Part shown: in pieces, positions 1-64,000 of the stretch
Layout of the letters: each line of letters opens with the position of its first letter
Numbering within the stretch: the stretch's first letter is position 1
The notes under the pieces: model-generated
Seen by the model: only the letters and a program-made list of their open reading frames with translations
Told to the model about the DNA's origin: nothing
Database searches by the model: none
Made by a program: the position numbers and the translations under genes
Assembly: GCA_000004695.1 (NCBI GenBank)
Contig: CM000151.3
Coordinates: 7,776,001-7,840,000, forward strand
Length of the DNA stretch: 64,000 nt
Direction of reading: 5' to 3'
DNA from: Dictyostelium discoideum
Taxonomy: Eukaryota

Positions 1-793
1 AATACTCCTCTGATGGACAATTAATATATGCAAATGATGTACCTGGTGATGGTTTGGTAAGTAGTTCCTCTGGATATACCATTCTTGGATTTTCACGATC
101 TTCATTCATAACTGGTTTTCTCTGTGCGACCAATTGTTGAATCTTTGATTGTTTGGTAATTTTTAAATCTCTTGCTTTATTACTATCGAATCTACCCATC
201 ATTTTTTTAGAATGGAAAATGTAACATATCTTTTCATCTGTTGGTTCACTAACTATACTTGATTCTTCTTCTTGTTGTTGTTGTTGTTGTTGTTGTTGCT
301 TTCGTTTTTGGTGTTGTCTTTGTGGTTTATGTGATTGTTGTAATTGTTTTTGTAATTGTTGTCGTTTTCTATGTTCTGGTGTTAAGAATGGTATTGCTAT
401 AACTTTGAATACTCCATCCTCAATCATATAATTTTCACTATCTGAAAACTCTATAATCTCAAGGTTTTTAATATATTGAAAACATCTTGATATTTTAAAT
501 AGTTTTTTAATTCCAGGTGGTCCATATATTTGAGTGTTGGTTGGAAATGTTGTAAATGATAAACCTATACCAAAAATACCACCAATATCTTTCCAATCAA
601 GTGATGTTAATAAAATTTTACGTGTTTTATTAAATGATAAACCATCTTTACCAAGTAATGATCTTAATGTTGATTCTGATGGATCAATTAAATATCTATC
701 ACCAATTTCTGAAAATACATATGTACATGATAAATTTGAACCATTAAATATAGTTTCAACAAATGAAACACCTAATGCATAATTCCCTCCCAT
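1..793 (-). CDS. tRNase Z (ELAC2-like long form), N-terminal part; ATG at 793..791, gene continues past the window start
   Basis: Reverse-strand translation MGGNYALGVSFVETIFNGSNLSCTYVFSEIGDRYLIDPSESTLRSLLGKDGLSFNKTRKILLTSLDWKDIGGIFGIGL... matches the ELAC2 N-terminal pseudo-MBL region (human '...YLFNCGEGVQRLMQEHKL...IFLTRMHWSNVGGLSGM'); followed by a Q-rich low-complexity stretch. Confidence 0.65.
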   Translation of the reverse strand, partial: MGGNYALGVSFVETIFNGSNLSCTYVFSEIGDRYLIDPSESTLRSLLGKDGLSFNKTRKILLTSLDWKDIGGIFGIGLSFTTFPTNTQIYGPPGIKKLFKISRCFQYIKNLEIIEFSDSENYMIEDGVFKVIAIPFLTPEHRKRQQLQKQLQQSHKPQRQHQKRKQQQQQQQQQEEESSIVSEPTDEKICYIFHSKKMMGRFDSNKARDLKITKQSKIQQLVAQRKPVMNEDRENPRMVYPEELLTKPSPGTSFAYINCPSEEY

Positions 794-1200
794 TTCTTTT
801 TATTACTATTTATTAAGTTTTTAGTTTTTTATTTCTTAAAAAAAAAACAAATAACTGATAATAATAATAATAATGAAAAAAGAAAAAAAAATTAGAAAAA
901 AAAAAAAAGTTAAAATTGAAAACGAATTGTAAAAAACGAAAAAAATAAAAAATAAAAAAAAACAAAATAAAATTAAATTAAAAAATAAAAAAAAGTAAAA
1001 AAACGAAAAAAAAAAAAAAATATCATAAATTAAATTAAAAAAAAAAAAGATTTTAAAATAATAATAAATTAGTAATTACAATAATTTTTTTAAAATTTAT
1101 TATACTAAAAAAAAATATAAAATGATTAATCAATTTACCCAAAAGTTGGATCAAATAATTTATTTTATTTTTTTTTATTTTTTTTTTTTTTCAAAATTTT

Positions 1201-1237
<37 letters not shown>

Positions 1238-1376
1238 CAAGTCATGACATACCCCTAAATTAAAATTTTTTTATTTTTTATTTTTTTTTTTTTTTTCATT
1301 TTCAATTTGTTAATTAATAAATTCAAATTGAAATTCATATATTCATAATATAAATAAATAAATAAAAAAAATCAAA

Positions 1377-2183
1377 ATGAGTGAGATGTTAATGTTAACA
1401 AGTTCAGATTCAATTGAAATCAATAGATATGAAGAAGGTATAAGAAATAGTGGTAGATCATTTAATTGGGTATTGGTTAGAGATACACTAAGATTCTTAA
1501 GAAAGAGTAAAATACGTAAATCAAATCTTGTTTCAAAGTATGGTTTAAAATTAGTTACGCAATATTTCAATAAATTAGAAGATCAAGAAGGTTATGATAC
1601 AATTGAACAAGTGATTGTAGCTTGTTTAGATTGTGGTGATCATACAAATCCAAAGAAACTTTTCGAACAATTAAAATCAAAATTTGGTAAAGATAGTGTA
1701 CGTGTCCAAAGAATTCATGCATTATGTCTAGAATCAAATAATCAGTTAGCTGAAGCTTTACAAATTTTTGAATCAATTTTAAAAAAGTATCCATCTGATG
1801 CTGTATGTATTATTTATTAATAGATTAATTTATTAATTGATTAACTACTTACTTACTTTTTTTCAATATTAATAAATAGTTAAGTATGAAAAGACAAGTG
1901 GCAATTTTTAAAGGACAAGGAAATTTGAGTAAAGCAATTCAAGTTTTAAATGCATATCTTCAAATATATATGTGTGATTTAGAGGCATGGTTAGAGTTAT
2001 CATCATTTCATATTTCATATCTATCATATAGCACTGCATTATATTGTTTAGAAGAGGTTTTATTAAATGCTCCAATTAATTTTGTTTTTTATATTAAATA
2101 TGCTGAAGTATGTAATATTTTTTTTTTGTTGTTTTTTAATTTCAAACTAAAAAAAAAATATTAATAATAATCAATTATTTTTA

Positions 2184-2226
<43 letters not shown>

Positions 2227-2542
2227 GCCTTTATATTGTTTAGGTGGTAATGAAAATTATAATAGTGCAGTTCAATATTATACACATGCATTGGAATTAA
2301 ATTCACCAACTGAAATGGATAAACTTGATCATCCACCAACATTTTTACCTGCCATTTATGGTATTATCATGTCAATTTATTCATTATGTGAGGAAGGTTA
2401 TCAATTAAAAGAAAGTCAACTCAAACTTATGGAATGGGCTCAAAATAATTTATTAACCATCACAAAGAAATACTCTTCAAATGATAAAATAAACCTTGTA
2501 AAACATTTCATTGATTCAACTGATATCTTTAATAAAGAATAA
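1377..2542 (+). CDS. ER membrane protein complex subunit 2 (EMC2/TTC35, TPR protein); join(1377..1802,1880..2142,2228..2542)
   Basis: Exon 2 'KRQVAIFKGQGNLSKAIQVLNAYLQIYMCDLEAWLELSSFHISYLSYSTALYCLEEVLLNAPINFVFYIKYAE' and exon 3 'GGNENYNSAVQYYTHALELN' track human EMC2 '[41 protein letters not shown]...[42 protein letters not shown]'; GTATGT donors, AT-rich introns ending ..atag. Confidence 0.85.
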
Positions 2543-3084
2543 AATATAAATTAATTAAATTAAAAAATAAAATAAAAAATAAACTTTAAATAAAAAAAAA
2601 GTGCTTGAAATAAACTATTTTATTCTTTTTACTTTATTATTAATAGTAATTTAATATTAAAAATTTTAATAATAATAATAATAATAATATGGAACAAATT
2701 GGAATATTATAATAAATTTGGATCTAAAAAAAAAATTTTTTTTTTATTTTTTTTTTTTCCATATTTTAATAAATGTTTTATTTAACATTAAATATTTTAT
2801 TTCCAAATTATTCAACTTTTAATAATTTTTAAAAATAAATAAAGAATAAAAAAAAAAAAAAAAAAATATCCTATGCCATCTTTTTTTTTATTTTTAGAAT
2901 CTATTTATTTTATTTTGTTTTTTTTTCTTTTGTTTTAATATTTTTAATTATTTTTAATTTTTTTTAATCTATATATTTTTTTTTTTTTTTTCTGATTTTA
3001 TTATATAATTTTTTATTTTTAAATTTTTATTTTTATTTTATTATTTAGATTTTAAATATCTAATTCAATCATAAATCTTTTTTT

Positions 3085-3120
<36 letters not shown>

Positions 3121-3174
3121 CAAAATAATTTTTTTTTTTTAAAAAAAAAAAAAAAAATAAAACAATTTTCATTT

Positions 3175-3207
<33 letters not shown>

Positions 3208-3262
3208 CACCAAAGAATAATTATTTGTTTTTAAGTTATAGGTGACTTTTTTTTTTTTTGTC

Positions 3263-6556
<3,294 letters not shown>

Positions 6557-6710
6557 TCATAAAAAAAAAAGAAAAAGAAAAAATAAACAAATAAGTAAAA
6601 AAGTGTTTAAATAAAATTTCATTTATTTTTTTTATTTTATTTTTCATTTTTTTTTATTTTTTTTTTATTGGAATAAAATTTTTTTTTTTTTTTTTATTTT
6701 TTTCTTTCCC

Positions 6711-6742
<32 letters not shown>

Positions 6743-6979
6743 GTATCTTGAGCATTCAAAGACAACGGCCATGAATAATTATTGTTAAATAATAAAATAA
6801 AATAAACAAATAACAAAGGTTCTTTAGTTCATAGAACCCTTTCATTCAATTAATTAGAACAATTCATTTTATAATTAACAAGAAATAATAATTATAAATT
6901 CATAATAATAATAATAATAAACATCGGTTCCAATTGAAAAAAAATAATAAAATAAAACTCAAAAAAGTAAAACAAACAC

Positions 6980-7024
<45 letters not shown>

Positions 7025-8465
7025 ATGATAGATTATAAAATTAATGAAATTTTAGTTAAACAATTAAATGATGACTATAATTGTTCAATTTGTGTAGATC
7101 CAGTATTAAATAGTTTACCATTAGAACAACATCAAGCACTTTCTTGTAAAAATGGTCATTTATTATGTCAAGCTTGTTGGGGTAAACAATTAGCATTAAG
7201 AAAAGAATGTTGCATTTGTAAAATAAAAGTTGAAAGTATTAGCGAACTTTGTAGAAATATGTATGTATATAAAAAGTTATAATTTCATTGTTTTTTTTTT
7301 TTTTTTTTTTTTTTTTTCCTTTATTAATTATTATTTTTTAAAAAAAAGATTTTTAGAAAAAGGATTTAGAAATAAAAAAGTTCATTGTCCAAATGGATTT
7401 GAAAATTTTAAAGTTGATGAAAAGTTAATAAAAGATGAAAGTGATGGATGTAAATCAGTGATAACTATAGATCAATTAGAATCTCATCTTAGGGAATGCG
7501 AATTTGTATTTATAGAATGTCCAAATGATCCAATTAGATGTAAAGATAAATTTAGAAAGAATCAAACCGATAAACATATGAACAAATGTCAATATGTTAC
7601 AATCAATTGCGAACATTGTAAAGAACCAGTGATAAAGAATGATATGCCAACACATATCGAGAATGATTGTTCCATCATCTCATTGGAATGCGAATTTTGT
7701 AAAGATAAATTTGGTAGACGTTCATTAGAGAACCATATAGCTAATGAATGTCCAAACGTAGTTATCGATTGTCCTCATAAAGAGGGTGGTTGTACTGCTA
7801 GAATCAAGAGATGCTATCTTTCACAACATCTCACCGAAGAAGATAACCATATCAGATATATGCAAAAAATCATTGAAAAACATAGAATTCAAGTAGAGGA
7901 ATCAGATCGTATCATTAAGAAACTTCGAGTCGACTATAAAGAATTGGAAAAACGTGTAGAGATTACCTCTCGTTACAAAGGAAATTGGACCATTGAAAAT
8001 TGGTCTCAAAAACTCACTCACTATCCAAATAATGAACGCTTAAAATCCCCTTACTTTTGTATTGGTTCAAAGAGTTTTTATGTTGGTTTATATCCAAATG
8101 GTTTCAATCAAACAAATGCTGGTTTCATGAGTATCTTTTTACATCTCTATGAAAAACCTTCAACTTCAACCACTGTCGTTAGATTTAGTTTTGAATTATT
8201 ACATTCAGATCCAACAAAATCTTTAAAATTTGGTAATTATATTATTATTATTATTATTATTTTGTTTTTAAATACAATTTATTTATTTTACTTACAAAAT
8301 TTTATTTATATAGAAAAATCAAATAAATATACTGAAAATAAAGGTAGTGGATTTAGTCAATTTATAGATATAAAAATGATTAATAACTTTATTATTGATG
8401 GAAAACTCACAATTAATATTGATGTTGAAGTTATACCACCAAGTAGTTCATTGGTTACAAAATAA
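7025..8465 (+). CDS. TRAF-like protein: RING finger + TRAF-type zinc fingers + C-terminal MATH/TRAF-C domain; join(7025..7260,7349..8232,8314..8465)
   Basis: RING 'CSICVDPV...CKNGHLLCQACW...CCICK'; repeated 'C..C...H...C' TRAF zinc fingers (HCPNGF, ECPNDPIRC, NCEHCKEP, ECEFCKD, DCPHKEGGC); coiled coil, then MATH-like 'WTIENWSQKL...YFCIGSKSFYVGLYPNG'; phase-consistent GTATGT/GTAATT donors. Confidence 0.8.
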
Positions 8466-8935
8466 AAAATATCTGAAAAAAAAAAAAAATAAAAAATAAA
8501 ATTTGTTTTTTTTTTTTTTTTAAATGTTAAATTTCAATAATACCAACAAAACTCAAAGAGAAATAATTAATTTGGATATGGAAATAAGTAATACCCTTAA
8601 CTGTAATAATTATTTTCAAATCCAGTTTTTTTTTTTTTTCAACTCAAAAAATAATTTATTTTACAAACCTAAATTGCCAATTTTCAGTTTTTTTTTTATT
8701 ATTATTATTATATTAAATTAAAAAATTAATAAAATTAAATATATTAAAGTGTAATTTTGTTAAATTCTTGGTAAATTTTATTTATTTCTTTTTTTTCATT
8801 TTTTATATTAATAATCAATTATTTTTATTTTTTTTATTTTTTTTTTTATTTTTTTATTTTTTTTTTTTTTTGTGAAGTTTCAAATTTTTTTTTTTTTTTT
8901 ATTTTTTATATGTAAAAAAAAAAAAAAAGAAAATA

Positions 8936-10053
8936 ATGGATAATAATAATTCAAATAATATTAAATTAAAGAATAATTTTGAAAAAAGGTTTCAAGAGAT
9001 TGAAAATGAATTAAGAGATAGTCATATTGGATTAGATGAAAACTTTTATACATCAATAAATGATAATATTGGTATTAGTAAATTAATTAGATTATCAAAA
9101 TCAATATATATAGCGAAAGATGATGATAATGATGAAAACATTGATAAAGAGAAAGAGACTCAACAACATCAAATATTTACAACACAAGAATATGAAAATG
9201 GTATTGAAATTCATGATATAAATAATAGATTAGTATTCTTTTGTTCAGATTATTTATGGAATTGTGAAAATCATATAAAATCATTATTAAAGATTTATTC
9301 AATTAATAACTGTATAATTTATTGTGGTCTATCTGAACTTGCACATATTAGTCATCCAAATTCTTCAAAATCAAAATCAAAATCAATTAATAATTTACCA
9401 AACTTTCAAAATTTTAAAAATAAATTCATTGAAAAAATGAAATTATCTTTTAAAAAAGAAAATCAAGATATCAATCATGATGGTCATGATGATGATGATG
9501 ATGATGAATATTATCAAGATGAATTACCAGATATATCATGTACAATTAAATATTTCCCTTTATGTTATAGTCAACCATTTAAAAATTTCTTTACTATTCC
9601 AATTCAAAAATCATTATTTCCTTCAAATTATTTTATTAATGATTTAAAGTAAGTTTTTTATTATTGTTTTATTTTAATATTTATTTCTTATTTTATAAAT
9701 TACTAATATAAAAAAAAAGATTAAATGAATATAAATTAAATAAAATGCCAGAAGAAATTCAAGATAATGTTCATAAAAGTATTTATTCATTTTTATCATT
9801 TTTAAATGAAATGAAATTGGGGTCAGTGTCAGGAGAAGATTTAAATATCTATCCAATTGGACCATTTTCAAGTTATTTAGCACATGAAATTCAAACCACC
9901 TTAGCCACTATAACAAATCAACAACAAGATGATTATCATCCAATATCTTTATTATTAATTGATAGAACTTTAGATTTAGTTGGTCCATCATTACATTCTG
10001 AAAATTCAATGGATAGAATTTATTTTTCAACTACAACACCATTAAATAAATCA

Positions 10054-10103
<50 letters not shown>

Positions 10104-11721
10104 TCAACTTAATAATTATCAACCAATAATTAATATTGAAACATTTTTTGATAATGATAATAAAATAGTTAGTGAATCAAGTATTAATGAATGTCCAAGG
10201 ATTATATCAACAATTAATGGTAGTGATATTGAACGTCATCAAAATCTTGATAATACCAACAACAACAATACCAGTGGTGAAAGTAGTGTTAGATTATGGG
10301 ATAGTTTAATTACAAAGAGTTTAAAAGATGTTATAATGATATTAAAGAGAAGATTAGTTGAAATCATTTCAAAAGAGAATATAAATGTTGATATTTCAAG
10401 TATTGCTGGTCCAACTAATATTCAATCTTTAATTGCTTTAGTAAATGTTTTAAAAGATGGTGATAATAATGGCGATTATGATGATAGTGATGATAATGAT
10501 GATGATGGTAATGATGATGGTGATGATAATGGTGATAATCATAATCATATGTTAATGTATAGGTATAATGATATAATAGAAGCTGTTGCTGCAGTTGAAC
10601 AAACTATTAATTTATCATCACAGTTTCATTGGGATCAACTATTATCAATTGAAAAAATTCTATTATTAAGCTCAGGTTATGAATTAGAAGAGGAGGATGA
10701 AGATGATGAAGATGATGAAGATGAAGAAAATGAAGATAATAGTGAACCATCAATACTATCACAAATTTGTGATATAATTGAAACACCAATTAGTGGTGGT
10801 GGAGGTGATGATAAATATTATTCAATTCAAGAGATTTTAATCCTATGTGTTATGGCATATTCAATCAAAGGTTTGACCTCAAAATTATCTCAAAAACATT
10901 TAAATTCATTATCATCTTTAAATATTAGCAATAGTGTTAGTAATAATAATAGTAGTAATAGTAATCTCAGTGGTAGTGGTAGTGTCAATGACAATAATTC
11001 TGTATCAACACTCGAAAAGATACCAATATTCTCAGATTCAGATGAACAAAGATTAATCAATTGTTTATCAGATAAAATTTTAAAGGAAAATATTTATAAA
11101 GATTTAAAATTTTTAAATAGAGAATCAAATAATAATAATAATAACAATGATAACGAAGAAAAAGAAGAAGAAGAAGAAGAAGAAGAAGAAGAAGAAGATG
11201 ATGAAAATATTATTGACAAGAATGAATTAAATGAAATTTTAAAGAAAAAAGTATTAAGTAAACTTAAATCAATTGGAATTATTAGACAAAAATATTTAAA
11301 TGAACATAAATCATTAATAAGTGGTGGTGGTAGTTCAATGATGGGTGCAACTTATTCAAGTTTATTAAGTCAATTGGTGAAATCATTATTTGAGAATAGT
11401 GTTTCAACGGGTGGTAAAGATATTAAAGATTTTGAAAAGTTTAATTCATCCTCTTTGGTTGGTTATCTATTAGGTAAAACAAATTGGATGGGTAGATCAA
11501 AGAAAAGAGAGAAACCATTGGATAATAGAAAGGTTTTAATATACGTTTTAGGGGGTATCACTTTCACTGAACTCAAGGAGTTAACTGATCTCTTTGAAAA
11601 AACTCTAAAATCATCCCAATATAAAGAATTTTCAAATCATCAATTCTTAATTGGTTCAAATCAAATTTTAACACCTTTAAAATTATTTAATCATTTATTT
11701 ATAAATGAAAATAAAAAATAA
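8936..11721 (+). CDS. Sec1-family domain-containing protein (SCFD2-like); join(8936..9648,9720..11721)
   Basis: Sec1/Munc18 signature 'ISLLLIDRTLDLVGPSLHSE' and C-terminal 'KVLIYVLGGITFTELKEL'; GTAAGT donor at 9649 and acceptor after 'tactaatataaaaaaaaag' keep the frame; acidic and poly-N insertions. Confidence 0.7.
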
Positions 11722-11827
11722 AAAAATTTTAAAAAAATAAAAAAAGTGAAATTAAAAATAAAAAAAGTCATTAAAATGAAAGTATGTATGTATGTGAACT
11801 TTTATTTGAAATTAAAATGTTTTTTTT

Positions 11828-11869
<42 letters not shown>

Positions 11870-12091
11870 TTTCTTTTTAATTTTTTTTTTTTTTAATTTT
11901 TTATATTTTTCCAAAGAGTAAATTAATTTTGTGTGTGGTGTGCCTTTGATTTGTATTTGTAATAAAAAAAATAATAATAATAATAATAATAATAATTTAA
12001 AAAATAAAAATAAAAATAAAAATCTAAAAATTAAATAATTAGAAATAATAAAAAAAAAATAATAATAAAAAAATATATATAAAAAAACAGA

Positions 12092-12245
12092 ATGATTAGT
12101 GCATTATTCTTAATGAATGGAAAAGGAGAGGTGTTAATATCACGTATCTATAGAGATGATATTAGGTATGTAATTTTTTTTTTTTTTTTTTTTATATTTT
12201 TTTTTATTTTAATTTCATTATTGTTTAATTAAATTATTAATAATA

Positions 12246-12302
<57 letters not shown>

Positions 12303-13756
12303 AAATTATGGTTTTGTAGCCGTGGTGTTGCAAATGCATTCAGATTAGAAGTTATTGGATCTCAAGAAACAAGATCACCAGTAAAATTAATTGGATCAAC
12401 TTCATTTATGTATATTAAAGTTGGTAATATTTATATTGTTGGTGTATCAAGACAAAATGTTAATGCATGTATGGTATTCGAAGTATTACACCAATTGGTT
12501 GACATTTTTAAATCATATTTCGATAATTTAGATGAAGATTCAATTAGAAATAATTTTGTTTTAGTTTATGAGTTATTAGATGGTAAATATATTTTTTTTA
12601 TTTTATTTTTTTTTAAAATTATTTATTTACTAATCTTTTTATTTATTTAAAAAATAATAGAAATTTTAGATTTTGGTTACCCACAAAATTGTTCAACAGA
12701 TGTATTAAAACTTTATATTACTCAAGGTCAAGGAAAATTAAAATCACTTGATAAAGTATGTATAAAACTAATGGAAAAGAAAAAAAAAAAAAAAACTTTA
12801 TTTTTTTATTTGATTTATTAATTAATTAAAAATAAATAAATATAAAATTTTTTTTTTAAAAAAAAAAGTTAAAACAAGATAAAATTTCAAAGATTACAAT
12901 TCAAGCAACAGGTACAACACCATGGAGAACACCAGATATTAAATATAAGAGAAATGAACTTTATATTGATGTTGTGGAGAGTGTAAATTTGTTAATGTCA
13001 GCAGAAGGTAATATATTAAGAGCAGATGTATCAGGACAGGTTATGATGAAATGTTTCCTTTCTGGTATGCCAGAATGTAAATTTGGTATGAATGATAAGG
13101 TTATTATGGATAGAGAGAAATCAACAAATGGTGGTAGTGCCGCTAGAAGTGGAGCACGTCGTGCAAATGGTATTGAAATCGATGATATTACATTCCATCA
13201 ATGTGTACGTCTTGGTAAGTTTGATAGTGATCGTACAGTAAGTTTCATTCCACCAGATGGTGAATTCGAATTGATGCGTTATCGTACCACTGAACATATC
13301 AATCTACCATTCAAAGTTATACCAATCGTTAGAGAGATGGGTAGAACTCGTTTAGAGTGCTCCGTCACTGTTAAATCAAATTTTAGTAGTAAAATGTTTG
13401 GTGCAAATGTTAAAGTAATCATTCCAACACCTAAAAATACCGCTGTCTGTAAGATTGTCGTTGCAGCTGGTAAGGCTAAATATATGCCAGAACAAGATGC
13501 TATCATTTGGAGAATTAGAAGATTCCCTGGTGATACTGAATTCACTCTCAGAGCTGAAGTTGAACTTATGGCATCCGTTAATCTCGATAAAAAAGCTTGG
13601 TCACGTCCACCAATCTCTATGGAATTCCAAGTTACTATGTTCACTGCCTCTGGTTTCTCTGTTCGTTTCCTTAAAGTCGTTGAAAAAAGTAATTATACAC
13701 CAATTAAATGGGTTAGATATTTAACAAAAGCTGGTACCTATCAAAATCGTATTTAA
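12092..13756 (+). CDS. apm2: AP-2 adaptor complex mu subunit; join(12092..12165,12320..12582,12661..12755,12869..13756)
   Basis: Near-colinear with human AP2M1: 'MISALFLMNGKGEVLISRIYRDDI', 'NAFRLEVIGSQETRSPV', '[21 protein letters not shown]', 'SGMPECKFGMNDK', 'FHQCVRLGKFDSDRTVSFIPPDGEFELMRYRT', '...IKWVRYLTKAGTYQNRI*'. Intron 1 holds an A59 tract (12241..12299). Confidence 0.9.
12241..12299. repeat. A59 homopolymer in apm2 intron 1
   Basis: 59 consecutive A residues between the GTATGT donor and the ttttgtag acceptor. Confidence 0.95.
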
Positions 13757-14151
13757 AAGAAAATAAAAAAAAAAAAAAAAAGAAAAAACAAACAAAAAAT
13801 AAATAAATAAATAAATAAAAATTAAATAAAAACAAAAAAATAATAAAATATCTAAAAAAATAAGAAATAAAAAAAAAATATCTAATCGTTGGAAGCAAAT
13901 TCTTATATTTTTTTTATTTTTTTTTAATATTTTTTTTTTCTTTGAAGAATTTTTTTTTTTTTTATTTCGATCTCTGATCATTTTTATGATATTTTCAAGA
14001 TATTTTTAGATATTTTTTTTATTGTTTTTTTTTATTTTTTTTTTTTTTATTTTTTTATTTTCTTAAGAATTGTTTTTAAAATTTTTATTTTTTGTTTTAC
14101 ATTATTTTTATTTTTTTTTGTAACAATATTTAAAGAGCAGAATAAAATAAA

Positions 14152-14605
14152 ATGAAATTTATTTTATTTTTTATAATTATATTTTATTTAATTTCATATA
14201 TTAATTGTATAAAATTGGAATTAACAGATATTACTTATAATGATTTAGGAGTATCAACACCTTATCAACACAATAGGAATCCAGATGATCTTACAGGAGT
14301 AGCCTGCTCTTTTTATTTAATGTTTTATGCGGTGGATATTGAAGATACAATTAATTCGGGTGAAGCAATTAATTTTACTTCTCAAAATTATCCTGGACCA
14401 TTTTTACATCAATTATCAAATAAAACAGCCAAAATCACTCAATATGATATTTCTATCCCAATAGGGTCAACCATTTTAGATGTTATAGCCCAATATGAAA
14501 ATGCACAGACTTCAATTAATGTAACATTAAATTGTCATGGTAAATATATATTTTCTAACAAATAAATTAATTAATTAATTAATTAATTTATACAAAATAT
14601 GTACT

Positions 14606-14641
<36 letters not shown>

Positions 14642-15011
14642 CATCATAACTATAGAAAATGATTTCAGTAAAATTACAGTCAAAGTTTTTAAAAACTCAA
14701 TTGATTTTAGACCACTTTTTCCTTACCCAGCATTAGTTAAATTACAAGGTCCATTTTATAATAATATTAGGTCAATATCTGCTGTGGGTATTCCTTATGG
14801 GATTAGCTCATTTCTTGTTTTTACAACCCAACCCTATCTTATAGATAGCTTCAATATTACTATTGAATTTATTAATTCAAATGCACTAAATATAACTATC
14901 CCACAATTTTTTGAATGTAAGAATTTATTTTTAATATTTTTTTATTTATTTAATTTGGTTAAATTATTAAAATAATTTAACAATTATTAATTACTAAATA
15001 TTATTTTTTTG

Positions 15012-15065
<54 letters not shown>

Positions 15066-18000
15066 TAATATAAATAATGATATAATTTTAAATAGATTTC
15101 CAAATCAAACACAATTTTATGAAATGGGAAGATATTATTCTCCTTTGTATACTATATCTTCATCTGGTGATTTACCAATTTATAGAACAAATTCTGTGAA
15201 TTCTGTAAATCCAAAAGCAATATATGGTTCACCTAATAATTACACATTTATAGGTTCAGTAACCGAACCAGATTCAAATAAAAAATTTTTTTTACAAACA
15301 TTAAATGGAAATAAATTTGAAAATATTACAACCAATCTTTTTACAACAATAAATGGTATGTATATATGAATTATTATTATTATTATTTTATAAAAAAAAA
15401 AAAAAAAAAAAAACTGTTTTTAATAATTAATTTTTTATTTTAAAAAAAAGTTCTCCCATTTTATAGAATACCATTACTTGCTGATTTTACCTATAGTACC
15501 TCAACAGATTTATCAACAATGTTCACAGCATACTATGATTCATCCTCAAAATATGATTTTTCAACAATAAAATATACTCTTAAAGAATACAATTTAAAAT
15601 TAGCATGGCCATTTGGATTTGAAAATGGAAATAATAATGCCCATAAGTTAATTGTATCTTTTCCATTTTCCAATTATTCATCACAATATTATGATACATT
15701 TAGTGTTTCTGTTATTAGTGGTTCTGTTTTGGGAGAGTTAATCCCTGTTAATTTGGGTAGGTATTTTATTATATTTTAATTTTTATTCTTATTTTAATTT
15801 AAAATTATCACTTCTACTAACTTCTTTTTTAAAAAAAAATTATTAAAGTAACAACAAACCCTCTAAAAATTTTATCTTTTGAAATAATTTATTTATATGA
15901 TTTTAATGTTTTGGTAAAGGTAAAAATTAATTCAAATGTTTCATATAAATATGAAGAGTTTTCTTATATAGATATTTTGGGTGAAAAGTTTGGATATGAT
16001 AAATGTGTTTCAAATGAAGATCAAAATCCATCATTTGAAATTCTTGTTAATTCATGGAATTTATTTGAAAAAATTGAAATTAGTGATTTATCTGGTTATA
16101 TAATAACATATGATATGGGCTCATTTGTTGATATAAATCCTCCAAAAAGATTAATGCATCCATTAGTTATGGCTGGTATGTATAAACAAAAAAAAATTGT
16201 ATAAATAAATTAATTATTTTTACTAATTGTAATATTTTTTTTACAATTAATAGAAAATGATATTTTTTCAATTGAAAATGTTACATTTTTATATAATAAT
16301 TTAAATGTTATAGATAAAAATGTTCCAAACGTTATGTCATTTAATTATAGTGATGTAACCAATACTAGAAAACCATTTGGTCTTTACATTTTAGATGAAA
16401 CATCAGGATTTTTAAATAAATATGATGAAAAATCTGTATTTTTCTCAAAATGGAACCCTATAAAAAAAATGTATGAAATTGAATTTTTTGTTGGAGCAAA
16501 TTCAAGGGAAGGTGTTTTACCTTGGATGTTAATGGGTGGTAATAATAATGCAGGTCTTATAAATTCATTTTTACCACATTCTTGTCAACTTTTTATAAAT
16601 CAATCGAGTAAGTTTAAAATTATATTATTCAATAATTAAATAATTATTTTTATTTTTATTGACATTTATTTATTTTTTTTTTTTATTTATGTAAAAAAAA
16701 AAAAGAATTTGATGCATATGGTCCAATTTTTACAAATATTACTAAAACTAGTAGTTATGGATTAAAACCAGAATTATTAGTTGATTGGGAATTCCATATT
16801 AGAGATGAAGTTAACGGATTTGAAAGAGGTTATATTGAAATTAGAGGCGATTTTGATAGTTCCTTATATAGATTTACATTTACAAATGCAAATTTAAGAC
16901 AAGGTGATATCTATAATGGAGTATACATTTATACTCAAATTATTTCATTGAATAATGTATGTAATATTCAAAATTATACTATTACAAATGTTGAATTATA
17001 TGATCGATTTGGTAATTCTGCAAAGTTTAGTACTATTTCAGAAAGAGTTGATGTTGACCCAACAAGAAATCCTTTTATTTTATTTGGCGATGATCCAAAT
17101 ATAAACAAATTCCAAACTGATTGCAATGATACAGTAGATGACTATCCTCCAAAATTATTATCATTTTCATTTGAAAATAGGATGGAAACAACTCAATCAA
17201 TATTATTTTCATTTTCAGCTCAATGTATTGATAGTGGTATTAAATTCGCACAATACCCAATAGTTTATGCAACTTCAAGCCAATTCAAAACAGTTCAATG
17301 TATTTCTTATATAGATTTTTACAATACCACATATGCCTTGTATTCTTGTCATATGGATATTCCATTTGGTTTCGGATATAAAAATGAAATTTTATTCAGT
17401 GTTTATGGATTTATAAATAATGGCGGATACTTTAGTGGTTTCTCAACAGAATATTTGAAAACTAATTCTTTTCCATATTCAATTTCAAATATTCCGCTTT
17501 ATAGAAAGTTATCAGTTGAAAAAACAAGTTCAATTACAAATAAAGGTGGTGATTTATGGATTATTGGTAGAGAATTTGATATTAACAGTTGGGTATTTGT
17601 ACTATATACTGATGGTAAACCCAACGATTCTTTATATCCAAAAGAACTTCATTCAACTGCAATTCTTGTTAGTGGAATTAAACCTACTATACACCCTTTT
17701 ACAATTCAAGTAAGACATATTACAAATGGTACATTAGCTTCAAACAATTATAGAGTTGACCCTCTCATTTTTATATATCCTGAAGATTCATCTTCAACTT
17801 CTTCAACTTCTTCATCCTCAACCTCTTCATCTTCTAGCTCATCATCATCATCATCATCATCATTGTCATCATCATCATCATCAAATGAAACTACGCCTAG
17901 CCCAACATCATTACCAACAAATGCTCCTCAAAAATGCAAAGGAAATCCAATTTGTGGTGGTTTAAATGGATATTGTTCATCTAGTGGTTGCGTTTGTTAT

Positions 18001-18975
18001 TCTCCATGGGTTGGCGAGGATTGTTTATCAAAAGTAATCATTGTACCACAACCATCAACAAATACCTCGCAACCATCAACTGAAATTCCAATTTTTGATG
18101 ATAATAATTCAGAATCAATTATGTTTAAATCATTGATTTCAATTGTTTCATTAAGAGAATTAGATTTCAATGATAAACAAGTAAACCAATATAAATTTGA
18201 TAAATGGACTTATTCAAAATTAAATGAAACAACAAATCAATATTTCACAAATATTACAATTCAACCATCAGCTTCAAATAATTTTAAAAGTAGTATAACT
18301 AATATCACTGCAACATTACAATGGTTTAATAAAGAAACAAATATAACATTTGCAAATGAACAATTACAAATGAAACCATCTAGTATTAAATATACAATTG
18401 AAATTTCACAATATAAATTCTCAAATGCATTAAATAAATTACAACTTGTAATGTCAGCATCATTAACATCTTTTAAAGGTGATGATAATAACATTTGTTC
18501 ATTCAATAAATTTGGTGAAACTACAAATGGTGATGATTCTGAATATATTAAAATCCAAGTTGATGATCATTCATTATATGGTAGATTTATTAAAAGAGCT
18601 TTCATTGATTCAAAAATTAGATCAATTTCAAATGTTCAATTGGATTCATCATTTGAAAATCCTTCCTCATCTTCATCCACATCCTCTCAACTATTCATTG
18701 GTATTGAAATTCCAATCTATAATGATAATGTTATTATAGATCCTGACTTTTCTGTACTAATAGACAGTAAAGCTGCCTCAAATAGTGATGATAATTCAAT
18801 ATGTTCATCAAGTATATCAAAACTATCAAAAACTCAACTTGCTGGTATTATTATTGGTTCAACCCTATTTGGTTTAATAGTGATAGTTGCCATAACCTAC
18901 TATGTCATAAATAAGAGAAAAAATACTAAAATGATTAACAGGATCCAAAATAAATTAAAAAAAGTTAACAAATAA
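14152..18975 (+). CDS. Secreted/type-I membrane modular glycoprotein (signal peptide, EGF-like Cys module, Ser-rich stalk, C-terminal TM); join(14152..14539,14656..14916,15065..15355,15451..15756,15849..16175,16254..16607,16706..18975)
   Basis: N-terminal 'MKFILFFIIIFYLISYINC' signal; EGF-like 'CKGNPICGGLNGYCSSSGCVCYSPWVGEDC'; poly-Ser; TM 'LAGIIIGSTLFGLIVIVAITYYVINKRK' then stop. All six inferred introns are phase 1 with GTAAAT/GTAAGA/GTATGT/GTAGGT/GTAAGT donors; exons 2 and 6 both open with 'END(F/I)(F)S'. Middle junctions are less certain. Confidence 0.55.
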
Positions 18976-18996
18976 AATATATAACAACAAATTTAA

Positions 18997-19032
<36 letters not shown>

Positions 19033-19175
19033 TTATTATTTATTTATATTTTTATTGATTATAATTATTTTTTATTTATTGATTTTTTTTATTTTTTTAT
19101 TTTTTATTTATTTTTTTTTTTTATTTTTTTTTGTTGATTGTTAAAAATGAAAAAAAAAAATAATTACAATCAGTG

Positions 19176-19228
<53 letters not shown>

Positions 19229-19599
19229 AAAAATTAAATAAATAATTAAATTTGCCGATTATTTAAATTGGATAAAGAAAATAAATAAAAAAAATCTCAA
19301 TATTTGGTGAATCAAATAAAAAATTACATTATAGATCAAAAATATCAATAAAATGTTACATATTAAACAAGAAAAAAAAAAGATTTTTTTTATTTTTTTT
19401 TTCGCAAATTTAAAAAAAATTAAAAATTTTACATTGGCTATGTAATTTCTATGTAAAAATTTCACACTAAAAATCATTTATTGAACGATATTTTTTCGAA
19501 TTTTTTTTTTTTTTTTTTTTTGGAATTTTTCAGTTGCCCTCCACACAAAATAAAATTTTTTACTCTCACTCGGCCTTTTCAAACTTACGTTAATCAAAT

Positions 19600-20248
19600 A
19601 TGGCAGAGTACGTGTTGATCACATAAATTTTTTTTTTATTTGTATCTGTGTTTTTTTTTTTTTTAAAGATAAAAAAAAAAAAGTAAAATAAAATAAAGTT
19701 AAATTCCCTTTAGAAATAAATAAATAAAAAAATAAAACAAAGAAAAAAAAATATATATAAAAAAAAAAATAATAATAATAAAAACAAGAATTATATTCTT
19801 CAATTTTCAAAAACAGATTTAAAAAAAATAATTTAGTCTATGATTTAGAGAGAATAGTCAAATATAGGATTTAGGTACACATAAACAACAACAAAAAAAA
19901 AAAAAATCGAAATAAAAAAAAACAATATATAATAAATTTTTATTGGGAATCTAAACTTTTTATATAATATTTTATATTTATTCTTATTTTTTTTTTTTTA
20001 AAAAAAAAAAGAAATAAAAAACACATGATTGTTATTTTTTTAAAAAAAATGAATAAACACTAATATTTATATATTTTTTTTTTAATTACAGTAAAAAAAA
20101 GAAGGGATCCAAAAAAGGTGGTAAAAAGTAAGTTGAAATAAAGTTTAGAATAGTATTATCATAGAAATTTTTAGCAACTTGATTATCTACATTTTTTTTC
20201 GGTTTTTTTCAAAAAAAAAAAAAGTCGGAAAAAAAAAGAGTGAATTTT

Positions 20249-20283
<35 letters not shown>

Positions 20284-21187
20284 GTGAGATAGAGTTGCGA
20301 TGATGAAATTGATAATACTATTTTTTTTTTAAAAAAAAAAGATAACTTGGAAAAAAGAATATTAATTTAGTTTAACTTTTTTTTTTTTTTTAAAAAAAAA
20401 TTAATTTAGAGTCGACCCATTCACCCGTAAGGAATGGTATGTTGTAAGAGCACCAACTCAATTCTTCAAATCACCAGCTGATAACAAAGTCGGTTTCACT
20501 CCAGTTAACAGAACCCAAGGTACCAAACTTGCTTCTGATGGTTTAAAGGGTCGTGTCTACGAAGTTTCACTCGCTGATATGAAAGACGATGAATCCCAAG
20601 TCTTCAGAAAGATCAAATTAAGAGCTGAAGAAGTTGAAGGTAGAAACGTTTTAACCAACTTTTACGGTATGGATTTAACCTCAGACAAACTCCGTTCATT
20701 AATCCACAAATGGTCCACCTTGATCGAATGTTTTGTTGATGTTAAGACCACTGATGGTTATTTCCTCCGTGTCTTTGCCATCTGTTTCACCAAAAAGGGT
20801 GAATCCCAAAAGAAAAAGACCTCATACGCCAAGACCTCCCGTGTTAAGGCTATCCGTAAGAAGATGGTTGACATTTTAACCGAAACCGTCTCATCCAACG
20901 ACCTCAAAACCGTTGTTGACTATTTAATTGGTGTCTCATTAAACGGTGTTACCACTAACGCCTCTGGTTTTGCCCCAACCCTCGCTGAAAAAATCAGAAT
21001 CGAAGGTTCATCAATCTTCCCAATCCACAACGTCTTCATCAGAAAGGTTAAAGTCCTCAAGACTCCAAAAGTTGATGCTGCTAAATTATCTGAACTCTAT
21101 GCTTCATCTGCCACCTCAACCATCGCCCCAACTGAAGAAGTAGGTACCGCTGTTGAAAGAACTGAAGAAACCACCACCACCGCTTAA
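19600..21187 (+). CDS. rps3a: 40S ribosomal protein S3a (eS1); join(19600..19607,20092..20127,20410..21187); the 8-nt first exon is tentative
   Basis: Exons 2-3 give '[73 protein letters not shown]...[16 protein letters not shown]...', colinear with human RPS3A; GC3-rich codons (ggt, acc, ctc) typical of highly expressed genes. Exon 1 'ATGGCAGA|GTACGT' is proposed because it gives 'MA(D)KKKK'. Confidence 0.8.
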
Positions 21188-21354
21188 AAAAAAATAAAAT
21201 AATTCCTTATTTTTAAAAATATATAAAAAAAAAACCCTTCTTTTTCTTTTTATTGTTTTATTTTCAAAAAAAAAAAAAAAAAAAAAAAAAGGAATGAATA
21301 ATAAAATTTTCTTTTTTAATTTTTATTTGTTTATATATTTTTTATTATTTTTTT

Positions 21355-21662
21355 TTAAAATAAAACTTGTGAATCTGGTATAGTTAAATTATTTTTATCA
21401 TTAATTGAAATAGTGTTTTTACCAAATAGAAATTCAGAGGATTTTACAGTATTCTTTTTACCTTCTTCAAATAATTTAGTAATACCAATCCAACCATCTT
21501 TACAATTTACCCACATTATATTATTATAAGGTTTTGATTTATCAGTTTCTAAAAAGAAAGAACCATGTTTTAAAGTTGTTGAATTTCTATTTTCATAATT
21601 TTTGATATCTATTAATAATTGTTTATACATTTCATTTGTGGTGGTTGTGGTTGTGGTTGTGG

Positions 21663-21715
<53 letters not shown>

Positions 21716-22500
21716 GAATCTGATGGTGGTTGTAACATTTCTTTTACTTTAATTGTTTTTGCAGATTTTGATTTCTTATTGTAAATCATTGTATTTAAAC
21801 CAATGTTATCACTGAATGCTTTATAAAGAATCCAAATCTCATTGATGGTTTGTGTTGACCATTCTAATTTTGACATTTTTCTATTCACTTTTGGTGCTAA
21901 AGTTTTACCTTGTTCAGTTTGATTTTTAGCATTTTTGGAAGATTCTGGAAAATCTTGAATTGTTGACATTACACATTCACTTCCTAATTCAACCAAGTTT
22001 GTTAGTAATTGATTGTATAGGATTTTATCTTTATCATATGGTTCCAATTTAATTTGTTTTAAAATTTTACCACAGTCGAATCTTTCGTGATGTAATTCTA
22101 TCACCGAGATACCAACATTATCATCGTCGCTTAGAATTTGGTGGTAAATGGGTGCAGCACCACGATGTCTTGGTAATAATGATGGATGCATATTAATACC
22201 ACCATATTTAAATTTTGATAATACTGATTTCGGTATGAAATGTCCAAATGATACAACCACGGCCAAATCAAATAATTCATCATTACCTTGTTCACTTTCA
22301 CCAGTCGTTATCTTTGGTACTTGAAATCCTTTCATACCATTAATTGCATCAGGATATGTTATCTTTAAACCATTCTCAATTGCATATTCTTCAACTAATT
22401 CTTTTTTTTCGGATTTTGGACAAATAACTTGTAATTCTTTAACTAAATTATTTGTTTTTAATTCTAATTTTTTTGAAAAAAAAATTAATTAATAAACCAC

Positions 22501-22548
<48 letters not shown>

Positions 22549-22755
22549 CCAAAAATAAAAAGTGTTTAAAAAAAATACATACATACTTTGGTTTTCATGA
22601 AGAGATTTTAAAATTGGTAATGAAACATTATCAGTACCAAAAAATAAAATTCTATATGGAGGTGATTTAATTATTGAGGTGGAAAAATATCTAATGTTAT
22701 TAAATAGAATTGAGTTTTTATTTTTGTTGGTTAAAATAGAACGTGATAAAAACAT
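21355..22755 (-). CDS. Mitochondrial methionyl-tRNA formyltransferase; complement(join(21355..22436,22587..22755)); the acceptor may be 22427 instead
   Basis: Formyltransferase core 'VVSFGHFIPKSVLSKFKYGGINMHPSLLPRHRGAAPI' (the SLLPxxRG motif); N-terminal presequence-like 'MFLSRSILTNKNKNSILFNNIRYFSTS'; 'YRILFFGTD' start of the catalytic domain; GTATGT donor. A (GTT)n tract encodes a ~27-residue poly-Thr insert in the C-terminal domain. Confidence 0.8.
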
Positions 22756-23231
22756 TCTTTAAATTCTAATATTTTTTTTTATTTAATAAATATGTTTTTA
22801 TGGTATTATTAAAAATTTAAAAAAAAAAAAAAATAAATGTTTTCGTAAAAAAAGCGAATATCAAAATTGATATTACGTTTTTGGCAAAAACTGGTCAAAA
22901 TGTGTTTTAATAAAAAAAAAAAAAAAAAAATCAATTTTTAATATTTTTTTTTTTTTTTTTTATTCTGAACACCAAACCCTTTTAAATTAAATTTTTCTAA
23001 ATTTCAATTAATATTTTTTATTTTTTTTATTTTTTTTATTTTTTTTTTTTTTTGCTACCCAACATAACTAATTTGTTTTATAGATTCAAAATTTTATTTA
23101 TTTGTTCATATAAATAAATAAATATATATAAAAAAAAAAAAAAGAATAAAAAAAAAAAAAAAAAAAAAATAATAAAATAATAAAAAATTAAATAAAGTAA
23201 TAATAGTAATAAAATAATATATATAATTAAA

Positions 23232-26200
23232 ATGGCAAAGGTAAAATTTTTAATTACTATTCTTTGTTTTTAAATTAATTTTTTTTAAATTAATTCCTGT
23301 CTTAATTTTTTTTTATTTTATTTTATTTTTTTTTTTATTTTTCAAATTAAGAAACATTCAAGAGAAGAAACAATAACATCACCAAGTCCAAGTGGAAATA
23401 CAACTACAACATCTACAACAAGTCCAACATCAACAACACCAACAAAAGAAAAAAGAACAAAAATTTCAAATGGAAATAATAAAGAAAAAGAAACCAATAG
23501 TAATAATAATATAAATACAAGTAATACAAATATTTTAAATGGTAGTGTTAATAGTTTAAATAATAGTAGTACAAATTTATTTACAACACATCAAAATAAT
23601 CCAGTAAAGAATTTAAAAGGATTTGATGATATTGGTGAAGGTATACTTAGATTCGAAGGATCAAAAGAAATTGATTTCATTGGATCAGTAAAGAGAGTTC
23701 ATTCAATGATGAAAGATTATTTAAAGAAAACTCCACAATATGATTACGAATTATTAAGTCAATTATTCAAATGTGATTTACAATTGAAATTAGAGAATCT
23801 TCAATTGTTTGGTGATATTTATGTTAGAAATTGTTTTAGTATCCTTTTATCAAATTATTTTAATCAAGCCAAAGATTTAGGTAAAGAGTTTAGACAAATT
23901 GGTGGTTTCGTTTTAGTGATTAATCCAATGGATATTGAAAGTCAACCAATGGTAACTGGTAGTATTTTAACTGCTCTTCATTTAAAAATGAAATGTATTA
24001 TTTATGTTGGTCCTGGTAATTTACCATTATCACAAATTACAAGAGTAAGAGTTATTATTATTTTTATTATTATTAATTATTAATTATTATTTTTTTTATT
24101 TTTATTACTAATTTAATTTTTTTTTTTTTTTTTAAAAAATAAAAGTTATATATGTGTCATGCTAGAGGTGCAAAAATTATATTTCATAAAGGTGATGTAT
24201 CATCATGTTATACAAGAGCATGGCAACATGCAAAAGATATGAGTATGGTATTTTTAGATTGTAAATTTATACCACATTTTAGTTTATTGGGTGCAGCAAC
24301 TATTGCACATGAAATGATGGAGGATAGTCCAGATAGGGAGACAATTATCATACCATTAAGATTATATTCACAGGGTTGGAGTTATGTCAGTGGTATTTCA
24401 ATTTTCTATAAGATTATGAAACCTGAAATCAAGATTATAGTAGTTCAAATGACTGATGATCTCTTTGGTAAAGATATTGAAGGTAAAGAATTTAATAGAC
24501 AATCATTATTCCCTGACCGTTTAGAGATTGGTTGGTTAGCATTAATTCATGATCAATCAGATCTTACCAATGTTTTCGACGCTTTCGATTCAAGAAATCA
24601 AGGTAAATTCTCTGATAAAGATTTAGAGGCATTATTGATAAGCATTGGTGGTGATCCAACTAGAAATAAATCAATGTGTCCAAAATCATCACTTTCTCAA
24701 ACTGAATTTGTTCATGAAGTAATCACAGAGATCACAAATGGTTTAGAGCAATTGGAGGAGAAATTTAGCTACTTTTTACCACAATTCAAATTGGATAACT
24801 TAATCAATCATAAAATCATCGATCAATTAGTAACAGCAACCGAGGATCAAGCTTCAATCGCTTTCATTAAATGTTTAGAGTATACCCATACTCTCACCAA
24901 TGGTAAGGGTTCAATTGCTTTGGGTGGTCTAATGAGTGGTAATATTCATTTAAGACCCGATGAAAAAGTATTGGTTATGTTATCAGGTGGTTATGTCGAT
25001 GTAATCGATTTTCAAACTATTTTAAACTATGGTTTAGATATCACTGGTCAAAGCTTTGAAATTGAATTGGATTTACCCGATAATACTACATCACTAAATA
25101 AAGTATTAAATGTTATTGGTGAAAATAAAGTATCAGTTATGGAGGTATTAATGGATCGTTCTTGTGAAACTTTAAAACAATATCATGTTAGAACTTCAAT
25201 TCAATGTCATTCAAGAAATTTTGAACAACAATTTAAAATCTTTGATGTTATTAAATCTTTAGGTTTTAAATATAGTTTAAGAAAATCTGCAATTCTAAAT
25301 AAAGAAGAATCTGGTTTCCTCTCACCACCAATGATTAAGCCTTCAACAAATTTATCAATTTCTCAATCAATTAATATTGGTAGTAGTGTAACGAGTTTAC
25401 CATCATTTCCAAATACTTTAAATTCAAGTAGTTCAAATGCATTTAATAGATTTGGTAATGGTAATGGTAGTTCATCAAATACAACATCACCATCACCACC
25501 ACCACAACTACCACCACAATTACAATATAAAATTTCACCAAAACCATATCATCAACAAAAAAGAAATATTGGTGATATAACAGTTCAATCAATTAGAGAA
25601 GCACATAATAGAATTAAACATATTATGACTCAACCACCCATTTATCATTCAACTACCTATTCAAAGATTTGTGGTTGCAAAGTTACATTAATGTTAGAGA
25701 ATACTCAAAAGACTGGTAGTTTTAAGATTAGAGGTTCATCGAATATGGTGTTAAGAGCATTGGAAGGTGCAATGGTAAACACTGATGAAAGACCAGTTGG
25801 TTTAGTTGCTGCCTCTGCAGGCAATCATGCTCAAGGTGTAGCTTTAATCTCTGCAAAAGTTGGTTTACCTTGTACAATCGTTTGTCCAGAGTATGCACCA
25901 GATTCAAAATTATCATCAACTCGTCAATATGGTGCCGAAGTCATTAAAAAGGGTAAAAGTCTTGAAGAGGCTGTCAAATTGGCCGATGAAATCTGTAAGG
26001 AAAGAAATTGGACATTGGTTAGACCTTACAATGATGTTGATGTAATCGAAGGTCAAGGTACAATGGGTTGTGATATCTATGATAAAGTACCAGATGTCGA
26101 TACTGTGGTTGTAAATGTTGGTGGTGGTGGTATGATCGCTGGTATCGCACTATTCTTGAAACGTATCAATCCAAACATTAGAATCATTGGTGTTCAATCA

Positions 26201-26965
26201 GCAAACGTTTCACCATTATCAGAATTTAAACAAACCAATCAATTCCGTTATATCGAACCAGCAGTTTTATCATTGGCCGATGGTACAAATGTAAAGATGC
26301 CAGGTGGTGTACACACTCAAGTACTTCATGATATGGTCGATGAGTATGTAACCGTTAGTGAAAATGAAATCGCTTCGACCATAGTTCATCTACTTTATAA
26401 TAGTCGTACAGTTTCAGAGGGTGCAGGTTGTTTAGGTTTGGCTGCATTAATGCATAAGAAAATTAAAGTTAGAAAGGATGAAAGGGTTTGTGTCATCATT
26501 TGTGGTGGTAATATCGATATGTCAACACTTCGTCAAGTCTATGAATATGGTTTACGTTCACTTGGTCGTTCTTTCACAATTCATTTAACAACTTGGGATT
26601 ATCCTGGGACCCTAAGTAAAATCATTGGTTTGGCTGCCCGTGCCGAATTAAAAGTTCGTGAAATTAGACATATCCGTGGTGGTGGTAATATCAATTGGAA
26701 TGAAGTTATCATTTCCCTCTCCTTCTATAGTAACTCTTTTAATCATCAAAACTTTTTCTTATCTCTATTGGCTCAAGAAGGTCTCTTCCCAAAGATTGTC
26801 GGTAGAAAATACATTAAAGATAATGAAATAGTCTATAAAATTTTCGATAAATCTGTTGATAAAAAGAATAAAGAATTAAAAGATACCTTTTCAGAAAGAC
26901 AACAACTATTTTTAGAACAATATGGAAAACAAGCCAATGTTTCTTTGGAAAGTAAAATGAATTAA
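23232..26965 (+). CDS. Threonine dehydratase/ammonia-lyase (IlvA-type, PLP enzyme) with an N-terminal degenerate second dehydratase-like copy; join(23232..23240,23352..24044,24146..26965)
   Basis: C-terminal half: 'TGSFKIRGSSN' (PLP-Lys motif), 'VGLVAASAGNHAQGVA', 'VVNVGGGGMIAGIA' glycine loop and an ACT-like 'SFTIHLTTWDYPGTLSKIIG'. N-terminal half aligns to it ('LKLENLQLFGDIYVRN' vs 'LMLENTQKTGSFKIRG'; 'QGWSYVSGISIF' in place of 'GGGGMIAGIALF'; 'SFEIELDLPDN' ACT-like), but the Lys is replaced by Tyr. Confidence 0.75.
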
Positions 26966-27165
26966 AAAATTTTTTAAATAAATAATAAAAAAAAAAATAA
27001 TAATAATAATATACAAATAAAATTATAAAATAAAATTCAAACATATATATTTAAGGAAATAAATAAAATAAATAAAACTTATATATATATATTATTATCA
27101 TTATTATTATTATTACTAATTTATTATTATATATTTTTTATTTTATTTTATTTAATTTTATTCTT

Positions 27166-27217
<52 letters not shown>

Positions 27218-27231
27218 AAAAATTAATTTTA

Positions 27232-27965
27232 TTAATTATTTGATTGTGAATCAAGAAATTGTTCAAATGCATGAGATTGTTTTCCAACAAGAGATTCTAA
27301 TCTTAATTTATATTCTCTATCAGAAACCAAAGCATTCAAAAATTTGGCTTCAACAAATTTCCAATTAATACATGACCAGAAATTTGCAATATATTTCTTT
27401 TTTTTTAAAAAAAAAAAATAAATAATTAAATAAATATTAAATAAATAATTAAATAAATAATTAAATAAATAAAATAGATTAGTATTTAAAAAAATATTAG
27501 TAATAAAATTAATGAAAATGAATAACTGTGAGTGTGTATTGATATTTACATTTTTATCACCATGGTCAGAAACGTAAGCATGTTCAAAAAGATCAAGACA
27601 TAAAATTGGGTGACAGTTTTGTAATTTTAATGGTGAACCTGATCCAAAGGTTGTGATAATTCTTAAAGCTTTATCATGGAAAACTAACCAAGTAAATCCT
27701 GGTACATTTAATGCTGATGCTGATTGTGAGAACTATTAGATTTTATAAAATATATAGTTTTAATGTTTTTTTTTTTTTTTTGTTTTTTTTTTGTTTTGTT
27801 AGTTTTTATCATTATCGTTGAAATATAATTATAATTATAATTAAATATCATTGTTAAATATATTTTATAACAAAAGGAATTGATGGGTAATATATGGTAT
27901 GTATTTTTGTTATTATTACTATTACTATTACTTTTATTATTATTATTTATTAATATTATTATCAA

Positions 27966-28017
<52 letters not shown>

Positions 28018-28432
28018 TACCTTTTGTTGGAAACCAGCAATTGAACCAAAATCTAATTCGAGTGCTTTTTTCATGTGAGCTGATGGAGTTTCTTTAATAT
28101 TTGAAATTGATCTCCAAAAGAATGAATGGTTGTAGTGAGATGATACTGATTCAAAAAATGGAGCATCCTCAATACTGGTGAATGATTGCTTGATGGCTTG
28201 GTTGATGGTAGTATCTTCCCATGGAGTTCCTAATTATTATTATTTTTATTATTATTATTATAATTATTATTTGTTGTTTCAATGATTATCAATATATTTT
28301 TATTTTTAGTTCAATTTTATTTTTGTCATTAGTAAATTATATTAACATTTAATAATAGTTCAACCTATTTGTTTTATCATATATTGTCTCATTGTCATCA
28401 TCATTATTATTATTATTATCATCATCATAATC

Positions 28433-28479
<47 letters not shown>

Positions 28480-29043
28480 ATTATTATATTAAATTGTCAT
28501 CATCAATATCACTACATCTGTTTTTTGTTTTTGTTGTTGTCGTTGTTTTTTGTTTTTGCTGTTGTTGTTTCTGTTTTTGCTTTTGTTTTTGTTTTTGTTT
28601 TTGCTTTTGTTTTTGTTTTTGTTTTTGTTTTTGTTTTTGTTTTTGATTTTGATTTTGATTTTGTTTTTGTTTTTGTTTTTGATTTTGTTTTTGTTTTTGT
28701 TTTTGTTTTTGTTTTTGATTTGTTGTAATCCTCATAATTCTATTATTGCTATTATATTTGGGAAGTAGATGGTTGAAAAAAAAAAAAAAAAAAAAAAAAA
28801 AATGAAAAAAAAAAAAAAAAAAAGGTAAAATTAAAACATACTTTGAACTAAATTATTTGCTTTTTCGATATCTTCTTGATGAAGTTTTACGTGTTGTTTG
28901 AGTGATGGTACTGACATGAAATTTTTGATACCACTATTTAAATATGGAATTTCTGGGAGTGTGTATATAAATCTTTTTTGCATTTCTGAGGCCATTGATT
29001 TTTGTACCAATGCCATTGTTTTACTAACAATATATCTATTCAT
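27232..29043 (-). CDS. sod2: Mitochondrial Mn/Fe superoxide dismutase; complement(join(27232..27396,27550..27732,28021..28229,28842..29043))
   Basis: 'MNRYIVSKTMALVQKSMASEMQKR' presequence, then 'FIYTLPEIPY', 'SSHYNHSFFW', 'VPGFTWLVF', 'LCLDLFEHAYVSDHGDKNKYIANFWSCINWKFV'. Compare SOD2 'KHSLPDLPY...HINHSIFW...GSGWGWLG...[33 protein letters not shown]'. GTATGT/GTAAAT donors, all junctions in phase. Confidence 0.85.
28520..28729. repeat. (TTTTTG)n hexanucleotide microsatellite (~35 units, a few GATTTT/TTTTGC variants) in sod2 intron 1, flanked by an (ATT)n run at 28432..28489
   Basis: tttttgtttttgtttttg... direct repeats; lies in the 612-nt intron between sod2 exons 1 and 2. Confidence 0.85.
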
Positions 29044-29269
29044 TCTTTTATTGATTGTTTGTTTGTGAAAATAAAAATAAACGTAAATTGATCAACAATG
29101 CAATATGAATATTTTGTTTTTTTCGTTCGACAAATGATCAAAAAAAAAAAAAAATAAAAAAAAATAAAAAAAAATAAAAAATAAAAAAAATAAAAAATAA
29201 AAAAAAAAAAAAATTTGGAAAAAAAAAAAAGTGAAAAAATGTTTTAAAAATAATATTAAAATCATTGAA

Positions 29270-29385
29270 TGTAGAAATAATTAATATAAATTAATTTTAA
29301 TTAACTTAATTGATATTTTAAAAATAAATTTAAAATCATTGAATCAATTAAGTTAATATTAAATTAATTTAAATTATTTCTATAT
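29270..29385. repeat. ~42-bp-arm imperfect inverted repeat in the sod2/phg1-like divergent intergenic region
   Basis: 'tagaaataattaatataaattaattttaattaacttaattgat' ... 'atcaattaagttaatattaaattaatttaaattatttctata' (arms reverse-complementary with a few indels); 'aaatcattgaat' is directly repeated at both arm starts. Confidence 0.6.
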
Positions 29386-29622
29386 TTTTATTAATTTTTT
29401 TCTTTTATTTTTTTATTATTTTTTCTTTTTAATTTTTTCAATTTTTTTTTTTTTATAATACTTAAGTACCATCAAAAAAAAAAAAAAAAAATCAAAATCC
29501 AAAATAAAAAAATCTTAATGTATGACTATTTTTGTTATCTATTTTTATTTTTTTAATTTATTTTTTATTACTGCATTCCAAAACTGGAAAAAATAGGAAA
29601 TTTGGAAGTCAGAAATTATTTT

Positions 29623-29664
<42 letters not shown>

Positions 29665-30144
29665 AAAAAAAAAAAATTATTATTTTGTGTTATCATGATC
29701 AAAATTTAAAGGGGGTCACATAGAAAATAAAAAATAAAAGAAAAAAAAAGAGGTGGCTAACCAGCATCGCATAAATTACTTTTCGTTGCTTTAATGCTGA
29801 AATTTTTATATCTGGACAATCCTTAGAAAATTTTTGTTGACTATTTTGAACAGTTTTCTTTTTTTTCTTTTATTTTTTTTTTTTTTTTTTTTTTTTTTTG
29901 TTTTTTTTTTTTTTATTTTTTAAAAATTAATTTTTTTTTATTTTATTTTTATTTTTTTTTTTTTTTCAAGAATTTGCCTGTTAAAAAATTATTAACATTT
30001 AAAAAGATAGTGAAATATCTATTTTTAATAGTTTTTTTATTTTTTATTTTTTTTTTTATTTATTTATATTTAGATAAAGAAGCGTCATATATGGTATTTA
30101 AATAAGAAAAAATAAAAGAAAAAAATAAAAATAAAAAGAAAAAA

Positions 30145-30176
<32 letters not shown>

Positions 30177-30203
30177 AAAAAATAAAATAAAATAAAAATC
30201 AAG

Positions 30204-32472
30204 ATGAGATTACAAATATTATTAATATACTTAATATGTATAATAGTATCAAGTATAGTTTTAGTAGAGTCAAGTAATAAACATCATTTCAAAGAAAATG
30301 ATGAAGTACCATTCTATGTAAATAATGTTGGACCATATTCAAATCCAACAGAAACCTATGAATTTTATACATTGCCATTTTGTAAACCCTCAAGTATCTC
30401 TTATAAAAAAACCAAATTAGGTGAAATTCTTCAAGGTGATTCAGCTGTTTTATCAGATTATCAATTTCCATTCAAAAGTATGTTTTTTATTTAATAATTT
30501 TTTTATTTTCATTATTTTTATTATTTTAAAACATATTATTAACAAAAAAGAAAAAAAACCTTTTTTTTATTTTTTTATTTTTTTTTTATTAATTAATTAA
30601 TTATTATTTATAGGTAGTTTTGAAAATAAACAACTTTGTGAATATACATTAAAGAAAGAGGATATAGAAAAGTTTAAAAAAGCTATTGGCGAATATTATT
30701 ATGCAGAGATGATTTATGATGATTTACCAATTTTTAGTTTTGTCGGTACTGTTGATGATTCAGATCTAACAAATATTAGATATTACTTATATAATCATAT
30801 TCCATTTGAATTTGATTATAATGGTGATCAAGTAAGTTATTCAAAATAGTTCTTGTGAAAGATATATTAAACATGAAAAGGTTGTACAACCTTTCACAAT
30901 TCGAATATATTTATTAATAGATAAAAAAAACAAAAAACAAAATCTTATAGGTTATTAGAGTTAATATCGATACAGAACATATTAAAGTTATTGAACTCTC
31001 AGATCAAGACGAAATTACTCTCAAATTAACGTATTCAGCAAAATGGCAACCAACCGAACATGAATTTTCAAAGAGAATGGACTTGTACGAAGAATTTTTC
31101 ACAAAGGAATTAGAGATTCATTGGTTATCCGTTATGAACTCTTTCTTTTTAGTTGTATTATTAACTGCATTTTTAGCAATTATGATAATGAAAATTTTAA
31201 AGAATGATTATTCAAGATATTCAAAAACTGATGAAGAAGAAGATTCTGATTGTATGTATTTTGATATTATGGTATTAGTATTATTAGTAATAATAGTAGT
31301 AATGGTAATAGTAATAGTGATAATAGTATTAGTAGTATTGGTAGTAGTAGTAGTAGTAGTAGTAGTGATATTAGTGGTGGTATTAATAGTAACAGTACCT
31401 TATTATTATTATTTTTCTTTATCATTTATTTATTAAAATATCTAATCAAATCAAAATTTTATTATTTTTATTTTTATTTTTTTTATAAATTATAATAATA
31501 GATCAAGAAGATTATGGATGGAAATTAGTTCATGGTGATGTATTTAGATTCCCACCATATAAGAATGTATTTTCAGCATTTTATGGTATTGGTTGGCAAT
31601 TTATTAGTATTGTTTGTGGTATTTTAGCATTATCATTATTTGGTATGTTTTATCCAAACAATGGTGGTAATATGTATACGGCAGGTATTGTTTTATATGC
31701 ATTAACTAGTGGTATCTCTGGTTATCAATCAGCTAAAATGTACAAGAATATGGGAGGTAATAAATGGGCATGGAATATTGTGCTAACAGCAACCCTATTT
31801 GTAGCACCATTATTTATTGTGGTTATTCTTTCAAACACTGTAGCGATTACATGGCATTCAACCGTCGCATTACCAATCCTAACAATGATTGAAGTCATTA
31901 CCATTTGGTTATTTGTTGGTTTCCCTTTGACCGTCGTTGGTGGTATCGCAGGTCGTAGATTATCAGAAAACTTTGAAGCACCATGTCGTACAAAGAATTT
32001 CCCAAGAGAAGTCCCACCAATTCAATGGTATCGTCGTTTACCATGTCAAATTTTAATCGCTGGTTTCTTACCATTTAGTGCCATTTACATAGAGTTGTTT
32101 TACATTTTCAATAGCGTTTGGGGCCATTCTACCTACACGCTCTATGGTATCCTTTGTTTGGTCTTTTTAATTCTTATCAATGTCACCGTGTGTATCACCG
32201 TTGCCCTAACTTACTTCCAACTCTCAATGGAAGATCATAAATGGTGGTGGAATAGTTTCATCAATGGCGGCTCCACTGTTGTTTTCATCTACATGTACAG
32301 TATCTACTACTACTATTATATCTCTCATATGTATGGTTTACTTCAAGCAACTTTCTACTTTACCTACATGTTGATCGTTTGCTTCTTCTTCTTTATTCTT
32401 TTAGGTACAGTTGGTTTCTACAGTTCTTTAATTTTTGTTAAAAGAATTTATAGAAATTTGAAATCTGACTAA
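30204..32472 (+). CDS. Transmembrane 9 superfamily protein (nonaspanin, Phg1-like); join(30204..30477,30614..30831,30951..31251,31502..32472)
   Basis: Signal peptide; 'VNNVGPYSNPTETYEFYTLPFCKP' (TM9SF N-domain), 'DYGWKLVHGDVFRFP', nine hydrophobic spans, C-terminal 'FVKRIYRNLKSD'; GTATGT/GTAAGT donors. Intron 3 (31252..31501) contains a (GTA)n/(AGT)n repeat. Confidence 0.9.
30877..30894. repeat. 18-bp perfect palindrome AAAGGTTGTACAACCTTT (extendable to imperfect arms TTGTGAAAG...CTTTCACAA) in Phg1-like intron 2
   Basis: Self-complementary sequence seen directly; the local GC content is clearly above the surrounding intron. Confidence 0.8.
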
Positions 32473-32699
32473 AATCAAAAAAAAAAAAAAAAAACAAAAA
32501 AATTAAAATAATAAATAAAAAAAAAAAAATTATATTAAAAATAATATCTTAACAATATTGGAAATGGTAAAAGCTTTAAAGTTATTGGAAAAAAAAAAAA
32601 AAAAAAGGTAAAAAGTTTGAAGTTCTAATTTTTTAAATTTTTATTTCTTTTTTAAAAAAAGTTAAATTTTTTTTTTTTTTTTTTGATTTTGTTTTTGTT

Positions 32700-34861
<2,162 letters not shown>

Positions 34862-35633
34862 TTGTTGATTGTATGAATTGTAATTATCCTAAAAAGTGAA
34901 ATAGTAAAAAAAAAAAACAAAATAAAAATAAAAAAAAAAAATCAAGAAATAATCAAAAAAAGAAAAAAAAAGAAAAAAAAAAAAAAATTTGTTATATCAA
35001 TTATGTTCATACAAATTATAAAATTAAAAATTATTTGTAAAAGTAAAAGTAAAAAAAAAAAAATGAGAAAAAAAAAAAGTCTAATAAGTATAATGTTCCA
35101 ATAATCCTATTTCGTCAATGTCCAATAATCTAAAAATTCTATAAATTTTTAAGTAAATAATTAATCTATACCATTTTTTTTTATGTCTTTTTTTTTTTTT
35201 TTTTTTTCTATCTATCTATATTTTCTTTTGTTTCTTTTCTAATTCTTTTTTTTTTTTTTTTTTATAATTTTTTAAAAATTTTGGTCAATATCTATTTTTC
35301 TTTTTCTTTTTTTTTGTTTCTTTTCAAATTCTATTTTTTTTTTTTATAATTTTTTAAATTTGGTAATACTTCTTCTCTCTTTTCTTTCCACTAATCTACC
35401 TAATAATTTATTTATCTATTTTATATAAATATATTATTATCTTTTCCTTTAATTTTTATTTTTTTTTTATTTTTTTTTTTCCTGGCCCGAAAAAAAAAAA
35501 ACAAACAAAATCAATTATATATATAATATTATAAATAACGGTTAGACACTCGTTGGTTAGGAAAAAATAAATAACAAAATATAAAAAATAAAAAATTTGA
35601 AAAATTAAAAAAAAAAAAAAAAAAAAAAAAATG

Positions 35634-35665
<32 letters not shown>

Positions 35666-36315
35666 AAAATAAAAATATTGGTAACTTTTTTTTTAAAACT
35701 GAAAAAAAGTTTATCAGATTTGAAGATTAAACTTTAAAACAATTATATAATTTTTAAAAATTAAAGTCCAAAAAAAAAAAAAAGAAAAAAAAAAAAAAAA
35801 AAAACTTTATTTGGTAATTGATGTGACAAACAATTTTTTTTTTTGGAATTGTTTTTTATTACCTTTTTATAAATTAATTTTTTAAGAATTAAAATAAAAA
35901 TATTTAATGGATAAATTAAAGTTGGATGAAGAATTAAATTTTTGTTGTTGATTTTCTTAATTTTTAATAAAACCATCATTACTATAACCTTAAAAATTTA
36001 ATTTAAATTTAAATCATTGTACAAACCTTAATATAATTTAGTTTTAATTTTTCCACTGCAAGACAAGATATAACACCATTTGATTAATCCTTCTGTTCTA
36101 CAATTAGTTAGGCCATATTGTTGTAATAAAGAAAAAAATAATTTTTAATCCTTACATAAAAAAAAATTAGTGAATTTATTGTTTGGAAAAAAAAAAAAAA
36201 AAATAAAAATAAAATAAGAAAAAAAAAAAAAAAGGTTATTACTACACATAAATGTTATTTTATTTTTTTGGTTTAATTTTATTTTAATGTTACTTTTTTT
36301 TTTTGTAGGATTTTG

Positions 36316-36352
<37 letters not shown>

Positions 36353-36656
36353 GGAAATCTATATAGATATTGTTTTTTTTTTTTTTTGGAATTTTTTTTT
36401 TAAATTATCTTTTTTCCATTTGGTGAAAATGTTGAAAAAAAGTATGACATCTTGGTTGGTGTTTTTGTTTTTTTTTTTTTTTTGGGGTTGTAATTGTTTA
36501 TAATATTATACAAGGACAATTAATTGTTGGAAAGATACTGGGGAAAACGACATAATTAATGGTTGTGTGAGAAGTTGCGTGTGTTGTTGATGTGAATTTT
36601 AAATGAGTGAGGTGAAATTTGATAGTATTGTTGATATTATTTTTGTTATTTTTATA

Positions 36657-36688
<32 letters not shown>

Positions 36689-36707
36689 GTTAATATTATT
36701 AAAAAAT

Positions 36708-38292
36708 TTAAGCCCAAATCTTGAGGAGAGAATCCCAACTACCTGTACATAAAGCCATACCATCGGTTGGTACACCAAGACAAGATACACGATTACCGTG
36801 ACCAGTTAAAGAGAGAACACGTTCACCCTTTAATGTATCCCAAACGTTGCAAGTGAAATCATCGTAACCAGCAAATAAGAAACGACCTGAAAATGAAAAA
36901 CCAACGGATGTAATACCACATAAAATGTTGTCGTGGGTGTATTGCATTAATTCACGATCGGCACGAATATCAAATAATCTACATGAAGCATCATCAGAAC
37001 CAGTACCAAATGATAAACCATTTGGGAAATATCTAAATTAATTTTGATGAAAAAAAAAAAAAAATAATAATAATGAAGATATTAGAAATCAAACTTGATT
37101 TAATTTTATCTATAAATAGTTTTGTTTTTACTTACTGAACTGCATTAATATCAGCTTCGTGACCAGTGAAAGTTTGAACACATTTACCACTACGTAAATC
37201 CCATAATTTGGCGGTAGCATCACAAGCACCACTGATGAAATAGTTTTTATCTGGTGAAACACTGACACTCATGACATCACCGTTGTGGTCAGAGAATTCT
37301 GTGATCTTTGTACCATTTTCAACATCCCATAAAATACATGTCATATCACCACTTGAAGTAACAATTTGTCTATCATTGAGGAATCTACAACATGAGAGAT
37401 AACCAGTGTGAGAGTTTAATTCACGGCATACTCTAATTGGTTGTTCTCTACTACGTAAATTATAAATGGAACAAATGTTATCCAAACCACCACAAGCAAC
37501 AAAGTTAGCAGTTGGTGAATAAGCACATGTCATAACCCATGATGATCTATAAATAATTAATAATAATAATAACAACAAAATAAAGTTAGTATCTTAATTA
37601 TAAAAAATAAATTAATCTTGATCGCCAACCATAAAAATTCCTTCGTAAAAAAAAAAATCCCAACCGACACGATTTTCTTTTTTGAAAAAAAAAAAAAACT
37701 TTTTTTTTTTTAGAAAATAAAAAAAAAAAAGTTCCACATAAAAAAAAAAAAAAAAATCTTTGGTATTTGCTGGTATTGAGAAAAGTAATGGAATTAATCA
37801 ATTGAGGTTTTTTTTTTTTCTTTTTGTTTCCTATTATTTCTTGATATTATTAATTATTTCTTGATATTATTAATATTTCTTTTTTTTTTTTCCTATTTGT
37901 TTGGTTTTGATTTTTCTTTTTTTTTTTTTTTTTTTTTTCTATTTGGTTGGTTTTTTAAAAAAAAAACAAAGGAATTTGAAGTGATTGATGATCTGTGCTA
38001 TAATTTTTTATTTCTTTTTAAAAAAAAAATCTTACCTTAATGGAATAGCGTGGACTTTGTTGGTAGTTAAACCATCCCAAACTAATAATTTACCATCTTG
38101 AGAGGCAGAAACTAAATGAACATTATCTTCAGCCCAATGCATAGCATAGATTTTAGCAAGATGACCCTTAAGGTTTCTTCTAACTTTAATTTTACCTTCC
38201 ATCTTTGGAAGACCTGGTAAATCACGAGTAAAAGTTTTGACTGAAATATGATAATAATAATTATTATAATAAATGTTAGTTTTTTTTCTTTT

Positions 38293-38340
<48 letters not shown>

Positions 38341-38477
38341 GAGTTTAACATTATTTATTTATTTAAATACATACGAGTAGTATCATTCATTACATCTCTG
38401 TTTGCTCTAATTTGTTCTTTCATTGATTCAGCATCTCTTCTTGCTTGTTGAATTTTTTCTGAAATATCTGATGACAT
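36708..38477 (-). CDS. gpbA: Heterotrimeric G-protein beta subunit; complement(join(36708..37032,37136..37546,38036..38240,38375..38477))
   Basis: '[34 protein letters not shown]|LKTFTRD...[11 protein letters not shown]...[14 protein letters not shown]...[12 protein letters not shown]...[73 protein letters not shown]', colinear with Gbeta (seven WD repeats); GTATGT/GTAAGA/GTAAGT donors in phase. Confidence 0.95.
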
Positions 38478-38687
38478 TTTTTATATATTTTTTTTTTAAA
38501 TCTATTTATATATTATAGTTGTTTAGCTAAAGTTGATATTAAATAATAAAAAGTAATTTTGATTAGAACTTATAAGTTTATAAATATAAATGTTTTTTGA
38601 AAAAAAAAAAAAAAAATAAAAAAAAAATTAAATAAAAAAAAAAAATAAAAAAAAAAAATAAAAATAAATGAAAAAAAAAAATTTTAG

Positions 38688-38718
<31 letters not shown>

Positions 38719-38727
38719 GAGAGAGAG

Positions 38728-38760
<33 letters not shown>

Positions 38761-39284
38761 ACTTACTAAAATTACAGGTGATTTAATTGATTGATTGATT
38801 TGAAAAAAAAAAAAAAAAAGAAAGAGAAATAAAAAAAAAAAATTATATAGTACAACTATTCTCTTTTTGTGTGGTTGATTTGGTAAAATGAAAAAAATAT
38901 GGGGAAAAAAAAAAAAAATAAGTTAAAAAATTTTGAAAAAAATAAAAAAAAAAAAAAATAAAAAAAAAAAAAAAAAAATAAAAAAGTTAAAAAATAAAAA
39001 TAATAAAAAAAAAAAAAAAAAAAGTTGGGTGTGTGTTTGTTTAAAATTGAGTGTGGGTTGAATTGAATCAAGATATAATTAGGGGGCTATTATTATATTT
39101 TTTTTATTAAAAATTTTTTTATTAAAATTTTTTTTTAAAATAAAAATAACACTAAAAATAAAACTAAAAAAAAAAAAATAAAGTTTTTTTTTACAATCGT
39201 GTTATATGTTTAATAAGTGAATTAAAGTTGTAATAATAAAAAAAATAAAATAAAACTATTTTTATTTTTTTTTTAATTTTTTTT

Positions 39285-39332
<48 letters not shown>

Positions 39333-39611
39333 GATAAAAATATATAAATAAAAAACATGAGAAAAAGAAAAAAATAAAAAATAACGGTTCTATTTTTGAA
39401 TGTGTGAAGCAGAACTCACTTTTTATTAATTTTAAAATTCGGTTATTATTATTTTTATTATTATTATTTTATTATTCTAAATAATTATATATACTAGTAA
39501 TAATTTAATAATTTGTGTGATAATATTTATATATAAATACAATGTTATGGTGTGCTTTTGGGTGGGAAATAATTTGAAAAAAAAGAAAAAAAAAAAAAAA
39601 AAAAAAAAATC

Positions 39612-39643
<32 letters not shown>

Positions 39644-40428
39644 TTTTGTGCAGGAAATTTTTTGAAAAAAAAAAAAAAAAAAAAAAAAAAAATAAAAAAC
39701 CGTTTTTTGATTGTCATATAAATTTGGAAACTTGGAAAGAGAAATTCTATTTTTTTTTTTTTTTTTAGATTTTTTCCATTTTTTCAAATGTTTTTCTTTG
39801 TTTAAAAATATTTTTTAAGATTTTTTTTTTTTTTTTTTTTTATATTAGATAATTAAAAATAAAAATAATAATATAAACATTGATTAAATAAATTTTCATT
39901 ATTTTTTATTTTTTATATTATTTTTTTTTCCAACCACATGTTAATATAAATAGCAACAACCGCAAATTTACGATTTTTAGATTTTTTTTTTTTTTTTCAA
40001 TTTTTATTATTTTTTTTTTTAATTTTTTTTTTTACAGATCAATTAGCTTGATTTTAAATAAAGATTTGCTTCAGGTTTTTTAACCATGCGACTGATCATT
40101 TGCAAAAAATTCTAAAGACGAAAAAATAATAATAAAAAACAATTATAAATAAAAAGGTATAAGTTTCAAATTTAAATCCAATTTCCAATTTTTTATTTGC
40201 TGATTTAAAATCTTAAAAAAAAAAAAAAAAAAAAATACCTAAAATAAAATATAAAATAAAAAATAAAAAATAAAAAACTATTTTAATTAATATTGCCAAC
40301 CATTTTTAATTATTTATTTATTTTTTTTAATTTTTTTTAATTTTTTTTAATTTTTTTTTTAATTTTTTTTATTATTTTTAAATTTTTTTTTTATTTTATT
40401 TTATTTTATTTTTTTATTTTTTTTTTTA

Positions 40429-41535
40429 ATGTTTAAAATAAAACAAACATTGAAATTTATTCCCAATTTCAATAAGAACATAAAAATGACAACACCAATT
40501 GTAACAAGAAATAGATCATCTATTATTTCATCACCTTATTTTTCGACATCAACAAAACTGACAACAGTAACAACTACAATAAAAGATAAAAATGATGAAA
40601 CACCAAAAAAAATAATAAAAAGAGAACAAATTAAAATAGAATATGAAGAAAAAGAAGAGGAACTAGAAGAAAAAGGAGATAAAAAAAGACAAAGAAATAA
40701 AAAAGAGAAAAAAATAAAAAATGATATCAAAAAGGAAGAAGAAGAAGAAAAAGAGGAAGAAGAAGAAGAAAAAGTAATTGAAGATATTAAAATTAAAACA
40801 CATATTAATGGTATATCATTAGCAAAAATTCATTGGAAAGAAGTTTGGGATAAAATTAAAATAATGAGAAGTGAAAATTTGGCACCAGTTGATACATTGG
40901 GAGCGGAATCATTTAATCAAGATAATATTGAACCAATTGAAAAGAGATTTCATATATTAGTTGGCTGTTTATTATCATCACAAACCAAGGATGCGATTAC
41001 CCATGCAGCAGTAGTAAGATTAAAAGAGTATGGATTAACAGTTGATAAAATGTTAACAATTGATACCAATGAATTGGAGACACTATTATATCCGGTTGGA
41101 TTCTATAAAAGAAAAGCGATTTACCTTAAAAAGATTGCAGAGATTTTAAAGAATAAATACAATGGTGATATACCACCAACATTCAAAGAGATTGAACAAT
41201 TACCAGGTATTGGACCAAAAATGACCAATTTAATAGTTCAAATAGCTTGGGGTAGAGTTGAAGGTATAGCCGTTGATGTTCATATGCATAGAATTTCAAA
41301 TAGATTAGGTTGGGTCAAAACTAAAACTCCTGAAGAGACAATGAAGGACTTGGAATCTTGGTTACCAAAAGAAAATTGGGCTACTGTCAATCATCTATTA
41401 GTTGGTTTCGGTCAAACTATTTGTTCACCTGTAAATCCAAAATGTTCAAATTGTTTAGTAAATAATTTATGTCCTGTTGGAATAATTGAAATGAATTCTT
41501 CAAAAAAGAAAATAAAAAAGAAAATAAAAAAGTAA
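40429..41535 (+). CDS. Endonuclease III-like DNA glycosylase (Nth; HhH-GPD with 4Fe-4S loop), single exon, K/E-rich N-terminal extension
   Basis: 'FHILVGCLLSSQTKD' (HhH-GPD), 'LPGIGPKMTNLIV' helix-hairpin-helix, catalytic region 'VDVHMHRISNRLGW', Fe-S ligands 'CSPVNPKCSNCLVNNLC'. Confidence 0.85.
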   Translation: MFKIKQTLKFIPNFNKNIKMTTPIVTRNRSSIISSPYFSTSTKLTTVTTTIKDKNDETPKKIIKREQIKIEYEEKEEELEEKGDKKRQRNKKEKKIKNDIKKEEEEEKEEEEEEKVIEDIKIKTHINGISLAKIHWKEVWDKIKIMRSENLAPVDTLGAESFNQDNIEPIEKRFHILVGCLLSSQTKDAITHAAVVRLKEYGLTVDKMLTIDTNELETLLYPVGFYKRKAIYLKKIAEILKNKYNGDIPPTFKEIEQLPGIGPKMTNLIVQIAWGRVEGIAVDVHMHRISNRLGWVKTKTPEETMKDLESWLPKENWATVNHLLVGFGQTICSPVNPKCSNCLVNNLCPVGIIEMNSSKKKIKKKIKK

Positions 41536-41717
41536 ATTTAATAAAAGAAGAAAAAAGTAAAAAAAAGAAAATAATGTTTTAATTTGATGTTTTTAAAAAA
41601 TTATAATTTATTTATAAAGGTTCAAAGAAAAAAAAAAAAAAAAAAAAAGGTTTTTTTGATTTTCTATTTTTTTTTTTTTTTTTTTTTTTTGTTGAGATTC
41701 TTGGGTTCTTGAATATA

Positions 41718-41754
<37 letters not shown>

Positions 41755-41926
41755 CTTTTTTTTTTTTTTTATTATTATTATTATTAATTTAAATTTTTAC
41801 AAAGGATTTAAAGATATAATTTGATTTAGATGAACAAAAAATTCTTGGTTTTGAGGAAAAATCATTAAAGAAATTGAAATGAAAAAATTCCGATCTCGAA
41901 ATGATTGAAAAGTGATAGTTTGTTGG

Positions 41927-42775
41927 CTAAAAATAAGTTGAGACAGCAGTTGATCTTGCTCCATAAGTAAGATCTCTTAAATTACCAAATGGATAGATAT
42001 CACTGCCTTGTTGAGTGTTGATATTTCTGTTGTTGTTTTGAATTGAATTTAATAATAAATCAACGATATTTGAGTGATTATTTGATTTCGCTTCAGCTAA
42101 TGGGCTAACACCACTTTCATCTAAAAGTTGACAGTCAGCGCCATAGGATAAAAGTAATTTTGAGGATTCAAAATCACCAAGACAGGCTGATAAATGTAAG
42201 AGAGATTCACCATCTTCATTGAAAGAGTTGGCATTGGCACCTTTTGACAAGAGGTAACTGAGGATTTGAGGTTGGCATTCACGAATGGCATAATGGGAGG
42301 GTGAGTCACCCTCTTCATCTTGAGAGTTTAAGTTTGCACCATTCTGGACTAAAAGTTGAACCAAATCCATTGAACCAATAGAAACTGCTTTGTGGAGTGG
42401 TGTCGATTCTGTTAAATCGCCTAAATTCAAATTAGCACCTTTGAAAATTAAATATTTAACGTATGGAATGTTTTGTTTTAGGATTGCCAATTGTAATAGT
42501 GTTACACCTTCTTGATTTTGTGTGTTTATGGATATGCCTTGATTCAATATATTATCTATGGATTGATAATCTTGTAAAAGGAAGAATTGAATGATGATAT
42601 CCATAATCTTGAAAGATTCTACTACAAAACTCTTACCACTTCCACTTCCACTAACAACTCCATCCATTGGAGTTGAAAGTGTAGTTCCATTGTGTTGTTG
42701 TTGTTGTTCTGCTACTACTACGCTTGGTGGTTTGTTATTACTTAATGAATTATTATTGTTGGCTGAGGAAAACAT
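41927..42775 (-). CDS. Ankyrin-repeat protein
   Basis: Four or five ANK repeats: 'GVTLLQLAILKQNIPYVKYLIFKGANLN', 'STPLHKAVSIGSMDLVQLLVQNGANLN', 'GDSPSHYAIRECQPQILSYLLSKGANAN', 'GESLLHLSACLGDFESSKLLLSYGADCQ', 'GVSPLAEAKSNNHSNIVDLLL'. Confidence 0.75.
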   Translation of the reverse strand: MFSSANNNNSLSNNKPPSVVVAEQQQQHNGTTLSTPMDGVVSGSGSGKSFVVESFKIMDIIIQFFLLQDYQSIDNILNQGISINTQNQEGVTLLQLAILKQNIPYVKYLIFKGANLNLGDLTESTPLHKAVSIGSMDLVQLLVQNGANLNSQDEEGDSPSHYAIRECQPQILSYLLSKGANANSFNEDGESLLHLSACLGDFESSKLLLSYGADCQLLDESGVSPLAEAKSNNHSNIVDLLLNSIQNNNRNINTQQGSDIYPFGNLRDLTYGARSTAVSTYF

Positions 42776-44428
42776 TCTGTTGTATTGAGTGATTAGGGTG
42801 GGTATATTACTACTTGAAATTTAAATGAGACAAATGAAAAAATTAAATGTTAGGTTATTGGCTTGAAAAAATTGATATCCGTTCTAAAAAGGTGATGTGT
42901 GACTATTGATTTAATTTGTGAAAGTTTTAAACTACTTGTAGAGCTTTAACTAAATTTACTAAAAAAAATAATAATAATAGACCAATTGTACTAAATTATT
43001 ATTATTTCTTAATTACTAAATTTAAATTAAAACCTAAAAGCCAACTTTTTTTTTTTTTTAAAAAAAGTTTTTTTTTTAATAATATAGGTTTTTAATGATT
43101 AATGATAAAAAGAAAATTTCTTATTGTTTTTTTTTTGTTTTTGGTTTTTTATATAATTTGAAAATTTTTTTATAGGACTTTCAAATAATATATATATAAA
43201 GAGAGGGAGATTTTAATTTAATATTGTGTGGGGAAAATAAGGATATTATAATTGTAGTTGATTAAAAATGTTAAAAAATGAATTATTTTGTTTTGTTTTG
43301 TTTTGTTTTTATAAAAAAGAATTTGAAAATTAATGTTTATGTAGAGTTATTTGTTAATGTTATGGTGGAAAATTTTTTTTTTTTTTAATATCTTGTGCGT
43401 TGGGAAATAAAAAAAATAAAAAATAAAAAAAAAAATTGTTCTAAAAAATTAAAAAATGAAAAAATGAAAAACGAAAAGTTGAGAAAGTTTTATGAAAAAT
43501 ATAAAGTTTTAATATATTATTATAATTATTGTTATTATTGTTGTTATTGAAAGGTTATTTTTTTTATTTGCTTTTATTTAATGGTAATGTTTATTTATTA
43601 TTTTTTTTTTTATTTATATAGTTTTTTTTTTTTTTTTTTTTTTCTTAATGTTTGTTTGTGTGTGTGTGTTTTTTTTTTTAAAAAAAGTTTTTTTTTTTTT
43701 TTTCTTTTTTAAAATTTTAAATTTTTTTTTTTTTATTTTTTTTTATTTTTTTTTTTTTTTGGTTTTTTCTCATATTTTGAAATTTGCCAGGCAATTCTTT
43801 TCAACAAATGTAATTAATTTTTTTTGTAATAACACAAGAAAACTGTTAAAGAACCAAAATTTTTTTTTGAGAATTGTTTTTTTTTTTTTTTTTTTTTAAA
43901 ATTTAATAATCGTAGTTTTATAAATAATTCCTTTTTTAATATTTTAACTTTTTTTTTACTTTTTTGAGATTTTATTATTTATTTATTATTTTTTTTTTTA
44001 TTTTTTTTTTTTTTATTTTATTTTTATTTTTTTTTTATTTTTTTTTACTATTTTTATTTTTTATTTGATCGTTTATTTATTTATTTATTATTATTTGGAT
44101 TTATTTTTTTTATTTTTTTTTTATTCATTCAATTTCCAAAAACATATGTTTATAATTAAAAAATAAAAAGAAAAAAAAGATTTTGAATAGTTTATTTTTA
44201 TTTAAAAAAAAAATTTTAAACTTTTTTTTTTTTTTTTTTCCTTTTTTGGAAAGTTTCCAAAAACAAAGATATTTACCTATGGGTCTTTTTTTTTCAAATG
44301 AGAATAAAATATAAATAATATTTAAAATTATTATTACTATTGAAATATATATAAAAGTTTTTTTTTATATACAATAATGATAGATAATTGTTATTTTTTT
44401 TTTCTTAACTTTTTTTTTTTTTTTTTTA

Positions 44429-44460
<32 letters not shown>

Positions 44461-45348
44461 AAAATTGTGGTAAGGAAAGTAGGTTGGATGGTGAAAAAAA
44501 TGGGAAAAGAAAAAGCTTCCCATTATACTTTGCCTAATTTTTTTTTTTTTTTACAGGATCCTACAATAATTATATTATATACTTTTTAAAATAACTTGGG
44601 AAAATTTTAAAAATAATTAGGTTATTTCTTTCTTTTTTTGTTTTTTTTTATTTTAATTTAATATAATTTTATTTAATTTAATTTAATTTTATTTTATTTA
44701 ATTTAATTTTATTTTATTTTATTTTTTTTTTATTTTATTTTTAATTTATTTTATTGGTTTTTTTTTTTTTTTAATTTTAATTTAAAAATCCAGATTTTAT
44801 TATGAAAAATGATATGGATCAAATTTTATAAGAATTAATTGACATTCAAATATTTGAATGGTATTAAAATTTGAAATAATTGGACTTTGGAAGAATTAAA
44901 AATTTCTGTTGCAAATCCCTTTAAAACTTGGAAATCAAAAAAAATAGAAAAAATCAAGAATTGATAATTAACAATTTAGATTTTTAAAAAATTTAAAAAA
45001 AAAAAAAAAATAAATTTAAATAAAATAAAATAAATTAATTATTAAACTATTATTGCTATTATTTTATTATTTTAAAATTAATAGTTTAAATATTTAAATG
45101 TGTAAAATTATTTTTATATAAACAATGATGTGTTAAATTTTATTTAATTTCTTTAAATAAAAAAATAAAATGGAAAATAATATATAAAAATAAAAAATTT
45201 AAAGAGAAAAAAAAAAAAAAAAGCCAATAAATGAAATAATAAATTTAGTTTGGAAAAAGAAATACAATTTTATTATTGATGGAAAAAAAAAAAAAAAGAA
45301 AAAAAATTAAAAAAGGATTATAGGTTTTATAAGGAAAAAAAAAAAAAA

Positions 45349-45509
45349 TTATTTGGATGGTTGGGTTTGTTGTTTGTGTTGTTGATTATCATTGTTGTTA
45401 TAATTTCTTCTGTTATTTTGGTTTTTATATCTATTAGTAGCATTATTGTCACCAATATTATTTTCGGGACTGGTATTATTATTATTACTATTATTCCTAT
45501 TATTACTAC

Positions 45510-45580
<71 letters not shown>

Positions 45581-46347
45581 CTATAGTTATTATTTCTATT
45601 GTTATAGTTTCTATGGGTTGATTTTATTTGTAAAGGTTCATTTTGTGAGGTTTGATTTTCAGTTTGTTGTTGTTGTTGTTGTAATTGTTGTTGTTGTAGT
45701 TCTAGTTGTTGTTGTTCAGCAGTTGAAATAATCTCTGTCCAATTTTGTGGTTTGCCCCAGACTGGTGGTTGGACAACAATGGGTTTTTCTTCAACTTCAG
45801 GGTTATCACCAGAAGTGTTGGTTGTGGTTGTTGTTGATGTAGTTGATGTTGTGGTAGTAGTTTGATTTGAAGCTTCAAACATTTCCAATTTATTTTGTTT
45901 TGGATGATTTGATGGAGGTAATGTCTATTTTTATCCAATTTTTGAATGTAAGTAAGAATAAAAAAAAAAAAAAAAAAACAAAATAAAAAAAAAAAATAAA
46001 ATAAAAAACTTACAGGAAAGTGTTTTTCGAGACCAATTAATCTCTGTTCTTCAAGTTCTTGTAATTCAATTTGTCTGAAAATCTCTTTTAATTCTTCATC
46101 AACTTCCTCTGGTTGTTGTTGTTCTTGTTGTTGTTCTTGTTGTTGTTGATCAACCAATTCATTTGTTGGAGAGGATGATGTTGATAATTGTCTCTCTGAT
46201 GCTGAAGATTCTATAGATTCATTTGAGTCTGTAGATAATAATAAATAATTTTTACCTCTTTTATCATTATTATTACTATTATTGTTATTATTATTAATAT
46301 TATTATTATTATTATTATTATTGTTATTCCTTCTTTTTCCACTTTGA

Positions 46348-46405
<58 letters not shown>

Positions 46406-46542
46406 CAATATTGTTAGTATCACTACTTGTTTTAACATTTCTATTCCTATTATTGTAATTATTGGTTTGTTTCTTTTTATTTTTATTTATTTCATATTCT
46501 GTTTATAAAATAAATATTAGTATTTTAAAAATACAATTATAG
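45349..46542 (-). CDS. Asn/Gln/Thr-rich low-complexity protein; complement(join(45349..45924,46014..~46542)); 5' end and start codon unresolved
   Basis: GTAAGT donor after '...LIGLEKHFP' joins in frame to '..atag|TLPPSNHPKQNKLEMFEASNQTTTT...'. The upstream exon is open back to a stop at ~46543, but no in-frame ATG lies between that stop and the OTU gene. Confidence 0.4.
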
Positions 46543-46572
46543 GTAATAATAATGATAATAATAATAATTGAT

Positions 46573-47358
46573 TTAAGTATACAAACCATCTAAAATATTA
46601 ACAGATTGAGTTTTTAATAATTTTTCAACAATTTTTGAATCTCTAATTTGTTTTATTTTATCATCAGCTTCCCAAACTTTTAGAGGTATATTTGAGTATG
46701 GTATACCTAATAATGGATATTGTTTATCGATTGCTTTGTAAAGGATTTCATAAACTAATGACTGAAAATTGGTATACAATTGTAAACTCTTTGAATCAAT
46801 GACTAAATCATAATGTTCACCATGACAATATGCTAATTGAATATCTTTTTTAAATCCATTATTAACATTTGTTGTACCATTACCTATATAAATTATAAAA
46901 TTTACTCTGTAATAATTATTAAATAATTATTTTTTAATATATACATATATTTATACAAATTGATCATATGATATTAACTTACTCATAAATTAAAGAAATT
47001 GCTTGTAATTCAACTTCACCACCCCATGTACCATCTTTTTTCATTTCAAGAATATACTTTTCCCATGGATTATGAATACAAGCAAATGGTTCAAATAAAT
47101 CTCTATTCAATTCTAAATATTTTATACATTGATTTCTAACTCTAGAATGATAGTTCTGAGTTCCAAATATTGATTCACTAACACATCTAAACTATAGGAA
47201 TTAATTATTATATGTTAATAATCGAAATAAATAATAAAATTTTTATTTTTTTCTATAATTATTATTGTACTCACTAAACAAGAACCATCCTTTGGTATCT
47301 CTTTTCTAGAGAGATTTAATAAACTTAATTGTTGATCTATCTTTTCTAAAGAGCTCAT
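46573..47358 (-). CDS. OTU-domain deubiquitinase; complement(join(46573..46906,46983..47191,47275..47358))
   Basis: 'IPKDGSCL|FRCVSESIFG' (OTU Cys box DG.CLFR), 'LAYCHGEHYDLV' (His box); GTGAGT and GTAAGT donors, junctions in phase. Confidence 0.8.
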
Positions 47359-47708
47359 CTTTTATTTTTTTATTTTTATAATTTGAAACTAAAAGATAAA
47401 TTAAAATAATTTAAAAAAAAAAAATTTGTCAAAACTAATGTTTTTTTTTTTTTTTTTTCATAAAATTTTAAAAAAAAAAAAATAAAAAAAAAAAATAAAA
47501 AAAATTTAAAGTGGGAAAATTATATGAAAATAAAATATTTTAAAATATTTTAAATCGATCCAAAAATAAACGAAATAAAATTATTTTAATAATAATAATA
47601 ATTTCCTTTTTACCAAAATTTTTTTTTTTTTTTTTTTAATATCTAATAAATAAAAAAAAAAATCGGACATATTTATTTATTAATTAATTTAATTTTTTTT
47701 TTTTTTTT

Positions 47709-49646
47709 TTATCTATTTAAAAATGGTTGTGGTGGTAAAAAATGAGAATGTTCAACAGTTGTATTTGTAGTTGATAAAATTTGAACTTGTTGTTTTGGAG
47801 GAAAAGTTTCTAATTGAATTTCACCTATCCATTCTTTCATTTTGAAAAGGAATTCATTTTTAATGATTCTTATTCTTTTACCATCCTGCCAACTTGCAAT
47901 GATACTACCACCATAACGAACTGTTATATGATTTGTACCAGTGATAGCAGAAAAAGCCAAATAGATATCTGGACGCCATTTATCAGGTTGAGCTTTAACC
48001 CATTTATCCAATTTTGATTCCAAAAAGTATAATTTCTCAACTGGAGTATTAAAATTAACCGTTACATCAACGCCAACACTTGCCTCTTCAGAACGTTGAT
48101 GATTTTCAATTCTCGCCATTACCAATGTCGAATTTGGTAAATAGACAGCTTTACCATCCAAACTCTTGAATGAGGTGAAAACAATGCCAATCCTATCAAC
48201 GAATAAACCTTCCAATTGGTTGATTACCACCTTGTCACCCACTTCGAATGGTCTAACAAAGAATATTAAAATCAATGATTCAAATACGTTTCTCAATGTC
48301 GTACCAAATGCAAATGATAATGCCAATATCGTAGTTGATAGTGGTACGAGGAAAACACTGACCTCCACACCATACAATGTCATAACGAAAAGAAACATTA
48401 GTATCCAAAATATGAAATTCACAATCTCATTAATCACTCTACCAATATCCTCGTGATCCCTAAGACGATACTCCAAGGTTTTTCTTGACCTCACCACCCT
48501 GAGTATCCAATTGGTCAAGTCGTCCTTCTTTATAATATCGCCATGAATGCTGCCAATGGTATTGAACGCTTTGTCCAAATGCTTATCCTTTACATACCCA
48601 CTAAGGTCACTCTTCACCAAATAGCCCTTATGATCCCTATCTGCAAATTTCAACATTTGTTTTGCTATTGTCTTTGCTTGATCTTGAGTGAACTGATCAG
48701 CTTTTGAATTTAGTTTACCACTTAGTTGATTATTTATTTTCAATGATTCAATCCATTGACTAATTCCCATCTTTTTACGTTTCTTTAAACTTGCAGACAC
48801 CGACTGTGACAATGCCGATGGTTTTCTTGTTGACAACTGTTCCAATAGCTCCTCATTTAACAAGGACTGTTTCAAAGAGGTGTAAAATGCTTTTCTATTT
48901 GTTCTAGCGGCTAATATCTTCACCAGTATCACTCTACCACAATAGAGCAAACTTACATACATCACTGCACGTAATGCAGTGAAAAACTTACTCATTGAGT
49001 CCTTTGTCCAATCTGGTAATTGCAATACTGGATCTGTTGCAAAATAAACTATAACCGCCCAAATCAAACAACTCAATGGTCGTATGAACCCATTCACATA
49101 GTAGAATACATGTTGTTGTAAATACATTGTACTTGAAAAAATGGAAAAGAATCCACGAACTAACCAATACACTATTAAAAATGACATAACTCCAATATCA
49201 ATAAACAATGCCCATCTAAGTATTTGTGTCTCCAATATCAATATATCTGGCCAAAATATCCTAAATATTACACCCACCGCTCCAACCAACAATAACATAA
49301 ATAAAATTGATATTATAAAATATTTCCTATTTAAAAATCTCTTTTTAAATGATTTTTTCTTCTTTTTTTTCATTTTCTCTTCATCTTCACCTTCATTTTC
49401 AGGATCTGAATCATAATCTCCTTCAAAACTATCCTTATTCATATCATTTAATGTTACAACTTGAAATGGTAATTCTTGTGCTTGTCCTAATGGTGGATGA
49501 CTCTTTTCACTACCAATCACTAAATCATTACTACTATTACTATTATCTGCTCCACCTAATTTATTTAATTCTGTTGGATATGAACTAACTGTATTAAAAT
49601 TATTATTATTATTTGGTGATTTTGAAAATACTGATTCATTAAATTG

Positions 49647-49695
<49 letters not shown>

Positions 49696-50005
49696 GGATT
49701 ATTATTACTACCATTACTATTACTATTATGATGACCACCACCACCACCACCACCACCACTATTATTATTATTTATAATATTTATATTTATTGGTGGGGAA
49801 GATGAAGATGGAGATATTGAATCATGTGGTGATTTTGATATTGATGGTGCAGAACTTGTTAAATTATTATCTCTATTTACAACTTTGGATATTGCTTCTT
49901 TCTCTTCCCTTGGTGATATTAATGTTACACTTTCATTAATTCTAATTCTTGGACTCTTTATTATTCCACTAGATTTTCTTGGTGATTCTTCATTATCTGA
50001 ATTAC

Positions 50006-50102
<97 letters not shown>

Positions 50103-50321
50103 GTTATTACTTAAATTTGTACTATTTCTTTTTTTAATTTGTTTTGACATTCCTGTACTTTCTTTAGTTTTTTTTGTTGAAACTAAATATTCTTTACTAT
50201 CATTTAAATCATAAAAATTATTATTACTATTATTTGTATCACTTTGGATACTATCCGTTGACTTAAAATTATTATTATTATTAATATTATTATTATTGTT
50301 ATTGTTATTGTTGTTGCTCAT
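47709..50321 (-). CDS. MscS-like mechanosensitive channel (Msy/MSL type) with EF-hand-like segment; single exon, N-terminal poly-Asn/Gly
   Basis: Several TM helices, then the MscS beta-domain 'DKVVINQLEGLFVDRIGIVFTSFKSLDGKAVYLPNSTLVMARIENHQRSEEASVGVDVTVNF' and an EF-hand-like 'DRDHKGYLVKSDLSGYV' loop. Confidence 0.8.
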
Positions 50322-51354
50322 TTGAAATGAGGTTTTTCTATTGGACTTTTTTTTTTTTTTTTTTCTATTTAGAAATTATTAATTATTTTTTTATTTATTT
50401 TTTATTTTTATTTTTATTTTTATTATTTTTTTTTTTTATTTTTATTTTTTTTTTTCCAATTTTGCGATATATTTATAATAAAAAAAAAAAAATAAATAAA
50501 AAAATATGTGTGTGTGTGTGTGTGATTATAATAATGCTGGAGAAAGAGATTTTATATCAAATTACAAACTAAATTTAAATTGGGGTTCAAGTAACAACTT
50601 TTTTTTTTTTTTTTTTTTTTTTTTATTTATTTTTAATTTTTTTTTTTTACTTTTATTTATTTTTAATTTTTTTTTTTTTAAATTTAACTAATCGCGCCAT
50701 TCAGGTAATCGATTTTTTTTTTTTTTCAATTTTCAAATAAAGTAAAAAAAAAAAAAATAAAATAAAATTATTTAAAAAAATTAAAATAATATAATAATTA
50801 AAAGGATTCCAAGATAATTTATCAAAACTATGGTTTATATGTTCAAAAAGAGAAATCCAAATGAAAATTTAAATAATTTTTGCTTTTTATTTGTTGGTTT
50901 TTAAAATTTTTTGTTTTACAATAATTCTCATTGTTGTCATCATTAATCACTATAACCCAAATTTTAATATAATTTCTTCCTTTTTTTATTTTAAATTTTT
51001 TTTTTTTATAATTCATAATTTTTTTATAAATAATTTAACCTTTATCTTTTTTTTTTTTTTTTTTTTTTTTAATTATTAACAATTTAAAAAACGACTTGAT
51101 AATATTTAAAGCACTAAAAAACAACTTTGGAATTTCAATACTCTGGCACAAAATAAAAAGAAGTATAAAATTTTTCTTACAATTTTCATAACAAAAAAAA
51201 GTGTTTGGTAAGGAAACAAACTTGGAAAAAATAAAAAAAATAAAAAAAAAGGTCAGAAGCAGATAATAAATTAATATTATTAGAAGGAAGAGAAGTTTCG
51301 TTTAAATCAAAAAAAAAAAAAAAAAAAAATCAAAAAAAAAAAAAAAAAAAAAAA

Positions 51355-51389
<35 letters not shown>

Positions 51390-51594
51390 AACATGTTTAA
51401 TAATAAATAATATTTTTTATCAATAAAATTTTTTATTTTTTTTTATTTATTTATTCTTTTCTGTTTATTATTTTATTTTATTTTTTTTTATTTTTAAAAA
51501 AAAAAAAAAAAAGAAAAAAAGAAAAAAAAAAAAAAATTAAGATGTATGTTGGAAAATTGAATTTGAATTTGGAATCATGGAGGAGGACTATTAT

Positions 51595-55164
<3,570 letters not shown>

Positions 55165-55813
55165 GTTTTTTTTATATTTATTTAATTTTTTATTTAAAAA
55201 AGAGTTTAATCTTTATTTTTTATTTTTTTATTTTTTTATTTTTTTATTTATATAAAAAAAGAAAAAAAAAAATTAAAAAATTAAAAACCAAAGGTTTTAT
55301 AAAATTACTTTTTTTTTTTTTTTTTTCTAATTGTTTAATTATTATTTTTATTATTATTAATTGTTATTTATTATTTTTTATTTTTTATTATTATAAAATT
55401 ATTATTGATTATGGTTTTTGGTTATTTATTTTTTTTTATTTTTTTTTTTCAAACAAAAATATTTTTTTTTATGTATAAATATTTATTTGTGATGGTTGTA
55501 TTACACCTTATATATTTGTTGAATGATAAAAAAAACAAACAAAGAAAAGTCACTTTTAATTCAAATATTTTTGAAAAAAAAAGAGAAAAAAAAAACAAAA
55601 ACCTTTTTGTGAGGTAAAATTTATTAAAATTAAAAAATATTGGTGAAAAAAAAAAAAAATAATAAAATTTTGAGAGGTGTAATTGTTATTATTATTATTA
55701 TTATTATTATATTAAAATATGAGTATTTGGGTGTGAAAGTGTGGTTATTTTTATTTTGGGGTGGGAAATAGGCCTATTTGAGATCAAAAAAAAAAAAATT
55801 TTGGTTTTTTTTT

Positions 55814-55847
<34 letters not shown>

Positions 55848-56049
55848 GAATAAAAAAATTAATAATTTAAATGTGAAATTTAATAACTAAAAATTTAACT
55901 AAACCGAATAAATTATAAATAGATAATAAATAAATAAATGGGTAAATAAATAAATATGGCTTTTAGTCTAAAAGAAGAAAAAAAAAATAAAAATAAATTG
56001 AAATTAAAAATAGAATAAAATAAAATATAAAATAAAAATTAGTTTTGGA

Positions 56050-56083
<34 letters not shown>

Positions 56084-56278
56084 AGAAAAAAAAAAAAAAA
56101 AAAAAAAAAATAAAAAAAAAAAAAAAATAAAAAAAAAAATTTTCTTTGAACATACCTGGTTGGTTTATTGATAATTTTTTTATTTTTATTTTATTATTAT
56201 TTTTTTTTTTTTTTTTTATATATGGTGCTTAAATGCAAATTTTTTTTATGATTTAATGAATTTTAATATTTTTAAAAG

Positions 56279-56313
<35 letters not shown>

Positions 56314-56397
56314 ACAAATTTAAAACAACAGTATTTTTTTTATTGATGTGCCTGTGTGAAATTGATTAGAGTTTTTTTTGATGTTTTTTTATGTTCT

Positions 56398-56445
<48 letters not shown>

Positions 56446-57017
56446 AAAAAAAAAGAAAAAAAAAAAAAAAAAAGAAAAAAATTCACTTGATATCAGGAAA
56501 ATTACCTACGAACTTTTTTTTTTTTCATTTTTTTAATTTAATTTTTTTTTTTTTTTTTTTTTTTTTTTTGTAAAAAGTAAAAAATATCTTTTTTTTTTTT
56601 TTTATTTTATTTTATTTTTATTTTAATCATTTTTAATCATTTTTTAATCATTTTTTTTTTTTTTGAAAAAAAAGGAAATTTTTTATTTTTTATTTTTTTT
56701 ATTTTATTTTAATTTTTTTTTTTCCCACAGATTTTCCAATCGTTTTGTGTGGAAAAAAAAATCAAAAAATTTTTTTTTTTTTTCCTATCCATTTTTATTA
56801 ACTATTCAATTAAAAAACAGGATAACCTACAAAATTAATTCGTCAACCCAACCCAAAGCCAAACACTCCCACATTACAAGATGAACTTCATTTTTATCAT
56901 TTGTTTGGTATGACTAAAAAAAAAAAAATAAAAAAATAAAAAAATAAAAAATAAAAAAATAAAAAAAAAAAATAAAAAAAAAAATGAAAAACCCAAACCT
57001 TTCCGTGTTTGGGCCAA

Positions 57018-57074
<57 letters not shown>

Positions 57075-57224
57075 AAACTAAGGATAACCTAAGAAACATT
57101 TTTTTTTATTTTAAATTTTTTTTTATTTTTATTTTTATTTTTGTGTTATTATTTTCTGACACATTTGATCTTTTCTTTTTCTTTTTTTTTTTTTTCTTTT
57201 TTTTTTTTATTTTTTATTTATTTT

Positions 57225-57558
57225 TTATCTGTCATATTTATCTTCTGTGCTTTCTTCACCACTAATTAATGAGAATAATTTCCATTCACCATTCATATTA
57301 CATTTCCAAAGACAAACATTACCATCATCACCGGATGAAGCCAAGATTGTACCAGTGATATTCCATTCAACACGCCAGACTTCGGATTTATGATCATCCT
57401 TACGCATTACCTCTTTTAATTCCATCTTTGATTTATCACTACTGAGTTTCCATATTCTAACTTTATGATCTTTTGATGCTGTTGCAATTAAATGATAAGA
57501 TCTAATTTAAAAACAAAAAAAAAAAATAATAAAAAAGAAATAAAGTTAGAATGAATAG

Positions 57559-57589
<31 letters not shown>

Positions 57590-58846
57590 ATTATGTGTGT
57601 ACAAACCTTCCCATATTTGGGGCCCAACAAACATCATGTATAGCTCTACTACCACCATCAGAAGAAGAATCGAAATTATTATTAGAGTAGATACTATTAT
57701 TACCACTTGAAACATTGATGCTACTATTAGCACCACTCATTAAACTGTTGCTATTGAGACCACCACTATTGCCACTGATATTATTTAAACTACCAATGTT
57801 ACCATTACCTATACTATTACCTTGAGCACTATTTAAACCATTATTTAATGAACCACCAACACCACTACCAACACCACCACCAACACCACTACCAACACCA
57901 ACAGAGATATTATTGATATTGCTATTGTTAATATTATTTCCAATACCACTACCTAAATTACCCATACTACTATTATTTACACCACTGACACCACCAATAC
58001 TACCGCCAGCACCACCGATACCACCACCAATACCACCACCGATACCACTACCAATACCACCACCAATACCACCACCACTATTTAAATTACTACTTGAAAT
58101 GGTTGAACCAATTGGATATGCAGTTAATGTATCTATTTGAAGCCATTTTCTAGCAGTTTCACTATACTCCCAAATCTTTATATATGGTTCATTTGAACCA
58201 ACTGCAATCATTGGTTTATCATATGAACTTGGATTCCAAGAGATACAATTGCTAGTACCTTTTTGTGATTCAAATTCTTCAACGATTGTCCATTGTGATA
58301 AATTCATTATATCCATAGCTTCATAGATTCTAATATATCCATCTGATGAACATGTTGCTAATCTTAATCCAAATGATTTTGGTGCAAATTTAATATCTGT
58401 AACTGAATCTCTACTATCAACAAGATGGGCTTTCAATTGCCATTTTTTTTGACCTTTTTCATCTATAAATAAAATATTTACAAAATTAAAAAATAATTAA
58501 AAAATAAAAAATAAAAAAAAAAATGTTAGTTTTGTGTGTGTGTGGGTGGGTTTATTTATTTATTTATTTATTTACCTTCACTTTCTTCCCAAATACAAAC
58601 TGTTCTATCAAATGAACATGATGCAATTACTTGACCATATTCAGGATGTGCCCATGCTAATTTCCAAACGGAACCTGAATGTGCTTTCCATTCTGCTGAT
58701 AATTCCCATTTTTGATTGTCATTTTGATCCCAAACTTTAATCTTTTGATCTGATGAGCATGTTGCTAATCTTTTACCATAAAAATCATAACTAACATCAT
58801 GTATTAAATCATCATGTGCTGTTGAAAGTCTATGAAATACTCTCAT
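57225..58846 (-). CDS. Nucleoporin/GATOR2 subunit Seh1 (WD40) with a large Gly/Ser/Asn insertion; complement(join(57225..57500,57607..58462,58576..58846))
   Basis: 'MRVFHRLSTAHDDLIHDVSYDFYGKRLATCSSDQKIKVWD...WKAHSGSVWKLAWAHPEYGQVIASCSFDRTVCIWEE', 'HLVDSRDSVTDIKFAPKSFGLRLATCSSDGYIRIYEAMDIMNLSQW', 'SEVWRVEWNITGTILASSGDDGNVCLWK' match human SEH1L nearly residue for residue; the third donor is the weaker GTTTGT. Confidence 0.8.
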
Positions 58847-58923
58847 TTATCTATATATGGTTTTTTTTTTTTTTTTTGACTTTTTTTTGATTACTTTTAC
58901 AAAAAAATAAAAAAAAAAATATT

Positions 58924-58962
<39 letters not shown>

Positions 58963-59293
58963 CTTGATATATATTTATATTATATATATATGTCTATAAA
59001 TATATAATAGTAAATATTAAATATCTATGGTAATTAATTGGTAATAAAAATTTCCTTTTTTTTTTTTTTTTTATTTTTTTAATTTTATTTTTATTTTTTA
59101 ATTTTTTTTTTTTTTTTTTTTTAAAAAAATTGAAAAAAAATAAAAAAAAAATAAAAAAAAAAAAACTTTTAGTGGAGTCGACTTTTTTTTTTTTTTTATT
59201 TTTTTTTTGTTTTTCAATGTTTTTTTTTTTTTTTTTTTTAATTTTTGTTTTAATACCTTCATTTTACCATTTCCAACATAAATTTTTTAAAAA

Positions 59294-59704
59294 ATGTTTA
59301 AAAACATTTTAAAATCAAATTCATTATTAAGACAATATTCAATTGTTAAAAACAATAGATCATTTTCAAATTTATCAAATGGTTCATCATCAAATAGTTT
59401 TTCAAATTTAATTAATAAACAATATAGATTCAATTTAGATGGTTCACTAAAATCAATCAATACATTAAACATTAAAAACATTTTATCAAATGAAACTGAA
59501 ATTAAACCAATACTTTTAATTAAAGATTTAAACTTAAATGAAATCAATAATAATAATAATAATAATATTAATAAAAAACAAGAACAAGAAGCATTAGAAG
59601 TATCATCAGTTGTCATCAAAAGAAGAAAAATGATGAGTAAACATAAACAAAGAAAATTAAGAAAGAGAACTAGAGCTTTAAAGAAGAGACTTGGAAAGAT
59701 TTAA
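59294..59704 (+). CDS. Small protein with mS38/AURKAIP1(Cox24)-like basic C-terminus; probable mitoribosomal or mitochondrial protein
   Basis: C-terminal 'VVIKRRKMMSKHKQRKLRKRTRALKKRLGKI*' resembles the conserved DUF1713/mS38 tail (…KRRxKMxKHKxxKLxKRTRxLRRKLGK); N-terminal S/N-rich presequence-like region. Confidence 0.55.
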   Translation: MFKNILKSNSLLRQYSIVKNNRSFSNLSNGSSSNSFSNLINKQYRFNLDGSLKSINTLNIKNILSNETEIKPILLIKDLNLNEINNNNNNNINKKQEQEALEVSSVVIKRRKMMSKHKQRKLRKRTRALKKRLGKI

Positions 59705-60021
59705 ATTCTTTAAAAAATATATATTAAATAAATTAACAAAAAAAAAAAAATAAAAAATAAAAAATTAAAAATAAAAAAAATAAAAAAAAAAAAACTACAA
59801 TTAAACTATATGTAGAGATACCTATATTGTAAAAAAAATTTTTTTTTTAAAATAAAATAATAAATTATAGCCATAATTTTGTACTTTTTTTTTTTTTATT
59901 TAAATTTAAATTTAAAATAAAGATTAAATTATTACTTTATTTTTATTTTTTTTTTTATTTTTTTATTTTTTTATTTTTTTTTAAAAAAAAACAAAAAAAG
60001 TAATAAATAATAATTATTTAT

Positions 60022-60432
60022 TTAATTATTTATTTTTATTGATAATGCAGGTTGATATTTAATATATACATTAAAATCTGTACATCCTTTTGGACAAGAA
60101 GCGAAACATGTATTTATTTTAACATGTTGTCTTTCAATGTGACCATTAGAACAAAGGTAATCATCTGAATTGAAAACTGAAAAATAGAAACTTTCACCAT
60201 TTGCAGTTGTATTTATTATTGTTGGGTAATCATTTATAAATGCACAATAATTATCATCGACTACAGTTTCACCAGTTTTTGAATTACAACCTTTTCCACC
60301 ATATTGTTCAACATAAATGAAATCTAGGATATATTCTGAACTTGAACTTTCTTCTGTTTTTGAAATATTTATAAGAAAAATAATTGATAGTAAAATTATT
60401 GATAATAATTTCTTAAAGATATAAAGTTTCAT
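60022..60432 (-). CDS. Hypothetical secreted Cys-rich protein (signal peptide + ~110-aa domain with 8 Cys)
   Basis: 'MKLYIFKKLLSIILLSIIFLINISKT' signal; mature part has moderate complexity with Cys in 'GKGCNSKTGE', 'DDNYCAFINDYP', 'DDYLCSNGHIERQ', 'TCFASCPKGCT'. No family recognised. Confidence 0.4.
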   Translation of the reverse strand: MKLYIFKKLLSIILLSIIFLINISKTEESSSSEYILDFIYVEQYGGKGCNSKTGETVVDDNYCAFINDYPTIINTTANGESFYFSVFNSDDYLCSNGHIERQHVKINTCFASCPKGCTDFNVYIKYQPALSIKINN

Positions 60433-61504
60433 TTTATTTTTTGATTTTTTGTTTGATGTTTTTTTTGGAATGATTTTTTTTTTTTTTTGTAAAAAAAAAA
60501 AAAAAGTTTGATTACGTAATCAAAAATAAAATAGTTAAAAAAAAATCTTTTTTTTTTAAAAATATCCAGATTTAATCAATTTCAAAAATTCAAGTTTTTA
60601 GAAGTTTAGATATTTTTTTAAAAAAAAAAATTGTTTGAATTTTGAAATTACTTTAGCCATAGTTTTAAATTATTTATTAAAATAAAAAAAAAAATAAATG
60701 AAAAAAATGATTATTTTTAATAATAACTAACTTATTGTTAAAAACTAAAATAATGATATATTTCAACAGAAATATTATAATTATTATTTAAAATAATTTT
60801 TTTGGAATTTAATCTATTAACCTCTTTTGTCTCACAATAAATTTTAAATAGTTAAATTCTAAAAATAAAATTTTTGACTAAAAAAAAAAAAAAAAAAACA
60901 GAACTATTGAATTCTTTTTTTTAATTAATTGTTCAAAGAAATTAATATAGAAAGAATTAGAATTATTCTGAGAAATAATTAAAATTAATATTAGAAAACA
61001 AGAATTAAAGAAGCAACACACATAAAACTATCTTATCCATTTAAATAATAAACTTATTGTATTATTTTACCCATTGATAAATTTTCTACATTTATTTAAG
61101 AATAATAATATAACATAATTAAATTATAAATAATATTATACAGCTAACAACAATACTTTCTTTATTATAATTAATATCAACAATAATGCCCACTCCTAAA
61201 TGATTCCTAGAAATGTTTTTTGGTTCATTAGGGTTTAAGAAGTTTAAAAGGTATATATTGAATAATTTCACCAGGTTTATCAGTTCATCAGGTTTGACAG
61301 GTTTATCTGGTTTACCCAAGTTCATTTGATTCAAATTAAATGATAGAGAAAGTAAGGATTTTTCAATATAATAATGGTCAATTGTTTGTTAAATTGTCAG
61401 TGGTTTTGGAGATTATTTATGTCATGGTGCATATATAGATATTTAATGTTTTAATATTTAATTAAAAACTACTTTTATAACTGTTCATATGCTCGTGTAT
61501 TTTC

Positions 61505-61520
61505 GGGAATCGAACCCCTG
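61505..61520 (-). promoter_or_regulatory. External B-box (ex-B) about 30 nt downstream of the tRNA-Arg gene
   Basis: Reverse strand CAGGGGTTCGATTCCC repeats the GGTTCGANTCC B-box without an upstream acceptor/D/anticodon structure; Dictyostelium tRNA genes commonly carry such a downstream ex-B box. Confidence 0.45.
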
Positions 61521-61549
61521 GTTTTTATATCGAGGGCATGAAAATTATA

Positions 61550-61623
61550 CGAGACCATCAGGGGTCGAACCTGAGACCTACCGGTTCGTAGCCGGTCGTT
61601 ATATCCAACTAAACTATAGTCCC
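61550..61623 (-). tRNA. tRNA-Arg (anticodon ACG)
   Basis: Reverse strand GGGACTATAGTTTAGTTGGATATAACGACCGGCTACGAACCGGTAGGTCTCAGGTTCGACCCCTGATGGTCTCG: 7-bp acceptor stem (with G-U pairs), D-loop AGTTGGAT, anticodon stem ACCGG/CCGGT with loop CTACGAA (ACG), T-arm TCAGG-TTCGACC-CCTGA. Confidence 0.8.
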
Positions 61624-62261
61624 TTTGATGAAAACTAAAGATATATAATAAAAAATATACAAGATTATTGATAAGAAATACAAAAATATATATTAAATCA
61701 TTAACCCCCCTCTTTCAGAGTCCCTGTAATTATATAAAAAATAAATTGAGATCTTTTATCTCAAAAAGAAGTAACACACAACCGTGCTGTCCAATTCAAC
61801 AAAAAAGTATGCAATTATAATCAATGATATCGAAGTAATAAGCTATATATTTAAACATATAAAATTTTCATCCTTGGTAAATACAAATATTGAAATGGTT
61901 ATACTACTGAAAAGAGGTTATCAATAAATGCACTTTCAGTTAAGGCAACAAATAAAATCTATAAAATTGACATTTAAATAGTATTATTATTAATAATTTA
62001 ATTGAAAATATAATTAGTAATATAATTATATTATAATTTAAATTACATTTAACATTAAATGATTATATAATTAATAATTAAATTATTTTTAAAATATAAT
62101 TTAAAACATTAAAATTACAATTAAAATGAATTTCATTTTTAAGAAAATTTAAATCATTTTTAAAGATCATTTATATGTAATTTAATTATAATGGTAATGG
62201 ACATTTTCTTTGTAATGAATGACCAGGATATTACCAAAGGTTTAAATTAGGTAATTAATTT

Positions 62262-62308
62262 TAGTATAAATTACAAGATAAATATATTTTGTAATTTATA
62301 CTAAAATG
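62262..62308. repeat. 19-bp inverted repeat TTTTAGTATAAATTACAAG / (C)TTGTAATTTATACTAAAA with 12-nt spacer, in a 2.3-kb complex non-coding block next to the tRNA
   Basis: 18/19 complementary positions, seen directly; sits in an unusually homopolymer-poor region (60440..62800). Confidence 0.6.
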
Positions 62309-62827
62309 TACACTATTTTTTAATTTAACAACAAAGATATTATAAATAAATTTCAGAAGGGTCAATAATCGTATAAAAAGTATTTACAAAATTTTAGAGT
62401 ACCCATGGGATTGGATATACGTGGTTTATTACATCGAGAAATTTTTTCACACTATTAAAATTATAAAAATCATACCTAAATTTCTTTATATATTTTTAAT
62501 TTTGAATTCTTTTCATAATAATTTTTTTTTTTTTTGTTAACACTAACCAATAATTATTGTTTATTAATAAATTGTAAACAATAATATTTAATAAAAGGAA
62601 AAAAAAAAAAAAAAAATTGTTGTTATTTAAATATTAAAAAAGAATAAGAAAAGGAATAATAGTATTATAATATTTTTTTTTTTCTAGAAATTTCTAAACA
62701 ATTATTTATTTGAAGAGGTTTTTTAAAAAAAGAAAAAAATCAGAGCATCCAAATAATAACCGCAGTAAGGGGGGGATGGTTGTTAATATTATTGGTACAA
62801 ATTCATATGAGGAAATGAATTAATTGC

Positions 62828-63444
62828 TTAAGCAGTTGGTTGGAAAGCAATGGTATCTTCACCATCGATGATGTAACCGAAAGAGAAGGATTGACCTGGT
62901 TGGATGACTGGGTACCATTGGAGTGACCAGAGGTTAGTGGCTTCATTGACTGAGAGACCCCAGATTGAGTTTGGACGATTTGGAGAAGAGGTGAAAGTTG
63001 GGTTGGTAACAGTGACTGAACCAGTGTTGGTAATTGTACCACCGAATTGAGAGACAGTTTTACCGTTTTCAAACCATGAGGAGTAACGAGTTTGATCAAT
63101 CTTTAATGGTGAAGTAGTGTTGGTACAGACACATTGTGGTTTAATGTAATAGATTGAAGTTGGTTTGCTACAGTATGAACCGAACCAGGCGTCAGCTTCA
63201 GTACGTAAGACACCACCGATAACTCTTGGTGGGCTAGCTCTTAAACCATAGTAACGACCAAAGATGTATGAGGAATCCATTGGGATGTTTGACATACAGA
63301 TTTTGCAAAGTAAATCACTGTTGAAGGTACCCCAGACAATGGTTTTGAAGTCAGCCCACAAAAGAGCAGCTGAGCACATGGCGCATGGCTCTATAGGAGT
63401 TTGTTAGTTGTTCAATTGATTGATCACATGATCATTCATTATTA

Positions 63445-63489
<45 letters not shown>

Positions 63490-63940
63490 AGTGTTTGTAG
63501 ATTAAAACATTATTATTACATATTAATTACTTACCACCAGAAGTGTAAAGAGTGTAGTTGGTGAAAGAGGTGATACCGTGTAAAGCAGTACAGTTGTTGA
63601 TGGCAACGATTTCACCGTGTGAAATGATATTTGGTTTACCAGTGTTGACACCAAGACACATTAAAGTACCATTTTGGTGGTAGATTGAAGCAACGAATTT
63701 CTTGTTTTGTTGTTTGGCGATGGCAAGGACGTAAGCCATACGTTCTTCGTGCATACCTAATTTTTGTGGATCGAGATCAGCTGGAGTGAGAACTTGAACG
63801 TTATCAGTTGGTTTCCAACTGGCTTTTTGAGTAGCAGTACATTCACCAATGGTTGAAGTGTTTGGGTTGAATTCATCGCATGCAAATGAAATTGCAAACA
63901 AAGCAAAGAAGATAGTAAATAATAAAGCGATTTTATTCAT
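62828..63940 (-). CDS. Secreted CMP/dCMP-type zinc deaminase domain fused to a C-terminal Thr/Ser-rich beta module; complement(join(62828..63390,63535..63940))
   Basis: Signal peptide 'MNKIALLFTIFFALFAISFA'; deaminase zinc motifs 'ISHGEIVAI' (H-x-E) and 'SGEPCAMCSAALLW' (PCxxC) spanning a GTAAGT intron in phase; C-terminal ~190 aa 'WGLSVNEATNLWSLQWYPVIQPGQSFSFGYIIDGEDTIAF' is beta-rich and carbohydrate-binding-module-like. Strong GC3 codon bias. Confidence 0.7.
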
Positions 63941-64000
63941 TTTTTGAAAAAAATATTTTATTATTGGTAATGTTTTTTTTTTTAATTATTAATAATGGTA

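Follow-up and report, generated by a model that had tools for sequence, protein, structure and literature searches.

On the forward strand of the window, the whole stretch of 64,000 nucleotides of Dictyostelium discoideum DNA that was analysed, a gene of seven exons occupies positions 14152..18975 between the AP-2 mu gene (apm2) and rps3a. It runs from an ATG at 14152 to a stop codon ending at 18975, and the coding sequence of 4197 nt specifies a product of 1398 aa. The six short introns (78-148 nt) all start with GT, end with AG and split a codon after its first base; they are thus all in phase 1, and exons 2-6 are symmetric (class 1-1). The GC percentage is 5-12% in the introns and 23-28% in the exons, and reading through any of the six introns leads to a stop codon. 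The initial annotation had proposed a single seven-exon gene with all six introns in phase 1, and both its coordinates and its structure proved exact; the gene annotated in a syntenic genome (L001) has ends that map precisely to positions 14152 and 18975. The AP-2 mu protein of the window is identical to AX4 EAL68755.1 (exact look-up). The exact 1398-aa protein is absent from a collection of 15 billion proteins, in which exact look-up of four other window ORFs also gave no match, and a transcript-derived fragment was not found. Rfam and tRNA scans gave no match near the gene. The exons and introns are as follows, with strand counts taken from the AlphaFold model described below and gap columns counted against L001:

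14152..14539 (+): exon 1, 388 nt, aa 1-129; signal peptide and predicted beta-sandwich module 1; eight model strands, ending at the exon boundary; dN/dS 0.29-0.57; no indels against the orthologue
14152-14208 (+): signal peptide, aa 1-19; hydrophobic N-terminus after the ATG
14540..14655 (+): intron 1, 116 nt, phase 1, GTAAAT..TATAG, 8.6% GC; 19 gap columns; position kept in P0001, P0004, P0005, P0006, P0009 and P0016
14656..14916 (+): exon 2, 261 nt, aa 130-216; predicted beta-sandwich module 2, symmetric 1-1; seven model strands; dN/dS 0.53-0.57
14917..15064 (+): intron 2, 148 nt, phase 1, GTAAGA..AAAG, 5.4% GC; contains an A run of ~52 nt; 34 gap columns
15065..15355 (+): exon 3, 291 nt, aa 217-313; predicted beta-sandwich module 3; dN/dS 0.37-0.52
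15356..15450 (+): intron 3, 95 nt, phase 1, GTATGT..AAAG; 60 gap columns
15451..15756 (+): exon 4, 306 nt, aa 314-415; predicted beta-sandwich module 4; dN/dS 0.51-0.52
15757..15848 (+): intron 4, 92 nt, phase 1, GTAGGT..AAAG; absent from paralogue P0006, in which exons 4 and 5 are fused
15849..16175 (+): exon 5, 327 nt, aa 416-524; predicted beta-sandwich module 5, at the position of DUF7743 in paralogues
16176..16253 (+): intron 5, 78 nt, phase 1, GTATGT..ATAG; absent from paralogue P0016
16254..16607 (+): exon 6, 354 nt, aa 525-642; predicted beta-sandwich module 6, the N-terminal module most widely detected among relatives; dN/dS 0.30-0.48
16608..16705 (+): intron 6, 98 nt, phase 1, GTAAGT..AAAG; exactly at the start of DUF7035
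16706..18975 (+): exon 7, 2270 nt, aa 643-1398; a single ORF with the intronless ComC-like core, TM helix and tail

The gene model draws its support from comparison with other genomes. Proteins colinear with the product through every junction, 1350-1450 aa in length, have been annotated independently and by different pipelines in at least eight other dictyostelid genomes. A protein with 91% identity and the same six junctions is annotated in another genome, and at the same place in L009, which is 99.3% identical to the window, a 1398-residue product is annotated; with the same exons applied, it differs in one residue. Exons 1-6 have no indels against L001, whereas the introns have 2-60 gap columns; exon 7 has 66 gap columns, mostly due to a 21-residue gap in the protein alignment at a Ser/Thr-rich linker. 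Among orthologues, differences in exon length are always multiples of 3, whereas the introns are free to vary in length; all splice sites as well as the synteny are conserved, and the ORF is intact in the syntenic orthologues from at least six genomes.

The only hydrophobic 19-mers of the protein start at aa 1-6 and aa 1352-1359, indicating a signal peptide and one TM helix, and there are 26 N-X-S/T sequons. What had been described as a modular secreted or TM glycoprotein can be specified as a modular type-I membrane glycoprotein. The EGF-like Cys knot, the poly-Ser stretch and the single C-terminal TM helix named in the initial annotation are all present in addition to the signal peptide. The Ser run is not next to the membrane, since it precedes the EGF-like and supersandwich domains; the linker containing it is likely O-glycosylated. 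The features encoded by exon 7 are:

16708..17127 (+): DUF7035, aa 644-783; Pfam E=4.2e-34, profile positions 1-137 of 137
17149..17487 (+): DUF7034, aa 791-903; Pfam E=3.5e-26
17491..17778 (+): probable DUF8390 (PF28405) region, aa 905-1000; placed by reference to orthologues
17788..17883 (+): Ser/Thr-rich low-complexity linker, aa 1004-1035; length varies between strains
17935..18036 (+): EGF-like six-Cys knot, Pfam DUF7949, aa 1053-1086; E=1.3e-13
18127..18759 (+): ComC supersandwich domain, PF22933, aa 1117-1327; E=8.8e-19, 68.5 bits against a cut-off of 24
18838..18909 (+): TM helix, aa 1354-1377, followed by a basic cytoplasmic tail of 21 aa and the stop codon at 18973-18975

For DUF7035, DUF7034, DUF7949 and ComC_SSD, each Pfam match clears its cut-off by a wide margin. 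PF28405 was not matched in the window protein by the local Pfam-A scan, and the probable region was placed from the precomputed matches of orthologues (P0001-P0006), in which PF28405 is listed between DUF7034 and DUF7949. The Cys residues of the EGF-like knot are at 1053, 1059, 1066, 1071, 1073 and 1082, and weak matches to teneurin EGF were also obtained (Pfam).

The N-terminal part was modelled with AlphaFold from an input of 45 sequences, the model covering 635 N-terminal residues of the orthologue P0001 (91% identity) rather than the window protein. The model (pLDDT 83.6, pTM 0.78) is all-beta, with 7-10 beta strands per exon, and all six exon boundaries lie in loops between strand clusters, the domain limits being taken from the predicted secondary structure only. 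The best solved matches found by Foldseek are single Ig-like domains and multi-Ig ectodomains (CSF-1R, VEGFR-1 D1-6, contactin Ig1-6 and DSCAM) at 4-16% identity, and the predicted fold of the modules is an Ig-like beta-sandwich. At the sequence level the window protein had no Ig, I-set, V-set, C2-set or fn3 match in Pfam at E<=1, and searches of PDB sequences, including one with the N-terminal profile, revealed no solved relatives. Apart from C19 of the signal peptide, the only Cys residues in aa 1-642 are C52, C128, C468 and C635; modules 2-4 have none, and a conserved intradomain Cys-Cys pair was not found. DUF7743 matches aa 438-547 of P0006 and aa 428-539 of P0012, both of which align to exon 5 and end at the intron; the window protein itself had no DUF7743 match at E<=1 (Pfam). 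Modules 1-4 and exon 6 of the window protein have no Pfam match either, and the fifth module lies at the DUF7743 position of the paralogues. The suggestion that the symmetric 1-1 exons correspond to structural modules is borne out by the boundaries in the model loops and by the limits of DUF7035 and DUF7743, which match exons. One module per symmetric phase-1 exon (class 1-1 in Patthy's criteria) is found both here and in the relatives, and the exon limits appear, as far as the model goes, to be structural domain limits. Exons 2-6 can be described as symmetric 1-1 cassettes, as all introns are in phase 1 and in inter-domain loops.

An exhaustive HMMER search retrieved 113 cluster representatives colinear with the N-terminal ~630 aa at E<=1e-3, and 79 at E<=1e-10; most matches align profile positions 1-633 with approximately residues 20-660 of proteins that are mostly 1300-1450 aa long. 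A word-index search with the EGF-like and supersandwich domains as the query retrieved only short paralogues, 190-550 aa long, and none of the known orthologues. Gene-wide dN/dS is 0.32-0.39 and no exon exceeds 0.6; in every small exon the ratio is 0.29-0.57, at dS 0.08-0.83. Omega decreases along the protein, from 0.42-0.49 in the N-terminal array to 0.25-0.31 in the core and 0.12-0.26 in the EGF-like and supersandwich part, the supersandwich domain having the lowest value in the protein (0.12-0.26).

As a background for the intron phases, 18 introns were reconstructed in ten unrelated neighbouring genes, a small sample in which the counts for phases 0, 1 and 2 are 4/8/6; the adjacent AP-2 mu gene has introns in phases 2, 1 and 0. 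In ten mapped orthologues and paralogues of the ComC-like gene, on the other hand, 56/57 introns are in phase 1 and at conserved alignment positions (P0001, P0009 and P0004, 6/6 each; P0005, 7/7; P0006, 4/4; P0016, P0007 and P0031, 5/5 each; P0041, 6/7); P0120, a gene at a contig edge, was left out of the intron mapping. These phase-1 introns occupy approximately eight distinct positions, including an intron in the signal peptide and one before the TM helix. The layout of one phase-1 exon per module is common to Dictyostelium and Tieghemostelium, and judged from these gene sequences it appears to be ancestral to the ComC-like family, with lineage-specific intron losses fusing neighbouring modules.

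Exons 2 and 6 both open with an 'END(F/I)(F)S' motif, which had been taken to suggest duplicated modules. The motif is conserved only in close orthologues, however, and does not indicate duplication, the profile-profile probability being 0.18% over 6 columns; hhalign comparison of all module pairs found no significant similarity between any two modules. Module HMMs detected the modules only in the fixed order E1..E6-DUF7035 in approximately 150 relatives, the only module repeats being whole-gene tandem fusions. The scan covered proteins already retrieved as relatives, and among these no module recurred in other positions or in unrelated genes. The symmetric phase-1 exons do correspond to modules, but movement of modules between genes was not seen in these relatives, and ongoing shuffling is unsupported because the module order is fixed.

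Several other readings of the locus can be weighed against that of a single functional gene. The initial annotation allowed that exons 1-6 might form one or two genes of their own, lying upstream of a separate gene made up of the 16706..18975 ORF. AATAAA-like strings do occur in the AT-rich introns, yet they are uninformative at ~90% A+T, and the colinear orthologues across the junctions led us to reject this possibility on comparative grounds. Moreover, the first Met of exon 7 is aa 802, so that the exon alone cannot start a secreted protein; it lacks a signal peptide of its own, DUF7035 begins at its first full codon (aa 644, the exon starting at aa 643), and intron 6 is merely 98 nt long. 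In P0006 and the T. lacteum genes this intron is missing, and module 6 and DUF7035 are contiguous in one exon. Separate genes thus deserve almost no credence. A ComC-like pseudogene, decaying or unexpressed, might be suspected from the missing exact protein and from the many short relatives, if these are taken for fragments. It is very improbable in view of the ORF, intact over all seven exons both here and in the syntenic orthologues, the dN/dS below 1 in each exon and the conservation of all splice sites. That the introns share phase 1 by coincidence, or through biased intron insertion or retention, unlinked to domain modularity or to exon duplication and shuffling, would fit the frequency of phase 1 in the local background (8/18 introns), the lack of detectable sequence similarity between modules and the fixed module order without visible mobility. 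We consider this unlikely: with the probability of phase 1 set at ~0.33-0.44, the chance of 6/6 is ~0.001-0.008, the bias extends to the relatives at some eight positions, and every intron lies in an inter-domain loop, two of them coinciding with Pfam domain limits.

The locus could also be of the allorecognition type, under diversifying selection like tgrB1/tgrC1, which would explain the 9% difference of the protein from that of other 'D. discoideum' isolates. The identity to ACTFIR/ACTFIW is 91%, as against 100% for the adjacent AP-2 mu, the N-terminal array evolves faster than the core, and aa 906-1000 show 13.8 non-synonymous versus 1.2 synonymous changes. The last excess is, however, not significant (P ~0.13, a binomial estimate by hand), and the difference of ~8% from that isolate spans the whole 17-kb region, the isolates therefore being no more than divergent lineages, with dS of 0.11 for the gene and 0.03 for AP-2 mu. 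With a gene-wide omega of 0.32 and no exon above 0.6, diversifying selection is rejected gene-wide, and no TIG domain (PF01833) was matched in the window protein at E<=1 (Pfam). Such a locus is decidedly improbable.

Probably, then, the locus is a single functional seven-exon gene, the 1398-aa product of which is a ComC-like type-I membrane glycoprotein with six Ig-like domain exons; a role in adhesion or recognition is plausible.

The C-terminal series DUF7035-DUF7034-DUF7949-ComC_SSD, the signal peptide, the single C-terminal TM helix and the length of ~1400 aa are shared with ComC and the ComC-like family, as is the N-terminal ~630 aa with its colinear cluster representatives. The gene belongs to a known family and has a notable architecture; it is probably an unnamed paralogue rather than comC itself. 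Among the developmentally essential genes comC is listed as one 'with EGF domains', secreted plus TM (PMC4931340). No description of a per-domain phase-1 exon structure of the ComC-like family was found in the literature searched.

Cell-cell recognition during dictyostelid development involves Tgr proteins such as TgrB1/TgrC1, type-I membrane proteins in which Ig-fold domains form arrays. The window protein is likewise a dictyostelid type-I membrane protein with a predicted Ig-fold array, but unlike the Tgr (IPT/TIG) proteins, the family counts of which have been given (PMC4931340), it lacks a strong signature of diversifying selection and its C-terminal core is different. With the metazoan Ig-superfamily (ICAM, NCAM, DSCAM, contactin, Kit/VEGFR) it shares strings of Ig-like domains of ~90-110 aa in a type-I membrane glycoprotein and one domain per exon with phase-1 intron borders, and that superfamily supplies the best structural matches to the array. 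Mobile animal domains have been described as preferring phase 1, with modules laid out one per exon (PMC3488318). In contrast to the metazoan proteins, there is neither a sequence-level Ig match nor a conserved intradomain disulfide, the identity is 4-16% and the host belongs to the Amoebozoa. Because the host lineage differs, the protein is not a member of the metazoan superfamily, and the likeness is one of convergence or very deep fold sharing. In the sponge Amphimedon, 154/155 introns of the aggregation factors (AqAFs) are in phase 1, and in these extracellular multi-domain adhesion/allorecognition genes the domains respect exon boundaries despite low similarity between repeats (PMC5400394). 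The AqAFs differ, however, in having Calx-beta, Wreath and VWA/VWD domains, and AF architectures vary by species whereas the ComC-like module order is fixed.

The order that we propose from the N-terminus is signal peptide, six Ig-like domains (one per exon, the first exon also encoding the signal peptide), DUF7035, DUF7034, probable DUF8390, Ser-rich linker, EGF-like knot, supersandwich domain, TM helix and tail. Most likely, domain exons flanked by phase-1 introns were duplicated or inserted long ago to give the array, and the modules would since then have diverged past sequence recognition. Judging from the architecture and from the phenotype of the comC mutant, the protein would most likely serve adhesion between cells or to a substrate, recognition or communication at the cell surface. 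Binding may fall to the distal Ig-like array, which evolves faster, and the conserved EGF-like and supersandwich part may be the membrane-proximal base. More tentatively, the ComC-like family might be an independent non-animal case of an adhesion or recognition protein made of phase-1-flanked one-domain exons, assembled by duplication or shuffling in the dictyostelid ancestor and retained over hundreds of millions of years; at present we find this doubtful.

In modular extracellular proteins, the combination of one-domain exons with introns all in phase 1 is usually seen as an animal signature. Here the same gene grammar is met in a social amoeba, with 56 of the 57 introns in phase 1 and in a family of more than 100 sequence clusters. 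The gene model is now fixed for an unnamed ComC-like surface protein, and limits are supplied for four predicted N-terminal Ig-like modules to which no Pfam family was matched here. The family provides a clean non-metazoan test case for distinguishing phase-1 domain exons that stem from protein construction from those that stem from intron retention at domain linkers. If the proposed origin is true, the '1-1 module' route to extracellular multidomain proteins would accompany aggregative as well as animal multicellularity.

The window gene opens with the ATG at 14152 (+) in a frame that is broken six times, and its sole continuation leads through GT..AG introns to the stop codon at 18973-18975, yielding a spliced coding sequence of 4197 nt and a protein of 1398 aa. 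All six introns split a codon after the first base (phase 1), and a stop codon is met on read-through into any of them. The coordinates and the uniform phase given in the initial annotation proved exactly right in terms of frame, GT..AG sites and spliced coding sequence. As every intron is in phase 1, exons 2-6 are symmetric 1-1 cassettes.

Exons of the window gene and the introns that follow them
14152-14539, + strand, exon 1, 388 nt; then intron 1, 116 nt, donor GTAAAT, phase 1
14656-14916, + strand, exon 2, 261 nt, symmetric 1-1; then intron 2, 148 nt, donor GTAAGA, phase 1
15065-15355, + strand, exon 3, 291 nt, symmetric 1-1; then intron 3, 95 nt, donor GTATGT, phase 1
15451-15756, + strand, exon 4, 306 nt, symmetric 1-1; then intron 4, 92 nt, donor GTAGGT, phase 1
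15849-16175, + strand, exon 5, 327 nt, symmetric 1-1; then intron 5, 78 nt, donor GTATGT, phase 1
16254-16607, + strand, exon 6, 354 nt, symmetric 1-1; then intron 6, 98 nt, donor GTAAGT, phase 1
16706-18975, + strand, exon 7

The introns contain 5-12% GC vs 23-28% in the exons, and GC per kb of the window is 13-38%, which is usual for Dictyostelium DNA. Intron 2 includes an unbroken A run of ~52 nt (15012-15063), and differences among near-identical assemblies are mostly intron and spacer homopolymers. The gene is flanked by AP-2 mu and rps3a, an order kept in four other genomes.

Other genes of the window
12092-13756, + strand, AP-2 mu (apm2), four exons, intron phases 2, 1 and 0
19600-21187, + strand, rps3a, apparent 8-nt first coding exon ATGGCAGA at 19600-19607, followed by GTACGT
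61550-61623, - strand, tRNA-Arg (anticodon ACG), sole Rfam/ARAGORN match in the window

The same AP-2 mu protein, without a single difference, occurs in AX4 (EAL68755.1) and three other isolates. By homology with a 799-nt intron reconstructed in the syntenic locus L001, from an isolate labelled D. discoideum, rps3a appears to have an intron of about 0.8 kb after its first exon. This short exon and long intron would account for the GC-richer spacer island at ~19530-19640, where Rfam gave no match.

The possibility, raised in the initial annotation, that exons 1-6 represent one or two separate upstream genes was judged on comparative evidence. Searches with the window protein retrieved syntenic orthologues from several Dictyostelium genomes (identities 91%, 89%, 83%, 66% and 49%), as well as one paralogue and one Tieghemostelium lacteum relative, all of 1362-1414 aa. 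The alignment with P0001, the 91%-identical orthologue, is colinear across all six junctions, and mapping the annotated orthologues P0001, P0009 and P0004 onto their own DNA gave these six introns again, each in phase 1. In the near-identical locus L009 (99.3% identity, 15 mismatches over 21.8 kb) a 1398-residue product is annotated at the same position; applying the window exon coordinates there results in one change, N265D, and 27 of the 28 differences across the gene span are intronic, mostly homopolymer lengths. The comparison with L001 revealed zero indels in exons 1-6 and 19, 34, 60, 2, 5 and 4 gap columns in introns 1-6, respectively. Among orthologues, all differences in exon length are divisible by three (388/385/382; 261/273; 291/303; 306/309/297; 327/330/321; 354/375) and intron lengths vary freely. 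Nei-Gojobori dN/dS values for the individual small exons range from 0.29 to 0.53 in the comparison with P0001, at a dS of about 0.1, and from 0.37 to 0.57 in that with D. dimigraforme, at a dS of 0.37-0.83; such low values in every small exon indicate purifying selection in the proposed frame. Exon 7 has its first Met only at aa 802 and no signal peptide of its own. Finally, intron 6 is missing in the paralogue P0006 and two T. lacteum genes, where a single exon carries module 6 directly followed by DUF7035. Given the colinear orthologues with their conserved junctions, the indel pattern, the dN/dS values, the lack of an early exon-7 Met and the relatives without intron 6, separate genes seem very unlikely on these sequence comparisons.

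Is the uniform phase a matter of chance? Background phases were taken from 18 introns of ten unrelated neighbour genes of the fetched loci, rebuilt from annotated spans and product lengths; phases 0, 1 and 2 occurred 4, 8 and 6 times. Against this 18-intron local background, six phase-1 introns out of six would arise by chance with a probability of roughly 0.001-0.008. In the window gene and nine mapped relatives phase 1 was found in 56 of 57 introns, and it is thus a family-wide property.

Phase-1 introns in mapped relatives
P0001, D. discoideum isolate, orthologue: 6 of 6
P0009, D. discoideum isolate, orthologue: 6 of 6
P0004, D. dimigraforme, orthologue: 6 of 6
P0005, D. firmibasis: 7 of 7
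P0006, paralogue: 4 of 4
P0016, paralogue: 5 of 5
P0007, T. lacteum: 5 of 5
P0031, T. lacteum: 5 of 5
P0041, assembly GCA_000190715.1 (presumably D. purpureum): 6 of 7

The one deviating intron, in P0041, is 45 nt long, lies at aa 7 and is dubious. Intron positions agree across the protein alignment of the relatives, and single lineages lack one or two introns, with the neighbouring modules fused. Two extra positions are also in phase 1; T. lacteum has one of them after the signal peptide, and P0005 and P0041 have the other before the TM/tail region. At the T. lacteum locus (L004, 1-10414), ComC-like genes follow one another head-to-tail, at least three in number (P0033, P0031 and P0007); P0033 runs beyond the locus edge, and the intron counts for this species come from the other two, which have the extra phase-1 intron directly after the signal peptide and lack window-gene introns 1 and 6. 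In the P0006 locus (L003), a 350-aa gene with no Pfam match (12355-13777) adjoins the paralogue; the gene model that best fits its span and product length contains three introns, each in phase 1, and this gene may encode another modular secreted protein.

A Pfam scan of aa 1-642 gave no match, and an exhaustive profile search recovered 113 cluster representatives in which this ~630-aa region is present and colinear. The AlphaFold2 model of P0001 residues 20-654, based on an alignment of 45 relatives, is all-beta (pLDDT 83.6, pTM 0.78), and all six exon boundaries (110, 197, 294, 396, 505 and 623 in model numbering) lie in coil between clusters of 7-10 strands. Foldseek matched the model to multi-Ig ectodomains, e.g., CSF-1R, VEGFR-1 D1-6, contactin Ig1-6, PirB and DSCAM. 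Two Pfam limits coincide independently with introns: DUF7035 starts with the first complete codon of exon 7 (aa 644), and DUF7743 in paralogues (P0006 aa 438-547) spans exactly the exon-5 module, ending at the intron. Together, the boundaries in coil, the multi-Ig matches and the Pfam limits argue for one predicted Ig-like beta-sandwich per exon. For the window-protein modules no Ig-type Pfam match, conserved Cys pair or PDB sequence relative was found, and at the sequence level they do not belong to the IgSF.

The END(F/I)(F)S motif noted at the starts of exons 2 and 6 is indeed present there, though retained only among close orthologues, and the duplication proposed from it is unsupported: profile-profile comparison of the two exons gave a probability of 0.18% over 6 columns, and no module pair was significantly similar. 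Scanning some 150 relatives with HMMs for each of the six modules revealed only the order E1 to E6 followed by DUF7035 (modules numbered by exon), with no permuted or locally duplicated modules. The only repeats were whole-gene tandem fusions; two complete units occur in P0011, of 2686 aa, and in a small number of further profile matches, where annotation has most likely joined two adjacent tandem genes. The gene therefore has an exon structure of the kind that 1-1 module genes would show, but the initially suggested exon shuffling, with modules moving from gene to gene, is not demonstrated by these relatives. Most simply, the array would be ancient, perhaps a product of exon duplication, and frozen since.

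Features of the protein encoded by exon 7
aa 644-783, DUF7035
aa 791-903, DUF7034
about aa 905-1000, DUF8390 in the orthologues' precomputed annotation
aa 1004-1035, Ser/Thr run, length differing between strains
aa 1053-1086, EGF-like knot with six Cys, DUF7949
aa 1117-1327, ComC supersandwich domain
aa 1354-1377, single TM helix, followed by a basic tail of 21 aa

The EGF-like Cys knot and the C-terminal TM helix were correctly recognized from the sequence. The poly-Ser stalk exists as a Ser-rich stretch but is not membrane-adjacent; it lies between a distal rod of some 1000 aa and a base of EGF and supersandwich domains close to the membrane. The protein has 26 N-glycosylation sequons.

Overall omega of the window gene is 0.32-0.39, with 0.42-0.49 in the Ig-like array, 0.25-0.31 in the core and the lowest values, 0.12-0.26, in the EGF and supersandwich domains. 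At aa 906-1000 (window 17491-17778) 13.8 non-synonymous and 1.2 synonymous differences from P0001 give an omega of about 3.5, an excess that is not significant with such small numbers (binomial estimate by hand, P about 0.13); against D. dimigraforme it is 0.34. From its counterparts in isolates labelled D. discoideum (ACTFIR, ACTFIW) the window protein differs by 9%. Locus-specific hypervariability was ruled out as the cause by a divergence of about 8% over the whole 17 kb (window 8108-25087), with 5-13% in introns and spacers; dS is 0.11 for the window gene and 0.03 for AP-2 mu. GCA_054883475.1, the L009 genome, differs from the window almost only in homopolymer lengths. The label D. discoideum seems to cover deep lineages.

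Judged by its domains, the window gene belongs to the Pfam-catalogued ComC-like family, all testable defining domains being present, and is an unnamed member of it. Its organization, with a single domain in each exon and introns uniformly in phase 1, recalls that of animal IgSF adhesion molecules (PMC3488318) and sponge aggregation-factor genes (PMC5400394), but the protein is a sequence-level member of neither. Our literature search found no description of such an exon architecture in dictyostelids. The product is predicted to be a heavily glycosylated type-I protein of the cell surface, in which the distal, faster-evolving Ig-like array would be the likely binding surface, and the conserved EGF and supersandwich base with the short basic tail suggests signalling via partners rather than an enzymatic domain. 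Mutants of comC show defects in communication between cells in the course of development. The comC gene is listed as a developmentally essential, secreted and TM, EGF-domain gene (PMC4931340). By analogy with this phenotype and listing, a role of the window protein in adhesion, recognition or communication is plausible.

Follow-up and report, generated by a model that had tools for sequence, protein, structure and literature searches.

Results

One transcript encodes both copies

The coding sequence at positions 23232..26965 (+, stop codon included) of the window, the whole stretch of 64,000 nucleotides of Dictyostelium discoideum DNA analysed here, consists of three exons (23232-23240, 23352-24044 and 24146-26965) that join in frame, and the spliced model is identical to the D. 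discoideum protein XP_642753/Q86AP7 (1173 aa), which is labelled "threonine ammonia-lyase" in the databases. From its N-terminus, this protein is composed of a disordered region, a dead PLP domain with an EF-hand pair, an ACT-like domain, a disordered linker, a live dehydratase, a second ACT-like domain and a C-terminal extension.

Three intron-less transcript assemblies from Logan SRA (L001-L003, 99.8-100% identity) match the window in three separate segments (23151-23240, about 23352-24044 and about 24146-27011), so that both introns are spliced and both halves of the protein reside on one mRNA. This mRNA extends over 23151..27011 (+) with a 5'UTR of about 81 nt and a 3'UTR of about 46 nt, and its uninterrupted ORF is 3522 nt long. 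Intron 1 (23241..23351, +, 111 nt, boundaries GTAAAA..TTAAG) and intron 2 (24045..24145, +, 101 nt, within the pseudo-PLP domain) are both of the GT..AG type and are missing in the assemblies. A preliminary description of this locus had placed the introns at exactly these coordinates, and the two separate genes that it set against its own reading are refuted for the main transcript. The chance probability of an open frame of 940 codons at 22% GC is about 4e-40. The 937-aa product P0015, whose M lies at window position 24152, is merely the ORF of exon 3. The genes neighbouring this one are apparently unrelated, and they were rejected as a functional context, the host being eukaryotic.

The C-terminal half is a predicted active dehydratase

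The PLP-dependent dehydratase domain of the C-terminal half (aa 701-1040; 25544..26563, +) belongs clearly to Pfam PALP (PF00291; 264.6 bits versus a gathering cutoff of 35, E=1.5e-78) and matches TdcB (2gn0) at E=2.5e-65, with a Foldseek TM of 0.92 and 37% identity. Its motifs are intact and invariant in the family, which was sampled as 13 members for the alignments and profiles: Lys761 in GSFKIRG (codon AAG, 25724..25726, +), the predicted PLP Schiff-base lysine, which is present in 13/13; SAGNH at aa 791-795; and GGGG, the PLP phosphate-binding loop, at aa 893-896 (26120..26131, +). A single ACT-like regulatory domain follows (aa 1041-1116; 26564..26791, +). It is covered by the TIGR01127 match, shows the beta-alpha-beta-beta-alpha-beta pattern at aa 1043-1116 of the predicted model and is 100% identical in D. 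purpureum; the single-domain relatives P0001 and P0002 carry PF01842. The remainder of the protein is a family-specific C-terminal extension (aa 1117-1173; 26792..26962, +) with the motif P.I.GR..I....VY..FD and then charged helices. It is helical in the predicted model and, according to the alignments, is found in all of the tandem proteins and in no single-domain relative.

With regard to classification, the best curated family for the C-terminal half is TIGR01127 (E=3e-107, profile positions 2-375 of 380). Its score of 358.9 bits lies narrowly below the curated equivalog cutoff of 378.75, so it was filed as TIGR01127-like and its substrate specificity (threonine, serine or a related hydroxy-amino acid) is uncertain. 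The serine racemase, EutB and hydroxyaspartate dehydratase families also score at E<1e-56. Membership in the biosynthetic IlvA family was rejected (TIGR01124, 226.4 bits versus a cutoff of 411.3), and Pfam did not detect Thr_dehydrat_C (PF00585) in either half, the C-terminal one yielding PALP only. The preliminary description of a complete IlvA-type enzyme was thus right about a complete, motif-intact dehydratase but imprecise about its type, because the medium form TIGR01127 fits best, the catalytic domain is nearest to TdcB and the IlvA models fall far below their cutoffs. These motif and profile data indicate that the C-terminal half is a motif-intact threonine/serine dehydratase domain, predicted to be active.

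The N-terminal half keeps the fold and has lost the active site

The disordered, low-complexity N-terminus (aa 1-89; 23232..23609, +, including intron 1; pLDDT 25-46) is followed by the first part of a dead PLP-fold domain (aa 90-345; 23610..24478, +, including intron 2). The second part of this domain (aa 456-535; 24809..25048, +; BLASTP HSP 1 with 28% identity, E=6e-19) resumes behind an insert, and an ACT-like domain with the beta-alpha-beta-beta-alpha-beta fold comes next (aa 536-616; 25049..25291, +). A disordered linker rich in Ser, Asn and Pro (aa 617-700; 25292..25543, +; pLDDT 25-36), through which the frame stays open, connects the two copies.

Both profile matches and the three-dimensional fold place the N-terminal half in the fold-type II PLP enzymes. 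Pfam PALP matches it at 42.2 bits (gathering cutoff 35, E=8e-11), its best NCBIfam match is also TIGR01127 (E=6e-35), and its fold is predicted confidently (pLDDT 83). BLASTP aligned it to the C-terminal half in a pair of collinear HSPs (E-values of 6e-19 and 5e-6), and the identity between the halves is 23% over 449 aligned columns. As the preliminary description had proposed, therefore, the N-terminal copy shares the dehydratase fold and the domain order (PLP, then ACT-like) without the PLP-binding signatures; the objection that it has nothing to do with this fold is ruled out.

On the other hand, it lacks the residues of an active enzyme. Tyr160 (codon TAT, 23820..23822, +) occupies the Schiff-base lysine position, GDIYVR being aligned to GSFKIRG; SAGNHAQG is changed to NPMDIESQPMVTG and EGAG to NGKG; and SQGWSY (aa 309-314; 24368..24385, +), which comes with a 4-aa insertion, replaces the GGGG phosphate-binding loop. 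In the second part of the domain, YTHT..GKG stands in place of RT..EGAG, and GGY in place of GGN. The motif pairings noticed previously were all recovered in our alignments, that is, LKLENLQLFGDIYVRN versus LMLENTQKTGSFKIRG, which contains the Lys-to-Tyr change already pointed out there, SQGWSY versus GGGGM, and SFEIELDLPDNTTSL versus SFTIHLTTWDYPGTL. The loss is common to the family: SFK, SAGNH, GGGG and EGAG are kept in every C-copy and all four are gone in every N-copy that covers those columns, where the Schiff-base column reads Y/Q/L/S/T/S/M and never Lys. Moreover, the N-copies have conserved motifs of their own that are missing from active enzymes (KLENLQ..GD, P.R..S.WS and YTHT..G.G). 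The N-terminal half is therefore predicted to be a pseudoenzyme with a PLP fold.

The dead copy contains an inserted EF-hand pair

After the strand IIVVQ, the one behind the former phosphate loop, the dead domain is interrupted by an insert of about 110 aa (aa 346-455; 24479..24808, +) that is missing in the C-terminal half and in single-domain relatives, and that has the helix-loop-helix pair of EF-hand proteins. When its family profile was compared with the PDB, 705 sequences matched at E<=1, and the best 60 of the 705 were all EF-hand proteins; the best match, at 4.6e-14, was 4il1, a chain in which calmodulin and calcineurin B are fused, and one of the alignments spans both hands. Its matches to Pfam models are weaker: EF-hand_7 is weak and sub-threshold in the D. 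discoideum protein (E=0.016, 16 bits versus 30), and each Pfam EF-hand family matches at most 3/13 members (EF-hand_6 and EF-hand_1, 3/13 each). Within the dead half, conservation is highest in this pair, where F378, G387 and F422, the only family-invariant residues of the N-terminal half, are all located. The preliminary description had overlooked both the EF-hand pair and the conserved C-terminal extension.

Loop 1 of D. discoideum (DSRNQGKFSDKD, aa 382-393; 24587..24622, +), read from the sequence and the alignments, is degenerate, ligand positions 3, 5 and 12 being occupied by Arg, Gln and Asp. It fails the canonical Ca2+-ligand pattern (D at 1, D/N/S at 3 and 5, G at 6, hydrophobic at 8, E/D at 12), which fits the loops of five orthologs; DKDGDGELTRSE, DKDKNGVVSGKE and DTDESGDVTEKE are canonical-looking examples. 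Proteins with such loops include those of Aduncisulcus (GKT25912) and Barthelona as well as P0024 and P0019. Degenerate loops also occur in Dysnectes, Chilomastix and Logan1019. The Arg and Gln residues at positions 3 and 5 make Ca2+ binding by the D. discoideum loop doubtful.

Constraint, distribution and origin of the tandem protein

Between D. discoideum and D. purpureum, the dead copy is aligned without gaps at 84-94% identity (91% in the second part of the PLP-fold domain, 94% in its ACT-like domain), versus 41-68% with many gaps in the disordered parts (N-terminus, 41% with 30 gaps; linker, 68% with 43 gaps). This pattern of substitution suggests that the dead copy is under constraint. 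Among distant members, the mean identity is 23-26% in the N-terminal half versus 49% in the C-terminal half, so that the former evolves about twice as fast; the N-copies have long branches in the tree, and their ACT-like domain is the least conserved structured region (13% mean identity).

The same tandem architecture was found in Dictyostelium species and in the metamonads Barthelona, Skoliomonas, Dysnectes, Chilomastix and Aduncisulcus. The fusion is also visible in transcriptomes of unrelated protists, and it is kept in every family member found. These results rest on a search of protein representatives and on cluster look-ups, with the contiguous exon-3 part of the N-terminal half as the representative query. 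The preliminary description had suggested looking for this architecture in other Amoebozoa. It is no peculiarity of Dictyostelium or Amoebozoa; its presence in several metamonads points to an ancient event or to gene transfer between eukaryotes. The labels "threonine ammonia-lyase" (D. discoideum, D. purpureum and Aduncisulcus) and "EF-hand domain-containing protein" (D. firmibasis) hide the tandem architecture. Homologue search with the N-terminal half as query gave only four prokaryote-like single-domain proteins, and the family alignment of the N-terminal halves gave no match in the same kind of search. Among the top 150 matches there was no free-standing complete pseudo-half, the short matches appearing to be fragments. 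P0017, a dictyostelid-like metagenome homolog, lacks its upstream exon, and scaffold L004 yielded no clean candidate for it.

In a bootstrapped neighbor-joining tree based on Kimura distances (not maximum likelihood), the N-copies are separated by a bipartition with bootstrap 97 and the C-copies, which nest among single-domain members, form a clade with bootstrap 99. The tandem family therefore has a single origin. The profile of the C-copies gave the N-copies no higher scores than did the profile of free-standing single-domain relatives, so fusion of two paralogs fits as well as the internal tandem duplication that had been supposed initially; what stands of that proposal is that one polypeptide contains both the pseudo-enzyme and the enzyme.

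Discussion

Proposed role of the dead copy

From these sequence comparisons, our preferred reading, to which we give a probability of roughly 60%, is that the N-copy serves as a built-in, covalently attached regulatory pseudo-subunit of the C-copy, with a coupling linked to the EF-hand pair. The C-copy would be the sole catalyst, deaminating L-threonine and probably also L-serine to 2-oxobutyrate or pyruvate and ammonia. This deamination is likely to be catabolic, because D. discoideum is not known to synthesize isoleucine and the other carriers, metamonads, are anaerobes that ferment amino acids. No paper stating this isoleucine auxotrophy was found in the literature searched.

TdcB and IlvA are dimeric or tetrameric enzymes, and ACT domains create effector sites when they pair. 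The free-standing relatives are homodimers or tetramers, in which single ACT-like domains are paired across subunits. By analogy, the dead PLP domain may pair with the live one, and the N-terminal ACT-like domain with the C-terminal one, within one chain. The product would be an intramolecular "heterodimer" that has a single active site and whose two ACT domains make up an effector module like that of IlvA. The EF-hand pair appears to take the place of a segment with a conserved ADG motif that lies downstream of the same strand in active homologues. Ca2+ input via the pair is probable in the ancestor and in lineages with canonical loops, whereas the degenerate loop of D. discoideum makes a structural role, or coupling that does not depend on Ca2+, more likely there. 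The regulatory or heterodimer-mimicking role put forward in the preliminary description is thus plausible; the pseudo-dimer interface between the two halves is a proposal, and the pTM of the full-length AF2 model is only 0.50. The disordered linker of about 85 aa is also compatible with halves that act independently or that pair in trans between chains.

A bolder version would regard the whole family as a Ca2+-gated switch of amino-acid catabolism, in which Ca2+ binding to the EF-hands shifts the pseudo-subunit together with the paired ACT domains and thereby turns the live dehydratase on or off, the patchy distribution reflecting eukaryote-to-eukaryote transfer of the whole fused gene. We consider this version tentative and rather unlikely. 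If it is true, Ca2+ signalling would be tied directly to the production of 2-oxobutyrate or pyruvate and ATP in anaerobic metamonads and, ancestrally, in dictyostelids.

Among the alternatives to the regulatory pseudo-subunit, the most serious, still improbable in our view, is that the dead copy functions as a structural scaffold only, which keeps the active domain stable or soluble, or determines its oligomeric state in place of a partner subunit, and transmits no regulatory signal, with the EF-hand pair and its ACT-like domain as inert remnants. Absence of any catalytic or PLP-binding residue in the N-copy would be expected from this, as would the degenerate EF loops of D. discoideum and several others and the poor conservation of the ACT-like domain among distant members. 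However, inert remnants are hard to reconcile with canonical-looking Ca2+ ligand patterns kept in five lineages, with family-invariant residues of the N-terminal half that fall exclusively in the EF-hand pair, and with the near identity of the ACT-like domain in the two Dictyostelium species. It is even less likely that the N-terminal half has an independent function, for example as a PLP-independent ligand sensor or a module for protein binding or localisation, and is merely tethered. Its own conserved motifs, the long flexible linker and the low full-length pTM would agree with such an arrangement, though the constant association with the dehydratase in all members found argues for functional coupling, and no complete pseudo-half exists by itself among the top 150 matches. 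The faster evolution and the long branches of the N-copies might recall a decaying, functionless relic of duplication, which is very improbable given the open frame, the confidently predicted fold, the indel-free alignment to D. purpureum next to linkers full of indels, and the retention across Dictyostelium and Metamonada. Finally, an annotation that has wrongly merged a pseudogene-like copy with a neighbouring gene for a real dehydratase, which only the low-complexity linker could suggest, is hardly credible, because three independent assemblies span the whole locus with introns removed, the linker has a coding-like GC content (0.25-0.33 versus 0.04-0.15 in flanking intergenic DNA) and unrelated protists transcribe the same fusion.

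Threonine/serine dehydratases are textbook allosteric enzymes, whose known regulation depends on ACT-like domains or nucleotide sites in homo-oligomers. In the conserved lineage described here, one subunit has been permanently fused, has lost its catalytic residues and has gained an EF-hand pair, so that Ca2+ may be linked directly to amino-acid catabolism. In the literature searched, we found no description of this pseudo-copy/dehydratase tandem architecture and no described pseudoenzyme-enzyme tandem among fold-type-II PLP enzymes; to our knowledge, it would be the first one in this superfamily. A paper on Giardia muris covers threonine dehydratase only as presence or absence. The genetic tractability of D. 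discoideum and the single-chain nature of the protein make the question open to direct tests, and canonical and degenerate EF loops can be compared in a series that the family provides naturally.

Comparison with known systems

The tandem protein resembles the medium-form threonine ammonia-lyase (TIGR01127, ilvA_1Cterm) in its domain order, a PLP domain and then a single ACT-like domain. Known members of TIGR01127 are, however, single-copy proteins of about 400 aa, whereas the tandem protein joins a dead copy to a live one and has the EF-hand insert, the long linker and the C-terminal extension in addition. TdcB (2gn0/2gn1/2gn2) is an AMP-activated homo-oligomer of active subunits without an ACT-like domain; our analysis gave no sign of nucleotide regulation of the tandem protein. 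In IlvA (E. coli 1tdj/9d2q; TIGR01124), one active chain carries two neighbouring ACT-like subdomains at its C-terminal end, while those of the tandem protein are about 500 residues apart, each behind its own PLP-fold domain.

Pseudoenzyme-enzyme tandems or pseudo-subunit activators include the pseudokinase-kinase pair JAK JH2-JH1, receptor PTP D1-D2 and trypanosomatid AdoMetDC/prozyme. Their folds and chemistry are unrelated to those of the tandem dehydratase, but in them, likewise, a dead paralogous domain has been selectively retained beside or paired with a live one, typically as an allosteric regulator or an obligatory partner. As for the EF-hand pair, the insert profile matches calmodulin, ALG-2/PDCD6 and calcineurin B over one or both hands with E down to 4.6e-14, and the loops of several orthologs fit the canonical DxDxDG...E as in these modules. 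Unlike free EF-hand modules, the pair of the tandem protein sits inside a dead enzyme domain, and the D. discoideum loop is without ligands at positions 3 and 5.

Results

Exons 23232-23240, 23352-24044 and 24146-26965 on the plus strand, separated by introns with GT..AG borders, encode an in-frame protein of 1173 aa identical to XP_642753.1 of D. discoideum AX4 (UniProt Q86AP7), whose sole annotation is "threonine ammonia-lyase". Its 90%-identity cluster contains orthologs of 1160-1179 aa in D. citrinum, D. dimigraforme and D. firmibasis, and the UniRef name of the last is "EF-hand domain-containing protein". Transcripts were found in three Logan assemblies (SRR24091722, SRR24091725 and SRR24091728) as sequences of 3.63-3.65 kb, each carrying an uninterrupted 3522-nt ORF, whose product has E48D as its sole difference from the window protein. 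The transcripts match the window at 99.8-100% identity in three blocks (23151-23240, ~23352-24044 and ~24146-27011), so that both introns are spliced out where the preliminary description had placed them and a single transcript covers both halves of the protein, which rules out two separate genes. The window has 22% GC; its introns are short and AT-rich, and poly-Asn/Thr tracts occur. GC content is coding-like in the linker that joins the halves (0.25-0.33, versus 0.04-0.15 in the flanking intergenic DNA), and the chance probability of a 940-codon open frame at the window base composition is ~4e-40.

The divergent upstream neighbour (21355-22755, minus strand) is apparently split by an intron, carries a run of 28 consecutive threonines and presumably encodes a protein like mitochondrial methionyl-tRNA formyltransferase, with a HPSLLPRHRGAAPI motif. 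We take the ORF at 20579-21187 (plus) to resemble the C-terminal two-thirds of ribosomal protein S3a/eS1. The 675-aa ORF at 16948-18975 (plus) has the look of a Dictyostelium cell-surface protein: a long run of Ser, an EGF-like region rich in Cys, and a hydrophobic anchor at the C-terminus. A 284-aa ORF at 32700-33554 (minus) is nearly all low-complexity repeat rich in Asn (N/M/S), as is typical of Dictyostelium homopolymer tracts, and the only tRNA that ARAGORN found in the window is a tRNA-Arg (anticodon ACG) at 61550-61623 (minus).

With regard to the C-terminal half, Pfam PALP matched residues ~701-1040 (1.5e-78) and NCBIfam TIGR01127, the "medium form" of threonine ammonia-lyase with one C-terminal regulatory domain, matched the whole half (E=3e-107, profile positions 2-375 of 380), at 358.9 bits slightly below its curated cutoff of 378.75. 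The nearest solved structure is catabolic TdcB (2gn0, E=2.5e-65; Foldseek TM 0.92, 37% identity). K761 (GSFKIRG), SAGNH (791-795), GGGG (893-896) and EGAG (992-995) are invariant in the family, and an ACT-like beta-alpha-beta-beta-alpha-beta unit (ACT-C) is predicted at aa 1043-1116. Models of the biosynthetic two-domain IlvA scored well under their cutoffs and a Pfam search detected no Thr_dehydrat_C in this half, so we reject a classical IlvA identity. The "IlvA-type" enzyme of the preliminary description thus stands as a dehydratase with intact motifs, but its best family is TIGR01127/TdcB; by its motifs we regard the half as an intact enzyme of non-classical type. All tandem family members have, after ACT-C, an extension (aa 1117-1173, window 26792-26962) in which charged helices come after the motif P.I.GR..I....VY..FD; single-domain relatives of ~400 aa are without it. 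This extension may pack on the N-terminal half or have a role in oligomerisation.

The N-terminal half had been described as a catalytically dead copy with the same fold in the same order, and this is borne out. PALP matched residues 127-338 above its gathering score (42.2 bits versus 35, E=8e-11), the best NCBIfam model was likewise TIGR01127 (6e-35, two stretches), and BLASTP between the halves gave two collinear HSPs, one over the first ~230 residues (E=5e-6) and one over the final part of the PLP domain and the ACT-like domain (E=6e-19, 28% identity); across 449 aligned columns the halves are 23% identical. Modelled alone by AlphaFold2 from a 10-sequence family alignment, the half reached pLDDT 83.1 and pTM 0.81, and the best 50 Foldseek matches in the PDB were fold-type-II PLP enzymes without exception, with full-length IlvA ranking first (~517 columns, E=1.6e-17). 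Both halves belong, by sequence and fold, to the TIGR01127/TdcB-like enzymes of this superfamily. When aligned by MAFFT with bacterial single-domain relatives, the N-terminal half has Tyr160 in the Schiff-base lysine column and SQGWSY with a 4-residue insertion opposite GGGG, agreeing with the earlier reading of both sites, and NPMDIESQPMVTG opposite SAGNHAQG; in the family alignment NGKG lies opposite EGAG of the active enzymes. Since these defining catalytic features are absent, the N-terminal half would be a pseudoenzyme.

An insert of ~110 residues (aa 346-455, window 24479-24808) separates the strand IIVVQ (aa ~330-336) from the remaining pseudo-domain, and the alignment shows no counterpart in the C-terminal half or the single-domain relatives. 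The D. discoideum insert itself matched Pfam EF-hand_7 weakly (E=0.016). A profile of the inserts of ten family members found 705 PDB sequences at E<=1, of which the best 60 were all EF-hand proteins, including calmodulin/calcineurin B (4.6e-14), ALG-2 (4e-13), secretagogin and myosin light chain, and one alignment covered both hands of a pair. We identify the insert from these profile matches as an EF-hand pair, overlooked in the preliminary description. In the 13-sequence full-length alignment, the sole invariant residues of the N-terminal half all fall in this pair: F378 (E-helix Phe), G387 (loop Gly6) and F422 (Phe that follows the second loop), with none in what is left of the enzyme fold. 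Five members have an EF loop of canonical appearance (DKDGDGELTRSE, DKDKNGVVSGKE, DTDESGDVTEKE, DVDQSGWLEQTD and DKNNSGIVTKND); D. discoideum and D. purpureum have a degenerate one (DSRNQGKFSDKD, with Arg at ligand position 3 and Gln at 5), as do Dysnectes, Chilomastix and one further member.

In the comparison of D. discoideum with D. purpureum, identity is 84% and 91% in the pseudo-PLP parts, 84% in the EF insert and 94% in the ACT-like domain of the N-terminal copy (ACT-N), all with no gaps, versus 41% (30 gaps) in the N-terminal low-complexity region and 68% (43 gaps) in the linker; the live domain is 96% and ACT-C 100% identical. Such figures indicate that the dead copy is under selection. 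Among distant members, mean identity is 23-26% for the N-terminal copy versus 49% for the C-terminal one, the former evolving ~2x faster, a pattern typical of a retained pseudoenzyme freed from catalytic constraint.

HMMER, run exhaustively over 1.84 billion representatives with the exon-3 portion of the N-terminal half as query, gave 625 matches at E<=1e-3. The best 150 were mostly ~400-aa single-domain enzymes aligned to the C-terminal third of the query only, and about ten proteins of 877-1344 aa aligned along it. Cluster look-up identified tandem relatives in D. purpureum (XP_003294419), Barthelona sp. PAP020, Dysnectes brevis, Chilomastix cuspidata, Aduncisulcus paluster (GKT25912, named "threonine ammonia-lyase, partial") and "Eukaryota sp. 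TZLM1-RC" (KAL0214707), which is the barthelonid-related metamonad Skoliomonas (PMC11603281). Four further ones lie on contigs from metagenomes or SRA data, one of the four being AT-rich and dictyostelid-like. This homolog (P0017, 974 aa, tandem layout; positions 1672-4596 of a 7213-bp ENA metagenome scaffold) has 20-30% GC, poly-Asn and a canonical-looking EF loop, and its gene adjoins a CDC14-domain gene; an uncultured amoebozoan, dictyostelid or otherwise, is its probable source, and its N-terminus seems to be cut by an unrecognised intron. Another (P0019, 1344 aa; 147-4181 of a 4196-bp Logan contig, SRR18460346) is GC- and Ala-rich and eukaryotic; it has a low-complexity expansion of ~250 residues between the two EF hands, so large insertions are tolerated there.

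Discussion

Every tandem protein has exactly one SFK motif, in the C-terminal copy, and the Schiff-base column of the N-terminal copies covering it holds Y, Q, L, S, T, S or M, never Lys. In a neighbour-joining tree of 11 N-terminal copies, 11 C-terminal copies and 20 single-domain relatives, the N-terminal copies form one bipartition (bootstrap 97) and the C-terminal copies one clade (bootstrap 99) nested within the single-domain enzymes, so the fused protein has a single origin. Its distribution among the best 150 matches, in dictyostelids and metamonads, reflects either a very old gene with many losses or gene transfer between eukaryotes. The preliminary description proposed internal tandem duplication. 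The two copies in one chain are indeed homologous, but the N-terminal copies score slightly higher against the single-domain profile than against the C-terminal-copy profile (170.5 versus 139.6 bits in D. discoideum) and thus have no specific affinity to their partners; duplication is therefore indistinguishable from fusion of two TIGR01127-type paralogs.

TdcB and IlvA work as dimers or tetramers, and effector sites of ACT-like domains arise by pairing. For these reasons, a chain in which a dead and a live copy each precede an ACT-like domain is most likely a covalent "heterodimer" with predicted pairing of the halves; its single active site would be accompanied by an ACT-N/ACT-C pair, like the double regulatory domain of IlvA. 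The full-length model (pTM 0.50) has confident domains and an uncertain mutual arrangement. The EF-hand pair takes the place of the segment that follows the post-phosphate-loop strand in active homologues. Nothing else in the dead half is as conserved, which makes this pair the prime candidate for an input or coupling element. The pair may respond to Ca2+ where the loops are canonical; that of D. discoideum, with its degenerate loop, is probably Ca2+-independent.

The C-terminal copy is predicted to convert threonine to 2-oxobutyrate and NH3, and possibly serine to pyruvate. This role is presumably catabolic, because D. discoideum, as we assume, requires isoleucine and lacks the rest of its pathway, and because the remaining carriers live anaerobically. 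For anaerobic protists, breakdown of threonine has been put forward as an efficient source of ATP, as stated for Entamoeba (PMC5859476).

Databases already list the gene, with a generic enzyme name. A full-text search of 8 million papers, using threonine dehydratase/deaminase with pseudoenzyme, EF-hand, Dictyostelium and metamonad, and the accessions, found no description of this architecture. The tandem dehydratase overturns nothing established; it should interest specialists of PLP enzymes and pseudoenzymes and is readily testable in Dictyostelium. Its nearest functional analogies are tandem proteins of a pseudo-domain and an active domain, such as JAK JH2-JH1 and receptor PTP D1-D2, and likewise the trypanosomatid AdoMetDC prozyme, a pseudo-subunit activator.
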